A stretch of DNA of 64,000 nt. Source: a virus. Taxonomy: Duplodnaviria > Caudoviricetes. The notes below the pieces were generated by a model. It did not search any database and was not told the DNA's origin. It saw only the letters and a list, made by a program, of their open reading frames with translations. The stretch spans positions 1 to 64,000 of IMG/VR virus record IMGVR_UViG_3300033121_001593, one strand, 5' to 3'. Each line of letters starts with the position of its first letter. Position 1 is the first letter of the stretch. The position numbers were made by a program, and so were the translations under genes. Below, in pieces: positions 1 to 64,000 of this stretch.

Positions 1-159
1 GGCATCGTGTTCTGGAACGGCCGCGACGAAAGCCGCCCGACTTCGGTTGTGTATCCCCTGCTGGATACCGCCCGCGTTCATCCGGCCGACGCGGCGACAC
101 GCCTGACGGCCTACGAGCAGGGAGCCTACTGTCACACGCTCCCCTACAAGGCGCTATGA
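1..159 (+). CDS. partial hypothetical protein (5' truncated)
   Basis: Open frame 1 ending TGA at 157-159, ATGA overlap with next ORF. Confidence 0.55.
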   Translation, partial: GIVFWNGRDESRPTSVVYPLLDTARVHPADAATRLTAYEQGAYCHTLPYKAL

Positions 160-548
160 CGCCCTGGTCGAGAGCCTGCTTCGTATGCGGTGGCAAGGGC
201 ACGACGCACAAGGCGAGCGGCCTTTCGCTCTGCGATGTCTGCGGCCGCTGCGCCCCGCCCGACGCCATGGCCGATGTAAACGCCGGCCGGAATATCCAGC
301 GGGCACGCGGCGATATCGCTCTGGCGCGCGCCAGAGCCGCCGAGCACCAGCGTGACTGGTGGCGCGCCAAGCTGAAGGCCGAACTGCGCACCGCCGCCGA
401 GACGTGGCGGCGCTATCTGAAGACGGCGCGCGGCCCCCGCCCTGAGAGTGCCGACGCGGTCGAGGAAGTGCTAGCCTGGCTGGCCGGCCTCGACGACGAC
501 CCCGCCGGCCTGGTCGCCGGCCCTGAGATCGACGCGGAGGACTTATGA
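156..548 (+). CDS. hypothetical phage protein with N-terminal CxxC...CxxC zinc ribbon
   Basis: CFVC/CDVC motifs; coupled by ATGA overlaps. Confidence 0.65.
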   Translation: MTPWSRACFVCGGKGTTHKASGLSLCDVCGRCAPPDAMADVNAGRNIQRARGDIALARARAAEHQRDWWRAKLKAELRTAAETWRRYLKTARGPRPESADAVEEVLAWLAGLDDDPAGLVAGPEIDAEDL

Positions 549-1051
549 CCCAAGCCTGCAACCGCTGCGGCCGGCCTTCGCCGCCGTATCGCCTGGACGC
601 CGCCGGGCGCTGTGAGGCGCGGCTGCCCTGCGCCCGCGTCACCGCCCGAACGTCGGTTGACCCCGGCCTGCTGAAGGAGCTACGCGACGACGCCCTGAGC
701 CTGCCCGACGATATCCGCCGCACCGCCGCCGAGCGCCTGCGTCTGATCTGGGCCGGCGATACCGCGAACCGCGCCCTCTGCGCCTGGATCGAATACCGGC
801 TGAATGGCGTCGGTTACGCCGCCTGGCAGTTCATCGTCGCCGGCCTGCCCGATACGGACCCGGAGCAGATCGCCAATCTGATCGACGCTGACGGGCGCTG
901 GTTTGGCAACTGGTCGGGGGATGATATACTGCGCTACGTGAAGGCGGCCCTACGCGGCGAGCCTTCAGACGACGATTGTGACCTGTACCGTGAGCGGGAG
1001 CGGATCACCCGCCGCGCTAGCGACCGCCTGACCTGGGCTGAGGAGGTATAA
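545..1051 (+). CDS. hypothetical phage protein
   Basis: GGAGG RBS, overlap with upstream stop. Confidence 0.7.
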   Translation: MTQACNRCGRPSPPYRLDAAGRCEARLPCARVTARTSVDPGLLKELRDDALSLPDDIRRTAAERLRLIWAGDTANRALCAWIEYRLNGVGYAAWQFIVAGLPDTDPEQIANLIDADGRWFGNWSGDDILRYVKAALRGEPSDDDCDLYRERERITRRASDRLTWAEEV

Positions 1052-1053
1052 CC

Positions 1054-1329
1054 GTGCCGTCACCTGTGACCTGGAAAATGCTAGCGGCCTACGAGCCGCG
1101 CCTGGCGGCCCTACTGGAAGAGGCCAGGCGCGTCGACGGGAGCGATCCCAACTTCTGCGCTAACGCCGTTTGGTTCATGGGCGGAATGAAGGATCGGGTT
1201 ATCGCCCTGGCGGGCTGGGAGGCACCCGTGACCGCGCCGGCCTGGATGCGCGGTCAGTCGGCCTACGACGTCGCCTATCAGACGATCTATGACGCCCTGC
1301 CGCCCTGCCGGGATTGCTTCTGCATGTAA
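1054..1329 (+). CDS. hypothetical phage protein (C-terminal LPPCRDCFC)
   Basis: AGGAGG RBS, GTG start. Confidence 0.7.
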   Translation: MPSPVTWKMLAAYEPRLAALLEEARRVDGSDPNFCANAVWFMGGMKDRVIALAGWEAPVTAPAWMRGQSAYDVAYQTIYDALPPCRDCFCM

Positions 1330-1340
1330 GGACCGCCCCC

Positions 1341-1390
1341 CGCTTCTCGATCAGAAAAAGAGCTTTGGCCCGGATTTACTCAAACGAGAA
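1341..1390 (+). repeat. ~50-bp dispersed repeat, copy 1 (CTTCTCGAT..GAAAAAGAG..ATTTACTCAAACGAGAA)
   Basis: Related copies at 5216-5264 (+) and 7817-7864 (-). Confidence 0.75.
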
Positions 1391-1438
1391 ATCTGGACCG
1401 GGCTTCTTTTTTGCCCCCCTTTTTGGCTAAACTGATAC

Positions 1439-1467
1439 TTGACAAGCTGAATGACCTGTGCTAAAAT
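1439..1467 (+). promoter_or_regulatory. sigma70-type phage promoter
   Basis: TTGACA-17-TAAAAT. Confidence 0.8.
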
Positions 1468-1515
1468 GGTTTATAGTTAGTTAAGCCGTAGCGAACGCCG
1501 AAAGGACCAGCCCTC

Positions 1516-1788
1516 ATGAACACCGACCGCCGCCAGTACGCCGAAGCAGAATATGACGACAGCATGATCGGAGCCGATCACATCTGCCTGAGCTATAGCG
1601 ACTGGATGCAACTGGTCGAGCTGACCGAGGCGGACGGGATCGAGGTCAACGAGATCACCCGTATCCTGGGAGCCGGGCCGGACGGGCAGGGATTTTTCAG
1701 CGACACCCAGCAGTATGAATGGCTGGAGAGCATGACTTTCAACGAGATCGTGACCTGGGTTATCGATCACGCGCAGGAGGCGAAATGA
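1516..1788 (+). CDS. acidic hypothetical early protein
   Basis: GAAAGGA RBS downstream of promoter. Confidence 0.75.
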   Translation: MNTDRRQYAEAEYDDSMIGADHICLSYSDWMQLVELTEADGIEVNEITRILGAGPDGQGFFSDTQQYEWLESMTFNEIVTWVIDHAQEAK

Positions 1789-1988
1789 GCACCTATCGAG
1801 TACTGGTAGATATCTACGACGGCCAGGACGACGAAGGCGAGGACCGTATCATCCCCTTCACCGTCAAGACCGAAGCCGGCAGCGAGGCCGAGGCGTTCCT
1901 GAAGGCGGAGGACCGCGCTGCCGCCGTCTACGGTTCCGCCAATGTGATGGGGGCCTACGAGGCCCACCGAATCGGATCGGTCGAATAA
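1785..1988 (+). CDS. hypothetical protein
   Basis: AGGAGG RBS, ATG at 1785 (MSTYRVLV). Confidence 0.7.
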   Translation: MSTYRVLVDIYDGQDDEGEDRIIPFTVKTEAGSEAEAFLKAEDRAAAVYGSANVMGAYEAHRIGSVE

Positions 1989-2003
1989 AGGAGGCCGCCT
2001 GCA

Positions 2004-2261
2004 ATGCCCACAATCCCAACGGTGAAGGTCATCATAAACGGCGAGAAGATCGATTGTGAAGTCATCGATCTTTACGATAATAGCATAGCCGTCGCCTGCC
2101 CGCAGGTCGACGCTCAGACGGCCGAGCTTGAGACCCTACGGGATGATAACGAGGCCCTTAGAACCACCCTGTATGGTCTGGTCAAAACCTACGGCGGTGC
2201 CGGCGGTTTCATCTGGAACAACGCCAAGAAGATTTTGGAGATGACCGGAGGCAAGCCGTGA
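2004..2261 (+). CDS. hypothetical protein
   Basis: AAGGAGG RBS. Confidence 0.7.
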   Translation: MPTIPTVKVIINGEKIDCEVIDLYDNSIAVACPQVDAQTAELETLRDDNEALRTTLYGLVKTYGGAGGFIWNNAKKILEMTGGKP

Positions 2262-2638
2262 CCGATCAATACGAGGGTTGGAACCGGGAGATGCTGCTGA
2301 CCCTGATCCGTGAGCTAAAGGGCCAAGTTGCGGATTATCAGGGCCAGTGCAGCAAGGTCATCGCCGGGGCCGCCAGAACGGTTGACGAGGCCCGCCGTCA
2401 GATCGCCGAGCTTGAGGATCACAACGGCTGGCGCACGCTGACCAAAGACGACAAGCCGCGCTATTTCGAGGCGTTCCTCTTGGAGTGGGATTGTCACTGG
2501 CAGCGTGCCGTGATGCTCGGAGCCGTCAACCCGTCGATCAGTATCTACTGGCACGGGCAGGAGGATATCCGCCCCTTTGCCGATCTTATCGGCCGGCGCT
2601 GGATGCGAGTCCCCAAGCTACCGAAGGAGGATCAATGA
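2258..2638 (+). CDS. hypothetical coiled-coil protein
   Basis: GGAGG RBS, GTGA overlap. Confidence 0.7.
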   Translation: MTDQYEGWNREMLLTLIRELKGQVADYQGQCSKVIAGAARTVDEARRQIAELEDHNGWRTLTKDDKPRYFEAFLLEWDCHWQRAVMLGAVNPSISIYWHGQEDIRPFADLIGRRWMRVPKLPKEDQ

Positions 2639-3066
2639 CCGCCGACGCCCTGCAATACAGCCTCTTTGCCGACGCCCTGCCGACACGCACCGGGCGCGCC
2701 GCCGAGCCTGCCGAGCGCCCGCCCCGGATCACCCCGCCCCCGGCCCGCACTCCCGCCGCCCCCAAGCCGGCCCCGGCGCTGCCCGCAATCGCCGGCCTGG
2801 GCGGTAAGGTCAAGCCCGGCGATTGGGTCAGGCTGGACCCCCGCACGGACAAGGCCGCCCGTGACTTTGGCCTAAGCGCCGGCCATGTCGAGGCGGTGGT
2901 AGACGCACGCTATCCCCTGCCCGGCCTGCTGCTGGCCTACGCCGAGCGTGAGGCCCCGCCCGCCCGCTGGTCGCACGTCATGGGGGGCTTCCGTACCCCC
3001 CACCCCTTCGACGCCGTGGCGGAAGTTTGGCGGCCCGGCCCGGACGGATGGACGCCCGTCAAGTAG
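2635..3066 (+). CDS. hypothetical Pro-rich protein
   Basis: GGAGG RBS, ATG at 2635 (MTADALQYSLF). Confidence 0.65.
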   Translation: MTADALQYSLFADALPTRTGRAAEPAERPPRITPPPARTPAAPKPAPALPAIAGLGGKVKPGDWVRLDPRTDKAARDFGLSAGHVEAVVDARYPLPGLLLAYAEREAPPARWSHVMGGFRTPHPFDAVAEVWRPGPDGWTPVK

Positions 3067-3111
3067 CCAACCTTAAATTTTTCGAGATTGGCGAAAAAGG
3101 CCCTTTTTCGC

Positions 3112-3140
3112 TTGACAAACTAAACAGCCTGTAGTAAAAT
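3112..3140 (+). promoter_or_regulatory. sigma70-type phage promoter
   Basis: TTGACA-17-TAAAAT. Confidence 0.8.
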
Positions 3141-3217
3141 GGTCATAGTGAAGTAAGCGTAACCAAACGACCCAAATCGCCGGGGGCCGCCCCCCTACCA
3201 CGAAAGGACCCTCTCAC

Positions 3218-3424
3218 ATGACCCAAACCGCCCCCACCCCCACCCTGAACGCCGGCCTGAGCGTTACCACCTTCGGCCGGGCGACGGGCTACTACGACGG
3301 CGAGGGCCTGTTCGGTCGGGGCACCTTCGACGCCGAAGGTAACTTCGAACTGGACGATTTCGGCGGCGGTTTCGTCGAAGCGGTCCAGGCCATGGAGCGG
3401 GCAATGGAGGCCGGCAATGAATGA
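3218..3424 (+). CDS. hypothetical early protein
   Basis: CGAAAGGA RBS. Confidence 0.7.
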   Translation: MTQTAPTPTLNAGLSVTTFGRATGYYDGEGLFGRGTFDAEGNFELDDFGGGFVEAVQAMERAMEAGNE

Positions 3425-3725
3425 CGAAACGCGGCAGTACGTCCGCCGAACGACCCGCACCACCGCCACGGTGCGCCTGTTCCCCTACGGGGGAGGCTGG
3501 CGGGTGAAGTATGAGAAGACCAGCAACTCCAAGGTCGACTCCCGCCTGCTGGCCTATCATGACGAGGAGTATATGCCCCGCCCGCCAATGGGCGGTTATG
3601 GATACCGGGCCTGTGAATATAAAGAGGCGTGTCGCCAAGCCCGCGAGAACGCCGAGAAAGCCTATCGCCAGATCGTCGCCATCCTGACGCCCCCGGAGAA
3701 AAATCATGCAAATGTCAGCGCCTGA
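3417..3725 (+). CDS. hypothetical protein
   Basis: GGAGG RBS, overlapping operon. Confidence 0.65.
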   Translation: MNDETRQYVRRTTRTTATVRLFPYGGGWRVKYEKTSNSKVDSRLLAYHDEEYMPRPPMGGYGYRACEYKEACRQARENAEKAYRQIVAILTPPEKNHANVSA

Positions 3726-3981
3726 GCACGCCGCCGCCGTGGCCGTCTACAAAAGCCCGGCCGTTTCCGAGATCATTCAGGCCCTCTATGCGCGCTGGCT
3801 AGTGGAGCGCGAATTCGAGGACTTCACCGAATACGCCGACCGGATGAAGGCGGTGATCGAGGCCGCCGGCGCTATCTTCGTCAAGGCCAAGAAGCGCCCG
3901 TTTGGTTGTGAATTTGCGATTGGGGGACGCGGCTACTCGCTCTCCGTGAACTCGCGGGATTACTGGATGCTGGCCCTATGA
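3706..3981 (+). CDS. hypothetical protein
   Basis: GGAG RBS, operon continuity. Confidence 0.7.
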   Translation: MQMSAPEHAAAVAVYKSPAVSEIIQALYARWLVEREFEDFTEYADRMKAVIEAAGAIFVKAKKRPFGCEFAIGGRGYSLSVNSRDYWMLAL

Positions 3982-4328
3982 GCGCCCCACAGAACGATCT
4001 TGACTTTTGCCCGACTCATGGCAATGACCTGGAGACAATCGACGGGCAGCTTGTTTGCCCGGTCTGCAACTACGTCGCCAGCCGGGCGGGACTAGCCACC
4101 TGCTGCTCAGGCACGTCGGGCCGCATGTGCAGCCGGGCCGCGACGATCCTGGCCCGCAAGCCTCGCTGGACTAAATCGGTATCGGCCTTCTGTGACCTGC
4201 ACCGCCCCGACTCCGAGTGGATCACCGTCGCCGCGAGCCTGACCGGATTCGTAACCGACGCCCTTCAGCCGGTCGGAACGCCGGCCTATTACGGGCTAAC
4301 AGCCCCTTCCCTACAGGAGCAGGAATGA
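3978..4328 (+). CDS. Cys-rich hypothetical protein
   Basis: CPTH/CPVC motifs, ATGA overlap. Confidence 0.65.
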   Translation: MSAPQNDLDFCPTHGNDLETIDGQLVCPVCNYVASRAGLATCCSGTSGRMCSRAATILARKPRWTKSVSAFCDLHRPDSEWITVAASLTGFVTDALQPVGTPAYYGLTAPSLQEQE

Positions 4329-4831
4329 CCAGACACACCACCAGCGACCCCTGGTGCAATGCCGTGATGGAGCAGTGGAAGGCCGCCACCGAGGCCGGCG
4401 ACCGAGGCAGGCAGCTTATGTTCGTGGGCCTGTGTGAAAAGCACAAGGCACCGTCAATCGACTGGCAGCGGGTCGCCAAGGACGCCGGCATCGACGTACC
4501 TGACCCGATCACGGAAGACCGGGCCATCGCCCAGCAAGAGGCCCTGGCCGCCCTAGTCTACGAAGTCGGCCGCATTATCGAGCATAGCGGGAGCAGCGAT
4601 CTTATCGCCGCCTACAATCACGCCCGCGGCCTGCTCGCCAATCCCGAACAGCCGGACGACTGGATCAGCCAGAATGACGCCCGCCGCGTCGTCAAGAGCC
4701 TGACCTCCCTCAGCGTCCAGGTCGACCGTCTCATGGCCGCCTCTATCGAGGCCAGCCCCGACGACTTTACCACCGCCTTGCGCATGGTTGCTAAGGCCCG
4801 CGCAGGCAGCCTTGAGAAGCCGAGAAAGTAA
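4325..4831 (+). CDS. hypothetical protein
   Basis: AGGAG RBS, ATG at 4325. Confidence 0.65.
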   Translation: MTRHTTSDPWCNAVMEQWKAATEAGDRGRQLMFVGLCEKHKAPSIDWQRVAKDAGIDVPDPITEDRAIAQQEALAALVYEVGRIIEHSGSSDLIAAYNHARGLLANPEQPDDWISQNDARRVVKSLTSLSVQVDRLMAASIEASPDDFTTALRMVAKARAGSLEKPRK

Positions 4832-5211
4832 TGGAGCTATACGAAATCTTTGGCGGCCAATCCCTGGCCGACGCAATCTATCGCCGCCCTGAGGACCTGG
4901 CACCGGCCCGCGCTGAGCGCCCGGATTGGGTGCCCGATCTGTCAAGCGCCGCGATGATCGGCTGGAGCCTGCCCGGTCTCGATCTACACGGGGCCAACCT
5001 GCGCGGCGCTGACCTGACCTTTGCCGATCTGTCGGGAGCCAACCTAGCCGGCGCTGACTTACGGGCGTCGCACTTGGCCGGCGCGCTGTTCTGTGGCGCT
5101 GACCTGACCGGCGCGCTACTGCACGGCGCGGGCCTGCACGCCGCCGACCTCACCGGCGCTATCGGAGTCGACCTCACCGGAGCCGCCGGCCTCGCCGGCC
5201 TCGTTCGCTAG
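4831..5211 (+). CDS. pentapeptide repeat protein
   Basis: A(D/N)LxG repeats: GANLRGADLTFADLSGANLAGADL. Confidence 0.9.
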   Translation: MELYEIFGGQSLADAIYRRPEDLAPARAERPDWVPDLSSAAMIGWSLPGLDLHGANLRGADLTFADLSGANLAGADLRASHLAGALFCGADLTGALLHGAGLHAADLTGAIGVDLTGAAGLAGLVR

Positions 5212-5215
5212 GCCC

Positions 5216-5264
5216 CGCTTCTCGATTGGAAAAAGAGCCGTCGCCCGATTTTGCGGAACGAGAA
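5216..5264 (+). repeat. ~50-bp dispersed repeat, copy 2
   Basis: CGCTTCTCGATTGGAAAAAGAG...GAACGAGAA. Confidence 0.7.
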
Positions 5265-5303
5265 AAGGGCCGGCCTATCTACTTCAGATAGGCCGGCCCT
5301 TTT
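5263..5303. terminator. bidirectional intrinsic terminator
   Basis: AAAAGGGCCGGCCTATCT-acttc-AGATAGGCCGGCCCTTTT between convergent units. Confidence 0.85.
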
Positions 5304-5379
5304 GATTTAGTAACCGATGGGCCAGTGCCGGCGCGTAGGAGGGAACGCCGGCACCGGCCCGCTGTGAGGAGAAACAGCC
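5263..5379 (-). ncRNA. candidate sRNA with two anti-SD (CUCCU) loops
   Basis: TTGACG-18-TAGAAT promoter (5414-5385); hairpin loops UUCUCCUC and UUCCCUCCUA; terminator. Confidence 0.5.
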
Positions 5380-5410
5380 CGCGCATTCTAAGGCCGCCGG
5401 CCCGGCCCCG

Positions 5411-5881
5411 TCAAGCCGGCGCTATTCTCCGACGCCCGACCGCGATGTTGATCAGCGTCGAGTGAGATATGCCGAAGCGCGCCGCCAGCTTGCAGACGCC
5501 CCGGCCCGGAACGTAGAGACGACGTATCTCCGCCACCTCGTCGTCCGAGAGCCTGGCCTTACCGTTTGCCAGGCCGTAGCAGTGACTAGCCACGGTGCGG
5601 CCTTTGGCGGCCCGGTCCCGGCAGTTATCCGCCCGCGTACCCAGGAACAGATGACCGGGATTGACGCACGCCGGCACGTCGCAGGAATGCAGTACGCACA
5701 TACCGGCGGGGATCGGCCCATGAACGAGCGTCCAAGCGATACGATGGGCCAGCACGATGCCTCGGACGTTGTGGGCTAGCCCGTAACCGTCCGCGTTCAC
5801 CGTGCCGGCCCATAGCCAGCAGCCGGGCGTCTTGTTGACGCTCTGCCAGAACAGCGTCACGTTATCCATATCGCTCTCCAT
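5411..5881 (-). CDS. HNH homing endonuclease with C-terminal HTH
   Basis: CWLW..GYG..AHRIAW..VLHSCDVPACVNPGHL..DN. Confidence 0.92.
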   Translation of the reverse strand: MESDMDNVTLFWQSVNKTPGCWLWAGTVNADGYGLAHNVRGIVLAHRIAWTLVHGPIPAGMCVLHSCDVPACVNPGHLFLGTRADNCRDRAAKGRTVASHCYGLANGKARLSDDEVAEIRRLYVPGRGVCKLAARFGISHSTLINIAVGRRRIAPA

Positions 5882-5911
5882 GTTTCACGTAGCACACTAT
5901 CAGCGTGAAAC

Positions 5912-7438
5912 CTACAGGCCGCCGGAGCGCACCGCGTCACGGATGGCATAGAACCAGTGGCCGCCCTCCTGGCCGTCGTACAATTCACGCTGAACCGCCT
6001 TGAGGCTGCTACCCAGCGCGATGTATCGGGCCTGGATGAAGGCCACTTGTTCGGCGGTATATCCGACCGTCGTGTCGCTTCCGAAAGCCGGTACACCGGC
6101 CACGGGGGCGGTTTCGGGCCGGTATACCGCCTCCGGTATACCGGTATTGCGTACCGACGGCCACGCCGGAGCCGACAGACGACCGCCCGGCAAGGTTGCG
6201 AGAAAGGCGTCAAAGCGCCCGCCTTCCAGTCCGCAGGCATACGCCTGCACCTCGACCGTATCCGCCCGCTTCACCAGGCACCGCCCCGGCACCGCCGGCA
6301 AGACCTCCGCGCCGGTCCCGCCCAGGATCGCAATCGAGTCGTGATTGCGCTGCACCCTGAACGCCACCGCCGCACCCGACAGGTTACGCAAGGACGCCGG
6401 CACCGAGTCCGCCGACGGCCGCTGCGTCGCCAAGGCCAGGCTCGTACCCGCCGCCCGGCCCCGCCGCGCAATCTCCATCGCCGCCGCCAAGAACCGGTCA
6501 CGCCGCGCCCGATCCTCGTCCTGCGTCAGATCGGCCACCTCGTCCACCAGCACCGTGATGTAAGGCAGGCTCTCGCCCGTCTTCATCTGGTACTCCTCAA
6601 GCGTGCGCGCGCCCGCCTCACGCATCGCCACGAAGCGCCGCACGCACTCCGTCCGCACCGCCGCGATGATCTCGTGCGCCTCCTCAATCGTGCAGGCCAC
6701 CGGCCACGCCAAAGCGTCCAGCCCCGGCATGTTACCAAACGAGACGAGCTTCATATCGATGACCGCAAGCTGCGACCGCTCGCCGGTCGGGTCCTGACGC
6801 AGCAAGCCGGCCGCCATCGCGCCCAAAAGCTCGGACTTGCCGGCCGAAGGCAAACCGCCGATCAAGACGTTGCCCAGATTCTTGAGAGGCAGCGCGACCT
6901 GCGCGCCCGCCCCGTCGACGCCGACCGGGATCGCCAACTCCTTCGTGATCGGCGCGTCGTAGACCTCAACGCGCCGCGGGAAGCTGACCTGGCTCGCGCC
7001 CAGCTGAGGCCACGCCGGAGCCGCCGGCAAGGCCGGAGCCGGGGCCGGCGCGGTGACCTGAGACAGCATCTGCGGGTTGACCTTGACGCCGCGCGGCAGG
7101 GCCGCCACGACTTGCGCGCCCTGAGCATTCAGATCGAGCCACGCCTGCCGGTCCTGGTGACGGGGATCAACCCGCACTTGCGGGTAGAGCGCGGTGTGCT
7201 TGTCGGGCCGGAGCGTGCGCGCCCACAGGAGCAGCCGCTGGATCAGCGTCCACGTCCCCACGATCACGAGCGCGCAGCTACAGAACAGGACCACCAAGAT
7301 CGGCACGATGAACACAAGCTGGCCGAGCGCGTCAATCGCATCGAGCAGCCGCTTTGCAATCTCGAAGAAGAAAAGGCAGACGGCGATCACGATGCCGGCG
7401 AATATGGCGATAAGTACGAATTTCGCAAGACCACGCAC
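5912..7438 (-). CDS. FtsK/SpoIIIE-family ATPase with N-terminal TM helices
   Basis: Walker A GLPSAGKS, IDMK, VLVDEVAD, GRAAG..LATQRP. Confidence 0.88.
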   Translation of the reverse strand: MRGLAKFVLIAIFAGIVIAVCLFFFEIAKRLLDAIDALGQLVFIVPILVVLFCSCALVIVGTWTLIQRLLLWARTLRPDKHTALYPQVRVDPRHQDRQAWLDLNAQGAQVVAALPRGVKVNPQMLSQVTAPAPAPALPAAPAWPQLGASQVSFPRRVEVYDAPITKELAIPVGVDGAGAQVALPLKNLGNVLIGGLPSAGKSELLGAMAAGLLRQDPTGERSQLAVIDMKLVSFGNMPGLDALAWPVACTIEEAHEIIAAVRTECVRRFVAMREAGARTLEEYQMKTGESLPYITVLVDEVADLTQDEDRARRDRFLAAAMEIARRGRAAGTSLALATQRPSADSVPASLRNLSGAAVAFRVQRNHDSIAILGGTGAEVLPAVPGRCLVKRADTVEVQAYACGLEGGRFDAFLATLPGGRLSAPAWPSVRNTGIPEAVYRPETAPVAGVPAFGSDTTVGYTAEQVAFIQARYIALGSSLKAVQRELYDGQEGGHWFYAIRDAVRSGGL

Positions 7439-7508
7439 GGGCGACTCCTTAGCTCGCCCGTCGCCCCGGCCCTACTAGCGACCGGGGACGGCGGGGCTTT
7501 GGCCAGCT

Positions 7509-7724
7509 TCAAAGGTCACTACCTGAGCCACCGTCGCCGGCCAAGGACGGTGGGCTAGTCGGGCGAACCGGGGGGACGCCGAATCCCTCAAGCTCCGAGA
7601 CGCCGGCCACGACCCGCAGGGCCAGGCGCATGGCGGCGCTATCTGAGCCGACGCCCCACCGCTCACGTATCACGCGGATCGCTTCGCGGTCCGCGTCGCC
7701 AAGAAAGATGGTGGTTCGGTTCAT
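7509..7724 (-). CDS. ribbon-helix-helix (CopG-like) DNA-binding protein
   Basis: MNRTTIFL..DREAIRVIRERWGVGSDSAAMRLAL; TATACT just upstream (near-leaderless). Confidence 0.65.
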   Translation of the reverse strand: MNRTTIFLGDADREAIRVIRERWGVGSDSAAMRLALRVVAGVSELEGFGVPPVRPTSPPSLAGDGGSGSDL

Positions 7725-7816
7725 GCGGGAGAGTATAGCAGTTTAGCATACATTTCGCAAATCTCGACCCGACTTATCGCAAAGTATCCCAAATCAAAAA
7801 CGAGAAGCGGTTAGGC

Positions 7817-7864
7817 TTCTCGTTTGAGTAAAATCGCCGGGCTTCTCTTTTTCAATCGAGAAGG
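7817..7864 (-). repeat. ~50-bp dispersed repeat, copy 3
   Basis: Minus strand reads CTTCTCGATTGAAAAAGAG..ATTTTACTCAAACGAGAA. Confidence 0.75.
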
Positions 7865-7870
7865 CCCGCC

Positions 7871-9568
7871 CTACAGCCGCGGTAACTCGATCTGCACCGT
7901 GGTGCGCGCCCGCACCAGGCCCTCCAGGTAGACCCCGCTTAGGTCGGTCAGGATCGCGGCCCGCCCCTTCGCCGCCGCCACCGCGCCCGTCGTGCCGGAG
8001 CCGGCGAATGGGTCCAAGATCACGCAGGGCACGGTGGCCATGGCGACGTCGACCATCGCCAGAAGCGGCCGGATCAGATCGGCCATCACCCGCTCATACT
8101 CGGCCTGCCAGGCGTCCATTTCGGCCCGCCACGCCATCCAGGCGACGCTCGCCGGACGCCCGCCCTTCCCCTTGCAGCGCGCGCAAACCGTCACATCGTC
8201 GGGGAAAAGCGGCGGCCCCGGTAGCTCGCCGCGGCCCTCGCAAACCGGACACGTCACCGGCGCGCCGGCCTCGATGCCCTCCGGCGTCTCAGGCTCATCG
8301 GGCAGATCGGGCATCGGCGGAATACCGTAACAGGCGCAGCCCGGCAGCCAGCCGAGCGTCGACGTGGATCGCTCAAGGTGCAGCGTCGTCAGGCCCTGGC
8401 CATGGTTGTGACCGCTGTCAGCGTCATAGGGGAGCGCGGCGTTCGGGTTGTCCACGCGCGGCACAGGCCGCCCTCGCTCGATCACCCGCCGCCAGGCAGC
8501 GCCACAAGTGGGGCAAGCGCCTCGCTCGCTGGTCGACGCGGAGATCATCGTCTCGACCAACTTGGCCGGCCAGACGGCATAGTGAGCGCCAGGGAATGGC
8601 CGCGGGGTGACCGTCCAGACGCTGCGCAGATTACGCCCCGGCGGCCCCGGCCGCGCATGGATGCCGACGTTGTTCACGTTGCCCGGCTGGCCCGTCTCAG
8701 CCGCCCGGTCGTCATAGGCTTTGTAGTTCTTGGCGTAACGCAGATTATGATCCCGCTGGGTGTCCGAACTATTCTCCTCCCGCACCGCCTCAGCGTCCCA
8801 GTAATATCGCTCGCCCAAAGCGAAGACGAAGATATCCTCGTGAGACCGTGACGGCCGATCCTTGACTGGTTCGGGAAGCGGATTCGGCTTCGACCAAACT
8901 ATGCTCGACCGCAGCGTCCAGCCGTCCGCCTGCAGCGCAAAAGCGACACGCCACGGGATACCGATCAAGTCCTTGGCTTTTAGGCCCGTCGACCGCTTAC
9001 CCCGACCGACCGCCTCACCGTGCAGGCCGGCCGCGTGCTTGCCGCCCGTCGCCCCGCCCCACTTCGAGTCGTTGGCGTAGGAGTCCCCGATGTTGAACCA
9101 AAGGACCCCATCGGGCCGCAGCACGCGCCGCCATTCGCGGGCACAAAGAACGATGTGCGCCACGAATTCGGCGGGCGTCGGTTCCTGGCCCAGCGGCCCC
9201 TTCCAGCCGCCGCACTTGACGCAGTAGCGCCCCGTGCCGGCCCGCTGCTCACGCACGGCAACCAACGGCCCGCTGCCGGCGACGGCCTCCTGCGTGCCCC
9301 GCTTGAAGTTGCGGTTTTCATGCAGCAAGCCCCCGGCCGCCTCGCTCGACCATTCGTGAGCACAGGCCGGATCACAGCCCGCGACCTTCAGGCGGTGCAG
9401 GCCCGTCATCGGCGCATACTCGACCGTGGGCCAGAGAATATCCTGCTCCCCCGCATAGGCCCGCAGGCCGTAGTAAGGGGAGGACAGCATGATCGCCTGC
9501 ACCGAGCCGTCGGCGACCATGGGCAGATCGTGAGCCGGAGCCTGGTAAACTCGTATCAGATCGGCCAT
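7871..9568 (-). CDS. DNA methyltransferase (N4-C/N6-A, beta-class order) with Cys-rich insertions
   Basis: Motif IV-like LSSPYYGLR, NIGDSY, IVWSKPNP, HYAVWP, C-terminal ILDPFAGSGTT; start placed at MADLIRV. Confidence 0.88.
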   Translation of the reverse strand: MADLIRVYQAPAHDLPMVADGSVQAIMLSSPYYGLRAYAGEQDILWPTVEYAPMTGLHRLKVAGCDPACAHEWSSEAAGGLLHENRNFKRGTQEAVAGSGPLVAVREQRAGTGRYCVKCGGWKGPLGQEPTPAEFVAHIVLCAREWRRVLRPDGVLWFNIGDSYANDSKWGGATGGKHAAGLHGEAVGRGKRSTGLKAKDLIGIPWRVAFALQADGWTLRSSIVWSKPNPLPEPVKDRPSRSHEDIFVFALGERYYWDAEAVREENSSDTQRDHNLRYAKNYKAYDDRAAETGQPGNVNNVGIHARPGPPGRNLRSVWTVTPRPFPGAHYAVWPAKLVETMISASTSERGACPTCGAAWRRVIERGRPVPRVDNPNAALPYDADSGHNHGQGLTTLHLERSTSTLGWLPGCACYGIPPMPDLPDEPETPEGIEAGAPVTCPVCEGRGELPGPPLFPDDVTVCARCKGKGGRPASVAWMAWRAEMDAWQAEYERVMADLIRPLLAMVDVAMATVPCVILDPFAGSGTTGAVAAAKGRAAILTDLSGVYLEGLVRARTTVQIELPRL

Positions 9569-9741
9569 TAGCTGCCTAGAATGTAGCCGGCGACAAAAGC
9601 CAGCAGGCAGACGGCCAGCGTCGCTGACGTGTCGCCATGGCCCGAAAGAAGGGCGACGACCGTTCCCGCCGCCAGAAGCGCCCCCACCAGGATACTGATC
9701 CACCGCAGGAGCGTCTTTGTAACTCGTGGAGTATGCGTCAT
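9568..9741 (-). CDS. small two-TM membrane protein (57 aa, below track cutoff)
   Basis: MTHTPRVTKTLLRWISILVGALLAAGTVVALLSGHGDTSATLAVCLLAFVAGYILGS; overlaps both neighbours. Confidence 0.6.
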   Translation of the reverse strand: MTHTPRVTKTLLRWISILVGALLAAGTVVALLSGHGDTSATLAVCLLAFVAGYILGS

Positions 9742-9974
9742 TCTATGATCCTCATAACCGCGCGCTTGGCCGGGTCGGTGATCTCCCGGTATTGCGCTTC
9801 AATCGGCGGCGGATTTTTCACCGCCTCGCGCCGCATACTGGCGGCCTCCGCCTCCTTGGCGGACTTGCGCCGTGAGCCGGTCGCCGCCACGATTAACAGG
9901 CTGGTGGGGATCGAGGCCCCCACGCCAAAGATGACCCCGATAATCACCGACCATGCGTCCGGGCTAATGGGCAT
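9738..9974 (-). CDS. small single-TM membrane protein
   Basis: MPISPDAWSVIIGVIFGVGASIPTSLLIVAA. Confidence 0.65.
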   Translation of the reverse strand: MPISPDAWSVIIGVIFGVGASIPTSLLIVAATGSRRKSAKEAEAASMRREAVKNPPPIEAQYREITDPAKRAVMRIIE

Positions 9975-10140
9975 CGTTGCCCCCACGGTTGGCTGACGGC
10001 AGGCTAAACAGAACCAAAGCGGACAAGCCACTCGCAAGGCCGATCACAGCTATGACCTTGACCGGAAGCAAGAGCGCCAGGATCGACGCCACCCATAGCC
10101 CCAAGACAAAGAACGCTAGAAGCTCCAATCCCTTTTTCAT
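9964..10140 (-). CDS. small two-TM membrane protein (58 aa, below track cutoff)
   Basis: MKKGLELLAFFVLGLWVASILALFLPVKVIAVIGLASGLSALVLFSL; ATGA overlap. Confidence 0.6.
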   Translation of the reverse strand: MKKGLELLAFFVLGLWVASILALLLPVKVIAVIGLASGLSALVLFSLPSANRGGNDAH

Positions 10141-10520
10141 GATGCCGCCTTTTGTACCGTGTCCATAATCAGCCGGCGCGCCAGATCGTCATCATAGACG
10201 ACCGGGATACCGGTATAGGCGACGATATTAACGACGGCCTCTCGACCGGCCGCGACCGGTTCGGCTAGCTCCAGCACCCTGGCGATAGACTGCTCGTCAC
10301 ACAGGATATACCGCCCGGCGGCGTCTTCGACCGAGACCGCTCCGTAGATGTAACGGGTCACGACGATGGTCAGCGGCTTTATCCGGGGAAGCTGGGCCAG
10401 GCAGCGCAGCACGCTGTCGAGCGTGAGATCGGCGAACGGAGTCGGGGATGCCGGCACGGGGGGAAGGAAGGCCGCCATCAGCGCCGGCAGATCGTCATAG
10501 GGAAATTTTAAGTCAGTCAT
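10137..10520 (-). CDS. hypothetical protein
   Basis: GAGG RBS directly after promoter. Confidence 0.65.
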   Translation of the reverse strand: MTDLKFPYDDLPALMAAFLPPVPASPTPFADLTLDSVLRCLAQLPRIKPLTIVVTRYIYGAVSVEDAAGRYILCDEQSIARVLELAEPVAAGREAVVNIVAYTGIPVVYDDDLARRLIMDTVQKAAS

Positions 10521-10529
10521 AGTACCTCT

Positions 10530-10557
10530 ATTCTAACATGGTTATTCACCGTGTCAA
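10530..10557 (-). promoter_or_regulatory. sigma70-type phage promoter
   Basis: TTGACA-16-TAGAAT. Confidence 0.7.
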
Positions 10558-10673
10558 TAGGCGCTTGCTCGTGCCGGCCTGCGCCTAGCCGCCCGCTACG
10601 CCCCAAAAATCGGGGGTAGGTGGGCTTTTACCGCATGGGGCCGCGTATCACTACCGGCGGCCCGCAAATCGCC

Positions 10674-11276
10674 TCACGTTGGCCTGAACTCGACCGCCCA
10701 AACCCACGGATTGATCTCCCACGGAAAGCCGCGCCGGGCGTTGATGGCCTCCCACATCACCCGGTAGGCACAGGCCGCCGGCCGCGGATCGCCGGCCTGC
10801 ACACAGGCATCGAGCGCGGCCTGCGACACGCCCTCGGCGAGCGAGTCGGCCTCGCTGATATCCTGTAGCCGCTCAAGCCGCACGCTCTCGATTTCGAGCA
10901 CCAGGCGGCTGGCCCAGCGCGGCATATAGAGCGCCGGCCTCGCCCTCAGGCCCGGATACCGGACGCCGTCAGCCAGGTATCTAACCGACCGCGGCGGTCC
11001 ATGGGGATCGCCGGCCTCGAAGTAGGCCGCCTCCCTCACCCACAGCCGGTCGCCTATCACCCCATAGGGGCAGTGGTAGGTATACATCACCGGCTGGCCA
11101 TGCAGATCGCCCTCGACGTGGAACCATTCGCCAACTTGCACGACGCGCCCGGCGGTGAATGACGCGTCGCCGGGCGGTAAGACTCCGCTGCGCAAGACGC
11201 GCCGTGTCTGTGTCTTGCGCCCGTCCAGGATCGCCGGCAGGGAATCGCCCGTGAAGGAGATAGGCCGCTCCTTCAT
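10674..11276 (-). CDS. conserved phage ASCH/PUA-like protein
   Basis: MKERPISF..AILDGRKTQTRR..CPYG..GDRLWVRE..MPRWASR..VRLERLQDISE..NPWVWAVEF. Confidence 0.85.
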   Translation of the reverse strand: MKERPISFTGDSLPAILDGRKTQTRRVLRSGVLPPGDASFTAGRVVQVGEWFHVEGDLHGQPVMYTYHCPYGVIGDRLWVREAAYFEAGDPHGPPRSVRYLADGVRYPGLRARPALYMPRWASRLVLEIESVRLERLQDISEADSLAEGVSQAALDACVQAGDPRPAACAYRVMWEAINARRGFPWEINPWVWAVEFRPT

Positions 11277-11659
11277 CGGGGAGTCTCCTGTGACACCTTG
11301 TCGAGCCATTTACGGCTGACCGCGACGCGGGCATTGACGCCCTGCTGCTTGGCCGGCACGCCCGCCAGGAGCGCCGCAACGATCAGGGAGCCGTTGGCGA
11401 TATACTCGCCGCGGACACGTTCGGCGACGTGCTTGATCCAGTAGCTCGACGGCGATTTGACGCCGGCCCGCGCCGTGAGACGCGCCGTGCGCAGCCAGTC
11501 GCGACAAAACTGTATCTCGGCCAGGCCCCTCTCGCCTACAAGCTCGGCCCGCTCCTGAGCGTAGTTATCGCTATCGGGCGACCTGAAGCCGAAGTACGTG
11601 AGCGCCGGCACCGCGTCAAGTACCTCCCGAACATTCTCCGCCGTTATTTGATCTTCCAC
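11273..11659 (-). CDS. conserved phage hypothetical protein
   Basis: SSYWIKHVAER..YIANGSLIVAA motif; operon coupling. Confidence 0.7.
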   Translation of the reverse strand: MEDQITAENVREVLDAVPALTYFGFRSPDSDNYAQERAELVGERGLAEIQFCRDWLRTARLTARAGVKSPSSYWIKHVAERVRGEYIANGSLIVAALLAGVPAKQQGVNARVAVSRKWLDKVSQETPR

Positions 11660-11675
11660 CTTGCACCGTCCCTTC

Positions 11676-12095
11676 TTAGAGCACCATGCCCAGCAAGAGG
11701 CCGCCCACCAGCGTCAGCCCGGCAAAGATCAGGGCCGCAAAGAGCGCCGTTATTTGGCTCTCGCGGTGTCGATTTTCGACCGACGCCAGCCGGGCCTCTG
11801 CCGCTGCCAGCAGCCCATGGGCCGCGTCAAACTCGCCAAGCAGAAAGCCCACGTCCTCCCTGGAGTGCAGGAAGAACCGGGCGTCATCCTCGACCGTGCC
11901 AACGAAGCGGCCCGACAAGGCCGTCGCCTCGGCACGGTATGAGCCGCCGAATACCCTCGCCAGCGGAGTCGGCTGCCCCGGAAGATCAGCCTGGATCGTG
12001 ACAGGCTCGCCCGGCCCGAAGCTGACCGCCTGCCAGGGGCCATCGGTGACTAGATTCAGCCGGGCGCGGATCGCGCCGACACGTTCAGCCTCCAT
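11676..12095 (-). CDS. hypothetical protein with C-terminal TM helix
   Basis: T.GPW..DARFF..SREDV pattern; AGGAG RBS. Confidence 0.7.
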   Translation of the reverse strand: MEAERVGAIRARLNLVTDGPWQAVSFGPGEPVTIQADLPGQPTPLARVFGGSYRAEATALSGRFVGTVEDDARFFLHSREDVGFLLGEFDAAHGLLAAAEARLASVENRHRESQITALFAALIFAGLTLVGGLLLGMVL

Positions 12096-12381
12096 GCTTC
12101 TCCTTCCGCCTCGCCTCGCTTCGGGCGACGGCCTGCTCGAATACTTTTAACTCGACCTTACGCTTGGCGTTACGCAGGGTTGTGTAGGCCCCGCTTTCGC
12201 CCCGGCCCTCGATAGCCCAGCCGTAGGTGGTGGGCTTGACATTGGCCGGCGAGAGCGTCACCGTGCCGACAAGCTGATCGCCGGCATAGCAGCGGTGGAC
12301 CCGCTCGTCCTTGGAGTAGGCCCACTCCAGATGGGCGGCGTCGGGATGAAGTACCTTTTTCACCGGCATATTTCTCTCCAT
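12085..12381 (-). CDS. hypothetical protein
   Basis: Operon continuity. Confidence 0.65.
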   Translation of the reverse strand: MERNMPVKKVLHPDAAHLEWAYSKDERVHRCYAGDQLVGTVTLSPANVKPTTYGWAIEGRGESGAYTTLRNAKRKVELKVFEQAVARSEARRKEKHGG

Positions 12382-12758
12382 ACCTCGAAAAATTCAATGA
12401 TCCGGTCGATCACCGCCACGGCCATGCGCCGCAGATAGACGCCGGCCTCCTGTAGGTCCTCGGTCATGGTATTCGAGCCGGCGAGTCGCCACACGTTAGG
12501 CTCAGGCATGGGCGGCACGATCAAGGCCGGCGGCGGGTTGAGATAGACATAGCCGCCGTGCAGCACCGCTTCCAGCAGCGTCACCGCGCACCGCTCCTCG
12601 TGATCGACCACGAAATACTCAGCGACTCCGTCGTCCGCCGGTTGGCCGGCCCCGTCAACGCCATAGGACTCGGCACCGCACCACGGGCAACTGGAATCGC
12701 TCCACTGGTGATTCCATTCTAGCACGTCCTGGATAGCATAGCGAAGCGCGGTCGTCAT
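12360..12758 (-). CDS. hypothetical protein (CPWC...H..C zinc site)
   Basis: GGAGG RBS, start MTTALRY. Confidence 0.65.
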   Translation of the reverse strand: MTTALRYAIQDVLEWNHQWSDSSCPWCGAESYGVDGAGQPADDGVAEYFVVDHEERCAVTLLEAVLHGGYVYLNPPPALIVPPMPEPNVWRLAGSNTMTEDLQEAGVYLRRMAVAVIDRIIEFFEVWREICR

Positions 12759-13627
12759 GACGCGGCCTCCCATGCCAGGCCGGCCGCCATTCGTTCGGCA
12801 TAGCGCCGGGCCGTCTTCTCCCGGACCTTCTGATTGCCGACGCAGACGATGCACGTCTTGTCGCCCTGCCCGTTACAGGCGGGGCAGTCGACCAAGGCCC
12901 GGCTTGGCTTATGCTCGGCCCTCGCCGCAAGCTCGGCGGCCTTGACAGGGTCGGGAGCCAGACCGAATAAGAAGTCCGTGCGCCGGGCGATCAGCGTGCC
13001 GCAGCGCCCGGTTAGCCGCCGTCCCGCGCCGCTGCCCTTGCCCTTGCGCGGCCGTTCGGCCGTCAGCGGCCCGCTGAAGTAGCCGCTCATTTGGGCATAG
13101 GTCAGGCCGTGCGCGCCCAGGAAGATGAAGGCGAACAGCTCAGGATCGGAACGTCCAAGCTCCTGAAAGGCCTCGGCATACCGCTCGATCACGGCGGGCT
13201 TTTCCATGTGCTTCGCAAACTTGGCCGGCAGGCGCACGGTCTGCGCATCGACATAGCCGCCGTCGTCAAGGCCGGCAAAGCGCGTCAGGTCCTGCGGGAC
13301 AATCGTAAATAGCTGCCGGGCGTGATTGGCGACCCAGTCGTTCATGGCGGTTTTCATGATCTGCGACTCGTGCGCCTTCAGATCACGCTCAGGATCACCG
13401 GCCAGGCTTGGCTCGGTCCACTTCTTGAACCGCTTGAACGAGCAGGCGTCACAGATCGCAAAGATACACTTACGGCCCTTGAGTAGGTCGGTGACGAATG
13501 TATGATCGGTCTTAGTCGCGCACTTGGGGCAGGGCGCGCGCAAACGCGCCACGACATTCTGCGCGTGTCTGGGGCCATGATTGCCGTGCCTGGTCAGGCG
13601 ATAATCGGGCCTTGCTTTAGTCGGCAT
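12755..13627 (-). CDS. zinc-finger protein, possible transcription regulator
   Basis: CPKC..CDAC near N-terminus, CPACNGQG..CIVCVG at C-terminus. Confidence 0.65.
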   Translation of the reverse strand: MPTKARPDYRLTRHGNHGPRHAQNVVARLRAPCPKCATKTDHTFVTDLLKGRKCIFAICDACSFKRFKKWTEPSLAGDPERDLKAHESQIMKTAMNDWVANHARQLFTIVPQDLTRFAGLDDGGYVDAQTVRLPAKFAKHMEKPAVIERYAEAFQELGRSDPELFAFIFLGAHGLTYAQMSGYFSGPLTAERPRKGKGSGAGRRLTGRCGTLIARRTDFLFGLAPDPVKAAELAARAEHKPSRALVDCPACNGQGDKTCIVCVGNQKVREKTARRYAERMAAGLAWEAAS

Positions 13628-13898
13628 CTAATCCTCCGTCGTTTGAGTCTCCGAACACAAAAGCGGATTGGGGCGGCCGCGGCCGCCCCGACACGTCAGG
13701 AGCCTTTTTAGCGGGCTTAATCCCCGCCTCGGCCTCTAGCGCCTCGATCTGCGCGGTTAGTACGATGTACCGCTCAAGGCAGCGTTCCTGGTGCGCGTTG
13801 CCGGTCTGGTACACCCGCGCGCAGTTGGCGTCCCAGGCGATACGCTGCCGCTCCTTGCGCAGCGCATCCACCGCGGCCCTGAGCGTCTTACGGTCCAT
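13617..13898 (-). CDS. hypothetical protein
   Basis: Operon continuity. Confidence 0.6.
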   Translation of the reverse strand: MDRKTLRAAVDALRKERQRIAWDANCARVYQTGNAHQERCLERYIVLTAQIEALEAEAGIKPAKKAPDVSGRPRPPQSAFVFGDSNDGGLDAD

Positions 13899-14160
13899 CG
13901 AAGGCCGGGTTGTCTCTGCGGTAGAGCGACGGCACGCGTCGCGTATCTACCTCGTAGAAGTGCCGGCGGTTGACCTCATCGACAACTTCATCGGCCGGCG
14001 GAAAGACCTCGACGGCGCATACTTCCGGCCCAAGGTAGGCGTTCTTGAGCGCCTGCAGTACGCTCCAGGAGCAGCGCACTTCGCCGCCGTCAGGGTGCTC
14101 GACTATCATTCGCCGGCCCTGCAAGCCCTCGGTCACGGTCACCAGATACTTGACGGGCAT
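13888..14160 (-). CDS. hypothetical protein
   Basis: Operon continuity. Confidence 0.6.
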   Translation of the reverse strand: MPVKYLVTVTEGLQGRRMIVEHPDGGEVRCSWSVLQALKNAYLGPEVCAVEVFPPADEVVDEVNRRHFYEVDTRRVPSLYRRDNPAFDGP

Positions 14161-14163
14161 CCC

Positions 14164-14382
14164 TTATACCTCACCGTTTCGCCGGGCCTTGACGCCCCGC
14201 TGCCAGGCGTCACCCAGACCGGCCGTCCAAGGCTCATCACCCGGCCGCTGCGTCTCCCGAAGGACCGCCAGCAATGGCTCGATCTCACGGGTGAAGCCGT
14301 CCGTGCGTCGTTCCAGCCACCACACGGCCAGCCGGTCTATCCGGCACAGGAGCGCCAGATCGAGCAGGCGACGGGCGTTCAT
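14164..14382 (-). CDS. hypothetical protein
   Basis: GAGGA RBS, ATGA overlap. Confidence 0.55.
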   Translation of the reverse strand: MNARRLLDLALLCRIDRLAVWWLERRTDGFTREIEPLLAVLRETQRPGDEPWTAGLGDAWQRGVKARRNGEV

Positions 14383-14879
14383 ACTCGGTCCTCGATACAG
14401 ACTTCGCACACGCCGGAGAGCGTGCCGAATTTGAACTGCTTACCACAGAACGAGCAGAATTCGTGACCGGGAGCAGCTAGCTCGACCGCGATTTCGGGGG
14501 CGAGTCCGAAGTAACGCAGCCGGCCGGACTCGCCCTCAAGGCGCAGCAGGCCGACCTGCGCCAAGCCCGTCAGGGCAGTTGAGGCCATACTCTGCGAGAT
14601 ACCGAGCGCGCTGGCCACGTCGTTGCTATTGCGATAGGTGCTGGCGTCGGCCTCGAACAGCGCCAGCACCGCCTTGAGGCCGGGCGCTAGGTTGGCCCTG
14701 GCCAGGCTCGGCGCGATACGCGCGGCGTCCTCACCGACCGCCAGCCGGAACATGGCCCCCATGATCTCAGGCCCGATCAGGGCCGCCAGACGCGCGCCCC
14801 GGTCCTCCGCCGTTTCGCCTTCCAGCACGTAGGCCAGGCCCGGCAGATCGACGGCGATTCTACTTGGATATGTTAGCAT
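14379..14879 (-). CDS. winged-helix DNA-binding protein with C-terminal CxxC..CxxC
   Basis: SNDVASALGISQSMASTALTGLAQVGLL. Confidence 0.7.
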   Translation of the reverse strand: MLTYPSRIAVDLPGLAYVLEGETAEDRGARLAALIGPEIMGAMFRLAVGEDAARIAPSLARANLAPGLKAVLALFEADASTYRNSNDVASALGISQSMASTALTGLAQVGLLRLEGESGRLRYFGLAPEIAVELAAPGHEFCSFCGKQFKFGTLSGVCEVCIEDRV

Positions 14880-15315
14880 CTGTCTCTCCTTGGTTGACTT
14901 GAATTTTCTCTAGCGTCACCCCGGCCCCGGCCAGGAACGCAAGCGCCACGGGATCGGGATAGTCGCCGGCATAGACGACCCGCGCCAGGCCGGCGCTGAT
15001 CAGCATCTTGGCGCAGATCAGGCACGGCTGGTGGGTGACGTAAATCGTGCCGCCGTCGACGCTCACGCCATGACGGGCGGCCTGGATGATCGCATTCTGC
15101 TCCGCGTGCAGCGTCCGCACGCAGTGGCCGGCGACCATCAGGTGACCGATATCGTCGCAGTGCGCCAGGCCGGGCGGTGACCCGTTATAGCCGGTCGTGA
15201 GCACGCGCCGATCTTTGACGATGATCGCCCCGACGCGCGCCCGGTCGCACGTTGCCCGCTTGGCGACTTCGAAGGCGATACCCATAAAGTAGGCGTCCCA
15301 GGAAGGGCGGGTCAT
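14860..15315 (-). CDS. dCMP deaminase (ComEB-like)
   Basis: RPSWDAYFM..RATCDR..VGA..TGYNG..HAEQNA..PCLICAK. Confidence 0.95.
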   Translation of the reverse strand: MTRPSWDAYFMGIAFEVAKRATCDRARVGAIIVKDRRVLTTGYNGSPPGLAHCDDIGHLMVAGHCVRTLHAEQNAIIQAARHGVSVDGGTIYVTHQPCLICAKMLISAGLARVVYAGDYPDPVALAFLAGAGVTLEKIQVNQGETDANISK

Positions 15316-15527
15316 TGACGCTCCTCACGCGCCGGCACCGGGCCGGCCAGCAGAAGGCCCCGGCTGTCGAATATCCAGGCCGGCGGCTGGCCATGAAGCT
15401 CGGCGAAACGTCGGGCGGCGGCGTCTTCGTCGGTCTTAATCGGGAAGGCCAGATAGAAGTGCTCGGTCGGGCTGGGCGGAGTAAGGCCCTCGGACGAGAC
15501 GTAACCGTTGCCCACTCGGACCTTCAT
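15312..15527 (-). CDS. hypothetical protein
   Basis: ATGA overlaps on both sides. Confidence 0.6.
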   Translation of the reverse strand: MKVRVGNGYVSSEGLTPPSPTEHFYLAFPIKTDEDAAARRFAELHGQPPAWIFDSRGLLLAGPVPAREERQ

Positions 15528-16510
15528 AAGCCCTCGTCTGCTCCCTTCGCCATCTTGGCGATAGCGATAGCATAGCCAAGGTCGGCAAAGCGGCAGCGGT
15601 CCAGGAAGGCCGCGTCACGGCTCGACGGCTGTGGCTCATACTCCCATTCGCCCGTGCGGGAGAGCACATTGCCGCTGCAGCGCACGGCCCACAGATCGGG
15701 GCCTTTCATCTGCTGACACCGCTCGACCGTGACGCCAAGGACGGTCTCACGGTCGAGGCCGGAGTTGCCGGTCGGATCGGGCCGCTTGACCCAGATCGAC
15801 GCCACCCGCGCCAGGAGATCGTTATGCTTTTCGGCCAGCCGGCCCAGGGCGTCCTCCGCCCGTTCGGCGCGTTCGTGATTGTACGCCCCGAAGCGGGACG
15901 TATCCTCATACATCGCTTCCAGCGCGGCGACCCGCTCGCGGAGCGTGGCCGCCGCGGCTTCGGTTCCCGTCAGCTTGGCCCGCATCGAGTCGATGACCCG
16001 CGTCAGGGTTCCGACTTGCGTAGCCCGCCGCGTCGCCTCAGCGCGCACGCTCGTGACTTCGGCCAGTAAGCCGTCGCGGTCCTCGCGCAGCATATCGGAG
16101 AGCGGCCGCACGTCGTCACCGACCAGCACATTGATCGCGGCGACGCTTTTTTCGAGCTGCCCTCTGGTATCTTCCAGGTCCTGCTCCAGCTTGTTGCGGG
16201 TACGCATCAGATCGCCAATCGCGCGGCCGCGGCGGTCGACCTGCTCTTTTAGTTCGCCGGCCTCGGCGCGCATCCGGTCCACTTCCAGGCGCAGGGCGAT
16301 TACTTCGACCTTGGCGTCTTCCAGGCTATTCTCTGCCGTGGCCGCCCGGACCCGCTCCGCGCCAAGTCCCTCTTGACAAGCCAACAGGCTCCGCTCTAAT
16401 CTTTCTACCCGTGCCGCGCTGACCATCTTCTGGCGGCCGGCGACCGTCTCATTCGAGTCCGCCGTTGTCATCTTCCGTATCCTCCTCGTCACCAACAGGC
16501 GGGGCTTCAT
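15524..16510 (-). CDS. long coiled-coil protein with conserved phage C-terminal domain
   Basis: Heptad-rich; C-terminal WAVR..WEYEPQPSSRDAAFLDRCRF. Confidence 0.7.
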   Translation of the reverse strand: MKPRLLVTRRIRKMTTADSNETVAGRQKMVSAARVERLERSLLACQEGLGAERVRAATAENSLEDAKVEVIALRLEVDRMRAEAGELKEQVDRRGRAIGDLMRTRNKLEQDLEDTRGQLEKSVAAINVLVGDDVRPLSDMLREDRDGLLAEVTSVRAEATRRATQVGTLTRVIDSMRAKLTGTEAAAATLRERVAALEAMYEDTSRFGAYNHERAERAEDALGRLAEKHNDLLARVASIWVKRPDPTGNSGLDRETVLGVTVERCQQMKGPDLWAVRCSGNVLSRTGEWEYEPQPSSRDAAFLDRCRFADLGYAIAIAKMAKGADEGL

Positions 16511-17165
16511 AGCCGGCCCCAGGGCTGACCCGGCGCGCGCCGGATACCTGACCGATGATCGCCCTCACGTCGCGGCCGGTCTTGTCGATCACCGCGCGGG
16601 CGGCCGCGGCCGCCTCCGGCGACGGCCCCTCGATCATGACCGGGGACCCGGCCCGCGCAATCTCACGCAGGCGCGCCGGCGGGCTGAAAACGGCCCGCCG
16701 CAGTTCGGCCTCATACGATTCGACAAATCGGGCGCGCCAGCTTGGCTCGTCCTTGGGGCTGGATAAGCCGTAAGCCTTCCAGCCTAGCTGGTGCATCACC
16801 AGCGTGGCGATAGGGTCGGGCATCTGGTAGACGCCGTCCACGATCTCGACAATTCGCCCAAGCTGGCGCTTGACACCGGCCCAGGCGTCATAGGCGTTCG
16901 GCGGCCGGCCATTCGCCTGATACTCGACGGTCAGATCGAAGATCGCCTGAAGTATCTCGGCAATCGTCGGAAAGAACGTCTTGGTGCGTACCAAGTAAAG
17001 CGCCGCGGCATAGAGCACGTTCGGCGGATACTCCGCCAGGGCGTCCCGATAGACGCCCATCTTGACCTGTGCCGAATAGGCGTCGGTCTTGCCGACCGGA
17101 AACATGGCCGATATCAGAATCCAAAAGTCATCGAATGTTTGCGGGTTCTGCTGGGGCTGGCTCAC
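16449..17165 (-). CDS. replicative helicase loader/inhibitor-like protein (G39P-like N-terminus)
   Basis: VYRDALAEYP..LVRTKTFFPTIAEI; follows initiator; AGGAGG RBS. Confidence 0.65.
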   Translation of the reverse strand: MSQPQQNPQTFDDFWILISAMFPVGKTDAYSAQVKMGVYRDALAEYPPNVLYAAALYLVRTKTFFPTIAEILQAIFDLTVEYQANGRPPNAYDAWAGVKRQLGRIVEIVDGVYQMPDPIATLVMHQLGWKAYGLSSPKDEPSWRARFVESYEAELRRAVFSPPARLREIARAGSPVMIEGPSPEAAAAARAVIDKTGRDVRAIIGQVSGARRVSPGAGYEAPPVGDEEDTEDDNGGLE

Positions 17166-18150
17166 CGAATACCTCCTGCCAGGTTAGGTTCCACCGGGCC
17201 AGGGCCGCTGGCGTTGCCCGGCCCTCGCTGTGCATCGTCATGAGCGCCGCCCGAATATTCGGGTTGGGATGCCATGGCTGCCCAATCGGCGCGCCGCGCG
17301 GCACAGAAGACGCCACGGGCTTGCTAGGCCCGGCCCCGTTCAGGCTCCAGGCGCTGATGTTGACCGCTATGTATGAGAGCGACAGATGCCGGCCCGACCA
17401 GAAGCGGTCGGCCTTGAAGTGGCGATAACAGGCGACGACCGTCGCGGCGTCGTAGCCGGCCTCCGCCAGGCGCTTGGCGGACTGGCCCTCACGCCCGCCG
17501 TTGACTAGGAGCTTACGCTGGGCAGGCGAGTAGCCAAGGGCCTCGATATAGGCTTCCATAATTTCGCGCTGTGCGGACGCCGTTTCGGCGGGTATCTGCG
17601 TCCGCACGTCGATCCCGGTCAGCGTCTTGACGGCCCCGGCTGCAATGCCGGGGATCATGAGCAGATCGGCGGGCTTTGCCGCGGCCGCCGTTTCGGGGGT
17701 AAAGCCGGCCTCGACTAGCGCCGCAACTTGCTTCTTATTCAGGCCCTTGGGCCAGGCCGGTTCAGGCCCGGAGGCCGCCGGCGTAACGTTGCTAACTAGG
17801 CCGGCAGGCGGTCTGTTATCCGGCTTGACCGCCGGCAAAGTATCTTTACAAAGTGAACTCTCGTAAACGATCATTTCGTGGGCTGGGGAGCCATCGGCCT
17901 GCGGGACGGTGGCCCGTCTGACAAGGCCGGCCTGCTGTAGCTCACGCAGGATGCGCCGGAGCGCGATCATATCGGTCGGTGGGCCGGCGCTGACCAGCGT
18001 CCTAAATGGCATCTTGGAACCGTCTCCGTGGCCTATTAGGAAAGCAAGGAGGCCCATGGCCTCCCATGAGAGGCCCGTTTTGGCGTCTGTGGCGCGACGG
18101 GGGTAGAAAAACCCTCCACCGTCAGGGGTTGTTGCTTGTACGGTCGGCAC
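17128..18150 (-). CDS. putative replication initiator (wHTH, HhH)
   Basis: LSWEAMGLLAFL..LRELQQAGLVRR; DLLMIPGIAAG; AAGGAG RBS. Confidence 0.6.
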   Translation of the reverse strand: MPTVQATTPDGGGFFYPRRATDAKTGLSWEAMGLLAFLIGHGDGSKMPFRTLVSAGPPTDMIALRRILRELQQAGLVRRATVPQADGSPAHEMIVYESSLCKDTLPAVKPDNRPPAGLVSNVTPAASGPEPAWPKGLNKKQVAALVEAGFTPETAAAAKPADLLMIPGIAAGAVKTLTGIDVRTQIPAETASAQREIMEAYIEALGYSPAQRKLLVNGGREGQSAKRLAEAGYDAATVVACYRHFKADRFWSGRHLSLSYIAVNISAWSLNGAGPSKPVASSVPRGAPIGQPWHPNPNIRAALMTMHSEGRATPAALARWNLTWQEVFGEPAPAEPANIR

Positions 18151-18269
18151 GGTCTGCTCCTTGCTATGATCGGCGCTTCATCACGCCCATTCCTATTGTA
18201 ACTCGTTTTTTCTTTTTTGCAATACCCAAAATTAAGGAACTTTGCCGCGGTCATTTTGTAAATTGGGCC

Positions 18270-18297
18270 TTTACATTCTGAACCGTTGGGGTATAAT
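18270..18297 (+). promoter_or_regulatory. sigma70-type promoter of divergent rightward operon
   Basis: TTTACA-16-TATAAT. Confidence 0.65.
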
Positions 18298-18357
18298 ATA
18301 GAGGATCATGCGGCCCGGAGAGGGTCGCCCCTTTTGTGAAAGGAGTAGTAGCATACC

Positions 18358-19770
18358 ATGGCAGGCGTAAAGGCAACAAACCCACAGGCCCTCCAGACGA
18401 TTGACCAGGAATTCGATCTGGTCATTCCCGACAAGGGGATCATGGAGCAGGTCCCAAGTCAGGCGAATATGGCGGTGCTTCGGCAGATGGCCGAGGCCGG
18501 CCTGATCGACGCCAAGAAGCAGGCCGCGGCGGTGATGATCTATTTGACCATCGCGCCGGATAGCCTCAAGTATTTGAAGGTCATCCATTTGATCGAGGCC
18601 GCCGACCGCGTCCTCGACGGCGAAAAGCTCGGAGAGGACTTCTACCTCATCCCCAAGCTGGGCGTCTACACCAGCAAGCGCGGGATGCAGCGCAAGCTGG
18701 GCCTGGCCGGCCTGCCGGCACCCCGCGTCGTGGCCCGGCTGATGACCGAGGCCGAGCGCGCCCTGCACGATCTTGACGACCCGGAGGAGCACGGCAGTAT
18801 TGTCACAATGACCTGGGACGATCTGCACGTCTCGGTCGAAGGCGCGGGCGTGGTCAATCTGGCTAAGATGTACGGTAACTCGATGCTGATCTGGCCGAAG
18901 GACGGATCGCAGGATCGCCGCCCGACGCCGGCCCCGCGCAACCAATGGCGGCTTGTTGCGCCGCCCGAAGGGAAGTCGTGGGCTTGGGTGGCGCAGAAGC
19001 GGGCGGAGCGCGACGCCCTCAATAAGATGTCTGGCTTCAAGTTCGTGAAGCCGGCCGAGCGCGTTCAGGCGGGCCGGGAACTGGGCCTGCCGATGATCGG
19101 CGATCAGGTCGACGGCTTCATCAATACGGCGCAGGCGAAGGCCGCCATCGATGCCGCCGTAGCACAAGCCGCCCTGGCTTACCGCGACCAGCAGATCATT
19201 ACGGTCCTGGGCCAGGAAGCCTACGAGACGCTGATCACCGCAAGCGCCAAGGCCGGCCAGGTGGCGATGCGCGGCAATCCTGCCGATGACCCGTTCGACG
19301 CCATCGAGGCCGGCACGGATCGCAAGGCCCTCGCCGCGCCGGCCCCGGCTGACGACGGCGACGACTTTGACGAAGTAGCCGCCGCCGCCGTGGTCATGGC
19401 CGCCGACTTTGATATCCTGACGCAGCTTCAGGACTCGGAGATTGAGCTTGTCAAGGTCCATCCCGAATGGGCAGGCACGGCGACCGACGCGCAGGTAACG
19501 CTCTGGAATGAGCGATGCGCCGAGGCAATCGCCGACGTGAGCGAGGCCAAGGGATCGGCGGGCGTCCTGCTCGTCACAGCCCGCCTGTGCCGGGCGCTGC
19601 CGTCAACGGCCGCTGACGCCGACTTCCGCCCGCTGCAGGCGCAAGTGCGGGCCTGGATGCGGGCCTGGCTGGTGCCCGCCAAGCCGTTCATGCTGACGCC
19701 GGAAGGCAAGCAGGCCATTCTGATGGTCCATGCCGAGGCCCTCAAGGCATGGCATGAGGCCGGAGCGTAG
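18358..19770 (+). CDS. hypothetical protein, possibly RecT/Redbeta-like annealase N-terminus
   Basis: GAAAGGAG RBS; DFYLIPKLGVYTSKRGMQRK loosely resembles annealase motif; acidic C-terminus. Confidence 0.6.
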   Translation: MAGVKATNPQALQTIDQEFDLVIPDKGIMEQVPSQANMAVLRQMAEAGLIDAKKQAAAVMIYLTIAPDSLKYLKVIHLIEAADRVLDGEKLGEDFYLIPKLGVYTSKRGMQRKLGLAGLPAPRVVARLMTEAERALHDLDDPEEHGSIVTMTWDDLHVSVEGAGVVNLAKMYGNSMLIWPKDGSQDRRPTPAPRNQWRLVAPPEGKSWAWVAQKRAERDALNKMSGFKFVKPAERVQAGRELGLPMIGDQVDGFINTAQAKAAIDAAVAQAALAYRDQQIITVLGQEAYETLITASAKAGQVAMRGNPADDPFDAIEAGTDRKALAAPAPADDGDDFDEVAAAAVVMAADFDILTQLQDSEIELVKVHPEWAGTATDAQVTLWNERCAEAIADVSEAKGSAGVLLVTARLCRALPSTAADADFRPLQAQVRAWMRAWLVPAKPFMLTPEGKQAILMVHAEALKAWHEAGA

Positions 19771-19827
19771 TACCGCCCGCGGCCTACGGGGAGCCTTCTC
19801 CGTAGGCCGCGGCGAAAGGATCGCCCT

Positions 19828-20334
19828 ATGCCCGAACAAACCGCGCCGGTCGTTACCCTCACGCCGGAACAGCGCAAGGCCCTGGGCCGCCTGTGGTTTC
19901 GCTATGGCAACCATGGCCCCAAGCATACGGACGCCGGCCATAAGTTTATCCAGGCGCTGCTGGAAGGCGGTACAGACGAACGGGCATTCTTTAACCCGCC
20001 CGCCGAAATGGTGACCGAAGTTGACAAAGTCCTGGGCCTGCCTAAGCCCATCGTATGCCCGATGTGTTGGGCCAAGATAGCGCCGCTCAATACGGGCAAT
20101 CTTCGCAAGCACGGTAAGCCGTGCCCGGCGAGCAACCTATCGCCGGCAGATGCCGAGGCGATGGCGGCCCGGCGCGAGGCGGCCGGCGATGCCTGGTATG
20201 CCGCCGAGCAGGAAGTCGGACGGCTTTTCGACCTACACGGCGACGGCCTGAAGGATACGCCGGAAGGCCAGGCCGCGGTCGAGCTTGAACAGAGCCTTTG
20301 GCGGGTGTTCGTAGCCGCCAAGGAAGGAAAGTGA
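19828..20334 (+). CDS. hypothetical protein with CPMC..LRKH..C zinc finger
   Basis: GAAAGGA RBS. Confidence 0.7.
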   Translation: MPEQTAPVVTLTPEQRKALGRLWFRYGNHGPKHTDAGHKFIQALLEGGTDERAFFNPPAEMVTEVDKVLGLPKPIVCPMCWAKIAPLNTGNLRKHGKPCPASNLSPADAEAMAARREAAGDAWYAAEQEVGRLFDLHGDGLKDTPEGQAAVELEQSLWRVFVAAKEGK

Positions 20335-20337
20335 GAT

Positions 20338-21390
20338 ATGGAGTACTCCGGTATTAGCTGGTGCGACCATACGGCCAACCAGTGGCGCGGCTGTACCAAG
20401 GTCTCGCCGGGCTGTAAATTCTGTTACGCCGAAACGCTGCGGGACGGGCGTTTCGGGAAGGGCGAGTGGGGTCCGACCGGGGTCCGCTCGCCGGCCGCCG
20501 AGTCGTATATCGCCAAGCTGGAGCGCCTGAACGCCGTCCCCTGGCTCAAGTGCGACGCCTGCGGCTGGCGCGGCAAGGAGGCCGCTGCGGTGGGCGGGGC
20601 GTGCCCGGCCTGTGGATCGGGGGGCCTTGCCGTCACCTATCAGCGCGTCTTTTCCATGAGCCTGGGCGACTTCTTCGAGACGCACCAGGGATCGCTCGAA
20701 ATGCCGCGCTGGCGACGTGAGGCCCTGGAGCAGATGGCCCGGCTGCGCAATCTGCGCCACCTTGTCCTGACCAAGCGCATAGACGACGTGATGTGGCTGA
20801 TCGATCAGGCGTTCGGCCCTCATTCGGCGGCCGACTGGCTGCTGGCTAACCCTCACGTCATGATCGGCACGTCGGTCGAAAACCGTGACTATACCTGGCG
20901 GATCGAGGAACTGGCGCGTATCCCCACGTCTATGCGCTGGGTATCGTTCGAGCCGCTGCTTGGCTCAATCGACCTGTCCACCATCCCAGGCATCGACAAG
21001 ATCGCCTGGGGGATCGTCGGCGGCGAGTCAGGGCCGAGCGCCCGCCCGATGCCCCCCGCTGCTGCGGCGCGTATCGTGGCCCACCAGGCGGCCCTGGGGA
21101 TTACGGCGCACTTCAAGCAGTGGGGCGAATGGGTCCCCGTGAGCGAGATCGGCGAGCAGGTCGGCGAGTATCTCTATCGCGTCCTGCCCGAATATCGCCG
21201 GGCGGCGGCCGGCGCGCGCTGGGGCGTGTTCGGCCCGGACGGCGAATTCGGCGAGGCCGAGGCGGGTCTTGACGCCGAGGCCATGGTCGAGGAAGATGAA
21301 GGCCCGGTCATGATACGGATCGGCAAGAAGGCCGATCCCTGCACTATCGGCGGGAAGATACGCCGCGCCTTCCCTGCCGAACTCGTATAA
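20338..21390 (+). CDS. DUF5131 / phage Gp37-Gp68 family protein
   Basis: ISWCDHT.N.WRGCTKVSPGCKFCYAE..LTKR..SFEPLL..WGIVGGESG..FKQWG. Confidence 0.92.
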   Translation: MEYSGISWCDHTANQWRGCTKVSPGCKFCYAETLRDGRFGKGEWGPTGVRSPAAESYIAKLERLNAVPWLKCDACGWRGKEAAAVGGACPACGSGGLAVTYQRVFSMSLGDFFETHQGSLEMPRWRREALEQMARLRNLRHLVLTKRIDDVMWLIDQAFGPHSAADWLLANPHVMIGTSVENRDYTWRIEELARIPTSMRWVSFEPLLGSIDLSTIPGIDKIAWGIVGGESGPSARPMPPAAAARIVAHQAALGITAHFKQWGEWVPVSEIGEQVGEYLYRVLPEYRRAAAGARWGVFGPDGEFGEAEAGLDAEAMVEEDEGPVMIRIGKKADPCTIGGKIRRAFPAELV

Positions 21391-21399
21391 AATAGACCG

Positions 21400-21427
21400 T
21401 TGACAATCTAAACGACCGTGCTATAAT
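21400..21427 (+). promoter_or_regulatory. sigma70-type phage promoter
   Basis: TTGACA-16-TATAAT. Confidence 0.85.
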
Positions 21428-21457
21428 CTAAGTAACGTCAAGCGAAAGGAGTAGCAC

Positions 21458-21922
21458 ATGGTCAACGTCGTCCTCGCGGTCATCGCCGCCATCCTCTTTG
21501 TCACCCCCCCGCAGCCGGTCCAGCCGACCGGCTATATTCGACCAAGGGCTTTTTTTCCCATGATCGCCGGTCAGGATACCGGGCTGCGCACCGAAACGAT
21601 ACCGGTCGCGCAGCCCGGTATCTGGCTGCACGTCAAGCTCACCGGGCCGGAGGCGTCCGTCAAGGCTCACGCCCTGGTCTTCAATCCGACCTATCCGGGC
21701 GGGACGTGGACGCGCCTGGTGCCGATCGGCGAAGGATGGGTCCATATTCGTTATCGGGTTGAATGGAACGCCGTGCCGGCCTGGGCGACGCCCGAAGCCT
21801 GGCAGCCCGTGATGGCGGGCACGCCCCCCGGCGACAGCCCGCTATGGTGGCACGAGCAGCGGGTATTCGAGCTTAGGGGCACCGGCTATCTGGTCGATGC
21901 TCTATTCGTAGACGCACAGTAA
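21458..21922 (+). CDS. secreted or membrane-anchored hypothetical protein
   Basis: N-terminal hydrophobic segment; GAAAGGAG RBS. Confidence 0.7.
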   Translation: MVNVVLAVIAAILFVTPPQPVQPTGYIRPRAFFPMIAGQDTGLRTETIPVAQPGIWLHVKLTGPEASVKAHALVFNPTYPGGTWTRLVPIGEGWVHIRYRVEWNAVPAWATPEAWQPVMAGTPPGDSPLWWHEQRVFELRGTGYLVDALFVDAQ

Positions 21923-21934
21923 GGAGAGACCGAA

Positions 21935-22519
21935 ATGAGAGACAACACCCTTCGAGTAGCGGCACAGCTAGCCGCCCTGTTGGTAGGTATCTGCCTGGCC
22001 CTCACCGCCTGCAATCCGGCCGCCGGCACCACCGCGGACAGCGACAGCGGGTATCTCTACAAGAACAAAGACAGCGCCAAGATACCCCTCGATGACGCCA
22101 TCTACACGCTGACGGGCGTCGTCGTAGGCGACGTGCGCAGCGTCACCCGCCAAGGCCCGACGACCGCCAAGGTAACGATCACGGAAGGGGTGACGACCGG
22201 GACGTTCTTCACGCCTGAGATGACGGGTAAGGGCATGGTGCGCCTGTGGATCGAGAAGTCGGATTACTGGAACGCGCCGGCCGAGTCAATCGTTATTCTC
22301 AAGACCACCGATACCAAGGCCGCGGCCCTGCTCAACGGGGATCGGGTGACGTTCAAGTGCCGGGCGCAGGCCGAGGCCATCGCCCCATCATACACCGATC
22401 AGCCTTATGACGTGACCGAGCTTCCGATCACATGGGAGCTTGATTTCTGCCGTATGAGCACGGCGCGCGTCGAGGCCGGCCCGCTGCCGGCCAAAAGCTG
22501 GACCGGGGGTCAACCATGA
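21935..22519 (+). CDS. putative lipoprotein
   Basis: Signal peptide with lipobox LTAC. Confidence 0.75.
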   Translation: MRDNTLRVAAQLAALLVGICLALTACNPAAGTTADSDSGYLYKNKDSAKIPLDDAIYTLTGVVVGDVRSVTRQGPTTAKVTITEGVTTGTFFTPEMTGKGMVRLWIEKSDYWNAPAESIVILKTTDTKAAALLNGDRVTFKCRAQAEAIAPSYTDQPYDVTELPITWELDFCRMSTARVEAGPLPAKSWTGGQP

Positions 22520-22977
22520 GCGTAGAAGGCTGGCAGCCCCTGCCGGCGGGTAGCAGCCTGCCGCCCGCCGTTTGGGGCAAGGATCACTTTTCGACTTTGG
22601 CCTATCTGGAAACGTGCGCCGTCGATCATAGCGGAGCCGTGTCTAACGCGCGCCTGCGCTGTGACGACCGCCTGCACCCGGCGGTGGCGGACCGCCTGCC
22701 GGTCGACGCGCGCGAGTATCCGACGATCCTGCGCGGTGGCAAGCTGCAGGCCGGCCATGACGACTGGTCGTGTATCGAGGACTTTGTGGCTGCCGGCCTG
22801 CTCATGGCCTACTATCTCGACCGGAACGCCGCACAAGAGATGTACTCCGGCGCGCGGATCACGCGCCAGGTCCGCGTCTCTTTTACGCACGCTGGCATTC
22901 GCCTGGCTCATTCCCTGCGGGCCTGGAAGATGCTTGGCGGAACCTACGCCACGTTCGAGATGGAGGCCGCCGAATGA
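22516..22977 (+). CDS. conserved phage hypothetical protein
   Basis: WGKDHFSTLAYLE..HDDWSCIEDF; ATGA overlap. Confidence 0.7.
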   Translation: MSVEGWQPLPAGSSLPPAVWGKDHFSTLAYLETCAVDHSGAVSNARLRCDDRLHPAVADRLPVDAREYPTILRGGKLQAGHDDWSCIEDFVAAGLLMAYYLDRNAAQEMYSGARITRQVRVSFTHAGIRLAHSLRAWKMLGGTYATFEMEAAE

Positions 22978-23711
22978 GCCGCCCAAGCGAAGAGGACCTG
23001 ATTCGGGTCATCAACTATCTATGGGCCTCTGACGATATCGAGGCCGCAACGAAGGCCGGCCGCTTCCGCCTGATCGGCGGTAAGGCCAAGTCGGTCAACG
23101 TTGGCGAGTGCCTGATCGCGCCGCACTCGCGGGGCAGGCTCGCTGAGGCTATCCGGCTGACGAAGGCCGGCAAGCAGATGCCCCCGATCAACTGCGAGCG
23201 CGTCATCGTTGGCCCGCACGTCTTCTACAATGTGTCAGACGGCAATCATCGGGTCGCGGCCTGCCGGGAACTAGATAAGCTCACCGTGCCGGCGCTTGTG
23301 GCCAGCCAGATCGTGGTCGATGCGTCGCCCTTGTCCATTTTAGACTTCTCGGCCCCCGGCCTGTGGCGTATGGTCGTCGCGCCCAACCAGCCCTCTTACT
23401 TTCGCCTGGTCGTCTGGCTGAGTGACCTATCGGAGTCGGAAGGGGAGGCCCTCAAGTGGCTGTTAGCCGAGGCCGCCAAGCCGGCGCGCCTATGGCCGAT
23501 CATGGACGCCTGGCATAGCTGGCCGGTTGGCACCGGCTTCGAGATCGACGGCCTGCCGGAGTATACCCTTCGCAAGATCAGCGCCAGCGAGGCCGACCGC
23601 TTCAGCCGCCTTGGCGTCTGGCTGGGCCGCGTCACGGTCACCAGCGAAACCGGCCAGCACCAAGAGCTTTGGGCGCGCCGGACGTGGAACGACGTGATAG
23701 ACGCGGATTAA
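22974..23711 (+). CDS. ParB/Srx-like nuclease domain protein
   Basis: MPPI..VSDGNHRVAACREL; start MSRPSEED. Confidence 0.7.
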   Translation: MSRPSEEDLIRVINYLWASDDIEAATKAGRFRLIGGKAKSVNVGECLIAPHSRGRLAEAIRLTKAGKQMPPINCERVIVGPHVFYNVSDGNHRVAACRELDKLTVPALVASQIVVDASPLSILDFSAPGLWRMVVAPNQPSYFRLVVWLSDLSESEGEALKWLLAEAAKPARLWPIMDAWHSWPVGTGFEIDGLPEYTLRKISASEADRFSRLGVWLGRVTVTSETGQHQELWARRTWNDVIDAD

Positions 23712-23749
23712 GGCCGCCTACGAGTTTTGTCAATTTGTCAAACTGCTTC

Positions 23750-23777
23750 TTGACAATCTGAACGGATAGTGTATAAT
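23750..23777 (+). promoter_or_regulatory. sigma70-type phage promoter
   Basis: TTGACA-16-TATAAT. Confidence 0.85.
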
Positions 23778-23840
23778 GTGTTTAGATTAGATATTCGAGC
23801 GCCTGAGCAGGCGATATTCAGACAAAGGAGCAGCAGGATC

Positions 23841-24842
23841 ATGGCACCCAATCTTTACGCAAACGGTCAGTTAGACGGAGCCTATTTCGGGCGACAAAGC
23901 GCCTGGCACACGATGGGCAAGGTGGGCGATCTGGAGCCGGAGCAGGCATACGCCGAACTTGGTATCGGTGACGAGCGCGCCGAGAAGCTCTATCGCAAGG
24001 ACGGCACCGAGACGCAATGGTCGATCATCACCCGCACCGCCGCCGACGGTACGCCGATCACGGTCAGCGACCCGGTCGCTCAAACTTGGTTCTGGGTTTC
24101 GCACGCCGAAGCCGCCGCCATCGCCGGCCGGGCGACAGGCGGGCACTTGGTCGAGACGATGGGCGTCCTCGGTCAGAAGCGCGGGGACATCATGTTCTGC
24201 ACGTTTCCCCTACGGACGGTCAAGATCACCGGGGACGAGCATAAGCAGTATGTCTTTTTCATGAACTCGCTGCGCTATCAGACGGCCTCCGTGCTGGGCG
24301 TCACCGACGTTCGGATGGTCTGCCAGAATACGGTAGACCTGGGCCTGGCCCGCGCGGCCTCGATCTTCAAGGCCGGCCATCGGGAAGGCGTGGTCGCAGA
24401 GACGCTAGAATGGTTCCAGGGCGTTTGGGGCACGGCGATTGAGCGCGGCGACGAGATCGTTGTCGCCGCCGAGCACCTGGCGACGATCAGGGTCGATGAC
24501 AAGGCCCTGGCCGAGGCCCTGATGACCGTCATCCCCTACCGCGCTGAGCCACGGCCCACGGGATCGCCGAAGCGCGACCGGGACAATCAGCGGTCATGGG
24601 AAAACTGGAACGCTCGCACCGCTCAGGCTCACGCCCTGGTGGTCGATCTGTTCAACGGCAAGGGCGCTGGCATCGATCAGCCCGGCCTCGCCGGCACGGC
24701 CTGGGGCGCGTGGAACGCCATAGGCGAGTGGTGCGATCACTTTGCGCCGGCAGCCTCACCCGCCGCCCGCGCCGAGCACGCCCTGGTGGGCGATACCGTG
24801 CGGATCAAGGCGCGGGCCGCCCGTGTCCTGGCCAGCCTGTAG
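23841..24842 (+). CDS. DUF932 family protein
   Basis: AWHTMG..VETMGVL..TDVRMVCQNT..GTAWGAWNAIGEWCDH. Confidence 0.85.
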   Translation: MAPNLYANGQLDGAYFGRQSAWHTMGKVGDLEPEQAYAELGIGDERAEKLYRKDGTETQWSIITRTAADGTPITVSDPVAQTWFWVSHAEAAAIAGRATGGHLVETMGVLGQKRGDIMFCTFPLRTVKITGDEHKQYVFFMNSLRYQTASVLGVTDVRMVCQNTVDLGLARAASIFKAGHREGVVAETLEWFQGVWGTAIERGDEIVVAAEHLATIRVDDKALAEALMTVIPYRAEPRPTGSPKRDRDNQRSWENWNARTAQAHALVVDLFNGKGAGIDQPGLAGTAWGAWNAIGEWCDHFAPAASPAARAEHALVGDTVRIKARAARVLASL

Positions 24843-24852
24843 CGAACGAAAA

Positions 24853-24892
24853 AAGGGGGGGGAACAAATGCGCGCATTTGTTCCCCCCCCTT
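24853..24892. repeat. perfect 40-bp palindrome
   Basis: AAG8AACAAATGCG|CGCATTTGTTC8TT. Confidence 0.9.
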
Positions 24893-24903
24893 GGAGTAAG
24901 ATC

Positions 24904-25293
24904 ATGAAGGCAGCTAACGAAGTTCGGCAGCGGGTTGTGATAGTAGGATCGGCGCTTGAGACGTGGATCGGCCACGCGGTCGGGATCGCTGAGTTTGTAG
25001 ATAGTCTACTGGCCGGCCGCCTGATCGAGCAGCGTTCGCTCGGAATGCTGGACATGACGCCGCTGAAGCCCGGCGAGGATGCCGCCGCCATTCTGGCCAG
25101 CCCTCACTTTTCGGGGCGGTACGCATGGCGCTGCACGGCATGGCTGTTCGCAGACGGAGTGATGGTCATCGCCGGCCTGCGTGACGTTATCGCCGCCGAT
25201 GGGCAGCCGCAGCGTCAGGCGCAGTTCACCGTAGTGGACCGCGAGGCGAGCCTACTCCTGCCGGTCAAACCGCGGCCGAAGGCCCGGTCCTAA
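24904..25293 (+). CDS. hypothetical protein
   Basis: GGAG RBS, ATG 24904. Confidence 0.6.
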   Translation: MKAANEVRQRVVIVGSALETWIGHAVGIAEFVDSLLAGRLIEQRSLGMLDMTPLKPGEDAAAILASPHFSGRYAWRCTAWLFADGVMVIAGLRDVIAADGQPQRQAQFTVVDREASLLLPVKPRPKARS

Positions 25294-25365
25294 AACGATC
25301 ACACCCCCGGCCAATGAAACGCCGGGGGTGTGACCTGAGCAGGTAGCAGGTAGCAGCGGGAACCA
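25291..25365 (-). ncRNA. candidate sRNA with CUGCUAC repeats
   Basis: TTGACA-17-TATCCT (25399-25371) pointing left; terminator hairpin TCACACCCCCGGC/GCCGGGGGTGTGA. Confidence 0.4.
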
Positions 25366-25409
25366 GCATAAGGATACCACCAGATATTCCCGCTGTCAAG
25401 AGGTGAATT

Positions 25410-25943
25410 TTGACGACAATTCTAGCCACCGTTCTGATCGCTGCCGCGGCCGCCTGTCACCCTCCGGCCGGCGCGGCGGTCAAGCGGCAAACGATCCCGC
25501 TCACCGCCTACTATCTGCCATCCGAGGCGGACGGCTGGACGGGCGTCGAGATGCCGGCCCTGGCCGGACGTACTACGCCGCGCGGCTTCTGGAAGGCTGT
25601 GCAAATGAATGGCACGGGCCGCACGGCCCGCGGCGAGTGGGTTGTGATAGATGGGCCGGGCTTTCGTGAGATCGAGGCACCTAGAGGCCGCTACGGGCCG
25701 CTACGGGCCTTTGAGACCGCAGCCGCCCACCCGTCTTTGTTCCCGGAAGGAACGACGGTCTGCCTGCCGGAATTCGGCGGGCGAGTGATGACCGTCACCG
25801 ATACGGGCGGTGGCCTGGGCCGGGCCGGGCCGCTTGATATCTTTGTAGGCGACCGTGCCTCATTCGAGGCGTGGATACAATCGGGGCCGAAGCAGGCCCT
25901 TGTCATTTCGTGGCGGTCGGCCGAGTCCGACCGTCTAAACTAA
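25410..25943 (+). CDS. 3D-domain (MltA-like) cell-wall-active protein with signal peptide
   Basis: LTAYY..TAAAHPSLFPEGT..VTDTGGG..LDIFVG. Confidence 0.75.
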   Translation: MTTILATVLIAAAAACHPPAGAAVKRQTIPLTAYYLPSEADGWTGVEMPALAGRTTPRGFWKAVQMNGTGRTARGEWVVIDGPGFREIEAPRGRYGPLRAFETAAAHPSLFPEGTTVCLPEFGGRVMTVTDTGGGLGRAGPLDIFVGDRASFEAWIQSGPKQALVISWRSAESDRLN

Positions 25944-25953
25944 AGGAGCAAAC

Positions 25954-26259
25954 ATGACTCAAACCGTAACACAGGAGCAACTTGAGGCGCTGCGCGAGGC
26001 TTTTCTGCGCACCGAGTCGGTTCATGCCGCGGCCGCCGAGGCGGGCATCCCGCGCACGGGCGCATACTACCACTTGAGCGCGATGGGCTTTACCTTCAGC
26101 CGGACCCCGCCGTTGAAGGAGTTGGCCGAACTGCACGGCCAGCGGTGGAGCTATAGCCGCCTGGCGGAGCACTTCGCTGTTAGCCGCGGTACCATCCATA
26201 ACTGGATGGTGAAGGCGGGCCTGACCACCAGCGGGCGGCGCAGCCGCGCCGAAGCATGA
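25954..26259 (+). CDS. HTH DNA-binding protein
   Basis: SYSRLAEHFAVSRGTIHNW. Confidence 0.75.
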   Translation: MTQTVTQEQLEALREAFLRTESVHAAAAEAGIPRTGAYYHLSAMGFTFSRTPPLKELAELHGQRWSYSRLAEHFAVSRGTIHNWMVKAGLTTSGRRSRAEA

Positions 26260-26435
26260 CCCCGCCGGTCTATCTCGTCAGCCTTGCGCTGACGATCTTT
26301 CTGGCCGCGGACGGCCTGATCCGGCTTTACGACCTGGCAGAGGCCAAGTCGGATCGGGCTGCCCGGCTGCGGCCCGCCGCCGAGGCCCTGATCGGCGCGG
26401 TGCTAATGAGTATCCTACTGAGAGGAGTTTCATGA
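26256..26435 (+). CDS. small membrane protein (59 aa, below cutoff)
   Basis: MTPPVYLVSLALTIFLAADGL..ALIGAVLMSILLRGVS; ATGA overlaps both sides. Confidence 0.55.
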   Translation: MTPPVYLVSLALTIFLAADGLIRLYDLAEAKSDRAARLRPAAEALIGAVLMSILLRGVS

Positions 26436-26872
26436 GCGATACCCGCCCCGTCACCGAGCCGGTTCAAGGCCGGCAGATCACCATCGAATTCGAGGGCCTG
26501 GAGCCGATCAAGGCCGGCCCGGTAGACATTACCCTGAGCGTTGCGGAACGCTTCTGGCGCTTTCATGGCCTCAACCCCCACGTCTTGAGCGCCCTGCACT
26601 CCCTGGCCATGCAGCAGGTGCGGGCCGGCCGGCGCGTCCTGTCGATTGACGATCTAACCTGTGTCCTGCGTTACGCGTCGTCAATCGTCACCGAAGGCGA
26701 GGTCTTCAAGATGCCTAACGACTTCCGGCCCTTCTACGCCCGCCTGCTGGCTGACGTGTACCCCGCCCTGCGGGGCCTGATCGAGGAGCGCCGCATGTTT
26801 CGGAACGAATACGCCCCGCCGGCCGAGCTTGGGATAGACTCAAGCTGGCGCAATCCCAAGGTGCTAGTATGA
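26432..26872 (+). CDS. conserved phage hypothetical protein
   Basis: FWRFHGLNPHV..FKMPNDFRPFYARLL. Confidence 0.75.
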   Translation: MSDTRPVTEPVQGRQITIEFEGLEPIKAGPVDITLSVAERFWRFHGLNPHVLSALHSLAMQQVRAGRRVLSIDDLTCVLRYASSIVTEGEVFKMPNDFRPFYARLLADVYPALRGLIEERRMFRNEYAPPAELGIDSSWRNPKVLV

Positions 26873-27054
26873 GCACCAAGGTATCGGTCGTCAAGGAATT
26901 GGCCGCCGTGCGTGAGGCGCTGCAAACCATCGCCGCCTGGGCCGATGGCGAGGACGGCGAAGCGTCACCGTCCGACGCCAAGGTCATCACCGCCATGGTC
27001 TCCGGCCTGCAGCGCATCGCCGGCCAGGCCAAGGAGCTAGACGCCTGGCGCTAG
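26869..27054 (+). CDS. hypothetical protein
   Basis: ATGA overlap. Confidence 0.55.
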   Translation: MSTKVSVVKELAAVREALQTIAAWADGEDGEASPSDAKVITAMVSGLQRIAGQAKELDAWR

Positions 27055-27115
27055 CCCCCGTCAATCCGCCATTTAGGAGGCCCGTTTTTGTGCGGGCCTT
27101 TTTTGAAACTGGCTA

Positions 27116-27143
27116 TTGACAATCTGAATGACCGTGCTAGAAT
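27116..27143 (+). promoter_or_regulatory. sigma70-type phage promoter
   Basis: TTGACA-16-TAGAAT. Confidence 0.85.
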
Positions 27144-27175
27144 AGAAGTATGTCAGACGAAAGGATACCCAACCC

Positions 27176-27829
27176 ATGAAGCCTTTTTGTAGACGTGACC
27201 TGTGGGCCATCCGGCCCGGCGACGAGCTTTGGTGCTTGCTGCCCGAAGGGCACGCCGCCAAGGTCGAGATCAGCGCAATAGCGATTGACGATAGCCGCCT
27301 GCGGGCTGCGACGTCGGACGCGGCCCTGCTCGAATTCGCCAGCCCGTGGGGGATCGGCGCGGACCACCTGACCTTTGTCGCTGCCGGCAGCAAGCGGCCC
27401 GCGACGGCCTTTGTGCTCTCCGGCCCGTTACTCCCCTTGATGCGCGCCGAGACGCCGGCGGAAGCGGCCCGCCTGGCGGCGTCTTACGAGGCTCCGAGCC
27501 GCCCGACCGAGCTATTCTACTGGGGCGACGTGCGCTTCTATTCGGCCCCGGTCCTCCTGTCAGCCTCGGCCAATCCGACCGTCGAGCCGCTCATTCTGGC
27601 CCTGTGGCCAGGCGAAACGCCGGACGGCCAGACCGGTTATTTTTGGGATCAGGTCCTATGGCTGGGACCGGGCGAGCTATTTAATCGCTGGCGCTTTGCC
27701 AACGCGGGCTACTTCCCCGGCGGTAACGGTAGGTTCGTGATCGCCGGCAGCCCGGCCGCCGCCGCCGCTAAGATCGTCAAGGCCCTGGAGAGCTACGAGA
27801 AAGGCGAGGTCGACCCATGGCGCGAGTAA
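27176..27829 (+). CDS. hypothetical protein
   Basis: GAAAGGA RBS. Confidence 0.7.
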   Translation: MKPFCRRDLWAIRPGDELWCLLPEGHAAKVEISAIAIDDSRLRAATSDAALLEFASPWGIGADHLTFVAAGSKRPATAFVLSGPLLPLMRAETPAEAARLAASYEAPSRPTELFYWGDVRFYSAPVLLSASANPTVEPLILALWPGETPDGQTGYFWDQVLWLGPGELFNRWRFANAGYFPGGNGRFVIAGSPAAAAAKIVKALESYEKGEVDPWRE

Positions 27830-28083
27830 CGAAAGCCGAGGCCAAGGCGGCGGCCTCGATAGTCGAATTAGCCGCCGACCTGGCCGAGCTTGGCGAGATC
27901 ACGGCCCTGTATGAGGAGGATCGCCAGGATACGATCCGGCGCTATCAGGCCAAGCTAGACGCCATAGGCGTCGCGGCCGATAAGGCCAGCGACGCCTGGG
28001 CTGACGCCATGGACAGGCGCTGGTCCAACTGGCGCGAGGTCATCACGGCCTCGATCCCGCTAAAGGAGAATGATGAGCTATGA
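27817..28083 (+). CDS. hypothetical protein
   Basis: GAGG RBS. Confidence 0.65.
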   Translation: MARVTKAEAKAAASIVELAADLAELGEITALYEEDRQDTIRRYQAKLDAIGVAADKASDAWADAMDRRWSNWREVITASIPLKENDEL

Positions 28084-28979
28084 AGATCGCATACATCGAG
28101 AAGAACCTGGGGCAGAAGAAGCTGGCCCTGATCGCGATTGCTAACGCAATCATCGCCGACTACGAGCGCCAGGGGTATGACCTGACTCTGCGCCAGCTTT
28201 ACTACCAGATGGTGGCGGCCGGCCATATCCCGAACAACGAGCGCACTTACAAGAACTTGGGCACGGCCATCGATGACGGTCGCATGGTGGGCCTGATCGA
28301 TTGGGAGCGCATCGTAGACCGGACCCGTAACCTGGAGGGCCTGGGCCATTTCGGCAGCCCGGCCGATATCATGCGGGCCGCCGTTTATTCTTACCACGAG
28401 GACAAGTGGGCCGGCCAGGAATATCACCCCGAAGTATGGGTAGAGAAGCAGGCCCTGGCGGGCGTTGTGCAGCGCATCTGCAACCGACTGGACGTTTCCT
28501 TTTTTGCTTGCAGAGGCTACGTGAGCCAGAGCGAAATGTGGGGAGCCGCCCGGCGCTTGATGCGTCACAGAGACGCCGGCCAGCATCCCGTCATCCTCTA
28601 CCTGGGCGACCATGACCCCAGCGGGATCGACATGACGCGCGACGTCGCCGCCCGCCTGAGCCTGTTCGTAGGCGACGAGGTTGAGGTCCGCCGGCTGGCC
28701 CTGAACTGGAGCCAGATCGAGGAGTACAATCCCCCGCCCAACCCCGCCAAGCTATCGGATAGCCGGTCGACGGCCTACATCGAGGCCCATGGTGACGAAA
28801 GCTGGGAACTAGACGCCCTGCCGCCGCAGACGATCAATTCGCTGATCGAGGACGAGCTAAATGACCTGATCGACTTCGACGCCTTCGAGGCCGCCGCCGC
28901 CGCTGAGGCCAAGAACAAGGCCCTGCTGCAGGAGGCCAGCAAACGCTGGCCATCCGTGGCCCGCTTCCTGGAGAAATAG
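28080..28979 (+). CDS. TOPRIM-domain protein (topoisomerase VI-A/DUF2399-like)
   Basis: LTLRQLYYQMV..EVWVEKQAL..YLGDHDPSGIDM..WELDAL. Confidence 0.85.
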   Translation: MKIAYIEKNLGQKKLALIAIANAIIADYERQGYDLTLRQLYYQMVAAGHIPNNERTYKNLGTAIDDGRMVGLIDWERIVDRTRNLEGLGHFGSPADIMRAAVYSYHEDKWAGQEYHPEVWVEKQALAGVVQRICNRLDVSFFACRGYVSQSEMWGAARRLMRHRDAGQHPVILYLGDHDPSGIDMTRDVAARLSLFVGDEVEVRRLALNWSQIEEYNPPPNPAKLSDSRSTAYIEAHGDESWELDALPPQTINSLIEDELNDLIDFDAFEAAAAAEAKNKALLQEASKRWPSVARFLEK

Positions 28980-29050
28980 GAACGCTCCCCGGTGACCAAA
29001 CCGGGGAGCGTTTACTCCCGCCCCAAAGCGAAAGGACTCTCCCTCCCCGC
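28978..29050 (-). ncRNA. candidate anti-RBS sRNA
   Basis: Extended -10 TGGTATAAT (29064-29056); contains GAGUCCUUUCGC; terminator AACGCTCCCCGGT/ACCGGGGAGCGTT (28981-29012). Confidence 0.45.
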
Positions 29051-29121
29051 TGGCCATTATACCACAGTCAGGGGCCGAAAAACGAGTTTTGAAAAAAGCT
29101 CAAAATTTAAGGTTCAACCCC

Positions 29122-29150
29122 TTGACAAACTGAACGAATAGGAGTATGAT
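29122..29150 (+). promoter_or_regulatory. sigma70-type promoter driving the large non-coding tract
   Basis: TTGACA-17-TATGAT. Confidence 0.85.
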
Positions 29151-29159
29151 GTTCATAGT

Positions 29160-31540
29160 TAGAAAAAAGAATAGCAGCCGGGACGCAAGACACCGGACCT
29201 GAGGGCCAGAACGGACCCCAGCGAATGCGGAGAGCGAAAGCGAAGCGTCAGCCCGGAGTAAGACCAGAACCGCCCCCCCCCGACTCCTGACCGGTAAGTC
29301 CGCAAGGACGCAACCACCCCGGCATAAGGAAGCTAAGAACGGAAGGGCGGGACTGAAAAAGTTTCGGCCTTATGCTAAGGCCCCCATGAGCGAGCGGCCC
29401 AGACGGGCGGAGGCGCACAACCCTCTCTAGCCTAACGGCGAACGAGGAGGCGAACTCCGACGACGGGAACACACCACTCGCTAGGGAGCTTACAAGGAGC
29501 GGCCCGGAAGAAACGCAGGCGCACTATTCCCCCTAAAGGAAGGCGCAAGACGCGGGCCGGACCAACCCGCCCCTTGAAAGTAACCCCGGACATTATGGGG
29601 GCCTTAGCATAAGGCCGAAGACGACAATAAGCCAGGACTAGCGGGATCGGAAGCAACGAGTACCGGGTGAAGCCGGCTCAGGCGAAGCGGCACCTAGCGA
29701 GGACCGCCCGCCCCGAAAACATGAAAATGGACCGCCACCCGAAACGACATACCGTCAAGGGGATCAGGCGTAGCTAGTCACAGGATTTATCGCCTCTCTG
29801 TTGCCACAAGCGGCGGAAGTAGGATCGGCGAAGGCGGAAACGCCGGCTCGGTCCACAGCCACTGCCTCACGGGGCAGCGTATCCTAGAGATACGGGCAAC
29901 AGAGAGGCGATAAGTCAAGGATCAAAGAACTAAACCGGGCCGCCTGGGCGCTGCTCGGAGGCAAAGTTCGGTAAGCCCAAGCGGGTCGGCTAGCGCCGAA
30001 GCAGGCCGCTTGGTAAGCCAAGAGCGCCGGGGTTGGCAACTCGGCACCGAACACAGCCTCCGTCACCGGCCTACTTGGCTGCAGACAGGCGGCCCGGTTA
30101 CAAAAATTTTTCGGCTTTCTCAGTTACGCCGGACGCTCGTAGACAAGAGGCTCGGCATCGTAAGGCCATGCGAAGTGGCTCCGGCCCCGGAGAGACAAGG
30201 GGCTGGACGTAAGCCGGTAGCTCATCTCAGCCGATCTTAAGCGGGCCGGAAGGCTGGCGACTGATCGGGCACAGGAGCCTGGGCCGGGCACTACCTGGCC
30301 GGCGCAACCGAGAAAGCCGAAGGAATGCAGCGGGTCACTCAGACCTAGATCAGAGCGATAGTGTAGTATGCGACCCATAAGACGGAGGTCGCCGGCCGGC
30401 GAAGGCAAAGCCCGGAACAGGGACGGCCTAGACGGCTGAAGCATAATCAAGGGAAGCCCCCTTGACGGTGCGATGGCAGAAATCGCTCGCTCTGATCTGC
30501 GCCTGAGTAGAGATCGCCCGGCGATGCAAGCTACCCAGTCAGCGCAACGCGCCATGACTGACATTGCTAAACAGCGAGGCGAGCGGGTTGAAAGTGGAGG
30601 CGAAAAGCTCAAGGAAAAGGGCCAGCCGTTGAAATAGACGAGCGCCCTGAGCATCGCCTTCCGCCCGTCACAGCTAACAGGCGCAAAACCGGATGATACG
30701 GGCACGGGTTTGAAACGGCACCCGCCCCTAACGTTCATGGATACAACGGTCGCCGCTGATAAAGTGGGGCCTCGTATCATCCATACCAAACGACCCAGAT
30801 CGCCGGGCGCACGCCCTAGAGACACGAAGGAAGGAGTAAGCCTATGAAACGTTAGCCCTGAAGATTGGTAGCCGCCTCGCCTGTGGGGCCAGCAAGATCG
30901 CCTCACAGGAAGCCCCCGGAAGCCCGCAAGGGTAGAAGCTCTCAGGCCGCAAGGCGACAGACTCCGGCGCAGGCCGGACGGGCTGGGCAGGGTCCATAGA
31001 TAACCGGACCATCGTGAGGCGAGCAAGTCAGCACAGATCATTCGGCCCGGCCGCTGGCGCGGTTGGAAGGTTACAACGTCACGGGGACGGAAAAAACCTG
31101 GCTGGACCGAGCAACTCGACAAGGAGGCAAATCAAGCGCATAATCGACCATCTCAGAGCCGGCCCCGTGTAGGCCGGTAGGCGACACCGCATCTATCACC
31201 GACCGTCGCACGGCCGCGGGGCCTTACAACCGGGATCGGTGACCAGTAGCAGGAAAGGGCACAAGCCAGGTGAACGAACCAGACGCGGGCGGTATGCCCG
31301 CCAAACAACAAGCCGGGCCGCCGGGTATCGACAGGCGGCAGCGGGCGGGGTAGCTGAGGAACACGCTCCGGCCCCCGCCCGCTTTCAAGATTGGCCTCAG
31401 TTCAGAGGCCGCGAGCATGAGCCGAGCGTGAGCGACTCGGCAGGGGCTGGCATCCCCTTAGACCGGCGCGCATAAATGCCTGAAGTGCTGCCGGGTGCAG
31501 CGGTTCAAATCCGACATGCTCGCGGCCTCTGAACCGCGAC
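29160..31540 (+). ncRNA. large multi-module structured non-coding RNA or RNA array (~2.4 kb)
   Basis: No credible ORF; ~12 tandem modules closed by 6-25 bp helices; many GNRA-capped hairpins; purine-rich linkers. Confidence 0.8.
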
Positions 31541-31571
31541 CAATCAATTCAAGAACAGGAGCCTTCTAACT

Positions 31572-31880
31572 ATGCCCGATCTAATGCCCGTTCAGCACGT
31601 CCAGTGCGCCCAAATGGACGAGACGCAGCACTTCGGCGGATACGTCCAGACGGGCCTTTTCGACGAGCGCCGCTGGCCGGAATGCACCTGCCCGAAGTAT
31701 ACCTACACCAAGCCGACGCTCAACTTCGGCGGCCGGATGGTCAAGCCGCCCTGCAAGCATATACTGGCCGCTCAAAATACCGTCTGCCAGTATCATTCAG
31801 CGGAGGACGGGTCGCCCCTTTTCGAGGGCGTATGCCCCCGCTGCGGCGGGCCGGTTGTGCCCGTCACCGTCATGGTCTAG
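31572..31880 (+). CDS. SWIM zinc-finger protein
   Basis: ECTCP..PCKHILAA, plus CPRCGG; AGGAG RBS. Confidence 0.75.
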   Translation: MPDLMPVQHVQCAQMDETQHFGGYVQTGLFDERRWPECTCPKYTYTKPTLNFGGRMVKPPCKHILAAQNTVCQYHSAEDGSPLFEGVCPRCGGPVVPVTVMV

Positions 31881-32003
31881 CCGGCCTCGTAGCCCCAAAA
31901 ACAGGGGGTAGACGGGCTTTTCACGCCGGCCTGTGTGTGTTTCCATTCAGCCGCCTTAGCGCGGCCCACGTAGGCCGTTTAGTGGCCTAGCCTAGCCTTC
32001 TAT

Positions 32004-32086
32004 TGGCGGTTGCCTGAGAGGCCGAAAGGGGCCGGCTGTAACCCGGTCAGCGCAAGCTCTCGCAGGTCCGAATCCTGCACCGCCAA
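32004..32086 (+). tRNA. tRNA-Tyr(GTA)
   Basis: TGGCGGT/ACCGCCA acceptor, GCCGG-CTGTAAC-CCGGT, long variable arm; T-loop TCCGAAT. Confidence 0.85.
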
Positions 32087-32090
32087 CTAG

Positions 32091-32357
32091 CCGTCAGCGT
32101 ACTGGCTCAGAGCCAAACTTGCAACGTATCTCTCTCGCCCGTCAAAAAGCTCTGGCTGAGTAATCAGCGGAGCGAGAGCCTGGCCGGGTCCGTGATGTGG
32201 CGCAATTGTGCCGCAGTCACATCTGCCGCGGTTAGGTTGCCGAGAATTTCGGCGAGCCTAGTCCAGGGAAGCCGCGCAAGCGGAGCAAGTAAAACGAGGC
32301 GTCGGTACACGCCTATCGCCCGCCGCCGGTTGGCAGCCGGCACCAGTACGCTGACGG
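32091..32357 (+). ncRNA. structured RNA module (~265 nt)
   Basis: 15-bp perfect closing helix CCGTCAGCGTACTGG/CCAGTACGCTGACGG, internal hairpins. Confidence 0.7.
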
Positions 32358-32373
32358 TGACGCAAGACCTTTG

Positions 32374-32520
32374 CGGGACGTAGCTCAGGAATGGCATAGA
32401 GCGTCCGACAGACAGCCGGCACAACAGCCCCGACGACCAAGGGCCTCGGTCGGCAGCGCAGGGAATGGTCACCCCTGGGGTCAGTCGGAAGGACCGGGGT
32501 TCAAGCCCCCGGCGGCCCAG
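32374..32520 (+). ncRNA. tRNA-like RNA with 74-nt structured insert replacing the anticodon loop
   Basis: TAGCTCAG..GAGC D-arm, TCCGAC/GTCGGA stem, GGTTCAAGCC T-arm. Confidence 0.75.
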
Positions 32521-32523
32521 TTG

Positions 32524-32668
32524 GACCGGGAGTAAGGGCGGTATAGCGTGGGCGATGGGTGGCCAGGGACGCCGAATTCAGACGTCCGGCAAACCCTAAC
32601 GTGCCCAGCAAGTCACCGAGCCGCAAGGCGGAGCGACTGAGCCATAGGGCCGCCCGAAGCTCCCGGTC
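32524..32668 (+). ncRNA. structured RNA module (~145 nt)
   Basis: GACCGGGAG/CTCCCGGTC plus GGGCGG/CCGCCC closing helices, GCAA hairpin. Confidence 0.6.
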
Positions 32669-32684
32669 TTTTGAAAGTTGCCCC

Positions 32685-32712
32685 TTGACATTCTAAACGA
32701 TGGTAGTATACT
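32685..32712 (+). promoter_or_regulatory. sigma70-type phage promoter
   Basis: TTGACA-16-TATACT. Confidence 0.8.
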
Positions 32713-32745
32713 AGAATCATCTAGCAGCGAAAGGACGCCGACCAA

Positions 32746-33093
32746 ATGATACCAACTAACCGACCGAGACGACCAGACGACCGAACGACCGACCTAGCCG
32801 AAGTGAAGGCCGGCCGCCCGTTTACCTGGGGCGAAGTGATAGCCGTCCATGAGATCGGCCCCTATGCCGTGATCGAGGCCCTGCCCTGGACGCGGGACGG
32901 TGTCGCGGTGAATACCGGGACGGTCGACTATGACGCCCCCCACAACTTTCACTGCTACACCGATGGCCGGCACCTGGGCCATTCGTTCGGCAGCCTGGAG
33001 GCGGCCATTGCGCATTGCATGGCCTACAAGTTTGACGGCGCGAATAGCCAGGCCGCTTACTTCTTCTGCCGCATGATCGGAGTGAATCCATGA
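32746..33093 (+). CDS. hypothetical protein
   Basis: GCGAAAGGAC RBS. Confidence 0.75.
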   Translation: MIPTNRPRRPDDRTTDLAEVKAGRPFTWGEVIAVHEIGPYAVIEALPWTRDGVAVNTGTVDYDAPHNFHCYTDGRHLGHSFGSLEAAIAHCMAYKFDGANSQAAYFFCRMIGVNP

Positions 33094-33434
33094 GCACCCT
33101 GAGCACGGTCATTGTCTCCGAGGGCGACGGCCTCCTGGAATGGCTGCGCAGCCAGGGGATCGTTGGCACCGTGGTCGATCCGGTTGAGGCGCGCATCGAT
33201 CTGGGGCACGTCGCCGGCCGGCGCGTCGTGGGCCTCGATCCAGACGTAACCTTTGCCATGGCCAGCGCCGCCGCCGAAGTGGTCATTGTCGATCTAGGCG
33301 AGTATTCAGTGCGCTACACGACAGCGCGCGACGGGCGCGAGGAGTTGCGCTGGGTCACGTTCGGGCCGGCTTCCGAAGTCGCCGCCGTGGCCAGCCTGGC
33401 CACCTACTATGTCGCCACAGCGAGGCCCTTATGA
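33090..33434 (+). CDS. hypothetical protein
   Basis: ATGA overlap. Confidence 0.65.
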   Translation: MSTLSTVIVSEGDGLLEWLRSQGIVGTVVDPVEARIDLGHVAGRRVVGLDPDVTFAMASAAAEVVIVDLGEYSVRYTTARDGREELRWVTFGPASEVAAVASLATYYVATARPL

Positions 33435-33754
33435 AACAGATACCGCAGGATCGTCTCGATGCCCTCAAGCGCCTGGGCGTGGCCTACTACGCCGCCCGCT
33501 TCGCCATCGAGCAGGAATTCCTAGACCCCCCGATTGATCCGGCGACGTACACAACCGGCGACGTTCTTGACCGGGCGGCCTACACCGCTGGCCTGGTCGA
33601 AGTCCTGGAATACGTCGACGGGACGGCCCTGACCTTTGAGGCCCTCTGCCCGACCGAGTCCGAGCCGGATCGCTTCTGGACGGTCCAGATATTCGGCGGC
33701 CACATCTTCGAGTGCCGCCGCCGTCTGCGCTGCATGGCGGAGGCGAGCCAATGA
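33431..33754 (+). CDS. hypothetical protein
   Basis: ATGA overlap. Confidence 0.65.
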   Translation: MKQIPQDRLDALKRLGVAYYAARFAIEQEFLDPPIDPATYTTGDVLDRAAYTAGLVEVLEYVDGTALTFEALCPTESEPDRFWTVQIFGGHIFECRRRLRCMAEASQ

Positions 33755-34032
33755 CCGCACAGCATCCCGTCCAGCCGCTGGTGACCGATAGCGCCGGCAG
33801 GGTCATGTTCAAGCCTAACGCCATCGTGCAATTTCTGCTGAATGCCGGCCCGTTTGACGAAAACATGCTGAGCCTGATGCCCTGGTCGAATGAGGACCGG
33901 GTGCAACTGGCGCAGCTTCTCGGTATGTCGCTGGGCGGCTTCGCCTATCTACCCTACATCACCGACGACGACTTTAACCGGGCCAAGGCCCAACAGATCG
34001 AGGAGTTATGGAATGACGCAGACGCTGTATAG
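33751..34032 (+). CDS. conserved phage hypothetical protein
   Basis: HPVQPLV..FKPNAIVQFLL..EDRVQLAQLLG.SL.GF. Confidence 0.75.
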   Translation: MTAQHPVQPLVTDSAGRVMFKPNAIVQFLLNAGPFDENMLSLMPWSNEDRVQLAQLLGMSLGGFAYLPYITDDDFNRAKAQQIEELWNDADAV

Positions 34033-34363
34033 ATTCTACTGGGACGTTCACAGCCAAGGCGACATCGAAAGCCTGTTCATCGCCGACGACGAGGCGGTCG
34101 ATGCTGTGCTTGGTATGAACGTCTACTTTGGCGAAGTGCTCGGCAAGCACTCCGAGGTCTACGGCACGCTCGACGCCGAGGACTTGACTATCGTCAGCCA
34201 AGAGCCGGGCGTGATCGCTGATCTTGTGCGCCTGTTTGCCAGCGATAGCCGGGCGAAGCATGGCACGATCTGCGGGCTTAACCCCCTGCACTACCTGCGC
34301 GACGATGAAGGCGACGAGGTAGAATTCCCGTTGAAACTCGTCAAAACTGACCCCTTGACATAG
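34013..34363 (+). CDS. conserved phage hypothetical protein
   Basis: LYRFYWD..GDIESLFIA..VYFGEVLGKHSEVYG. Confidence 0.75.
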   Translation: MTQTLYRFYWDVHSQGDIESLFIADDEAVDAVLGMNVYFGEVLGKHSEVYGTLDAEDLTIVSQEPGVIADLVRLFASDSRAKHGTICGLNPLHYLRDDEGDEVEFPLKLVKTDPLT

Positions 34364-34382
34364 TGAATAGGCGCGGTATAAT
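34355..34382 (+). promoter_or_regulatory. promoter of tRNA / tRNA-mimic cluster
   Basis: TTGACA-16-TATAAT. Confidence 0.85.
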
Positions 34383-34418
34383 AAGAGGGTAGCAGCACAT
34401 TAACATGATCGAGTAGTA

Positions 34419-34488
34419 TGAGGCGGCAAAAGCGGAGGGCCTAAAAACCCGATGCGGGAGCCTTACGGTTCGACTCCGCAGCGCCTCA
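34419..34488 (+). ncRNA. degenerate tRNA-like element
   Basis: TGAGGCG/CGCCTCA stem, CGG-TTCGACT-CCG T-arm; no canonical D or anticodon arm. Confidence 0.4.
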
Positions 34489-34598
34489 CATGCGTCGTTC
34501 AATGAGAAGGACACGGGCCTTAAGCGAGCTGGCTCAAGTAGCCGGCAGCGCAGGGCGCGCAATGGTGGCTGAGAGTGCCACCCGCGAAATGAAAATCT

Positions 34599-34670
34599 GG
34601 GCGTTTAGTTCTAGCGGGAAAACGCTGGTTCCGCACACCAGAGTCACGAGTTCAAGTCTCGTAACGTCCA
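34599..34670 (+). tRNA. tRNA-Ala(CGC), atypical C33
   Basis: G3:U70 and A73; CTGGT-TCCGCAC-ACCAG. Confidence 0.75.
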
Positions 34671-34700
34671 CCTAGCCGGCGCAGTAGGCCGGTTCATCAT

Positions 34701-34801
34701 GGGCCTGAAGGCAGTAGACGGAGGCAATTGCCTCCCTCCGGGAGCGCGCTAAGTCCGTGAGGATGACGCGAGCGGGGTTCAAATCCCCGACGGGTCCACC
34801 A
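34701..34801 (+). ncRNA. mini tmRNA-like RNA 1 (tRNA-like domain only)
   Basis: GGGCCTG acceptor with G3:U70, stemless D-loop ending AGAC, T-arm, encoded ACCA. Confidence 0.65.
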
Positions 34802-34806
34802 AACCT

Positions 34807-34879
34807 GGGCGAGTAGCTCACTTGGGAGAGCGCCAGTCTGGCAGACTGGAGGCAGCGGGTTCGAAGCCCGCCTTGTCCA
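34807..34879 (+). tRNA. tRNA-Ala(GGC)
   Basis: G3:U70; CCAGT-CTGGCAG-ACTGG; canonical cloverleaf. Confidence 0.9.
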
Positions 34880-34927
34880 CTAGGTCGGGAAGCGAGAGGC
34901 AATCCCTCAGCGCACCGGCCGCGCCTT

Positions 34928-35011
34928 GGGGTCACTGTCGAGGCGACTTCAGCCATCACCGCTCCGGCCGGGCGGCGGCTGAAAAAGGGTTCGATTCCCT
35001 GTGGCTCCACC
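34928..35011 (+). ncRNA. mini tmRNA-like RNA 2 (tRNA-like domain only)
   Basis: GGGGTCA/TGGCTCC-A-CC with G3:U70, stemless loop ending CGAC, helix TTCAGCC/GGCTGAA, T-arm. Confidence 0.65.
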
Positions 35012-35165
35012 TAGCGTTTAGCCCGCACCTGTGACTTGTCCGTGGCCTCCTCGCCGGGGCAGCGGGCTAAACGCGAAAAGCCTGGCCGGCCCGATACGTA
35101 TTAATCGGCAGCCGTGCCGCCCGCGTTCAGCGCGCCGGCCGGGCATCATGAGCCAGGAGGCCAGA

Positions 35166-35306
35166 ATGGTCTATCACGAATTCATTGTAGACGGTCGGCC
35201 TCGCCGGCACAAGACCCTTGACGAGTATCTTCGGCGGGGCCTGAGAAAGTGGCGGCAATCGACGCGAGTCGTACCCCGCCGCATGAAGTGGTGGCGCGTG
35301 ACTTGA
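35166..35306 (+). CDS. small basic protein (46 aa)
   Basis: AGGAGG RBS 5 nt before ATG. Confidence 0.4.
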   Translation: MVYHEFIVDGRPRRHKTLDEYLRRGLRKWRQSTRVVPRRMKWWRVT

Positions 35307-43499: not shown

Positions 43500-44847
43500 C
43501 TGTCCCTCCTAGCTCGGCATTCAGGGCGTCCGAGACCTCGGCGAGCCAGCCCTCTAACTGTGGCCGGCCATAGATTAGCTTTCCGATGTGACCGATTGAA
43601 ACGTCCAGGCAGACGCCTATCCGCATTCCAAGCGCCTTGGCCTGCACGCAGAACTGAGCGTCATCCGACTGCTGAGAAACCATCGGGAAGAACTGAGTCC
43701 AGGCCGGCCCCCACTCGCCGATCATGGCCTCGAAAACGTGCCGGCGAATGAGCGTGAACGCCAGCCCGGTCATGTCTGCATCGAAGACCCGATACTCCGG
43801 GCGATACTCCAGGACGTGGGCATAGTGGACGCCTTGCAGGGACATGGGCTGCGGCGGTTGATACTTGAGCCGCCGCATCGTGATCGGGCGCGGCGGGTAC
43901 TGTCGCCTGGTGGCGAAGGCTGAGAGGATATCGAACTGCTGCCCTTCGGCGTGCTCACGCAGCCTCTCCAGGTCCCCGGAGCTAAAGGTCATATCGTCAT
44001 CGAGCATGAATAACGAATCGGCGTCCGTCATCAGAAACGCCCTGGCCAGAGCGTCCGCCGCCCAGTGAGCCGGCATATTTGCCACCGGCCGCAGCGCGCC
44101 GTCGCCGGGACGCAGGGCGGAAAGCAACTGCTGGTAACAGATGAAGAACTCGGCCTCAGGCCCGTTGGCCGTCCTGACGCCCACCGCCACCTTGCCCCAG
44201 GGGCCTAGCTTGCGGGTCGTGGCGCGGGGGATATAGCGGCCCACGGCGTCGTAATGCACCAGCGCCTGGTCGAGCGCGCTATAGGTCAGATCGGGGCGGG
44301 TGACGATAACCCCGAAGCCCTCAAGCGCCCGACTTAGCAGCGCCGGGTCATCTACCAGCGCCTCGAAGTCGACCGACAAGACCGGGCACCGCACGCGCGC
44401 CAGGGCGGCGTCATGGACGGCCCGCGCCTTGAGATACCAGGCTTGGGCGGCCTGATACGGCTGGTCCGTGGCCGCCTCGTAGGACGCCATCACCGCGGCC
44501 GGCGAGCGCCAAACGTCGATCACGACCGGGGCGTCACACAGGGAAACGAGCAGGGGTAGACGTGAGCCAAAGGCGCAGGACTTCGCCCCCCATGTCGGGC
44601 CGGATAGTTCGCCCCGGTCCCTAATGTACTCGGCGAAGGCATCGCTCAGATCGCCCTCGCTCTCGAAAGACCCGATGAGAATTTCGTGGAGCCTTGCGTC
44701 CTCGAATGTCTGGTGTGTCCAACCGGGGCGGGGCGGGCGAAGTCTCCCGCCGACGTTACCCATCAGCACACCGAGCGCATCGTGGAGGATTTTGGCGGCG
44801 AGCGTAGCTCCCGAACGCTCGACACCGGTTACAAAGATTTGCGGCAA
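43480..44847 (-). CDS. sulfotransferase-like / GT-A glycosyltransferase fusion
   Basis: IFVTGVERSGAT; LFMLDDDM..GLAFTLIRRHVFE..SDDAQFC..IGHIG; TTG start after GGAG. Confidence 0.75.
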   Translation of the reverse strand: MPQIFVTGVERSGATLAAKILHDALGVLMGNVGGRLRPPRPGWTHQTFEDARLHEILIGSFESEGDLSDAFAEYIRDRGELSGPTWGAKSCAFGSRLPLLVSLCDAPVVIDVWRSPAAVMASYEAATDQPYQAAQAWYLKARAVHDAALARVRCPVLSVDFEALVDDPALLSRALEGFGVIVTRPDLTYSALDQALVHYDAVGRYIPRATTRKLGPWGKVAVGVRTANGPEAEFFICYQQLLSALRPGDGALRPVANMPAHWAADALARAFLMTDADSLFMLDDDMTFSSGDLERLREHAEGQQFDILSAFATRRQYPPRPITMRRLKYQPPQPMSLQGVHYAHVLEYRPEYRVFDADMTGLAFTLIRRHVFEAMIGEWGPAWTQFFPMVSQQSDDAQFCVQAKALGMRIGVCLDVSIGHIGKLIYGRPQLEGWLAEVSDALNAELGGTDAPAAA

Positions 44848-44851
44848 AGCT

Positions 44852-45193
44852 CTATTCTCCAATCGTGTAGGTTTCAACCCCGCCAGGCACATAGACGGGG
44901 AACGATCCGTAGCCAGGTATCACTACCTGAAAAAACGGTTTGAGCGTCGGCGGGGCCGGCACCAGCCAGACCATTTCGTCGGTCGGGGGCAGACGGACCT
45001 CAGCGACGCCGCTTTCGTCGGTCACGACGGTCTGAAGCTGCGGTAGGATTATACCACGCCATGCAGCCGAAAACACAAGCTTGATCTCGACAGGGACGCC
45101 AGCCGCTGCCGGCACAACCCGCACCCGCACCAGGACGGGAAGAACGGGCGCATCCTGCTTAGTCGGGTCTGTAACGGGCCTGATTTTTGCCAT
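44852..45193 (-). CDS. virion-associated hypothetical protein
   Basis: Start MAKIRPV; VVTDESGVAEVRL. Confidence 0.6.
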   Translation of the reverse strand: MAKIRPVTDPTKQDAPVLPVLVRVRVVPAAAGVPVEIKLVFSAAWRGIILPQLQTVVTDESGVAEVRLPPTDEMVWLVPAPPTLKPFFQVVIPGYGSFPVYVPGGVETYTIGE

Positions 45194-45194
45194 G

Positions 45195-46001
45195 TTACAC
45201 CAGCTGGCCCAGGAACATGAAAGGCCGGGCGGGGATCGAATCGACCGTGACGGAAAAGGCCGCCGTTCCGCCAATCGTGAAAACGTAAGACGCCACGGAC
45301 CCACCCTCGGCGGCGAAGCGCGAGCCTGAGTGCCAGCAATCGAACACCACAAGGCCCAGGGCGTTTGTGGTGGCCTCGTTGAGCGAGGACGTTTCGGGGT
45401 CGATGTAGGAGTTGCCGACCGACGTAAAGTCGCCCTCGCCAGACAGGGCGCAGGTCACAGACACGGCCTCAAGAGGCTCCATCCCTACATCTGCAAAGAC
45501 ACCGATCAGCACCCGACAATGCTCACTCGATGCAGGAGCACCGGGGACGTAGAACCAGATGAAGTTCGGAGCAGACTCCACGCCGGCCAGGATATGGGTT
45601 ATCCTGTATACCGCCGCGTGTAGGGTTACGGTTACGCCCGTATCGGCATAACTTTCATGCAGCGACCTAACCTCGGTGCCGCTGGCATAGGTTCCTGAAC
45701 CCATGACCCACACAACTCCGGTCAGGGTATCGGTTGACTTGCCCGACCAAGTAAAATAGGCGTCACCCATCGACCCGAAGCCAGTTGAGCCGAATGCTGT
45801 TCCGCTGACGAGAACGATGGACGTGCCGCCATAAGTCGCATCGGAGGCCAGGGTTGATTGAATGGTGGCATAAGGAGACGTTGCCGCTTGGCCCGCGGCA
45901 ACGGTCGTCCACGATACCCAGTTTGTTGAGCGTTCCACCTTGTAAGTCGAGCCGGCGGCGGCATCGGGAGCGCCTGCCCAGCGCACAGTAATATCAGTCA
46001 T
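45195..46001 (-). CDS. virion structural/tail protein (FN3-like N-terminus)
   Basis: VRWAG..YKVERS..WTTV; AGGAGG RBS. Confidence 0.7.
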   Translation of the reverse strand: MTDITVRWAGAPDAAAGSTYKVERSTNWVSWTTVAAGQAATSPYATIQSTLASDATYGGTSIVLVSGTAFGSTGFGSMGDAYFTWSGKSTDTLTGVVWVMGSGTYASGTEVRSLHESYADTGVTVTLHAAVYRITHILAGVESAPNFIWFYVPGAPASSEHCRVLIGVFADVGMEPLEAVSVTCALSGEGDFTSVGNSYIDPETSSLNEATTNALGLVVFDCWHSGSRFAAEGGSVASYVFTIGGTAAFSVTVDSIPARPFMFLGQLV

Positions 46002-46010
46002 CGAGACCTC

Positions 46011-46856
46011 CTAGCTCATCGTCCAGTCACATTGAAGTTGTGCTATTCGAAGTATATCGCCATTCCCAACAAAAACGCTCATCGAATTGTCGTACACAAG
46101 AATATTGCCAGCGCCAATGGTCGGGTCGTCACTGACAAAGACCGACTCGATGGTTCCCCATAACGCCTTCGCAGTCTGGAATTGAATCGGAACCATTCCT
46201 GCAAAATCATTCGTAATCATACCGCCGCTGGACAATTCCCAAACATTCGGACTGCTACCGCTTTCACCATACGCATGAACCAGGTGACGATAGTACCCGT
46301 CACCTGACGACGGTTCGGCCACGGTCGAGCCATCATCAGAATCGGTGATGGCGCTTGTCGCCAGGCCGAGCCACGTTTCAACGGTAGCAAAGCTGTTCCC
46401 TTTGAACACATGGTTAAGCAGGGCGTTCGCCAGGTACGTTGACAAGCCACCGGCCTGAAACGAGACAGTGACCTCGGCGGAGAGAACGCTGACTACGCAC
46501 CCATTGGTGATGGTTTTGCTGTTCAGAAAAGCGCCAACAGCCAGGACATTGCCGTCGCCAATGGGGGACGCGTCTGTGACCATCCAGTGGGTCACGGTTC
46601 CCCATGACCCTGACGCTTCAGGAAACGTAATATCTCCGTCCTGAACGACATTGCGGCTGTCCGGGTCAAGAAAGGCGATCTGTTGACGCTCATAGCCATA
46701 GGCGGCGGTGACCTCGTAAGCGGTACTTCCGAGCGCCGCGTCTCCGGGATTGCCGGTCAGCAGGGCAAGATACCACTCACGAGGCGGGTCGAAAGTAGCC
46801 TTGTTGAACACAAGGTCCATCAGCTTATCTTCGACGTAGTTGGTCAGGCTTCCCAT
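46011..46856 (-). CDS. tail-associated protein, tandem two-domain paralog 1
   Basis: LTNYVEDKLMD..YLALLT..YERQ..TFPEASGSWGTVTH, pattern repeated. Confidence 0.75.
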   Translation of the reverse strand: MGSLTNYVEDKLMDLVFNKATFDPPREWYLALLTGNPGDAALGSTAYEVTAAYGYERQQIAFLDPDSRNVVQDGDITFPEASGSWGTVTHWMVTDASPIGDGNVLAVGAFLNSKTITNGCVVSVLSAEVTVSFQAGGLSTYLANALLNHVFKGNSFATVETWLGLATSAITDSDDGSTVAEPSSGDGYYRHLVHAYGESGSSPNVWELSSGGMITNDFAGMVPIQFQTAKALWGTIESVFVSDDPTIGAGNILVYDNSMSVFVGNGDILRIAQLQCDWTMS

Positions 46857-46862
46857 GATCGA

Positions 46863-47681
46863 CTAGCTCAGGGTCCAGTCACAGTTGCCGGCCGTGAATT
46901 GGATCGAGTCGCCGTCAGCCACGGCGGTGTCAGTCATGGAATTGTCATACCACAGCAGGTCACCGACCGTTGACGCGCTGCACACAGCGACCGCCACGGC
47001 AGTTCCCCACGAACCCCCGGAAGCCGGGCCGACCGTGATGGCGTGAGTATTGTCTACGTTGCCACCGCTGGACAGGTCCCAAGTCGGGCTTGACCCGCCA
47101 TTGATATTGACCTGCACCCTGGCGTAACCGTTGCCGGAAGGCTCGGTGATCGTGGAGCCGGTCATACCGTCCGTGACAACAACCGTGGTCAGGGCAATCC
47201 ACGTCGCGGGCTTGGAGTAGGCGGTATTCCTGAACGCCAGATCGAGCAGCTTGTGAACTAGAAAGTCGCTCATTTGGCCGGCAGCGACCGAGACCTCGAT
47301 TTGCCCAGATGCCACCGTCATCGTTGAGCCGCTGATCGGGGACTTCGATGCCGCGAACGATCCGTAGGCCAGGGCGTTGCCCGCGCCCCACGTTGCCGAG
47401 TCGACAATCGCCCAGTGGGTGACGGTTCCCCATGCGCCGCTGGCGGTGGGGAAAGTCACGGTCCCATTCTGCGAGACCTTACGGGACGCCGCCGCGCTGA
47501 AAGTGATCGCCGTTCGGGCATAGCTGCCAGAGTTGGCGACCTCGGACATAGAAGCGCCCGTGGCGGTTTCGCCGGGATCGGCCGTCGCCAGGGCCAGGTA
47601 GACGGTCGCGGCGGGCGTGTAGGCCACGTTGAAAACGTGATCCATCAACTTATCTTCGAGATAATTCGTAGCGGAACCCAT
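46863..47681 (-). CDS. tail-associated protein, tandem two-domain paralog 2
   Basis: ATNYLEDKLMD..YLALAT..YARTAITF..WGTVTH; both paralogs end CDWT(L/M)S. Confidence 0.75.
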   Translation of the reverse strand: MGSATNYLEDKLMDHVFNVAYTPAATVYLALATADPGETATGASMSEVANSGSYARTAITFSAAASRKVSQNGTVTFPTASGAWGTVTHWAIVDSATWGAGNALAYGSFAASKSPISGSTMTVASGQIEVSVAAGQMSDFLVHKLLDLAFRNTAYSKPATWIALTTVVVTDGMTGSTITEPSGNGYARVQVNINGGSSPTWDLSSGGNVDNTHAITVGPASGGSWGTAVAVAVCSASTVGDLLWYDNSMTDTAVADGDSIQFTAGNCDWTLS

Positions 47682-47685
47682 TTAG

Positions 47686-50600
47686 TTACTCTCCTTGTAC
47701 ACTTACCGGGACGCTTCTGCGTTCCGATGAACTCAAACCGACAGGGGGAACGGCGGCCACGGAAGGGAAGCAGGCTACCGACCCAGGAACCGAAAGACGG
47801 GGCGAAAGCGCAAACGATGCGCCCAGGGCGTGCAGCCTGGCCGCCGGACCCAGGCCGGCCGACGCGGTCGCAAGCCGGGCCGGAATCGCCATCGGGGATG
47901 CCGGAACCGGGGAGATAGTCGCCTGCGCTAAAGAAGTACCCTTCGAGCTTCTCAATTCGGCCTCCATCATTCCAGCGGGATACGGGGCGTCCTTGTGCCG
48001 GGCTACCATCCATTCGAAGCCCAGCGAGTCCACCAGATTTCCGCCGAAGGCTGCAAAGGTAGCCGTTGCGGAAGTCGCAACCGACTGCCGTCGAGCCAGG
48101 TTCGGAACAGTCACAGATGATACCACAAGGCCCGCAATTAGCAAGGACGCGCGCTTAGAGAGAGCCGGAGTCGTGGTCGCCGAAGCCGAACTACCGGAGG
48201 ACGCAAGGGCCTGCCTTTTGCCAAGGACCGACGTTGTGGTATCAGATGCCGAGCTACCTGACGCCGTAGCAGTTTGACGCCTGCCCAGGATCGGCACACC
48301 GGTACTCGAAGCGGCGCTACCAGAAGGCGCAAGGGCCTGACGCCGGCCAATGACCGGCGCTGTGGTGCTCGAAGCCCCGACCCCGCCAGCCACAAGGGCC
48401 TGACGGTTTCCGAACGCCGGAGTCGTCACACTTGAGGCCGCAGAGCCTGAAGAAGAAAGCACCTGACGCCATCCCAGGATCGCGGTCAACGTCGCAGATG
48501 AGCCGGCCCCGCTTGCCACCAAAGACTGCCGTTTGCCCAGGCCCGCGGTCGTCGTGCTCGAAGCCACGGACCCTGACGACGAAACGGGCTGACGCCACCC
48601 AAGAATGCAGGATTGAGTGGCCGAAGCCGCCGAACCGGAAGCCACGATCAACTGGCGATGACCAAAGATCGGGGACCCGGTCAGGGTTGCGGCCGATCCC
48701 GCTGTAACGAGCGCCTGCTTCCGGCCCATGACCGGGGAGTTGGTGAATGACGCCGCGGTTCCGGTCACGGTGACAAGCTGCCGCCAGCCAAGCAAGGGGG
48801 CTGGCGTTTGAGACGCTGCAACACCGGAGGCCGCCAGGGCTTGGCGTTTCCCTATGATCGGGGTGGTCACTGAAGATGCCACCGCGCCGGCACCCGTCAC
48901 GGCTTGCATGTTCCCGAACATCGGGACCGTAGTTGACGATGCGACAATCCCCGATCCTATCAGGGCTTGGCGCTTTCCGAACAGAGGCCCGGTTGTTGAC
49001 GACGCCGCTGACCCTGAGCCTGTCAGGGCCTGGCGGTTCCCAAACAGGGGAGCCGTAGTAGACGACGCTGCAGCACCGGATACAGACAACCCTTGCCACT
49101 TTCCAAGGATCGGTGACGTAGTAGACGACGCTCCGGCCCCTGTCGCCGTCAAGGCTTGGCGGTTCCCGAACAGGGGCGATGTCGTCGAAGACGCAACCGC
49201 GCCGGCCACGGTCAGGGCTTGGCGGTTCCCGAAAAGCGGGGCAGTCACCGATGACGCCGCGGACCCTGCTGCAGTCACGGACTGGCGGTTTCCGAACGTC
49301 GGAGACGCGGTCGAGGACGCAACGGACCCCGAAGCCGTGAGCGCCTGCCGCTTGCCGACAATGGGCGAGGAAACGGCGGAGGCCGCGGAGCCTGAGACCG
49401 TCAAGACCTGTCGCCATCCCAGGACCGTCGCCGGGGTGGATGACGCTGCCAGGGCCGACGCGGTAAGTTCCTGACGCCGGCCAATCACGGGGGAGGCCGT
49501 AGACGACGCAGCGGAGCCGGACGCCGTCACAACTTGCCGCCATCCGATGATCGGCACAGAAGTAGACGACGCAACCACACCGGATGCTATAGGGACCTGC
49601 CGCCATCCCAAGAGAGGGACGGCGGTAGCTGACGCCGCAGAGCCGGAGGCAATGACCGTCTGCCGATTTCCGAAGATCGGGGCGGTGGTGACCGATGAAG
49701 AAGCGCCCGACGCCAACAAGGCTTGGAGCCGGGCCAGGGCCGCCGAAGTCGTATTCAGCGCGGTCGCTCCTGCCACCGCCAGGGCCTGCGTGTTTCCAAA
49801 AAGGGCGGTCGTTGTCGAGCTACTGCCAGACCCAGCGGCCGCCACCGACTGCCGCTTACCTACCACGGGAGCCGTCACCGAAGACGCAACCGAGCCGGCA
49901 ACGACGAGCGCCTGCATCTTGGCGATATTCGGGGTGGTCGTAGCAGATGCGGTTCCGGCTGAGACGACAAGGCCCTCGCGCTTCATGAGGACCGGGCTAC
50001 TCGTCGCGGACGCAACCGATCCAGACGATACAATGGGCTGCCGCCAACCGAGAATAGCCGCCGCCGTCGCAGACGCGGCGATACCTGACGTTGCAATCAC
50101 CTGCTGCCACTTGAGAATGGCCGACGACGTAATCAGGTTACAAGCACCGGCCACGACGCGCGCCTGCTGTGTTCCCGCGGCCGGGGTGGTCGTAGCAGAT
50201 GCCGCCGATGCCGCTGAGGCCAGGCTTTGGCGGTTCCCAAAAACGGGGGACGTGGTCGATGACGGGGAGACGCCGGCCGCCGTAAGCGCCTGCCTTCTAG
50301 CAAGGATCGGTGAGCCTACGGAAGTCGCCGCCGAACCGCTGGCAATGAGCGCCTGCCAGCCCACCAGAGCAGGGGTGGTGGTGGACGAGCCTACGCTTCC
50401 AGAAGCGGAAAGGGCCTGCCCTTTGCCAAAGATCGGCGCGTTAGTAGAGGACAGGGCCGCGCCCGACGATATAAGCGCCGGACGCCAGCCCAGGATACCG
50501 GCCGAAGTAGACGACGCTGCGGTGCCGGCCGCGGCCAAGGCTTGACGGATGCCGTCAACAGGAGTCGTGGTAGATGAAGCCGCCGTACCGGAGACCACAA

Positions 50601-52068
50601 GGGCCTGCCTCAGGCCGATGGTCTGTGCGGAAGCGGTCGAGGACGTTGCCGCGCCGGATGCCGTAAGGACTTGGGACCTACGCAGAACAGGGTCGGCAAT
50701 AGCGGAGGCCGCGCTGCCTGAGACGGTGAGAGCCTGGCGCTTCCCAAGGACGGGCGACGTTGAACTTGATGCGGCCGATCCCGTAACCACAAGGGCCTGC
50801 CGGAGCGCAGCGGCCGGGACGGTCACGGAAGATGCCGCGCTGCCCGAAGTAACGAGCGCCTGGCGGAGGCCAAAGACGGGGGACGTGGTAGATGAGGCAC
50901 CGGAAGCGGAAGCGGTGAGCGCCTGCCCTTTGCCGAGAGTGGGGGACGTGACCGCAGACGATGCCGAGCCGGAAGACGTAACCAAGGCAACGAACGCCGC
51001 CACCGGGACGCTGACCGCCGTCGCCGCCGAGCCGGAAGACGTGAGCAGCTTCCGCATTCCCAGGGCTGGGGTGTTAGTCGATGACGCGGCGGTCGCGCTT
51101 GAAGTCCTCGGAGCGACCATGCCCAGAATGGTCACATCGGTCGTTTGGCTTTGCAGCAAGCCATTTGTGGAAGTGTAGACCGTGACGGTAGCCGCTGGGG
51201 TGGTCGTACTTGAGGCCGCGGAGCCGGAGGCGGATAGGCTGCTCGTCTTTCGCAGAGCCGGGGTGGTCGTGCTTGAAGCTGCCGAACCGGCGACGGAAAG
51301 ATCGCTAGTCTTCTGAAGGACAGGGGTTGTCGTAGACGAGTCGGCGGTTCCACTCGACGTGAATATCCACGGGTAGACGACGATGATCTTGGCATTTGAG
51401 CCGCTGCCACCGACCCGGTTTGTACCAGTCGTCGTATTCGACCTCCCTGCTCCGCCGCCGCCACCACCGGGGCTTAATCCGTTATTCCCGTTTTGATTCC
51501 GCGCGCCGCCGCCACCGCCGTTGCCACCGCCGTTGGTTCCGACAGCACCGGCGACGGTGTTTGCCGTTGTTCCTGCATTAGAATTTCCGGCCGACGCACC
51601 ACCACCACCACCACCAGAAGCGGCATTGGCATTTGCGCCGCCGCCGCCCGCATAGCTAGTGATGCCGCCGCCTGCCGTGTTCGCTGCGCCCCCCGGACCC
51701 GACCGGTTCCCTGTGTTATTGCCACGAATACCGCCGCCGCCACCGTTGGCACCGATGATGGTCGAAGTATTGCCCCCTGAGTTGTTATTGAATGTTGAGA
51801 CGCCGGCCGCCGTACCGTTTGCATTGCCGGTTCCGCCAGCGCCGCCTGCGCTAATCGTTAGGTCATGGACGTTCCCAGGCACAAGGCCAGTGACGCTGAT
51901 CCTGGCATACGCGCCGCCGCCGCCACCGCCGCCACCGCCTGTGGCGGAGTTATTGTTCGAGCCACCTGCACCACCGCCAGCGCCGAATATCTCTATATCG
52001 GCCCAGGTAACGCCAGCCGGGACGGTCCACGTATTCGCACCGGCGACGGTGAAGGTATTATTAGGCAT
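47686..52068 (-). CDS. giant fibre-like protein: Gly-rich head plus ~50 x 22-aa repeats
   Basis: WTVPAGVT..GAGGG head; repeat RQALTASGSAASSTTxPxFGx. Confidence 0.8.
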   Translation of the reverse strand: MPNNTFTVAGANTWTVPAGVTWADIEIFGAGGGAGGSNNNSATGGGGGGGGGAYARISVTGLVPGNVHDLTISAGGAGGTGNANGTAAGVSTFNNNSGGNTSTIIGANGGGGGIRGNNTGNRSGPGGAANTAGGGITSYAGGGGANANAASGGGGGGASAGNSNAGTTANTVAGAVGTNGGGNGGGGGARNQNGNNGLSPGGGGGGAGRSNTTTGTNRVGGSGSNAKIIVVYPWIFTSSGTADSSTTTPVLQKTSDLSVAGSAASSTTTPALRKTSSLSASGSAASSTTTPAATVTVYTSTNGLLQSQTTDVTILGMVAPRTSSATAASSTNTPALGMRKLLTSSGSAATAVSVPVAAFVALVTSSGSASSAVTSPTLGKGQALTASASGASSTTSPVFGLRQALVTSGSAASSVTVPAAALRQALVVTGSAASSSTSPVLGKRQALTVSGSAASAIADPVLRRSQVLTASGAATSSTASAQTIGLRQALVVSGTAASSTTTPVDGIRQALAAAGTAASSTSAGILGWRPALISSGAALSSTNAPIFGKGQALSASGSVGSSTTTPALVGWQALIASGSAATSVGSPILARRQALTAAGVSPSSTTSPVFGNRQSLASAASAASATTTPAAGTQQARVVAGACNLITSSAILKWQQVIATSGIAASATAAAILGWRQPIVSSGSVASATSSPVLMKREGLVVSAGTASATTTPNIAKMQALVVAGSVASSVTAPVVGKRQSVAAAGSGSSSTTTALFGNTQALAVAGATALNTTSAALARLQALLASGASSSVTTAPIFGNRQTVIASGSAASATAVPLLGWRQVPIASGVVASSTSVPIIGWRQVVTASGSAASSTASPVIGRRQELTASALAASSTPATVLGWRQVLTVSGSAASAVSSPIVGKRQALTASGSVASSTASPTFGNRQSVTAAGSAASSVTAPLFGNRQALTVAGAVASSTTSPLFGNRQALTATGAGASSTTSPILGKWQGLSVSGAAASSTTAPLFGNRQALTGSGSAASSTTGPLFGKRQALIGSGIVASSTTVPMFGNMQAVTGAGAVASSVTTPIIGKRQALAASGVAASQTPAPLLGWRQLVTVTGTAASFTNSPVMGRKQALVTAGSAATLTGSPIFGHRQLIVASGSAASATQSCILGWRQPVSSSGSVASSTTTAGLGKRQSLVASGAGSSATLTAILGWRQVLSSSGSAASSVTTPAFGNRQALVAGGVGASSTTAPVIGRRQALAPSGSAASSTGVPILGRRQTATASGSSASDTTTSVLGKRQALASSGSSASATTTPALSKRASLLIAGLVVSSVTVPNLARRQSVATSATATFAAFGGNLVDSLGFEWMVARHKDAPYPAGMMEAELRSSKGTSLAQATISPVPASPMAIPARLATASAGLGPAARLHALGASFALSPRLSVPGSVACFPSVAAVPPVGLSSSERRSVPVSVQGE

Positions 52069-52738
52069 CGAGGCCCCATGCGGTTATGACCGCTTTCAGA
52101 GCCTCGACTTTCTCAGGGACCGTGATCGTGTACTGGTGCCAAAGATAGTTGCCAGGATCGCCACGGGCCGCCAGGATATTTGTCACGGTCGTGAACTTCA
52201 GGCCGAACCGGGCGATATTGCGGCTGAGAATGTAGTCGTCTATCAGGTGATCCGGGCTGATCCCTGCCGCAAGCTCCGCATGGATCGGGAAGATGTTTGA
52301 CACTGCCTCGTCGTAGGGAATATCTAGCTCGGCCCACAGATCGAGACAGAGCCGGGAGGCCACGGTGAACCAGTTGCACGAGCCGATGTGCCGCCCGTCC
52401 CTGCGGAAATAGTCATCGTAGCGCCAGCGATTGCCCGCCATATCAGCGCCGTTGTGGGCCACGGTATCGGGCGTTAGGTGCTCGGTCACGTCGAACATAT
52501 CCGGGTGAACCAGAGCATCGGAGTCGATATAGATCGACCAGTCGTCGCCTCGCTCACGGGCAAGCCGGCCGATCTGTAACTTCTCGTAGACAGGGGCGAA
52601 GCCGTGCCAGCACCGGGAGTCGATCACATGAAACGAGGCACCGATCTTGGACGCGTAGTGCCTAAGCCACGGATAGGTCAGTTCCGTGATCTCAGGCGCG
52701 TACCCGTCCACGTTGAGCGTGTAGACCGTCTTATTCAT
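52061..52738 (-). CDS. putative GT-A glycosyltransferase
   Basis: YASKIGA..YEKLQI..IYIDSDALV (DxD). Confidence 0.65.
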   Translation of the reverse strand: MNKTVYTLNVDGYAPEITELTYPWLRHYASKIGASFHVIDSRCWHGFAPVYEKLQIGRLARERGDDWSIYIDSDALVHPDMFDVTEHLTPDTVAHNGADMAGNRWRYDDYFRRDGRHIGSCNWFTVASRLCLDLWAELDIPYDEAVSNIFPIHAELAAGISPDHLIDDYILSRNIARFGLKFTTVTNILAARGDPGNYLWHQYTITVPEKVEALKAVITAWGLDA

Positions 52739-54342
52739 GTGGAGAAGACGTTACCCCAGTCACCCTCGATGCAGGCAAAGACCTTTGCCGCGCCCGTCGC
52801 CAAATGGTCAGCGCGTTGGGCGATATAGGTCCTGCCCCCGTGGTTGACCTTGAACTCCGGGCTAGTAGGAACAAAGCCGGCGGCGAAAATCGCCTTCTGT
52901 AGCGCCGCGTTCGGGTTGGGGAAGATCACCTGCTGCTTGTCGCCCTCGGCCATCAGCACCGATGACAACGTGCGGGCAGTACCCGCCATTTCTGGAATGA
53001 CCGCTTCCATCTTGTCGCCGGGGCAGGACGTTTGGTTGTTCGGCACGTCCCGATGCCCGCGCACGGGGATGCTACGGCCCAGGTAGGCCCGGATAGCAGC
53101 GATGATCTCACGGCCTGCGTCGATCTCGGCCTGCTCAGGCTTGGTGGTCATGAACGACCCCATGAAGCAGATCGCCACGTCCGGGCCATTGCCCTCCCTG
53201 GCGTGATATGAGATCACGTCAAGGTCATTCAGCAGGGAGATGGTCAGGACGCCGTTATAGAGCCTGACGCCGACATGGTAGGCAATGTCTGGCCAGCCCT
53301 TGGTGCCGACGTGATAGCCCCGCACCGTCTGCCAGGTTGTGGCATGGCCGGTCTCGGAGTGGTGAACGTCAATCGCCTTGATCGCGCTGAGCGGGCGACG
53401 GTCGTAGGTGTTGGGCTTGGAGATGTTCTCGAAGCGCGCGCCGATCTTGGTGGCCGCGCCAGCCAGGACCGCCGAAAACGTCTGCGGAGGCTGTGCGGCC
53501 GCGCCCAAGAAGGGGCCGCCTTGGGCGTCGATGTGTTGATCGATCATACCGGAAAGCTCCTCGTCAACTTCGAAATCCGACCAGTCACCGGTCGGGCCAG
53601 AAGTGAACACGGTCGCGCAGAGCACGTAAGGGTCTGCGGCCAGGCCCGCGTCGAACTGGCGAAGTTGCTCCATGTAGACGCCTTTGGTCGGGGCAAACGT
53701 CTTCCAGCCACGTTTAGGCAGAGCGACGACTCCGCCATCGACACCGCACTCCGTAATGAGCAGCGGGGGAAGGGCGATACCGGCCTCGGTCGCATAGCGC
53801 CGGTTACGGCGATACCTAAAGGCGTGCCAGTCATTCATGCCCGCCTCAGGGTGGGAGTAGCCCATCACCCAGTAGCAATGAAAGCCCTCATAGTCACAGG
53901 CTGCCAGGCCCTTGGCAATCGCCACGTAGCAGGCCAAAGCCTGCGCCTCGTCACCACCGGGATTGCCCTCGGAGAGACAGCCGCCGACCACCTTGAGGCC
54001 GGCTGCGTGCATCAGTTCTGCCAGCCGCTTGGTGAACTGACCGAGCGCCGTAGCGAAAGCAAGGTCTGCCACGGGCTGGGGTTCGTTAGGCCCCTCCCAG
54101 GCATGGACATAGGGCGCGCGGGCCACGTAGGGCTGAAGGAACCGGAACCAGACCTCAGCGCCGGCCGCGCCCTGAGACACAAGCCGGTTGCTATCTTCGT
54201 CTGGCATGTAGGCCCGACCGATAACCAGCCGACCGGGCCAGCGGTTTTCCGATGGGGGGTCCATGACCTTGACCCAGCGGGCCGCCGTGTTACCGGCCCA
54301 GCCCGGCAACTGCTGAAAGTGAAGGGCTAACTTTGAAGTCAT
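52735..54342 (-). CDS. endolysin: glycoside-hydrolase-like domain + amidase_2 + C-terminal module
   Basis: WEGPNEP..LITECG; VHHSET..GWPDIAYH..GHRDV..TSCPG. Confidence 0.85.
   Translation of the reverse strand: MTSKLALHFQQLPGWAGNTAARWVKVMDPPSENRWPGRLVIGRAYMPDEDSNRLVSQGAAGAEVWFRFLQPYVARAPYVHAWEGPNEPQPVADLAFATALGQFTKRLAELMHAAGLKVVGGCLSEGNPGGDEAQALACYVAIAKGLAACDYEGFHCYWVMGYSHPEAGMNDWHAFRYRRNRRYATEAGIALPPLLITECGVDGGVVALPKRGWKTFAPTKGVYMEQLRQFDAGLAADPYVLCATVFTSGPTGDWSDFEVDEELSGMIDQHIDAQGGPFLGAAAQPPQTFSAVLAGAATKIGARFENISKPNTYDRRPLSAIKAIDVHHSETGHATTWQTVRGYHVGTKGWPDIAYHVGVRLYNGVLTISLLNDLDVISYHAREGNGPDVAICFMGSFMTTKPEQAEIDAGREIIAAIRAYLGRSIPVRGHRDVPNNQTSCPGDKMEAVIPEMAGTARTLSSVLMAEGDKQQVIFPNPNAALQKAIFAAGFVPTSPEFKVNHGGRTYIAQRADHLATGAAKVFACIEGDWGNVFST

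Positions 54343-64000: not shown

What the first reader, a model, noticed from the sequence alone, without database searches (positions are those of the whole stretch)
29160..31540. 2.4-kb promoter-driven array of about 12 self-closing structured RNA modules (candidate new giant phage ncRNA system)
Seen: a TTGACA-17-TATGAT promoter is followed by 2.4 kb with no credible ORF, in an otherwise gene-dense genome. The tract is tiled by non-overlapping 45-320 nt units whose ends are reverse complements: 29363-29387/29595-29619 (25 bp perfect), 29636-42/29773-79, 29787-29805/29895-29913 (19 bp), 29933-46/30086-99 (14), 30110-21/30310-21 (12 plus extension), 30347-58/30487-98 (12 plus extension), 30520-27/30651-58, 30663-69/30977-83, 31043-51/31312-20 and 31400-19/31515-34 (20). 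Short linkers, often A-rich, separate the units, and the interiors carry many GNRA-capped hairpins (GCAA, GAAA, GTAA). The units do not look like sequence repeats of each other. Known: large phage-associated ncRNAs near tRNA clusters (GOLLD, ROOL) are under ~1 kb. Inference: either one giant RNA, or a polycistronic library of distinct RNAs cut out at the long helices (RNase III-like), perhaps decoys, aptamers or scaffolds against host defence or translation factors.
Basis: partly seen in the sequence, partly recalled or inferred. Interest (0 to 1): 0.93.

Follow-up and report, generated by a model that had tools for sequence, protein, structure and literature searches.

The report
Phage array of helix-closed structured RNAs
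A 2.4-kb protein-free stretch behind a real phage promoter most likely encodes a row of separate folded RNAs of unknown function, about six of them shut by very long helices, and close relatives have gained, lost or swapped whole units.

Summary
The core observation holds. Window 29151-31545 is ORF-free, T-poor (12.5% T, 25.6% A) and matches no Rfam family. It follows one copy of a ~100-bp promoter family that occurs at least 8 times in this 143-kb virus.

Six of the ten claimed closing helices are real and far above chance: M1, M3, M4, M5, M6 and M10, 14-31 bp, fold z -4.8 to -9.3. The four short ones (7-9 bp) are at chance level, and one is contradicted by a relative.

I found five related lineages in metagenomes. 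Several modules (M2, M4, M5, M8) are 92-99% conserved while neighbouring genes are 71-87%. No ORF survives across lineages. Compensatory changes keep several helices.

Whole helix-delimited units differ between lineages:
- M1 is present only here.
- The M6 interior is replaced by an unrelated unit with its own closing helix.
- M10 is deleted in one lineage and split by an IscB/HEARO element in another.
- One lineage carries an extra promoter copy in mid-tract.

This favours an array of independent RNAs, the tRNA-free part of the phage's RNA island, over one giant RNA. Function, processing and transcription are not shown. Earlier reports of this scan described similar RNA islands beside tRNA clusters in other phages. 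This sequence family appears only in this narrow clade.

The parts
29075..29150 (+). Phage promoter: upstream A/T element, TTGACA (29122-27), 17-nt spacer, TATGAT (29145-50)
   Evidence: 11/12 match; 8 copies of the same ~100-bp element in the genome. The other seven are followed by an RBS and an ATG.
29151..29261 (+). Leader A. Its first ~17 nt are shared with the other promoter copies. Two sequence variants occur among the lineages.
   Evidence: Fold not significant.
29262..29354 (+). Small unit 'lead-B' with the motifs CTCCTGACCGG and GGCATAAGGAAGCTAAG around a GCAA hairpin
   Evidence: Duplicated in tandem with a different inner hairpin in L061-65 and L078. Absent in L076.
29355..29620 (+). 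M1: module closed by a perfect 25-bp helix (29363-87/29595-619). Found only in this genome.
   Evidence: I2. z -6.6. Cleanly absent in L060 and replaced by ~85 nt in L061-65. No other copy found anywhere.
29621..29783 (+). M2: highly conserved segment with weak predicted structure
   Evidence: 93-99% identity in all lineages against 82-87% for the adjacent CDS. z -1.2.
29784..29916 (+). M3: module closed by a 22-bp helix
   Evidence: I3. z -9.3. An inner hairpin is swapped in L062/L078 with its base helix kept by a G-C to A-U change. The module is lost or replaced in L076.
29933..30099 (+). M4: module closed by a 14-bp helix plus an inner 17-bp helix. Contains a hairpin with the loop GGUUGGCAAC.
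   Evidence: I7, I6. z -4.8. The loop hairpin is duplicated in L076 with covarying stems. L076 encloses it in a different ~22-bp closing helix.
30110..30321 (+). M5: module closed by a 23-bp helix. The best conserved unit.
   Evidence: I4. z -5.2. 99.5% / 92.5% identity. In L076 the closing helix shows one G-C to A-U change and two A.C mismatches repaired.
30337..30508 (+). M6: a conserved outer helix (30337-45/30500-08) holds a window-specific inner cassette (30346-30499) closed by a 12-13-bp helix
   Evidence: I5. z -5.6. All four other lineages carry an unrelated ~145-nt cassette, closed by TTCGGGGCCG/CGGCCCCGAA, inside the same outer helix.
30509..30662 (+). M7: conserved segment with local hairpins
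   Evidence: z -2.6. Compensatory changes at 30537:30559 and 30598:30659.
30663..30990 (+). M8: conserved segment. Position 30792 is where L076 carries a 460-nt insertion.
   Evidence: z -0.5; the L076 insertion holds another helix-closed unit, a tRNA-like T arm, a hairpin and a further promoter copy. Window 30785-30807 matches the leader behind the promoter at 3110.
31035..31388 (+). M9 plus the hairpin 31340-31383. Moderately conserved; the proposed 9-bp closure is not supported.
   Evidence: z -1.8. 73-96% identity. Uncompensated breaks in L076. The hairpin 31340-83 is kept with a register shift and one G-C to A-U change.
31389..31545 (+). M10: module closed by a 31-bp (28 paired) helix with three or four inner hairpins
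   Evidence: I1. z -6.6. 49 consensus pairs, 95.9% of cells paired, 4 pairs with changes on both sides against 0 in slid controls. Deleted in L078. Split by IscB plus HEARO RNA in L061/L055.
31572..31880 (+). Context: SWIM zinc-finger ORF directly downstream, then tRNA-Tyr (32004-32087) and the tRNA/ncRNA island up to ~38.3 kb
   Evidence: No terminator lies between M10 and this ORF.

Best explanation
The tract is the tRNA-free, promoter-proximal part of this phage's RNA island. It is a multi-gene array of independent structured small RNAs, roughly 90-270 nt each, read from the + strand from a strong sigma-70-type phage promoter. Transcription probably continues into the SWIM ORF and the tRNA genes.

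About six units are hairpin bouquets sitting on a 14-31-bp closing helix. The other segments (M2, M7-M9) are conserved in sequence but less obviously folded.

The array evolves unit by unit. Whole helix-delimited cassettes are inserted, deleted or exchanged between co-circulating phages, while the neighbouring units stay nearly identical.

Inferred, not shown:
- The primary transcript is cut into stable RNAs at the closing helices, which are about two turns long and so fit host RNase III, as with rRNA processing stalks and T7 early RNA. It may also be cut at the A-rich linkers.
- The low U content makes the products long-lived.
- The RNAs act in trans during early infection as binding partners or decoys for RNA-handling proteins. 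These could be host proteins or the phage's own set (Ro60/TROVE, RtcB, CCA-adding enzyme).

The function itself is unknown.
For: Non-coding:
- All frames are broken. No ORF is kept across lineages and substitutions are spread evenly over codon positions.
- No Pfam hit.

Promoter:
- It belongs to a conserved 8-copy family.

Strand:
- A>T skew of 0.25-0.53 is confined to the tract.
- All neighbouring genes are on the + strand.
- GNRA hairpins number 5 on + and 1 on -.

Structure:
- Six modules have z -4.8 to -9.3.
- Long inverted repeats are about 15-fold enriched.
- Compensatory changes occur in the closing helices of M5 and M10 and in hairpins of M2, M4, M7, M8, M9b and M10.
- Against L076 there are 9 pair-preserving double changes and 2 breaking ones. 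Slid controls give 0-2.

Selection:
- M2, M4, M5 and M8 are 92-99% identical where the flanking CDS are 71-87%.

Independence of units:
- M1 is an insertion.
- The M6 cassette is swapped inside a conserved outer helix.
- M10 is deleted in L078.
- M10 is interrupted by IscB/HEARO in L061/L055.
- M3/M4 are rebuilt in L076 behind a new ~22-bp closing helix.
- L076 has a promoter copy and another closed unit inserted in mid-tract.

Context:
- tRNA-Tyr and a tRNA/ncRNA island follow.
- The phage encodes TROVE, RtcB and a CCA-adding-type enzyme.
Against: - No transcript evidence.
- Many single substitutions break pairs of the single-sequence folds, especially in M8, M9 and the M10 interior: 36 breaking against 9 kept in L076. 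Much of the predicted fine structure is therefore wrong or unconstrained.
- The wobble test does not pick a strand: 15 G.U against 20 A.C. The long helices of the window carry more A.C than G.U mismatches on the + strand.
- Only about 5 lineages exist, so covariation statistics are weak. For M10, 34 of 500 shuffles reach the observed value.
- Helix-delimited indels would also be expected in one large RNA with variable peripheral domains.
- The phage has no RNase III of its own.
- No processing signal is shared between the linkers.
Confidence: 0.6

Rival explanations
1. One giant multi-domain RNA of about 2.4 kb, GOLLD-like in spirit. Its closed modules are peripheral domains that can be swapped, like the expansion segments of rRNA.
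For: - A single promoter in the window and no internal terminator.
- The whole-tract MFE proposes long-range helices such as 29939-46/31332-39.
- Indels fall at helix-closed units, as in large RNAs.
- GOLLD has a variable 5' part and can hold tRNAs in a linker (PMC12286853).
Against: - L076 carries a hairpin and a full promoter copy in mid-tract.
- Terminal and internal units are lost without changes elsewhere (M1, M3, M10).
- No long-range helix has covariation support.
- The proposed 31043/31312 closure, and the M8 pseudoknot partner at 30848-55, are broken or deleted in L076.
Confidence: 0.15
2. A dumping ground of selfish palindromic DNA elements (MITE- or PATE-like) that inserted behind a promoter in a dispensable intergenic region. 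The closing helices would be terminal inverted repeats and no RNA function would exist.
For: - Whole units bounded by inverted repeats are present or absent between near-identical genomes.
- The newest unit has a perfect 25-bp repeat, and each of its arms can form its own 7-bp hairpin.
- An IscB/HEARO mobile element sits in the same tract in relatives.
- The wobble test shows no RNA-strand preference.
Against: - No unit has a second copy in this genome, IMG/VR or GTDB genomes.
- The repeat arms of different units are unrelated, and I saw no target-site duplication.
- All units share the same strand-specific A>T skew.
- Inner hairpins covary.
- Units are more conserved than neighbouring genes.
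Confidence: 0.13
3. A very long structured 5' leader that regulates the downstream SWIM gene and tRNA cluster through transcription pausing, attenuation or RNA stability.
For: - No terminator between M10 and the SWIM RBS.
- Everything is on the same strand and follows a single promoter.
Against: - 2.4 kb is far beyond known leaders.
- L078 deletes M10, the unit next to the RBS, and L061 puts a 1.7-kb IscB element there.
- The seven other copies of the promoter use ~50-nt leaders.
Confidence: 0.07
4. Protein-coding sequence, read in an alternative genetic code or as small ORFs.
For: One 36-codon GTG frame (29667-29777) stays open in all lineages.
Against: - Every frame has 6-16 of each stop type, so no single reassignment opens a frame.
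- All ORFs of 40 aa or more are broken in at least one lineage, and there is no third-position bias.
- The flanking genes use the standard code.
Confidence: 0.02

Closest known systems
Small stable RNAs of the phage T4 tRNA gene cluster (species 1/rnaC and species 2/rnaD). Cited from my own knowledge; not found in the searched library.
   Same: Structured RNAs of ~120-140 nt and unknown function, co-located and co-transcribed with phage tRNA genes. The region is plastic and is invaded by homing or mobile nucleases.
   Different: This tract has many more units in a 2.4-kb tRNA-free block. Its closing helices are unusually long (14-31 bp). There is no sequence similarity. Cassette exchange between relatives is documented here.
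GOLLD and ROOL large ornate RNAs (PMC12286853)
   Same: Phage-borne, next to tRNA islands, highly structured, function unknown. GOLLD has a variable part.
   Different: No match to ROOL or to any Rfam family, GOLLD included. GOLLD and ROOL are single RNAs of ~0.6-0.8 kb with deep covariation. This tract behaves as separate units and is limited to a narrow clade.
Bacterial and phage Y RNAs (YrlA) with Ro60/Rsr (PMC4201824)
   Same: 80-130-nt RNAs whose ends form a long stem around a multi-arm or loop domain. This phage encodes a TROVE/Ro60 protein and RtcB.
   Different: The YrlA model has no hit in the tract; its best genome hit (21.8 bits) overlaps tRNA-Trp at 35.4 kb. The Ro60 gene lies 65 kb away, whereas Y RNAs normally lie next to it. 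The 7-nt 'T-loop' of M10 varies: TTCAAAT, TACAATT, TAAAAAT.
RNase III processing stalks (rRNA operons, T7 early RNA). Cited from my own knowledge.
   Same: Long helices, about two turns, formed by sequences that flank a structured RNA inside a polycistronic transcript.
   Different: Cleavage is not shown here. Several helices are perfect or nearly perfect rather than carrying the internal loops typical of T7 sites.

Membership tests
Any Rfam 15 family (GOLLD, ROOL, OLE, RNase P, group I/II introns, tmRNA, ribozymes) | Covariance-model score at or above the family's gathering threshold | tested here: not met
   only tRNAs outside the tract. E up to 10 gives only chance-level hits of at most 21.7 bits. 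ROOL none; group-II-D1D4-1 none.
YrlA-type Y RNA | Match to RF02553 (tRNA-like D/T arms on a long stem) | tested here: not met
   no hit in 29151-31545. The best genome hit, 21.8 bits (cut-off 69), lies at 35392-35499.
YrlA-type Y RNA | Encoded next to the Ro60/TROVE gene | tested here: not met
   The TROVE ORF lies at 95.2-96.6 kb. No Y-like Rfam hit occurs near it.
YrlA-type Y RNA | Bound by Ro60 | not testable with these tools
   Needs pull-down or immunoprecipitation.
Phage tRNA-island small stable RNAs (T4 species 1/2 kind) | Non-coding, structured, same strand and same transcription unit as phage tRNA genes | tested here: met
   tRNA-Tyr lies 460 nt downstream and there is no intervening terminator. 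Co-transcription is inferred, not shown.
Phage tRNA-island small stable RNAs (T4 species 1/2 kind) | Accumulates as discrete stable RNAs after processing | not testable with these tools
MITE/PATE-like mobile DNA | Multiple copies sharing terminal repeats, with target-site duplication | tested here: not met
Protein-coding gene | Open frame conserved among relatives, with third-position bias | tested here: not met

The most novel reading that the evidence does not exclude
The tract is an RNA counterpart of the variable accessory-gene hot spots of phages. A promoter-fed rack of helix-delimited RNA cassettes is exchanged between co-infecting phages. Each cassette would be a stand-alone, nuclease-resistant RNA effector, for example a decoy for a host defence or RNA-repair protein. 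In that case the closing helix serves both as the processing site and as the structural boundary that lets a cassette be swapped without harming its neighbours.
Probability: 0.3. Interest if true: 0.8.

Novelty: new variant of a known kind. Interest (0 to 1): 0.62.

Why it matters
Structured RNAs beside phage tRNA clusters (T4 species 1 and 2, GOLLD, ROOL) have remained without a function for decades.

This locus adds a family with clear unit boundaries and natural knock-outs:
- relatives that lack M1, M3 or M10;
- relatives with a swapped M6 interior;
- relatives with M10 split by an IscB element.

Single-unit function is therefore directly testable by comparing or engineering these phages.

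The turnover of whole RNA units between phages that are 90% or more identical suggests that the RNAs are accessory, possibly host-specific, effectors rather than core machinery. If so, phage counter-defence or host-takeover repertoires include exchangeable RNA genes that protein-centred annotation misses.

Tried and rejected
**Searches for homologues that found nothing**
- BLAST of the tract against 50,697 phage records.
- nhmmer against 40 loci around homologues of the upstream gene.
- BLAST of whole records of 38 related viruses.
- Covariance model of M10 on 36 related virus records.
- Exact-pattern scans of IMG/VR, JGI metagenomes and GTDB genomes with a conserved core, the M1 arm, and both M6 cassettes.
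- tRNA islands of three distant ~140-kb relatives. They show no comparable inverted-repeat modules or skew.
- The next-closest homologues of the upstream gene (64% identity) have a Dam gene where the tract would be.

**What did find relatives**
- Searching the protein database with the spurious minus-strand ORF.
- Searching with the upstream 299-aa protein.

**Readings tested and dropped**
- Alternative genetic code or small ORFs.
- Antisense matches of the tract to the rest of the phage genome: none above chance.
- Integron attC-like core sites (GTTRRRY) at unit borders: not seen by eye; no tool test.

**Inconclusive or unavailable**
- Strand assignment from G.U against A.C was inconclusive.
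- RF01998 was queried by mistake for GOLLD. It is a group II intron model and also gave no hit.
Full report
**Source and setting.** The window is the first 64 kb of a 143,318-bp IMG/VR virus record, estimated 97% complete. All genes between ~19.8 and 40 kb lie on the + strand. The gene upstream of the tract (28080-28979) matches a PHROG annotated as DNA topoisomerase. A SWIM zinc-finger ORF follows the tract. After it come tRNA-Tyr at 32004 and nine more tRNA calls up to 38.3 kb.

**Checking the observation.**
- Composition. Window 29160-31540 has 12.5% T and 25.6% A, against 17.1% and 19.7% for the whole window. The A>T skew is 0.25-0.53 and ends at both borders of the tract.
- Coding. Every frame holds many stops of all three kinds, so no stop reassignment opens it. 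The one long frame (minus strand, 332 codons) is what a strand with little A produces. It has no Pfam match.
- Promoter. TTGACA-17-TATGAT scores 11/12. More telling, the ~100 bp around it are one of eight near-identical copies in the genome. The other seven are followed after ~50 nt by an RBS and an ATG. The promoter is therefore real, and here it feeds 2.4 kb without a gene.
- Inverted repeats. Six of the ten listed are long and nearly perfect. Genome-wide there are only 24 perfect inverted repeats of at least 12 bp with 30-400-nt loops. Six of them, including four of the seven longest, lie in this 1.7% of the genome.
- Folding. These six modules fold with z -4.8 to -9.3 against dinucleotide shuffles, while coding controls do not. 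The remaining 'modules' (leader, M2, M7, M8, M9) are not significant. Their 7-9-bp closures are at chance level.
- GNRA loops. These are enriched about threefold on the + strand only.

**Known families.** Rfam 15 finds nothing in the tract at gathering scores or at E up to 10. Dedicated searches with the YrlA, ROOL and a group II intron model are negative.

**Relatives.** Public phage records, IMG/VR, JGI metagenomes and GTDB genomes gave no homologue. Two routes did work.
- First route. Gene callers often call the spurious minus-strand ORF. Searching the protein collection with its translation returned two 'proteins' at 90-93% identity. Their contigs hold the whole locus (L060-L065).
- Second route. 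The upstream protein gave further lineages at 87-89% identity (L076/L077, L078, L079). Its next relatives, at 64% or less, have no tract.
- Result. The locus exists in about five lineages of one narrow clade, from wastewater, sludge and soil assemblies.

**What the comparison shows.**
1. The tract is non-coding. No ORF of 40 codons or more stays open in all lineages, and substitutions are spread evenly over codon positions.
2. Parts of it are under strong purifying selection. M2, M4 and M5 are 97.5-99.5% identical in L060, L062 and L078, where the upstream CDS is 86.7%. In the distant L076, M2, M5 and part of M8 are ~92-93%, where the two flanking CDS are 82% and 71% and tRNA-Tyr is 81%.
3. 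Helices are maintained.
   - In M5, L076 changes G-C to A-U in the closing helix and turns two A.C mismatches into pairs. Two further stem changes give G.U and one breaks a pair.
   - In M10, 49 consensus pairs are 95.9% paired over four lineages. Four pairs changed on both sides, against none in six slid controls.
   - Further compensatory pairs lie in M2, M4, M7, M8 and the 31340-83 hairpin.
   - The hairpin with the invariant loop GGUUGGCAAC has three different covarying stems.
   - Against L076, double changes at predicted pairs are 9 preserving and 2 breaking. Slid controls give 0-2 preserving.
4. The evidence has limits. Single substitutions that break predicted pairs are common (36 against 9 in L076), mostly in M8, M9 and inside M10. 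The fine structure from single-sequence folding is therefore unreliable there. With so few lineages the shuffling control for M10 is only suggestive (34 of 500).

**Module turnover.** This is the most informative result.
- M1, the unit with the perfect 25-bp helix, exists only in the window genome. L060 joins the flanks directly. L061-65 and L078 have instead a second, variant copy of the small unit 29262-29354.
- The interior of M6 (30346-30499) is unique to the window. All four other lineages carry an unrelated sequence of similar size. It has its own 12-bp closing helix and several inner hairpins, and it sits inside the same conserved outer helix.
- An inner hairpin of M3 is exchanged in L062/L078. 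Its base helix is kept by a compensatory change.
- L076 has lost M3. It has rebuilt M4 behind a different ~22-bp closing helix.
- L078 lacks M10 precisely.
- In L061 (left junction) and L055 (right junction), M10 is split at ~31486 by a 423-aa RRXRR/HNH protein of IscB type. The protein is preceded by a HEARO omega-RNA that scores 105 bits.
- L076 has 460 extra bases after window position 30792. They hold another helix-closed unit, a tRNA-like T arm that ARAGORN and Rfam do not call, a GC-rich hairpin, and a further copy of the phage promoter.
- The window sequence at that point (30785-30807) resembles the transcribed leader behind the promoter copy at 3110.

**Interpretation.**
- Units can be added, removed, replaced or separated by a promoter while their neighbours stay almost unchanged. 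This fits an array of independent RNA genes better than one RNA whose fold needs the whole 2.4 kb.
- No long-range helix is supported. The proposed 31043/31312 closure, and the partner strand (30848-55) of a pseudoknot proposed in another note on this window, are broken or deleted in L076.
- A purely selfish DNA explanation is weakened by four points. No second copy of any unit exists anywhere. The repeat arms of different units are unrelated. All units share the A>T skew. Conservation and covariation point to selection.
- That explanation is not excluded. The wobble test shows no preference for G.U over A.C on the + strand. The strand call therefore rests on promoter, gene orientation, skew and loop types.
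- Processing at the two-turn closing helices by host RNase III is a reasonable inference from rRNA and T7 precedents. It is untested, and the phage has no RNase III of its own.
- The phage does encode Ro60/TROVE, RtcB and a CCA-adding-type nucleotidyltransferase. It thus invests in RNA handling, but none of these genes is adjacent to the tract.

**Relation to known things.** The kind is known: structured RNAs of unknown function in phage tRNA islands, namely T4 species 1 and 2, GOLLD and ROOL (PMC12286853). Earlier reports of this scan described similar islands in other phages. None shares sequence with this one.

What is new here:
- the sequence family itself;
- the concentration of very long closing helices;
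- the documented cassette-like exchange of helix-delimited RNA units among close relatives.

**Verdict.** This is a real, promoter-driven, non-coding structured-RNA locus. It is best read as an array of separate RNAs, with about six solid helix-closed modules rather than twelve. Function and processing are unknown, and it is restricted to a narrow clade. Interest is moderate to high. The main reason is the set of natural module knock-outs and swaps, which makes the function testable.

Noticed in passing
L061:2993-4496 (minus strand of that locus); L055:1-265: In two relatives, an IscB-type protein (423 aa; RRXRR plus HNH domains) with its HEARO omega-RNA (Rfam 105.4 bits) is inserted into module M10 at about window position 31486. 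L061 shows the left junction and L055 the right one. The uninterrupted M10 of the window may be the element's target site.
   Followed up: partly
window 29075-29167; genome 101295(-), 102698(-), 109803(-), 114860(-), 118479(+), 121591(+), 137841(+); also window 3110-3145: A ~100-bp promoter family: an upstream ACGAGTTTTGAAAAA and AAGGTT element, TTGACA, 17 nt, then TAAAAT or TATGAT, and a shared transcript start. Most copies drive genes whose products start M-T-T/P..., which look like a paralogous early gene family.
   Followed up: partly
genome 95196-96647 (-), 126248-127318 (+), 115085-115414 (+): The phage encodes a TROVE/Ro60-like protein, an RtcB RNA ligase and a PolyA_pol/CCA-adding-type nucleotidyltransferase. 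No YrlA-type RNA was detected next to the Ro60 gene.
   Followed up: partly
window 30030-30043; L076:6436 and 6487: A hairpin with the invariant loop GGUUGGCAAC. It is duplicated in L076, and its stems covary (GCCGGG/CTCGGC, GCTGAG/CTCAGC, GCGGAG/CTCCGC). It could be a binding site.
   Followed up: no
L076:7200-7535: An insertion absent from the window. It holds a ~95-nt helix-closed unit, a tRNA-like 3' half with a GGTTCGAGTCC T arm that ARAGORN and Rfam do not call as a tRNA, a 9-bp GC hairpin and a promoter copy.
   Followed up: partly
window 36730-36800: ARAGORN calls a tRNA with an undetermined identity and a two-base 'anticodon' (ac). Rfam scores the same place as a tRNA at 53 bits.
   Followed up: no
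genome 92274-92324: A perfect 22-bp hairpin with a 7-nt loop, the second longest inverted repeat in the genome. It lies at the edge of a ~600-nt stretch without a long ORF, a few kb downstream of the Ro60 gene.
   Followed up: no
window 29388-29601: The interior of M1 looks like two diverged tandem copies of ~105 nt (direct repeats at 29392/29497 and 29408/29514).
   Followed up: no

Follow-up and report, generated by a model that had tools for sequence, protein, structure and literature searches.

What are the two short, tRNA-shaped elements without an anticodon that lie among the tRNA-Ala genes of this phage (Duplodnaviria; Caudoviricetes), and what use could the phage make of them? A preliminary description of the window, that is, the whole stretch of 64,000 nt analysed, had read both elements, hereafter mini-1 and mini-2, as tRNA-like domains of tmRNA in which short hairpins replace the mRNA part. 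Their boundaries and sequences had been given correctly, and their interleaving with two tRNA-Ala genes was reproduced with ARAGORN and Rfam (Table 1).

Table 1. Features of the alanine tRNA array, numbered by position in the window.
Feature	Position	Strand	Basis and remarks
Sigma-70-type promoter, TTGACA-16-TATAAT	34355-34382	+	12/12 consensus matches; drives the array
E0, tRNA-shaped RNA without alanine identity	34419-34491	+	Acceptor/T-arm scan
tRNA-Ala(CGC), canonical cloverleaf	34599-34672	+	ARAGORN; Rfam tRNA 49.6 bits
mini-1 (family M1)	34701-34801	+	Sequence reading, predicted fold and five distinct homologues
tRNA-Ala(GGC), canonical	34807-34880	+	ARAGORN; Rfam tRNA 57.6 bits
hp2, conserved stem-loop	34883-34927	+	Sequence comparison; 5' of mini-2 here, 5' of E3 in L087
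mini-2	34928-35011	+	Minimum-energy and centroid folds give the same cloverleaf, z -2.35
Long conserved hairpin	35013-35076	+	3' of mini-2; 97% identical in L094 and L087
Small basic ORF, 46 aa	35166-35306	+	Translation; strong Shine-Dalgarno sequence
E3, third alanine-type anticodon-less element	35305-35372	+	Acceptor/T-arm scan

The promoter of the array is conserved in the related phage contigs L094, L095 and L101, and no terminator-like site was found downstream of it up to 35700. E0 has the acceptor UGAGGCG/CGCCUCA with C as the discriminator, and is 89-93% identical in L089-L095. The long hairpin that follows mini-2 comes after an element of family M1, the family of mini-1, in L087, L094 and L101, and a 3' context of A73-CC-UAGC is common to the mini elements and the true tRNAs of the array. 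The phage further encodes an RNA-repair set consisting of RtcB, a CCA-adding-type enzyme and Ro60 (TROVE), the gene of the latter lying at 95.2-96.6 kb, ~60 kb from the array. Neither an SmpB gene nor a FemAB-type transferase was found in the phage genome, and ARAGORN at default settings detected no full tmRNA in the whole of it.

Mini-1 has the acceptor stem GGGCCUG/CGGGUCC (34701-07 and 34791-97) with 7/7 pairs including G3:U70, followed by A73 at 34798 and a CCA that is encoded in the DNA (34799-34801). Its T arm (34773-34789) carries the loop UUCAAAU and has G.A as the base pair of its stem, with one extra layer (G.A) between T stem and acceptor stem. The interior consists of an unpaired D region, an invariant hairpin GGAGGC-N4-GCCUCC (34720-35), a small CUC..GAG hairpin and a variable arm CGCG..CGCG, giving three internal helices in total; the 6-bp stem carries a 4-nt loop that varies freely within the family (AAUU, AAAU, GGUA, UGUA), and there is no 7-nt anticodon loop. 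Family M1 is present in at least five related phage contigs, and an alignment of five distinct homologues revealed compensatory changes in three helices (acceptor pair 4:69, the variable arm and the T stem) and no conserved reading frame or stop codon. The first 62 nt of mini-1 are 100% identical in L100, where the adjoining ORF is 71% identical. The GAC that closes the D region of mini-1 becomes GUC or UUC in M1 homologues, and neither the GGAC that precedes the T arm of tmRNA nor its D-loop motif GG..UUCGAC is conserved in the homologue alignment.

Mini-2 likewise pairs its acceptor strands GGGGUCA/UGGCUCC (34928-34 and 35002-08) at 7/7 positions with G3:U70, and continues with A73 at 35009 and an encoded CC at 35010-35011. 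The T arm (34985-35001) has the loop UUCGAUU and an A.G at the base of its stem. Its D region had also been described as stemless, but in both the minimum-energy and the centroid structure it folds into a hairpin GUCG-AGG-CGAC (34937-47) with a 4-bp stem and a 3-nt loop, and a long rod (34948-83; 7 bp and 6 bp, 5-nt loop) stands in place of the anticodon arm. All helices of mini-2 are intact in the predicted fold. No orthologue with the same interior was found, even where the flanking DNA of a relative is 88-97% identical. Judged from its sequence, mini-2 is a paralogue of X2 in a relative and of E3, which lies just beyond the range covered by the preliminary description and has the acceptor GAGGCCA/UGGCUUC with G3:U70 and A73. 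The acceptor stem of mini-2 differs from those of E3 and X2 by changes that are compensated throughout, so that 7/7 pairs are kept, and the homologues of E3 in L087, L089, L090 and L101 have different interiors.

The TGA stop of the 46-aa ORF overlaps nucleotides 1-2 of E3, and the same overlap is found in L089, L090 and L101. In four phages, a conserved small ORF shares part of its stop codon in this way with an E3/X2 paralogue. Due to this overlap, 5' maturation of the RNA should leave an mRNA without a complete stop codon. The ORF product matched no Pfam family; by its features it weakly resembles group II intron maturase fragments (0.84), an observation that we regard as a lead only.

The combination of a T arm, a 7/7 acceptor stem, G3:U70 and A73 occurs six times in the 143-kb genome, against a random expectation of 0.03 per first-order Markov genome (maximum 1 in 30), which excludes chance as the origin of the signature. 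Across nine non-canonical elements, compensated changes occur at pairs 2:71 and 4:69-7:66, while pair 3:70 is G:U in 9/9 and the discriminator is A in all. The interiors are almost wholly different between paralogues as well as between orthologues, and the acceptor stem and T arm persist; this variation around a constant G3:U70, A73, acceptor stem and T arm speaks against decay and in favour of alanine charging. Alignment of homologues, which the preliminary description had named as the means of recognising decayed tRNA-Ala pseudogenes, points the other way, with compensated helices and invariant identity elements. We have little doubt that mini-1 and mini-2 are real structured RNA genes, and their sequences predict that they are probably alanine acceptors. 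Such acceptors can occur as several paralogues in one genome, keeping G3:U70 and A73 under apparent selection.

Whether these RNAs are tRNA-like domains of tmRNA is another matter. In favor of that assignment are the alanine acceptor and T arm, which we read directly in both elements, and the lack of an anticodon, whereas the D-loop signature of tmRNA is not conserved. Likewise, the stemless D loop ending in GAC was borne out only for the unpaired D region of mini-1, its GAC not being conserved, and the replacement of the mRNA part by short hairpins agrees with the lack of a conserved tag frame but does not do justice to mini-1 with its three internal helices. The searches suggested by the preliminary description did not identify tmRNA either. 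Neither element was called by ARAGORN at default settings. With the Rfam tmRNA model (RF00023; gathering score 47), mini-2 aligned end to end at 11.1 bits (E 0.004 in a 105-nt search) and mini-1 reached 9.2 bits through its T arm only, while X2 (23 bits) and the M1 element of L101 (16.8-25.4 bits) were both aligned end to end. The aligned columns are those common to tRNA-Ala, the tmRNA D-region columns are unaligned or mismatched in the mini elements, and 312-314 model positions are skipped in the alignments of X2 and of the DS6A RNA described below. The mt-tmRNA model and the alpha, beta and cyano tmRNA models gave no match at E<=10. At gathering score, Rfam reported nothing on mini-1 or mini-2, neither of which reached the 29-bit threshold of the tRNA model, and at E<=10 it returned only sub-threshold matches to tRNA-Sec, mascRNA and tmRNA, the best clan match of mini-2 being tRNA-Sec at 21.9 bits. 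A run of ARAGORN with lowered threshold and introns allowed produced noise (42 calls in 8 kb) and was set aside.

By descent, the mini RNAs look like remodelled phage tRNA-Ala genes and not tmRNA fragments, and they would have converged on the design of a CDS-less tmRNA. This view builds on two sequence comparisons: the acceptor stem of mini-1 is that of tRNA-Ala(UGC) in the relative L095, and the orthologue of tRNA-Ala(CGC) in L087 is itself remodelled to an anticodon-less form. Other origins were considered and rejected. A split tmRNA with a separate tag piece is disfavoured, since an 'ALAE-stop' hairpin at ~32150-32175 is not conserved as coding sequence (ALAE, LPAE and SLPE in relatives) and the closed mini RNAs offer no open helix for a second piece. 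An attP-type fragment of a host tRNA or tmRNA gene was dismissed because both acceptor strands are present and paired, and a protein-coding reading because the ORFs cross a bona fide tRNA gene and the homologue indels are not multiples of three.

Outside the related contigs, no related elements came up when 50,697 phage records were searched by BLAST with the locus, with the elements of L101 and with that of DS6A. Exact and degenerate pattern searches of IMG/VR for M1 and E3 had no match, a portal-protein search there gave no close relatives, and a search with the neighbouring ORF recovered only relatives of <= 46% identity, without the array. Two matches from a scan of JGI metagenomes with the M1 pattern lie inside bacterial genes and were discarded as chance.

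In our analysis, the mini RNAs resemble the already known tag-less 'mini-tmRNA' of Mycobacterium phage DS6A, which is listed as a 'TLD only' (CDS-less) tmRNA under tmID 11587 on the tmRNA Website (PMC4131195, PMC11915505). A DS6A-like RNA is reported to inhibit tmRNA when expressed in E. coli (PMC4131195, PMC11915505). We located the DS6A RNA at JN698994 28478-28557, and it scores 34.7 bits with the Rfam tmRNA model, against the gathering score of 47. The likeness is that of an actinophage-encoded RNA of ~80 nt with a G3:U70/A73 acceptor, no anticodon and no tag frame. Moreover, its acceptor GGGGCCG/CGGCUCC is identical to the M1 acceptor of L087 and L094, its T loop UUCGAUU is that of mini-2, and a hairpin occupies the place where the remainder of tmRNA would be, a layout that mini-2 repeats with its D hairpin and one rod; DS6A also encodes RtcB, like this phage. 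In contrast to the mini RNAs, the DS6A RNA keeps the tmRNA D loop (UGG..UCGAC), an H2a stem and GCAC before the T arm, whereas here three paralogues occur per genome inside a tRNA array, mini-2 has a D stem and mini-1 departs with three inner helices. No BLAST similarity was found between the DS6A element and the phage elements.

CDS-less tmRNAs are also described from jakobid mitochondria and, in forms of ~65 bp, from plastids of Mallomonadaceae (PMC11915505). Like the mini RNAs they are alanine-type tRNA-like domains without a tag frame, but their homology to tmRNA is clear and they occur alongside SmpB, whereas this phage has no SmpB and homology is not demonstrable. With tRNA-Ala and alanine minihelices (RF00005) the mini RNAs share the identity set, the T loop and the processing context, and they differ by the lack of a 7-nt anticodon loop on a 5-bp stem, of U8 and of a normal D arm. 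[quoted passage not shown] They are permuted, however (T arm, closed 'acceptor' stem-loop, D arm), end in a Ro-binding stem, adjoin the Ro60 gene and have no G3:U70 requirement, while the mini RNAs keep the canonical order. The mascRNA and MEN-beta RNAs (RF01684) serve as tRNA-like handles that RNase P and RNase Z cleave and to which CCA is added. The mascRNA model picks up the 3' half of mini-1 weakly (21.4 bits, gathering score 42.5), but these RNAs are eukaryotic, and the likeness does not extend beyond the T arm and acceptor stem. In the tRNA cluster of phage T4, the stable RNAs C and D (species 1 and 2) are small RNAs that do not decode and that are processed together with the tRNAs. They share with the mini RNAs a place inside a phage tRNA operon; we know of no alanine identity set described for them.

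We propose that the mini RNAs would be co-transcribed with the two tRNA-Ala genes from the consensus early promoter and excised like tRNAs, with RNase P acting at the 5' end (U at -1) and 3' trimming being followed by CCA completion, for which the phage has its own CCA-adding-type enzyme. G3:U70 suffices for the charging of minihelices by AlaRS. Host AlaRS would most probably charge the mini RNAs with alanine, since G3:U70 and A73 are all that it requires in an acceptor stem, and without a 7-nt anticodon loop the RNAs could not decode. They would then vie with host tmRNA for access to AlaRS, EF-Tu, SmpB or stalled ribosomes, and the outcome during infection would be either blunted tagging or tag-less rescue. 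Since the architecture is the same as that of CDS-less tmRNAs such as the 80-nt RNA of DS6A, ribosome rescue is the most likely target, and we tentatively hold an action in trans-translation, interfering with ribosome rescue, as our leading guess; the decoy or tag-less-rescue function put forward in the preliminary description is possible. Against a role in rescue, the hypervariable interiors are not easily squared with a conserved surface for SmpB, and the mismatches at the T-stem base (G.A in M1, A.G in mini-2) may weaken EF-Tu binding.

The elements could instead be tRNA scaffolds or punctuation marks, whose acceptor/T minihelix recruits RNase P, RNase Z and the CCA enzyme such that a long early transcript is cut into separate RNAs and mRNAs with ends capped against exonucleases, alanine charging being incidental. 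The alternation of tRNAs, tRNA-like elements, closed hairpin modules and a small ORF without terminators is consistent with such a role, as are the hypervariable interiors, the conserved motif (GUCGU..AAUGAGAAGGACAC) that begins directly 3' of both E0 and E3, the plain tRNA scaffolds with inserts among the other array elements (32374-32520) and the weak mascRNA match, which recalls processing handles of this kind. However, processing is independent of G3:U70 and A73, yet both are invariant in 9/9 elements while neighbouring pairs co-vary, and since E0 is a tRNA-like handle without alanine identity in the same array, alanine identity is no by-product of a scaffold; we consider this explanation unlikely. 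Quite unlikely, in our view, are decoys or substrates for other acceptor-end chemistry, which would soak up toxins hitting tRNA 3' ends or aminoacyl-tRNAs or, in a variant, evade EF-Tu and pass their alanine to a non-ribosomal transferase. At the T-stem base, the conserved non-Watson-Crick pair recalls non-proteinogenic tRNAs with weak EF-Tu binding and would suit this chemistry, as would RtcB, the CCA-adding-type enzyme and Ro60, but the idea is purely inferential, with no candidate partner and no FemAB-type transferase found in the genome. RNA-repair sets are a typical feature of phages confronted with tRNA-targeting defences (PMC7824862).

The presence of TROVE/Ro60 and RtcB genes also raises the thought that the elements are Y-RNA-like partners of the phage Ro60, with a tRNA-like module opened at the acceptor end and not at the 'anticodon' end. 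Bacterial YrlA RNAs mimic tRNA (PMC4201824), no canonical YrlA reached threshold in any sequence tested, and the M1 element of L087 begins GGGGCCGAAG, matching the motif GNCGAA(N)G. This motif is short and frequent (19 matches in 11 kb) and absent from mini-1 (CCUGAAG) and mini-2, the YrlA model misses the elements, its sole weak match being the T-hairpin plus the tRNA-Trp D arm, and the Ro60 gene lies far from the array whereas YrlA genes are normally <=4 kb from Ro60 (PMC4201824), leaving this proposal improbable. That the elements, mainly mini-2, are functionless, decaying or chimeric tRNA-Ala pseudogenes from recombination among repeated alanine acceptor genes would agree with the mosaic array between relatives, with the interior of mini-2 that has no homologue and with a 237-nt segment (34750-34986) that, compared to L101, splits an M1-like gene into mini-1 and mini-2. 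But the helices of mini-2 are intact, its acceptor keeps 7/7 pairs via compensated differences from E3, X2 and M1, G3:U70 never drifted, and M1 and E3 persist in relatives whose neighbouring protein is only 70-75% identical, making such decay very unlikely. Two-codon tmRNA tags are known (PMC11915505), and mini-1 (M1) could be a miniature one-piece tmRNA with the very short tag G-(E)-R-(A)-stop: UAA or UGA follows GGA-(GAG)-CGC-(GCY) in 4/5 homologues, the window makes up for a 2-nt deletion through a stop codon shifted by 1 nt, and ARAGORN at an 80% threshold suggests a tag in mini-1. That call, however, is at the noise level noted above, L089 and L091 have no stop and the frame continues into the T arm, the upstream frames differ among homologues and the 'tag' lies inside paired segments, there is neither an H2 helix nor a pseudoknot, and the ending is unlike any ClpXP-type tag; we give this reading hardly any weight.

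Returning to interference with ribosome rescue, a broader and speculative version, to which we assign only a small chance, would unite the small basic ORF with the three anticodon-less RNAs, charged with alanine, in a single system by which the phage diverts ribosome rescue. As RNase P matures E3/X2, part of the ORF stop would be lost, leaving U or UA, and the ORF mRNA would become non-stop unless A-tailing repaired its stop. As alanine acceptors without a tag, the RNAs would compete with host tmRNA, stalled phage products would be released without a degradation tag, and the fast turnover of the interiors would reflect an arms race with host factors.

To our knowledge, CDS-less tmRNA-like RNAs have been documented only in one cultured phage, DS6A, and in a few organelles. 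The present locus adds predicted alanine acceptors that occur as several paralogues per genome and apparently arose by remodelling of phage tRNA-Ala genes; members of one sub-family share nucleotides with the stop codon of a small, conserved ORF. Should the acceptors indeed interfere with trans-translation, they would represent a simple, RNA-only route by which a phage switches off or bypasses the protein-quality tagging of its host; if they do not, they would form a class of charged, non-decoding RNAs with an unexplained use of alanine.

Rereading of the sequence returned the coordinates and sequences of mini-1 and mini-2, the two anticodon-less alanine-type elements, as in the preliminary description, and G3:U70, A73 and the T arm (CGGGG-UUCAAAU-CCCCG in mini-1) were confirmed in both, as was their alternation with tRNA-Ala(CGC) and tRNA-Ala(GGC). 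Just downstream of mini-2 lies a third such element, E3. Scanning for a T arm with a 7/7 acceptor stem, G3:U70 and A73 gave six sites in the phage genome and 0.03 on average in a random one. We are highly confident that mini-1 and mini-2 are real, conserved RNA genes, and they are probably alanine acceptors unable to decode. The stemless D-loop previously described for both holds for mini-1 and its family M1, whereas the D region of mini-2 is predicted to form a 4-bp stem closed by a 3-nt loop. Nor do the interiors consist only of short hairpins, as had been stated: mini-1 holds three inner helices and one additional G.A layer between acceptor stem and T stem, and the predicted fold of mini-2 is a cloverleaf with a long rod at the anticodon position.

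Coordinates of the elements and associated features (positions in the window unless a contig, or G000 for the whole record, is named)
Feature	Location	Strand	Remarks
Promoter	34355-34382		perfect, TTGACA-16-TATAAT; upstream of mini-element stretch
E0	34419-34491		71-nt tRNA-shaped RNA; discriminator C; no alanine identity
mini-1	34701-34801		GGGCCUG/CGGGUCC; G3:U70, A73, encoded CCA
mini-2	34928-35011		GGGGUCA/UGGCUCC; G3:U70, A73-CC; T loop UUCGAUU
E3	35305-35372		GAGGCCA/UGGCUUC
X2 (paralogue)	L101 5333-5407		GGGGCCA/UGGCUCC
ORF + E3	35166-35372		TGA overlaps nt 1-2 of E3
ORF + E3	L089 1658-1877		TGA overlaps nt 1-2 of E3
ORF + E3	L090 1087-1306		TGA overlaps nt 1-2 of E3
ORF + X2	L101 5169-5410		TAG overlaps nt 1 of X2
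Anticodon-less G3:U70/A73 RNA	L077 5465-5542		the same in L078, L080
Anticodon-less G3:U70/A73 RNA	L048 5115-5198
Anticodon-less G3:U70/A73 RNA	L074 7660-7802		the same in L075
Ro60/TROVE protein	G000 95196-96647	-	outside window
PARP/WGR (PARP-like) protein	G000 109862-111055	-	outside window
CCA-adding-type nucleotidyltransferase	G000 115025-116347	+	outside window
RtcB	G000 125987-127342	+	outside window

The IMG/VR record comprises 143 kb (~63% G+C, 97% complete), the window being its first 64 kb. Its best terminase match, at 51% identity, is in Streptomyces phage TurkishDelight, which makes an actinobacterial host probable. The ten tRNA genes called by ARAGORN all cluster at 32.0-38.3 kb among many other structured RNAs, and ARAGORN found no full-length tmRNA in the genome. 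Neither SmpB nor a FemAB-type transferase was found in the phage genome, nor a canonical YrlA at threshold within 76-136 kb of the record, and no terminator was found downstream of the promoter as far as 35700.

Within the array, tRNA-Ala(CGC) (34599-34672) has the anticodon loop UCCGCAC, with C33 where U33 is near-universal. Positions 32088-32373, ~285 nt without an ORF 3' of tRNA-Tyr, are conserved in L087 and L101 far above the adjacent protein genes, whose products are 70-92% identical, and are probably a large structured RNA, since few positions differ outside one variable tract near the 5' end; coding by an 'ALAE-stop' hairpin in this stretch was not conserved in the relatives compared. 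At 32374-32520 lies a tRNA body whose D and T arms are normal and whose anticodon stem encloses a ~76-nt folded insert; the insert's motif GGCAGCGCAGGG..AAUGGU is found again at 34547-34566. The tRNA-Phe-like gene at 36730-36800, with a 6-nt anticodon loop (UGACGA) and the ARAGORN label 'tRNA-???', is likewise called in L087, L090 and L101-L105, and three T-arm motifs within ~100 nt at 36299-36451 (G53 at 36353, 36384 and 36430), which ARAGORN forces into a 97-nt 'tRNA-Arg', keep their arrangement in L101-L105. E0 shows 89-93% identity in six relatives, and the conserved motif GUCGU..AAUGAGAAGGACAC on its 3' side recurs directly after E3 (35378-35408).

No close relatives were present in IMG/VR, cultured-phage records or JGI metagenomes; the same array was found in Logan and NCBI contigs, reached through homologues of the two flanking ORFs in a large protein collection, with neighbouring-protein identities to the window of 70% (L087, 58 kb), 75% (L089, L090, L091), 85% (L094, L095) and 92% (L101-L105). 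A further one, L100, matches the first 62 nt of mini-1 at 100% identity, against just 71% for the adjoining ORF. The five distinct M1 sequences (90-117 nt) share a 7-bp acceptor stem, an unpaired D region of 12-13 nt, an invariant hairpin GGAGGC-N4-GCCUCC with a freely varying loop sequence, a small hairpin CUC..GAG, a variable arm CGCGCY..RGCGCG (loop 4-30 nt) and a T arm whose basal pair is G.A; pair 4:69, the variable arm and the T stem show compensatory changes. At 34720-34744, the invariant hairpin pairs an SD-like GGAGG with an anti-SD-like CCUCC and is followed by a CCUCC/GGGAG able to form a competing hairpin; this motif may be directed at the ribosome or at mRNA. Scanning of ~875 kb of unrelated IMG/VR phage loci yielded three further distinct anticodon-less G3:U70/A73 RNAs (78-143 nt, without an ARAGORN call), with ~0.2 expected by chance.

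The interior of mini-2 had no match in the relatives examined. Its acceptor stem differs from those of E3 and X2 by compensated changes only, T stems co-vary within this group (CCCGG/CCGCG vs CGAGG/CCUCG), and the stem-loop on its 5' side is the one preceding E3 in L087, whereas the interiors are nearly unrelated (tetraloop hairpin, extended hairpin, long rod, weakly structured 40 nt). Compared with L101, an additional 237 nt (34750-34986) part the 5' from the 3' portion of an M1-like gene, which marks the array as mosaic and mini-2 as a possible chimera. At the position of tRNA-Ala(CGC), L087 (10505-10604) has an orthologue with ~30 nt inserted in the D loop and, replacing the anticodon arm, a 9-bp stem closed by an 8-nt loop; it keeps G3:U70 and A73 and resembles an intermediate between tRNA and mimic. 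Together with the acceptor stem that mini-1 shares with tRNA-Ala(UGC) of L095, this points to descent from phage tRNA-Ala genes.

Could the elements be mere decay products, or processing or scaffold handles? Across nine non-canonical elements, including that of mycobacteriophage DS6A, pair 2:71 is G:C or A:U and pairs 4:69 to 7:66 each show two or three pair types, whereas 3:70 is G:U and the discriminator A in all nine. A G:U pair is a single transition from a stronger one; that it never changes while the neighbouring pairs covary speaks for selection on putative AlaRS recognition, and against decay as well as a role in structure alone. Other candidate functions are acceptor-end decoys or alanine donors, and partners of Ro60; a Ro60/TROVE gene is present in the same genome, but far from the array. 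Alternatively, M1 could be a tmRNA with a very short tag, as G-(E)-R-(A)-stop is readable in four of the five sequences; this is impossible in L089, however, upstream frames differ, and neither a reading frame nor a stop codon is conserved among the five.

As a direct published precedent, the DS6A tmRNA gene has been described as 'little more than the TLD', and its RNA is reported to inhibit tmRNA upon expression in E. coli (PMC4131195, PMC11915505); CDS-less organellar forms are listed in PMC11915505. The DS6A element lies at JN698994 28478-28557, with the acceptor GGGGCCG/CGGCUCC found in M1 of L087 and L094, a D loop terminating in UCGAC, a closing hairpin and the T loop UUCGAUU of mini-2. 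With the Rfam model of tmRNA, whose gathering score is 47 bits, it reached 34.7 bits, M1 of L101 16.8-25.4, X2 23, mini-2 11.1 (E 0.004) and mini-1 9.2 (T arm only). [quoted passage not shown]

In four phages, the stop codon of a conserved ORF overlaps an alanine-type element at the latter's 5' end; this ORF encodes a very basic product of 46-54 aa, has a strong Shine-Dalgarno sequence and falls into no recognisable family. RNase P cutting at the 5' end of E3 or X2 would leave the ORF mRNA ending in U or UA, either as a non-stop message or with its stop codon restored by A addition. This overlap is the sole contextual hint that may link these elements with ribosome rescue. Tentatively, the most likely role of mini-1 and mini-2 is to interfere with trans-translation or to bypass it, as proposed for DS6A; they belong to a kind of RNA already known and so far barely studied.
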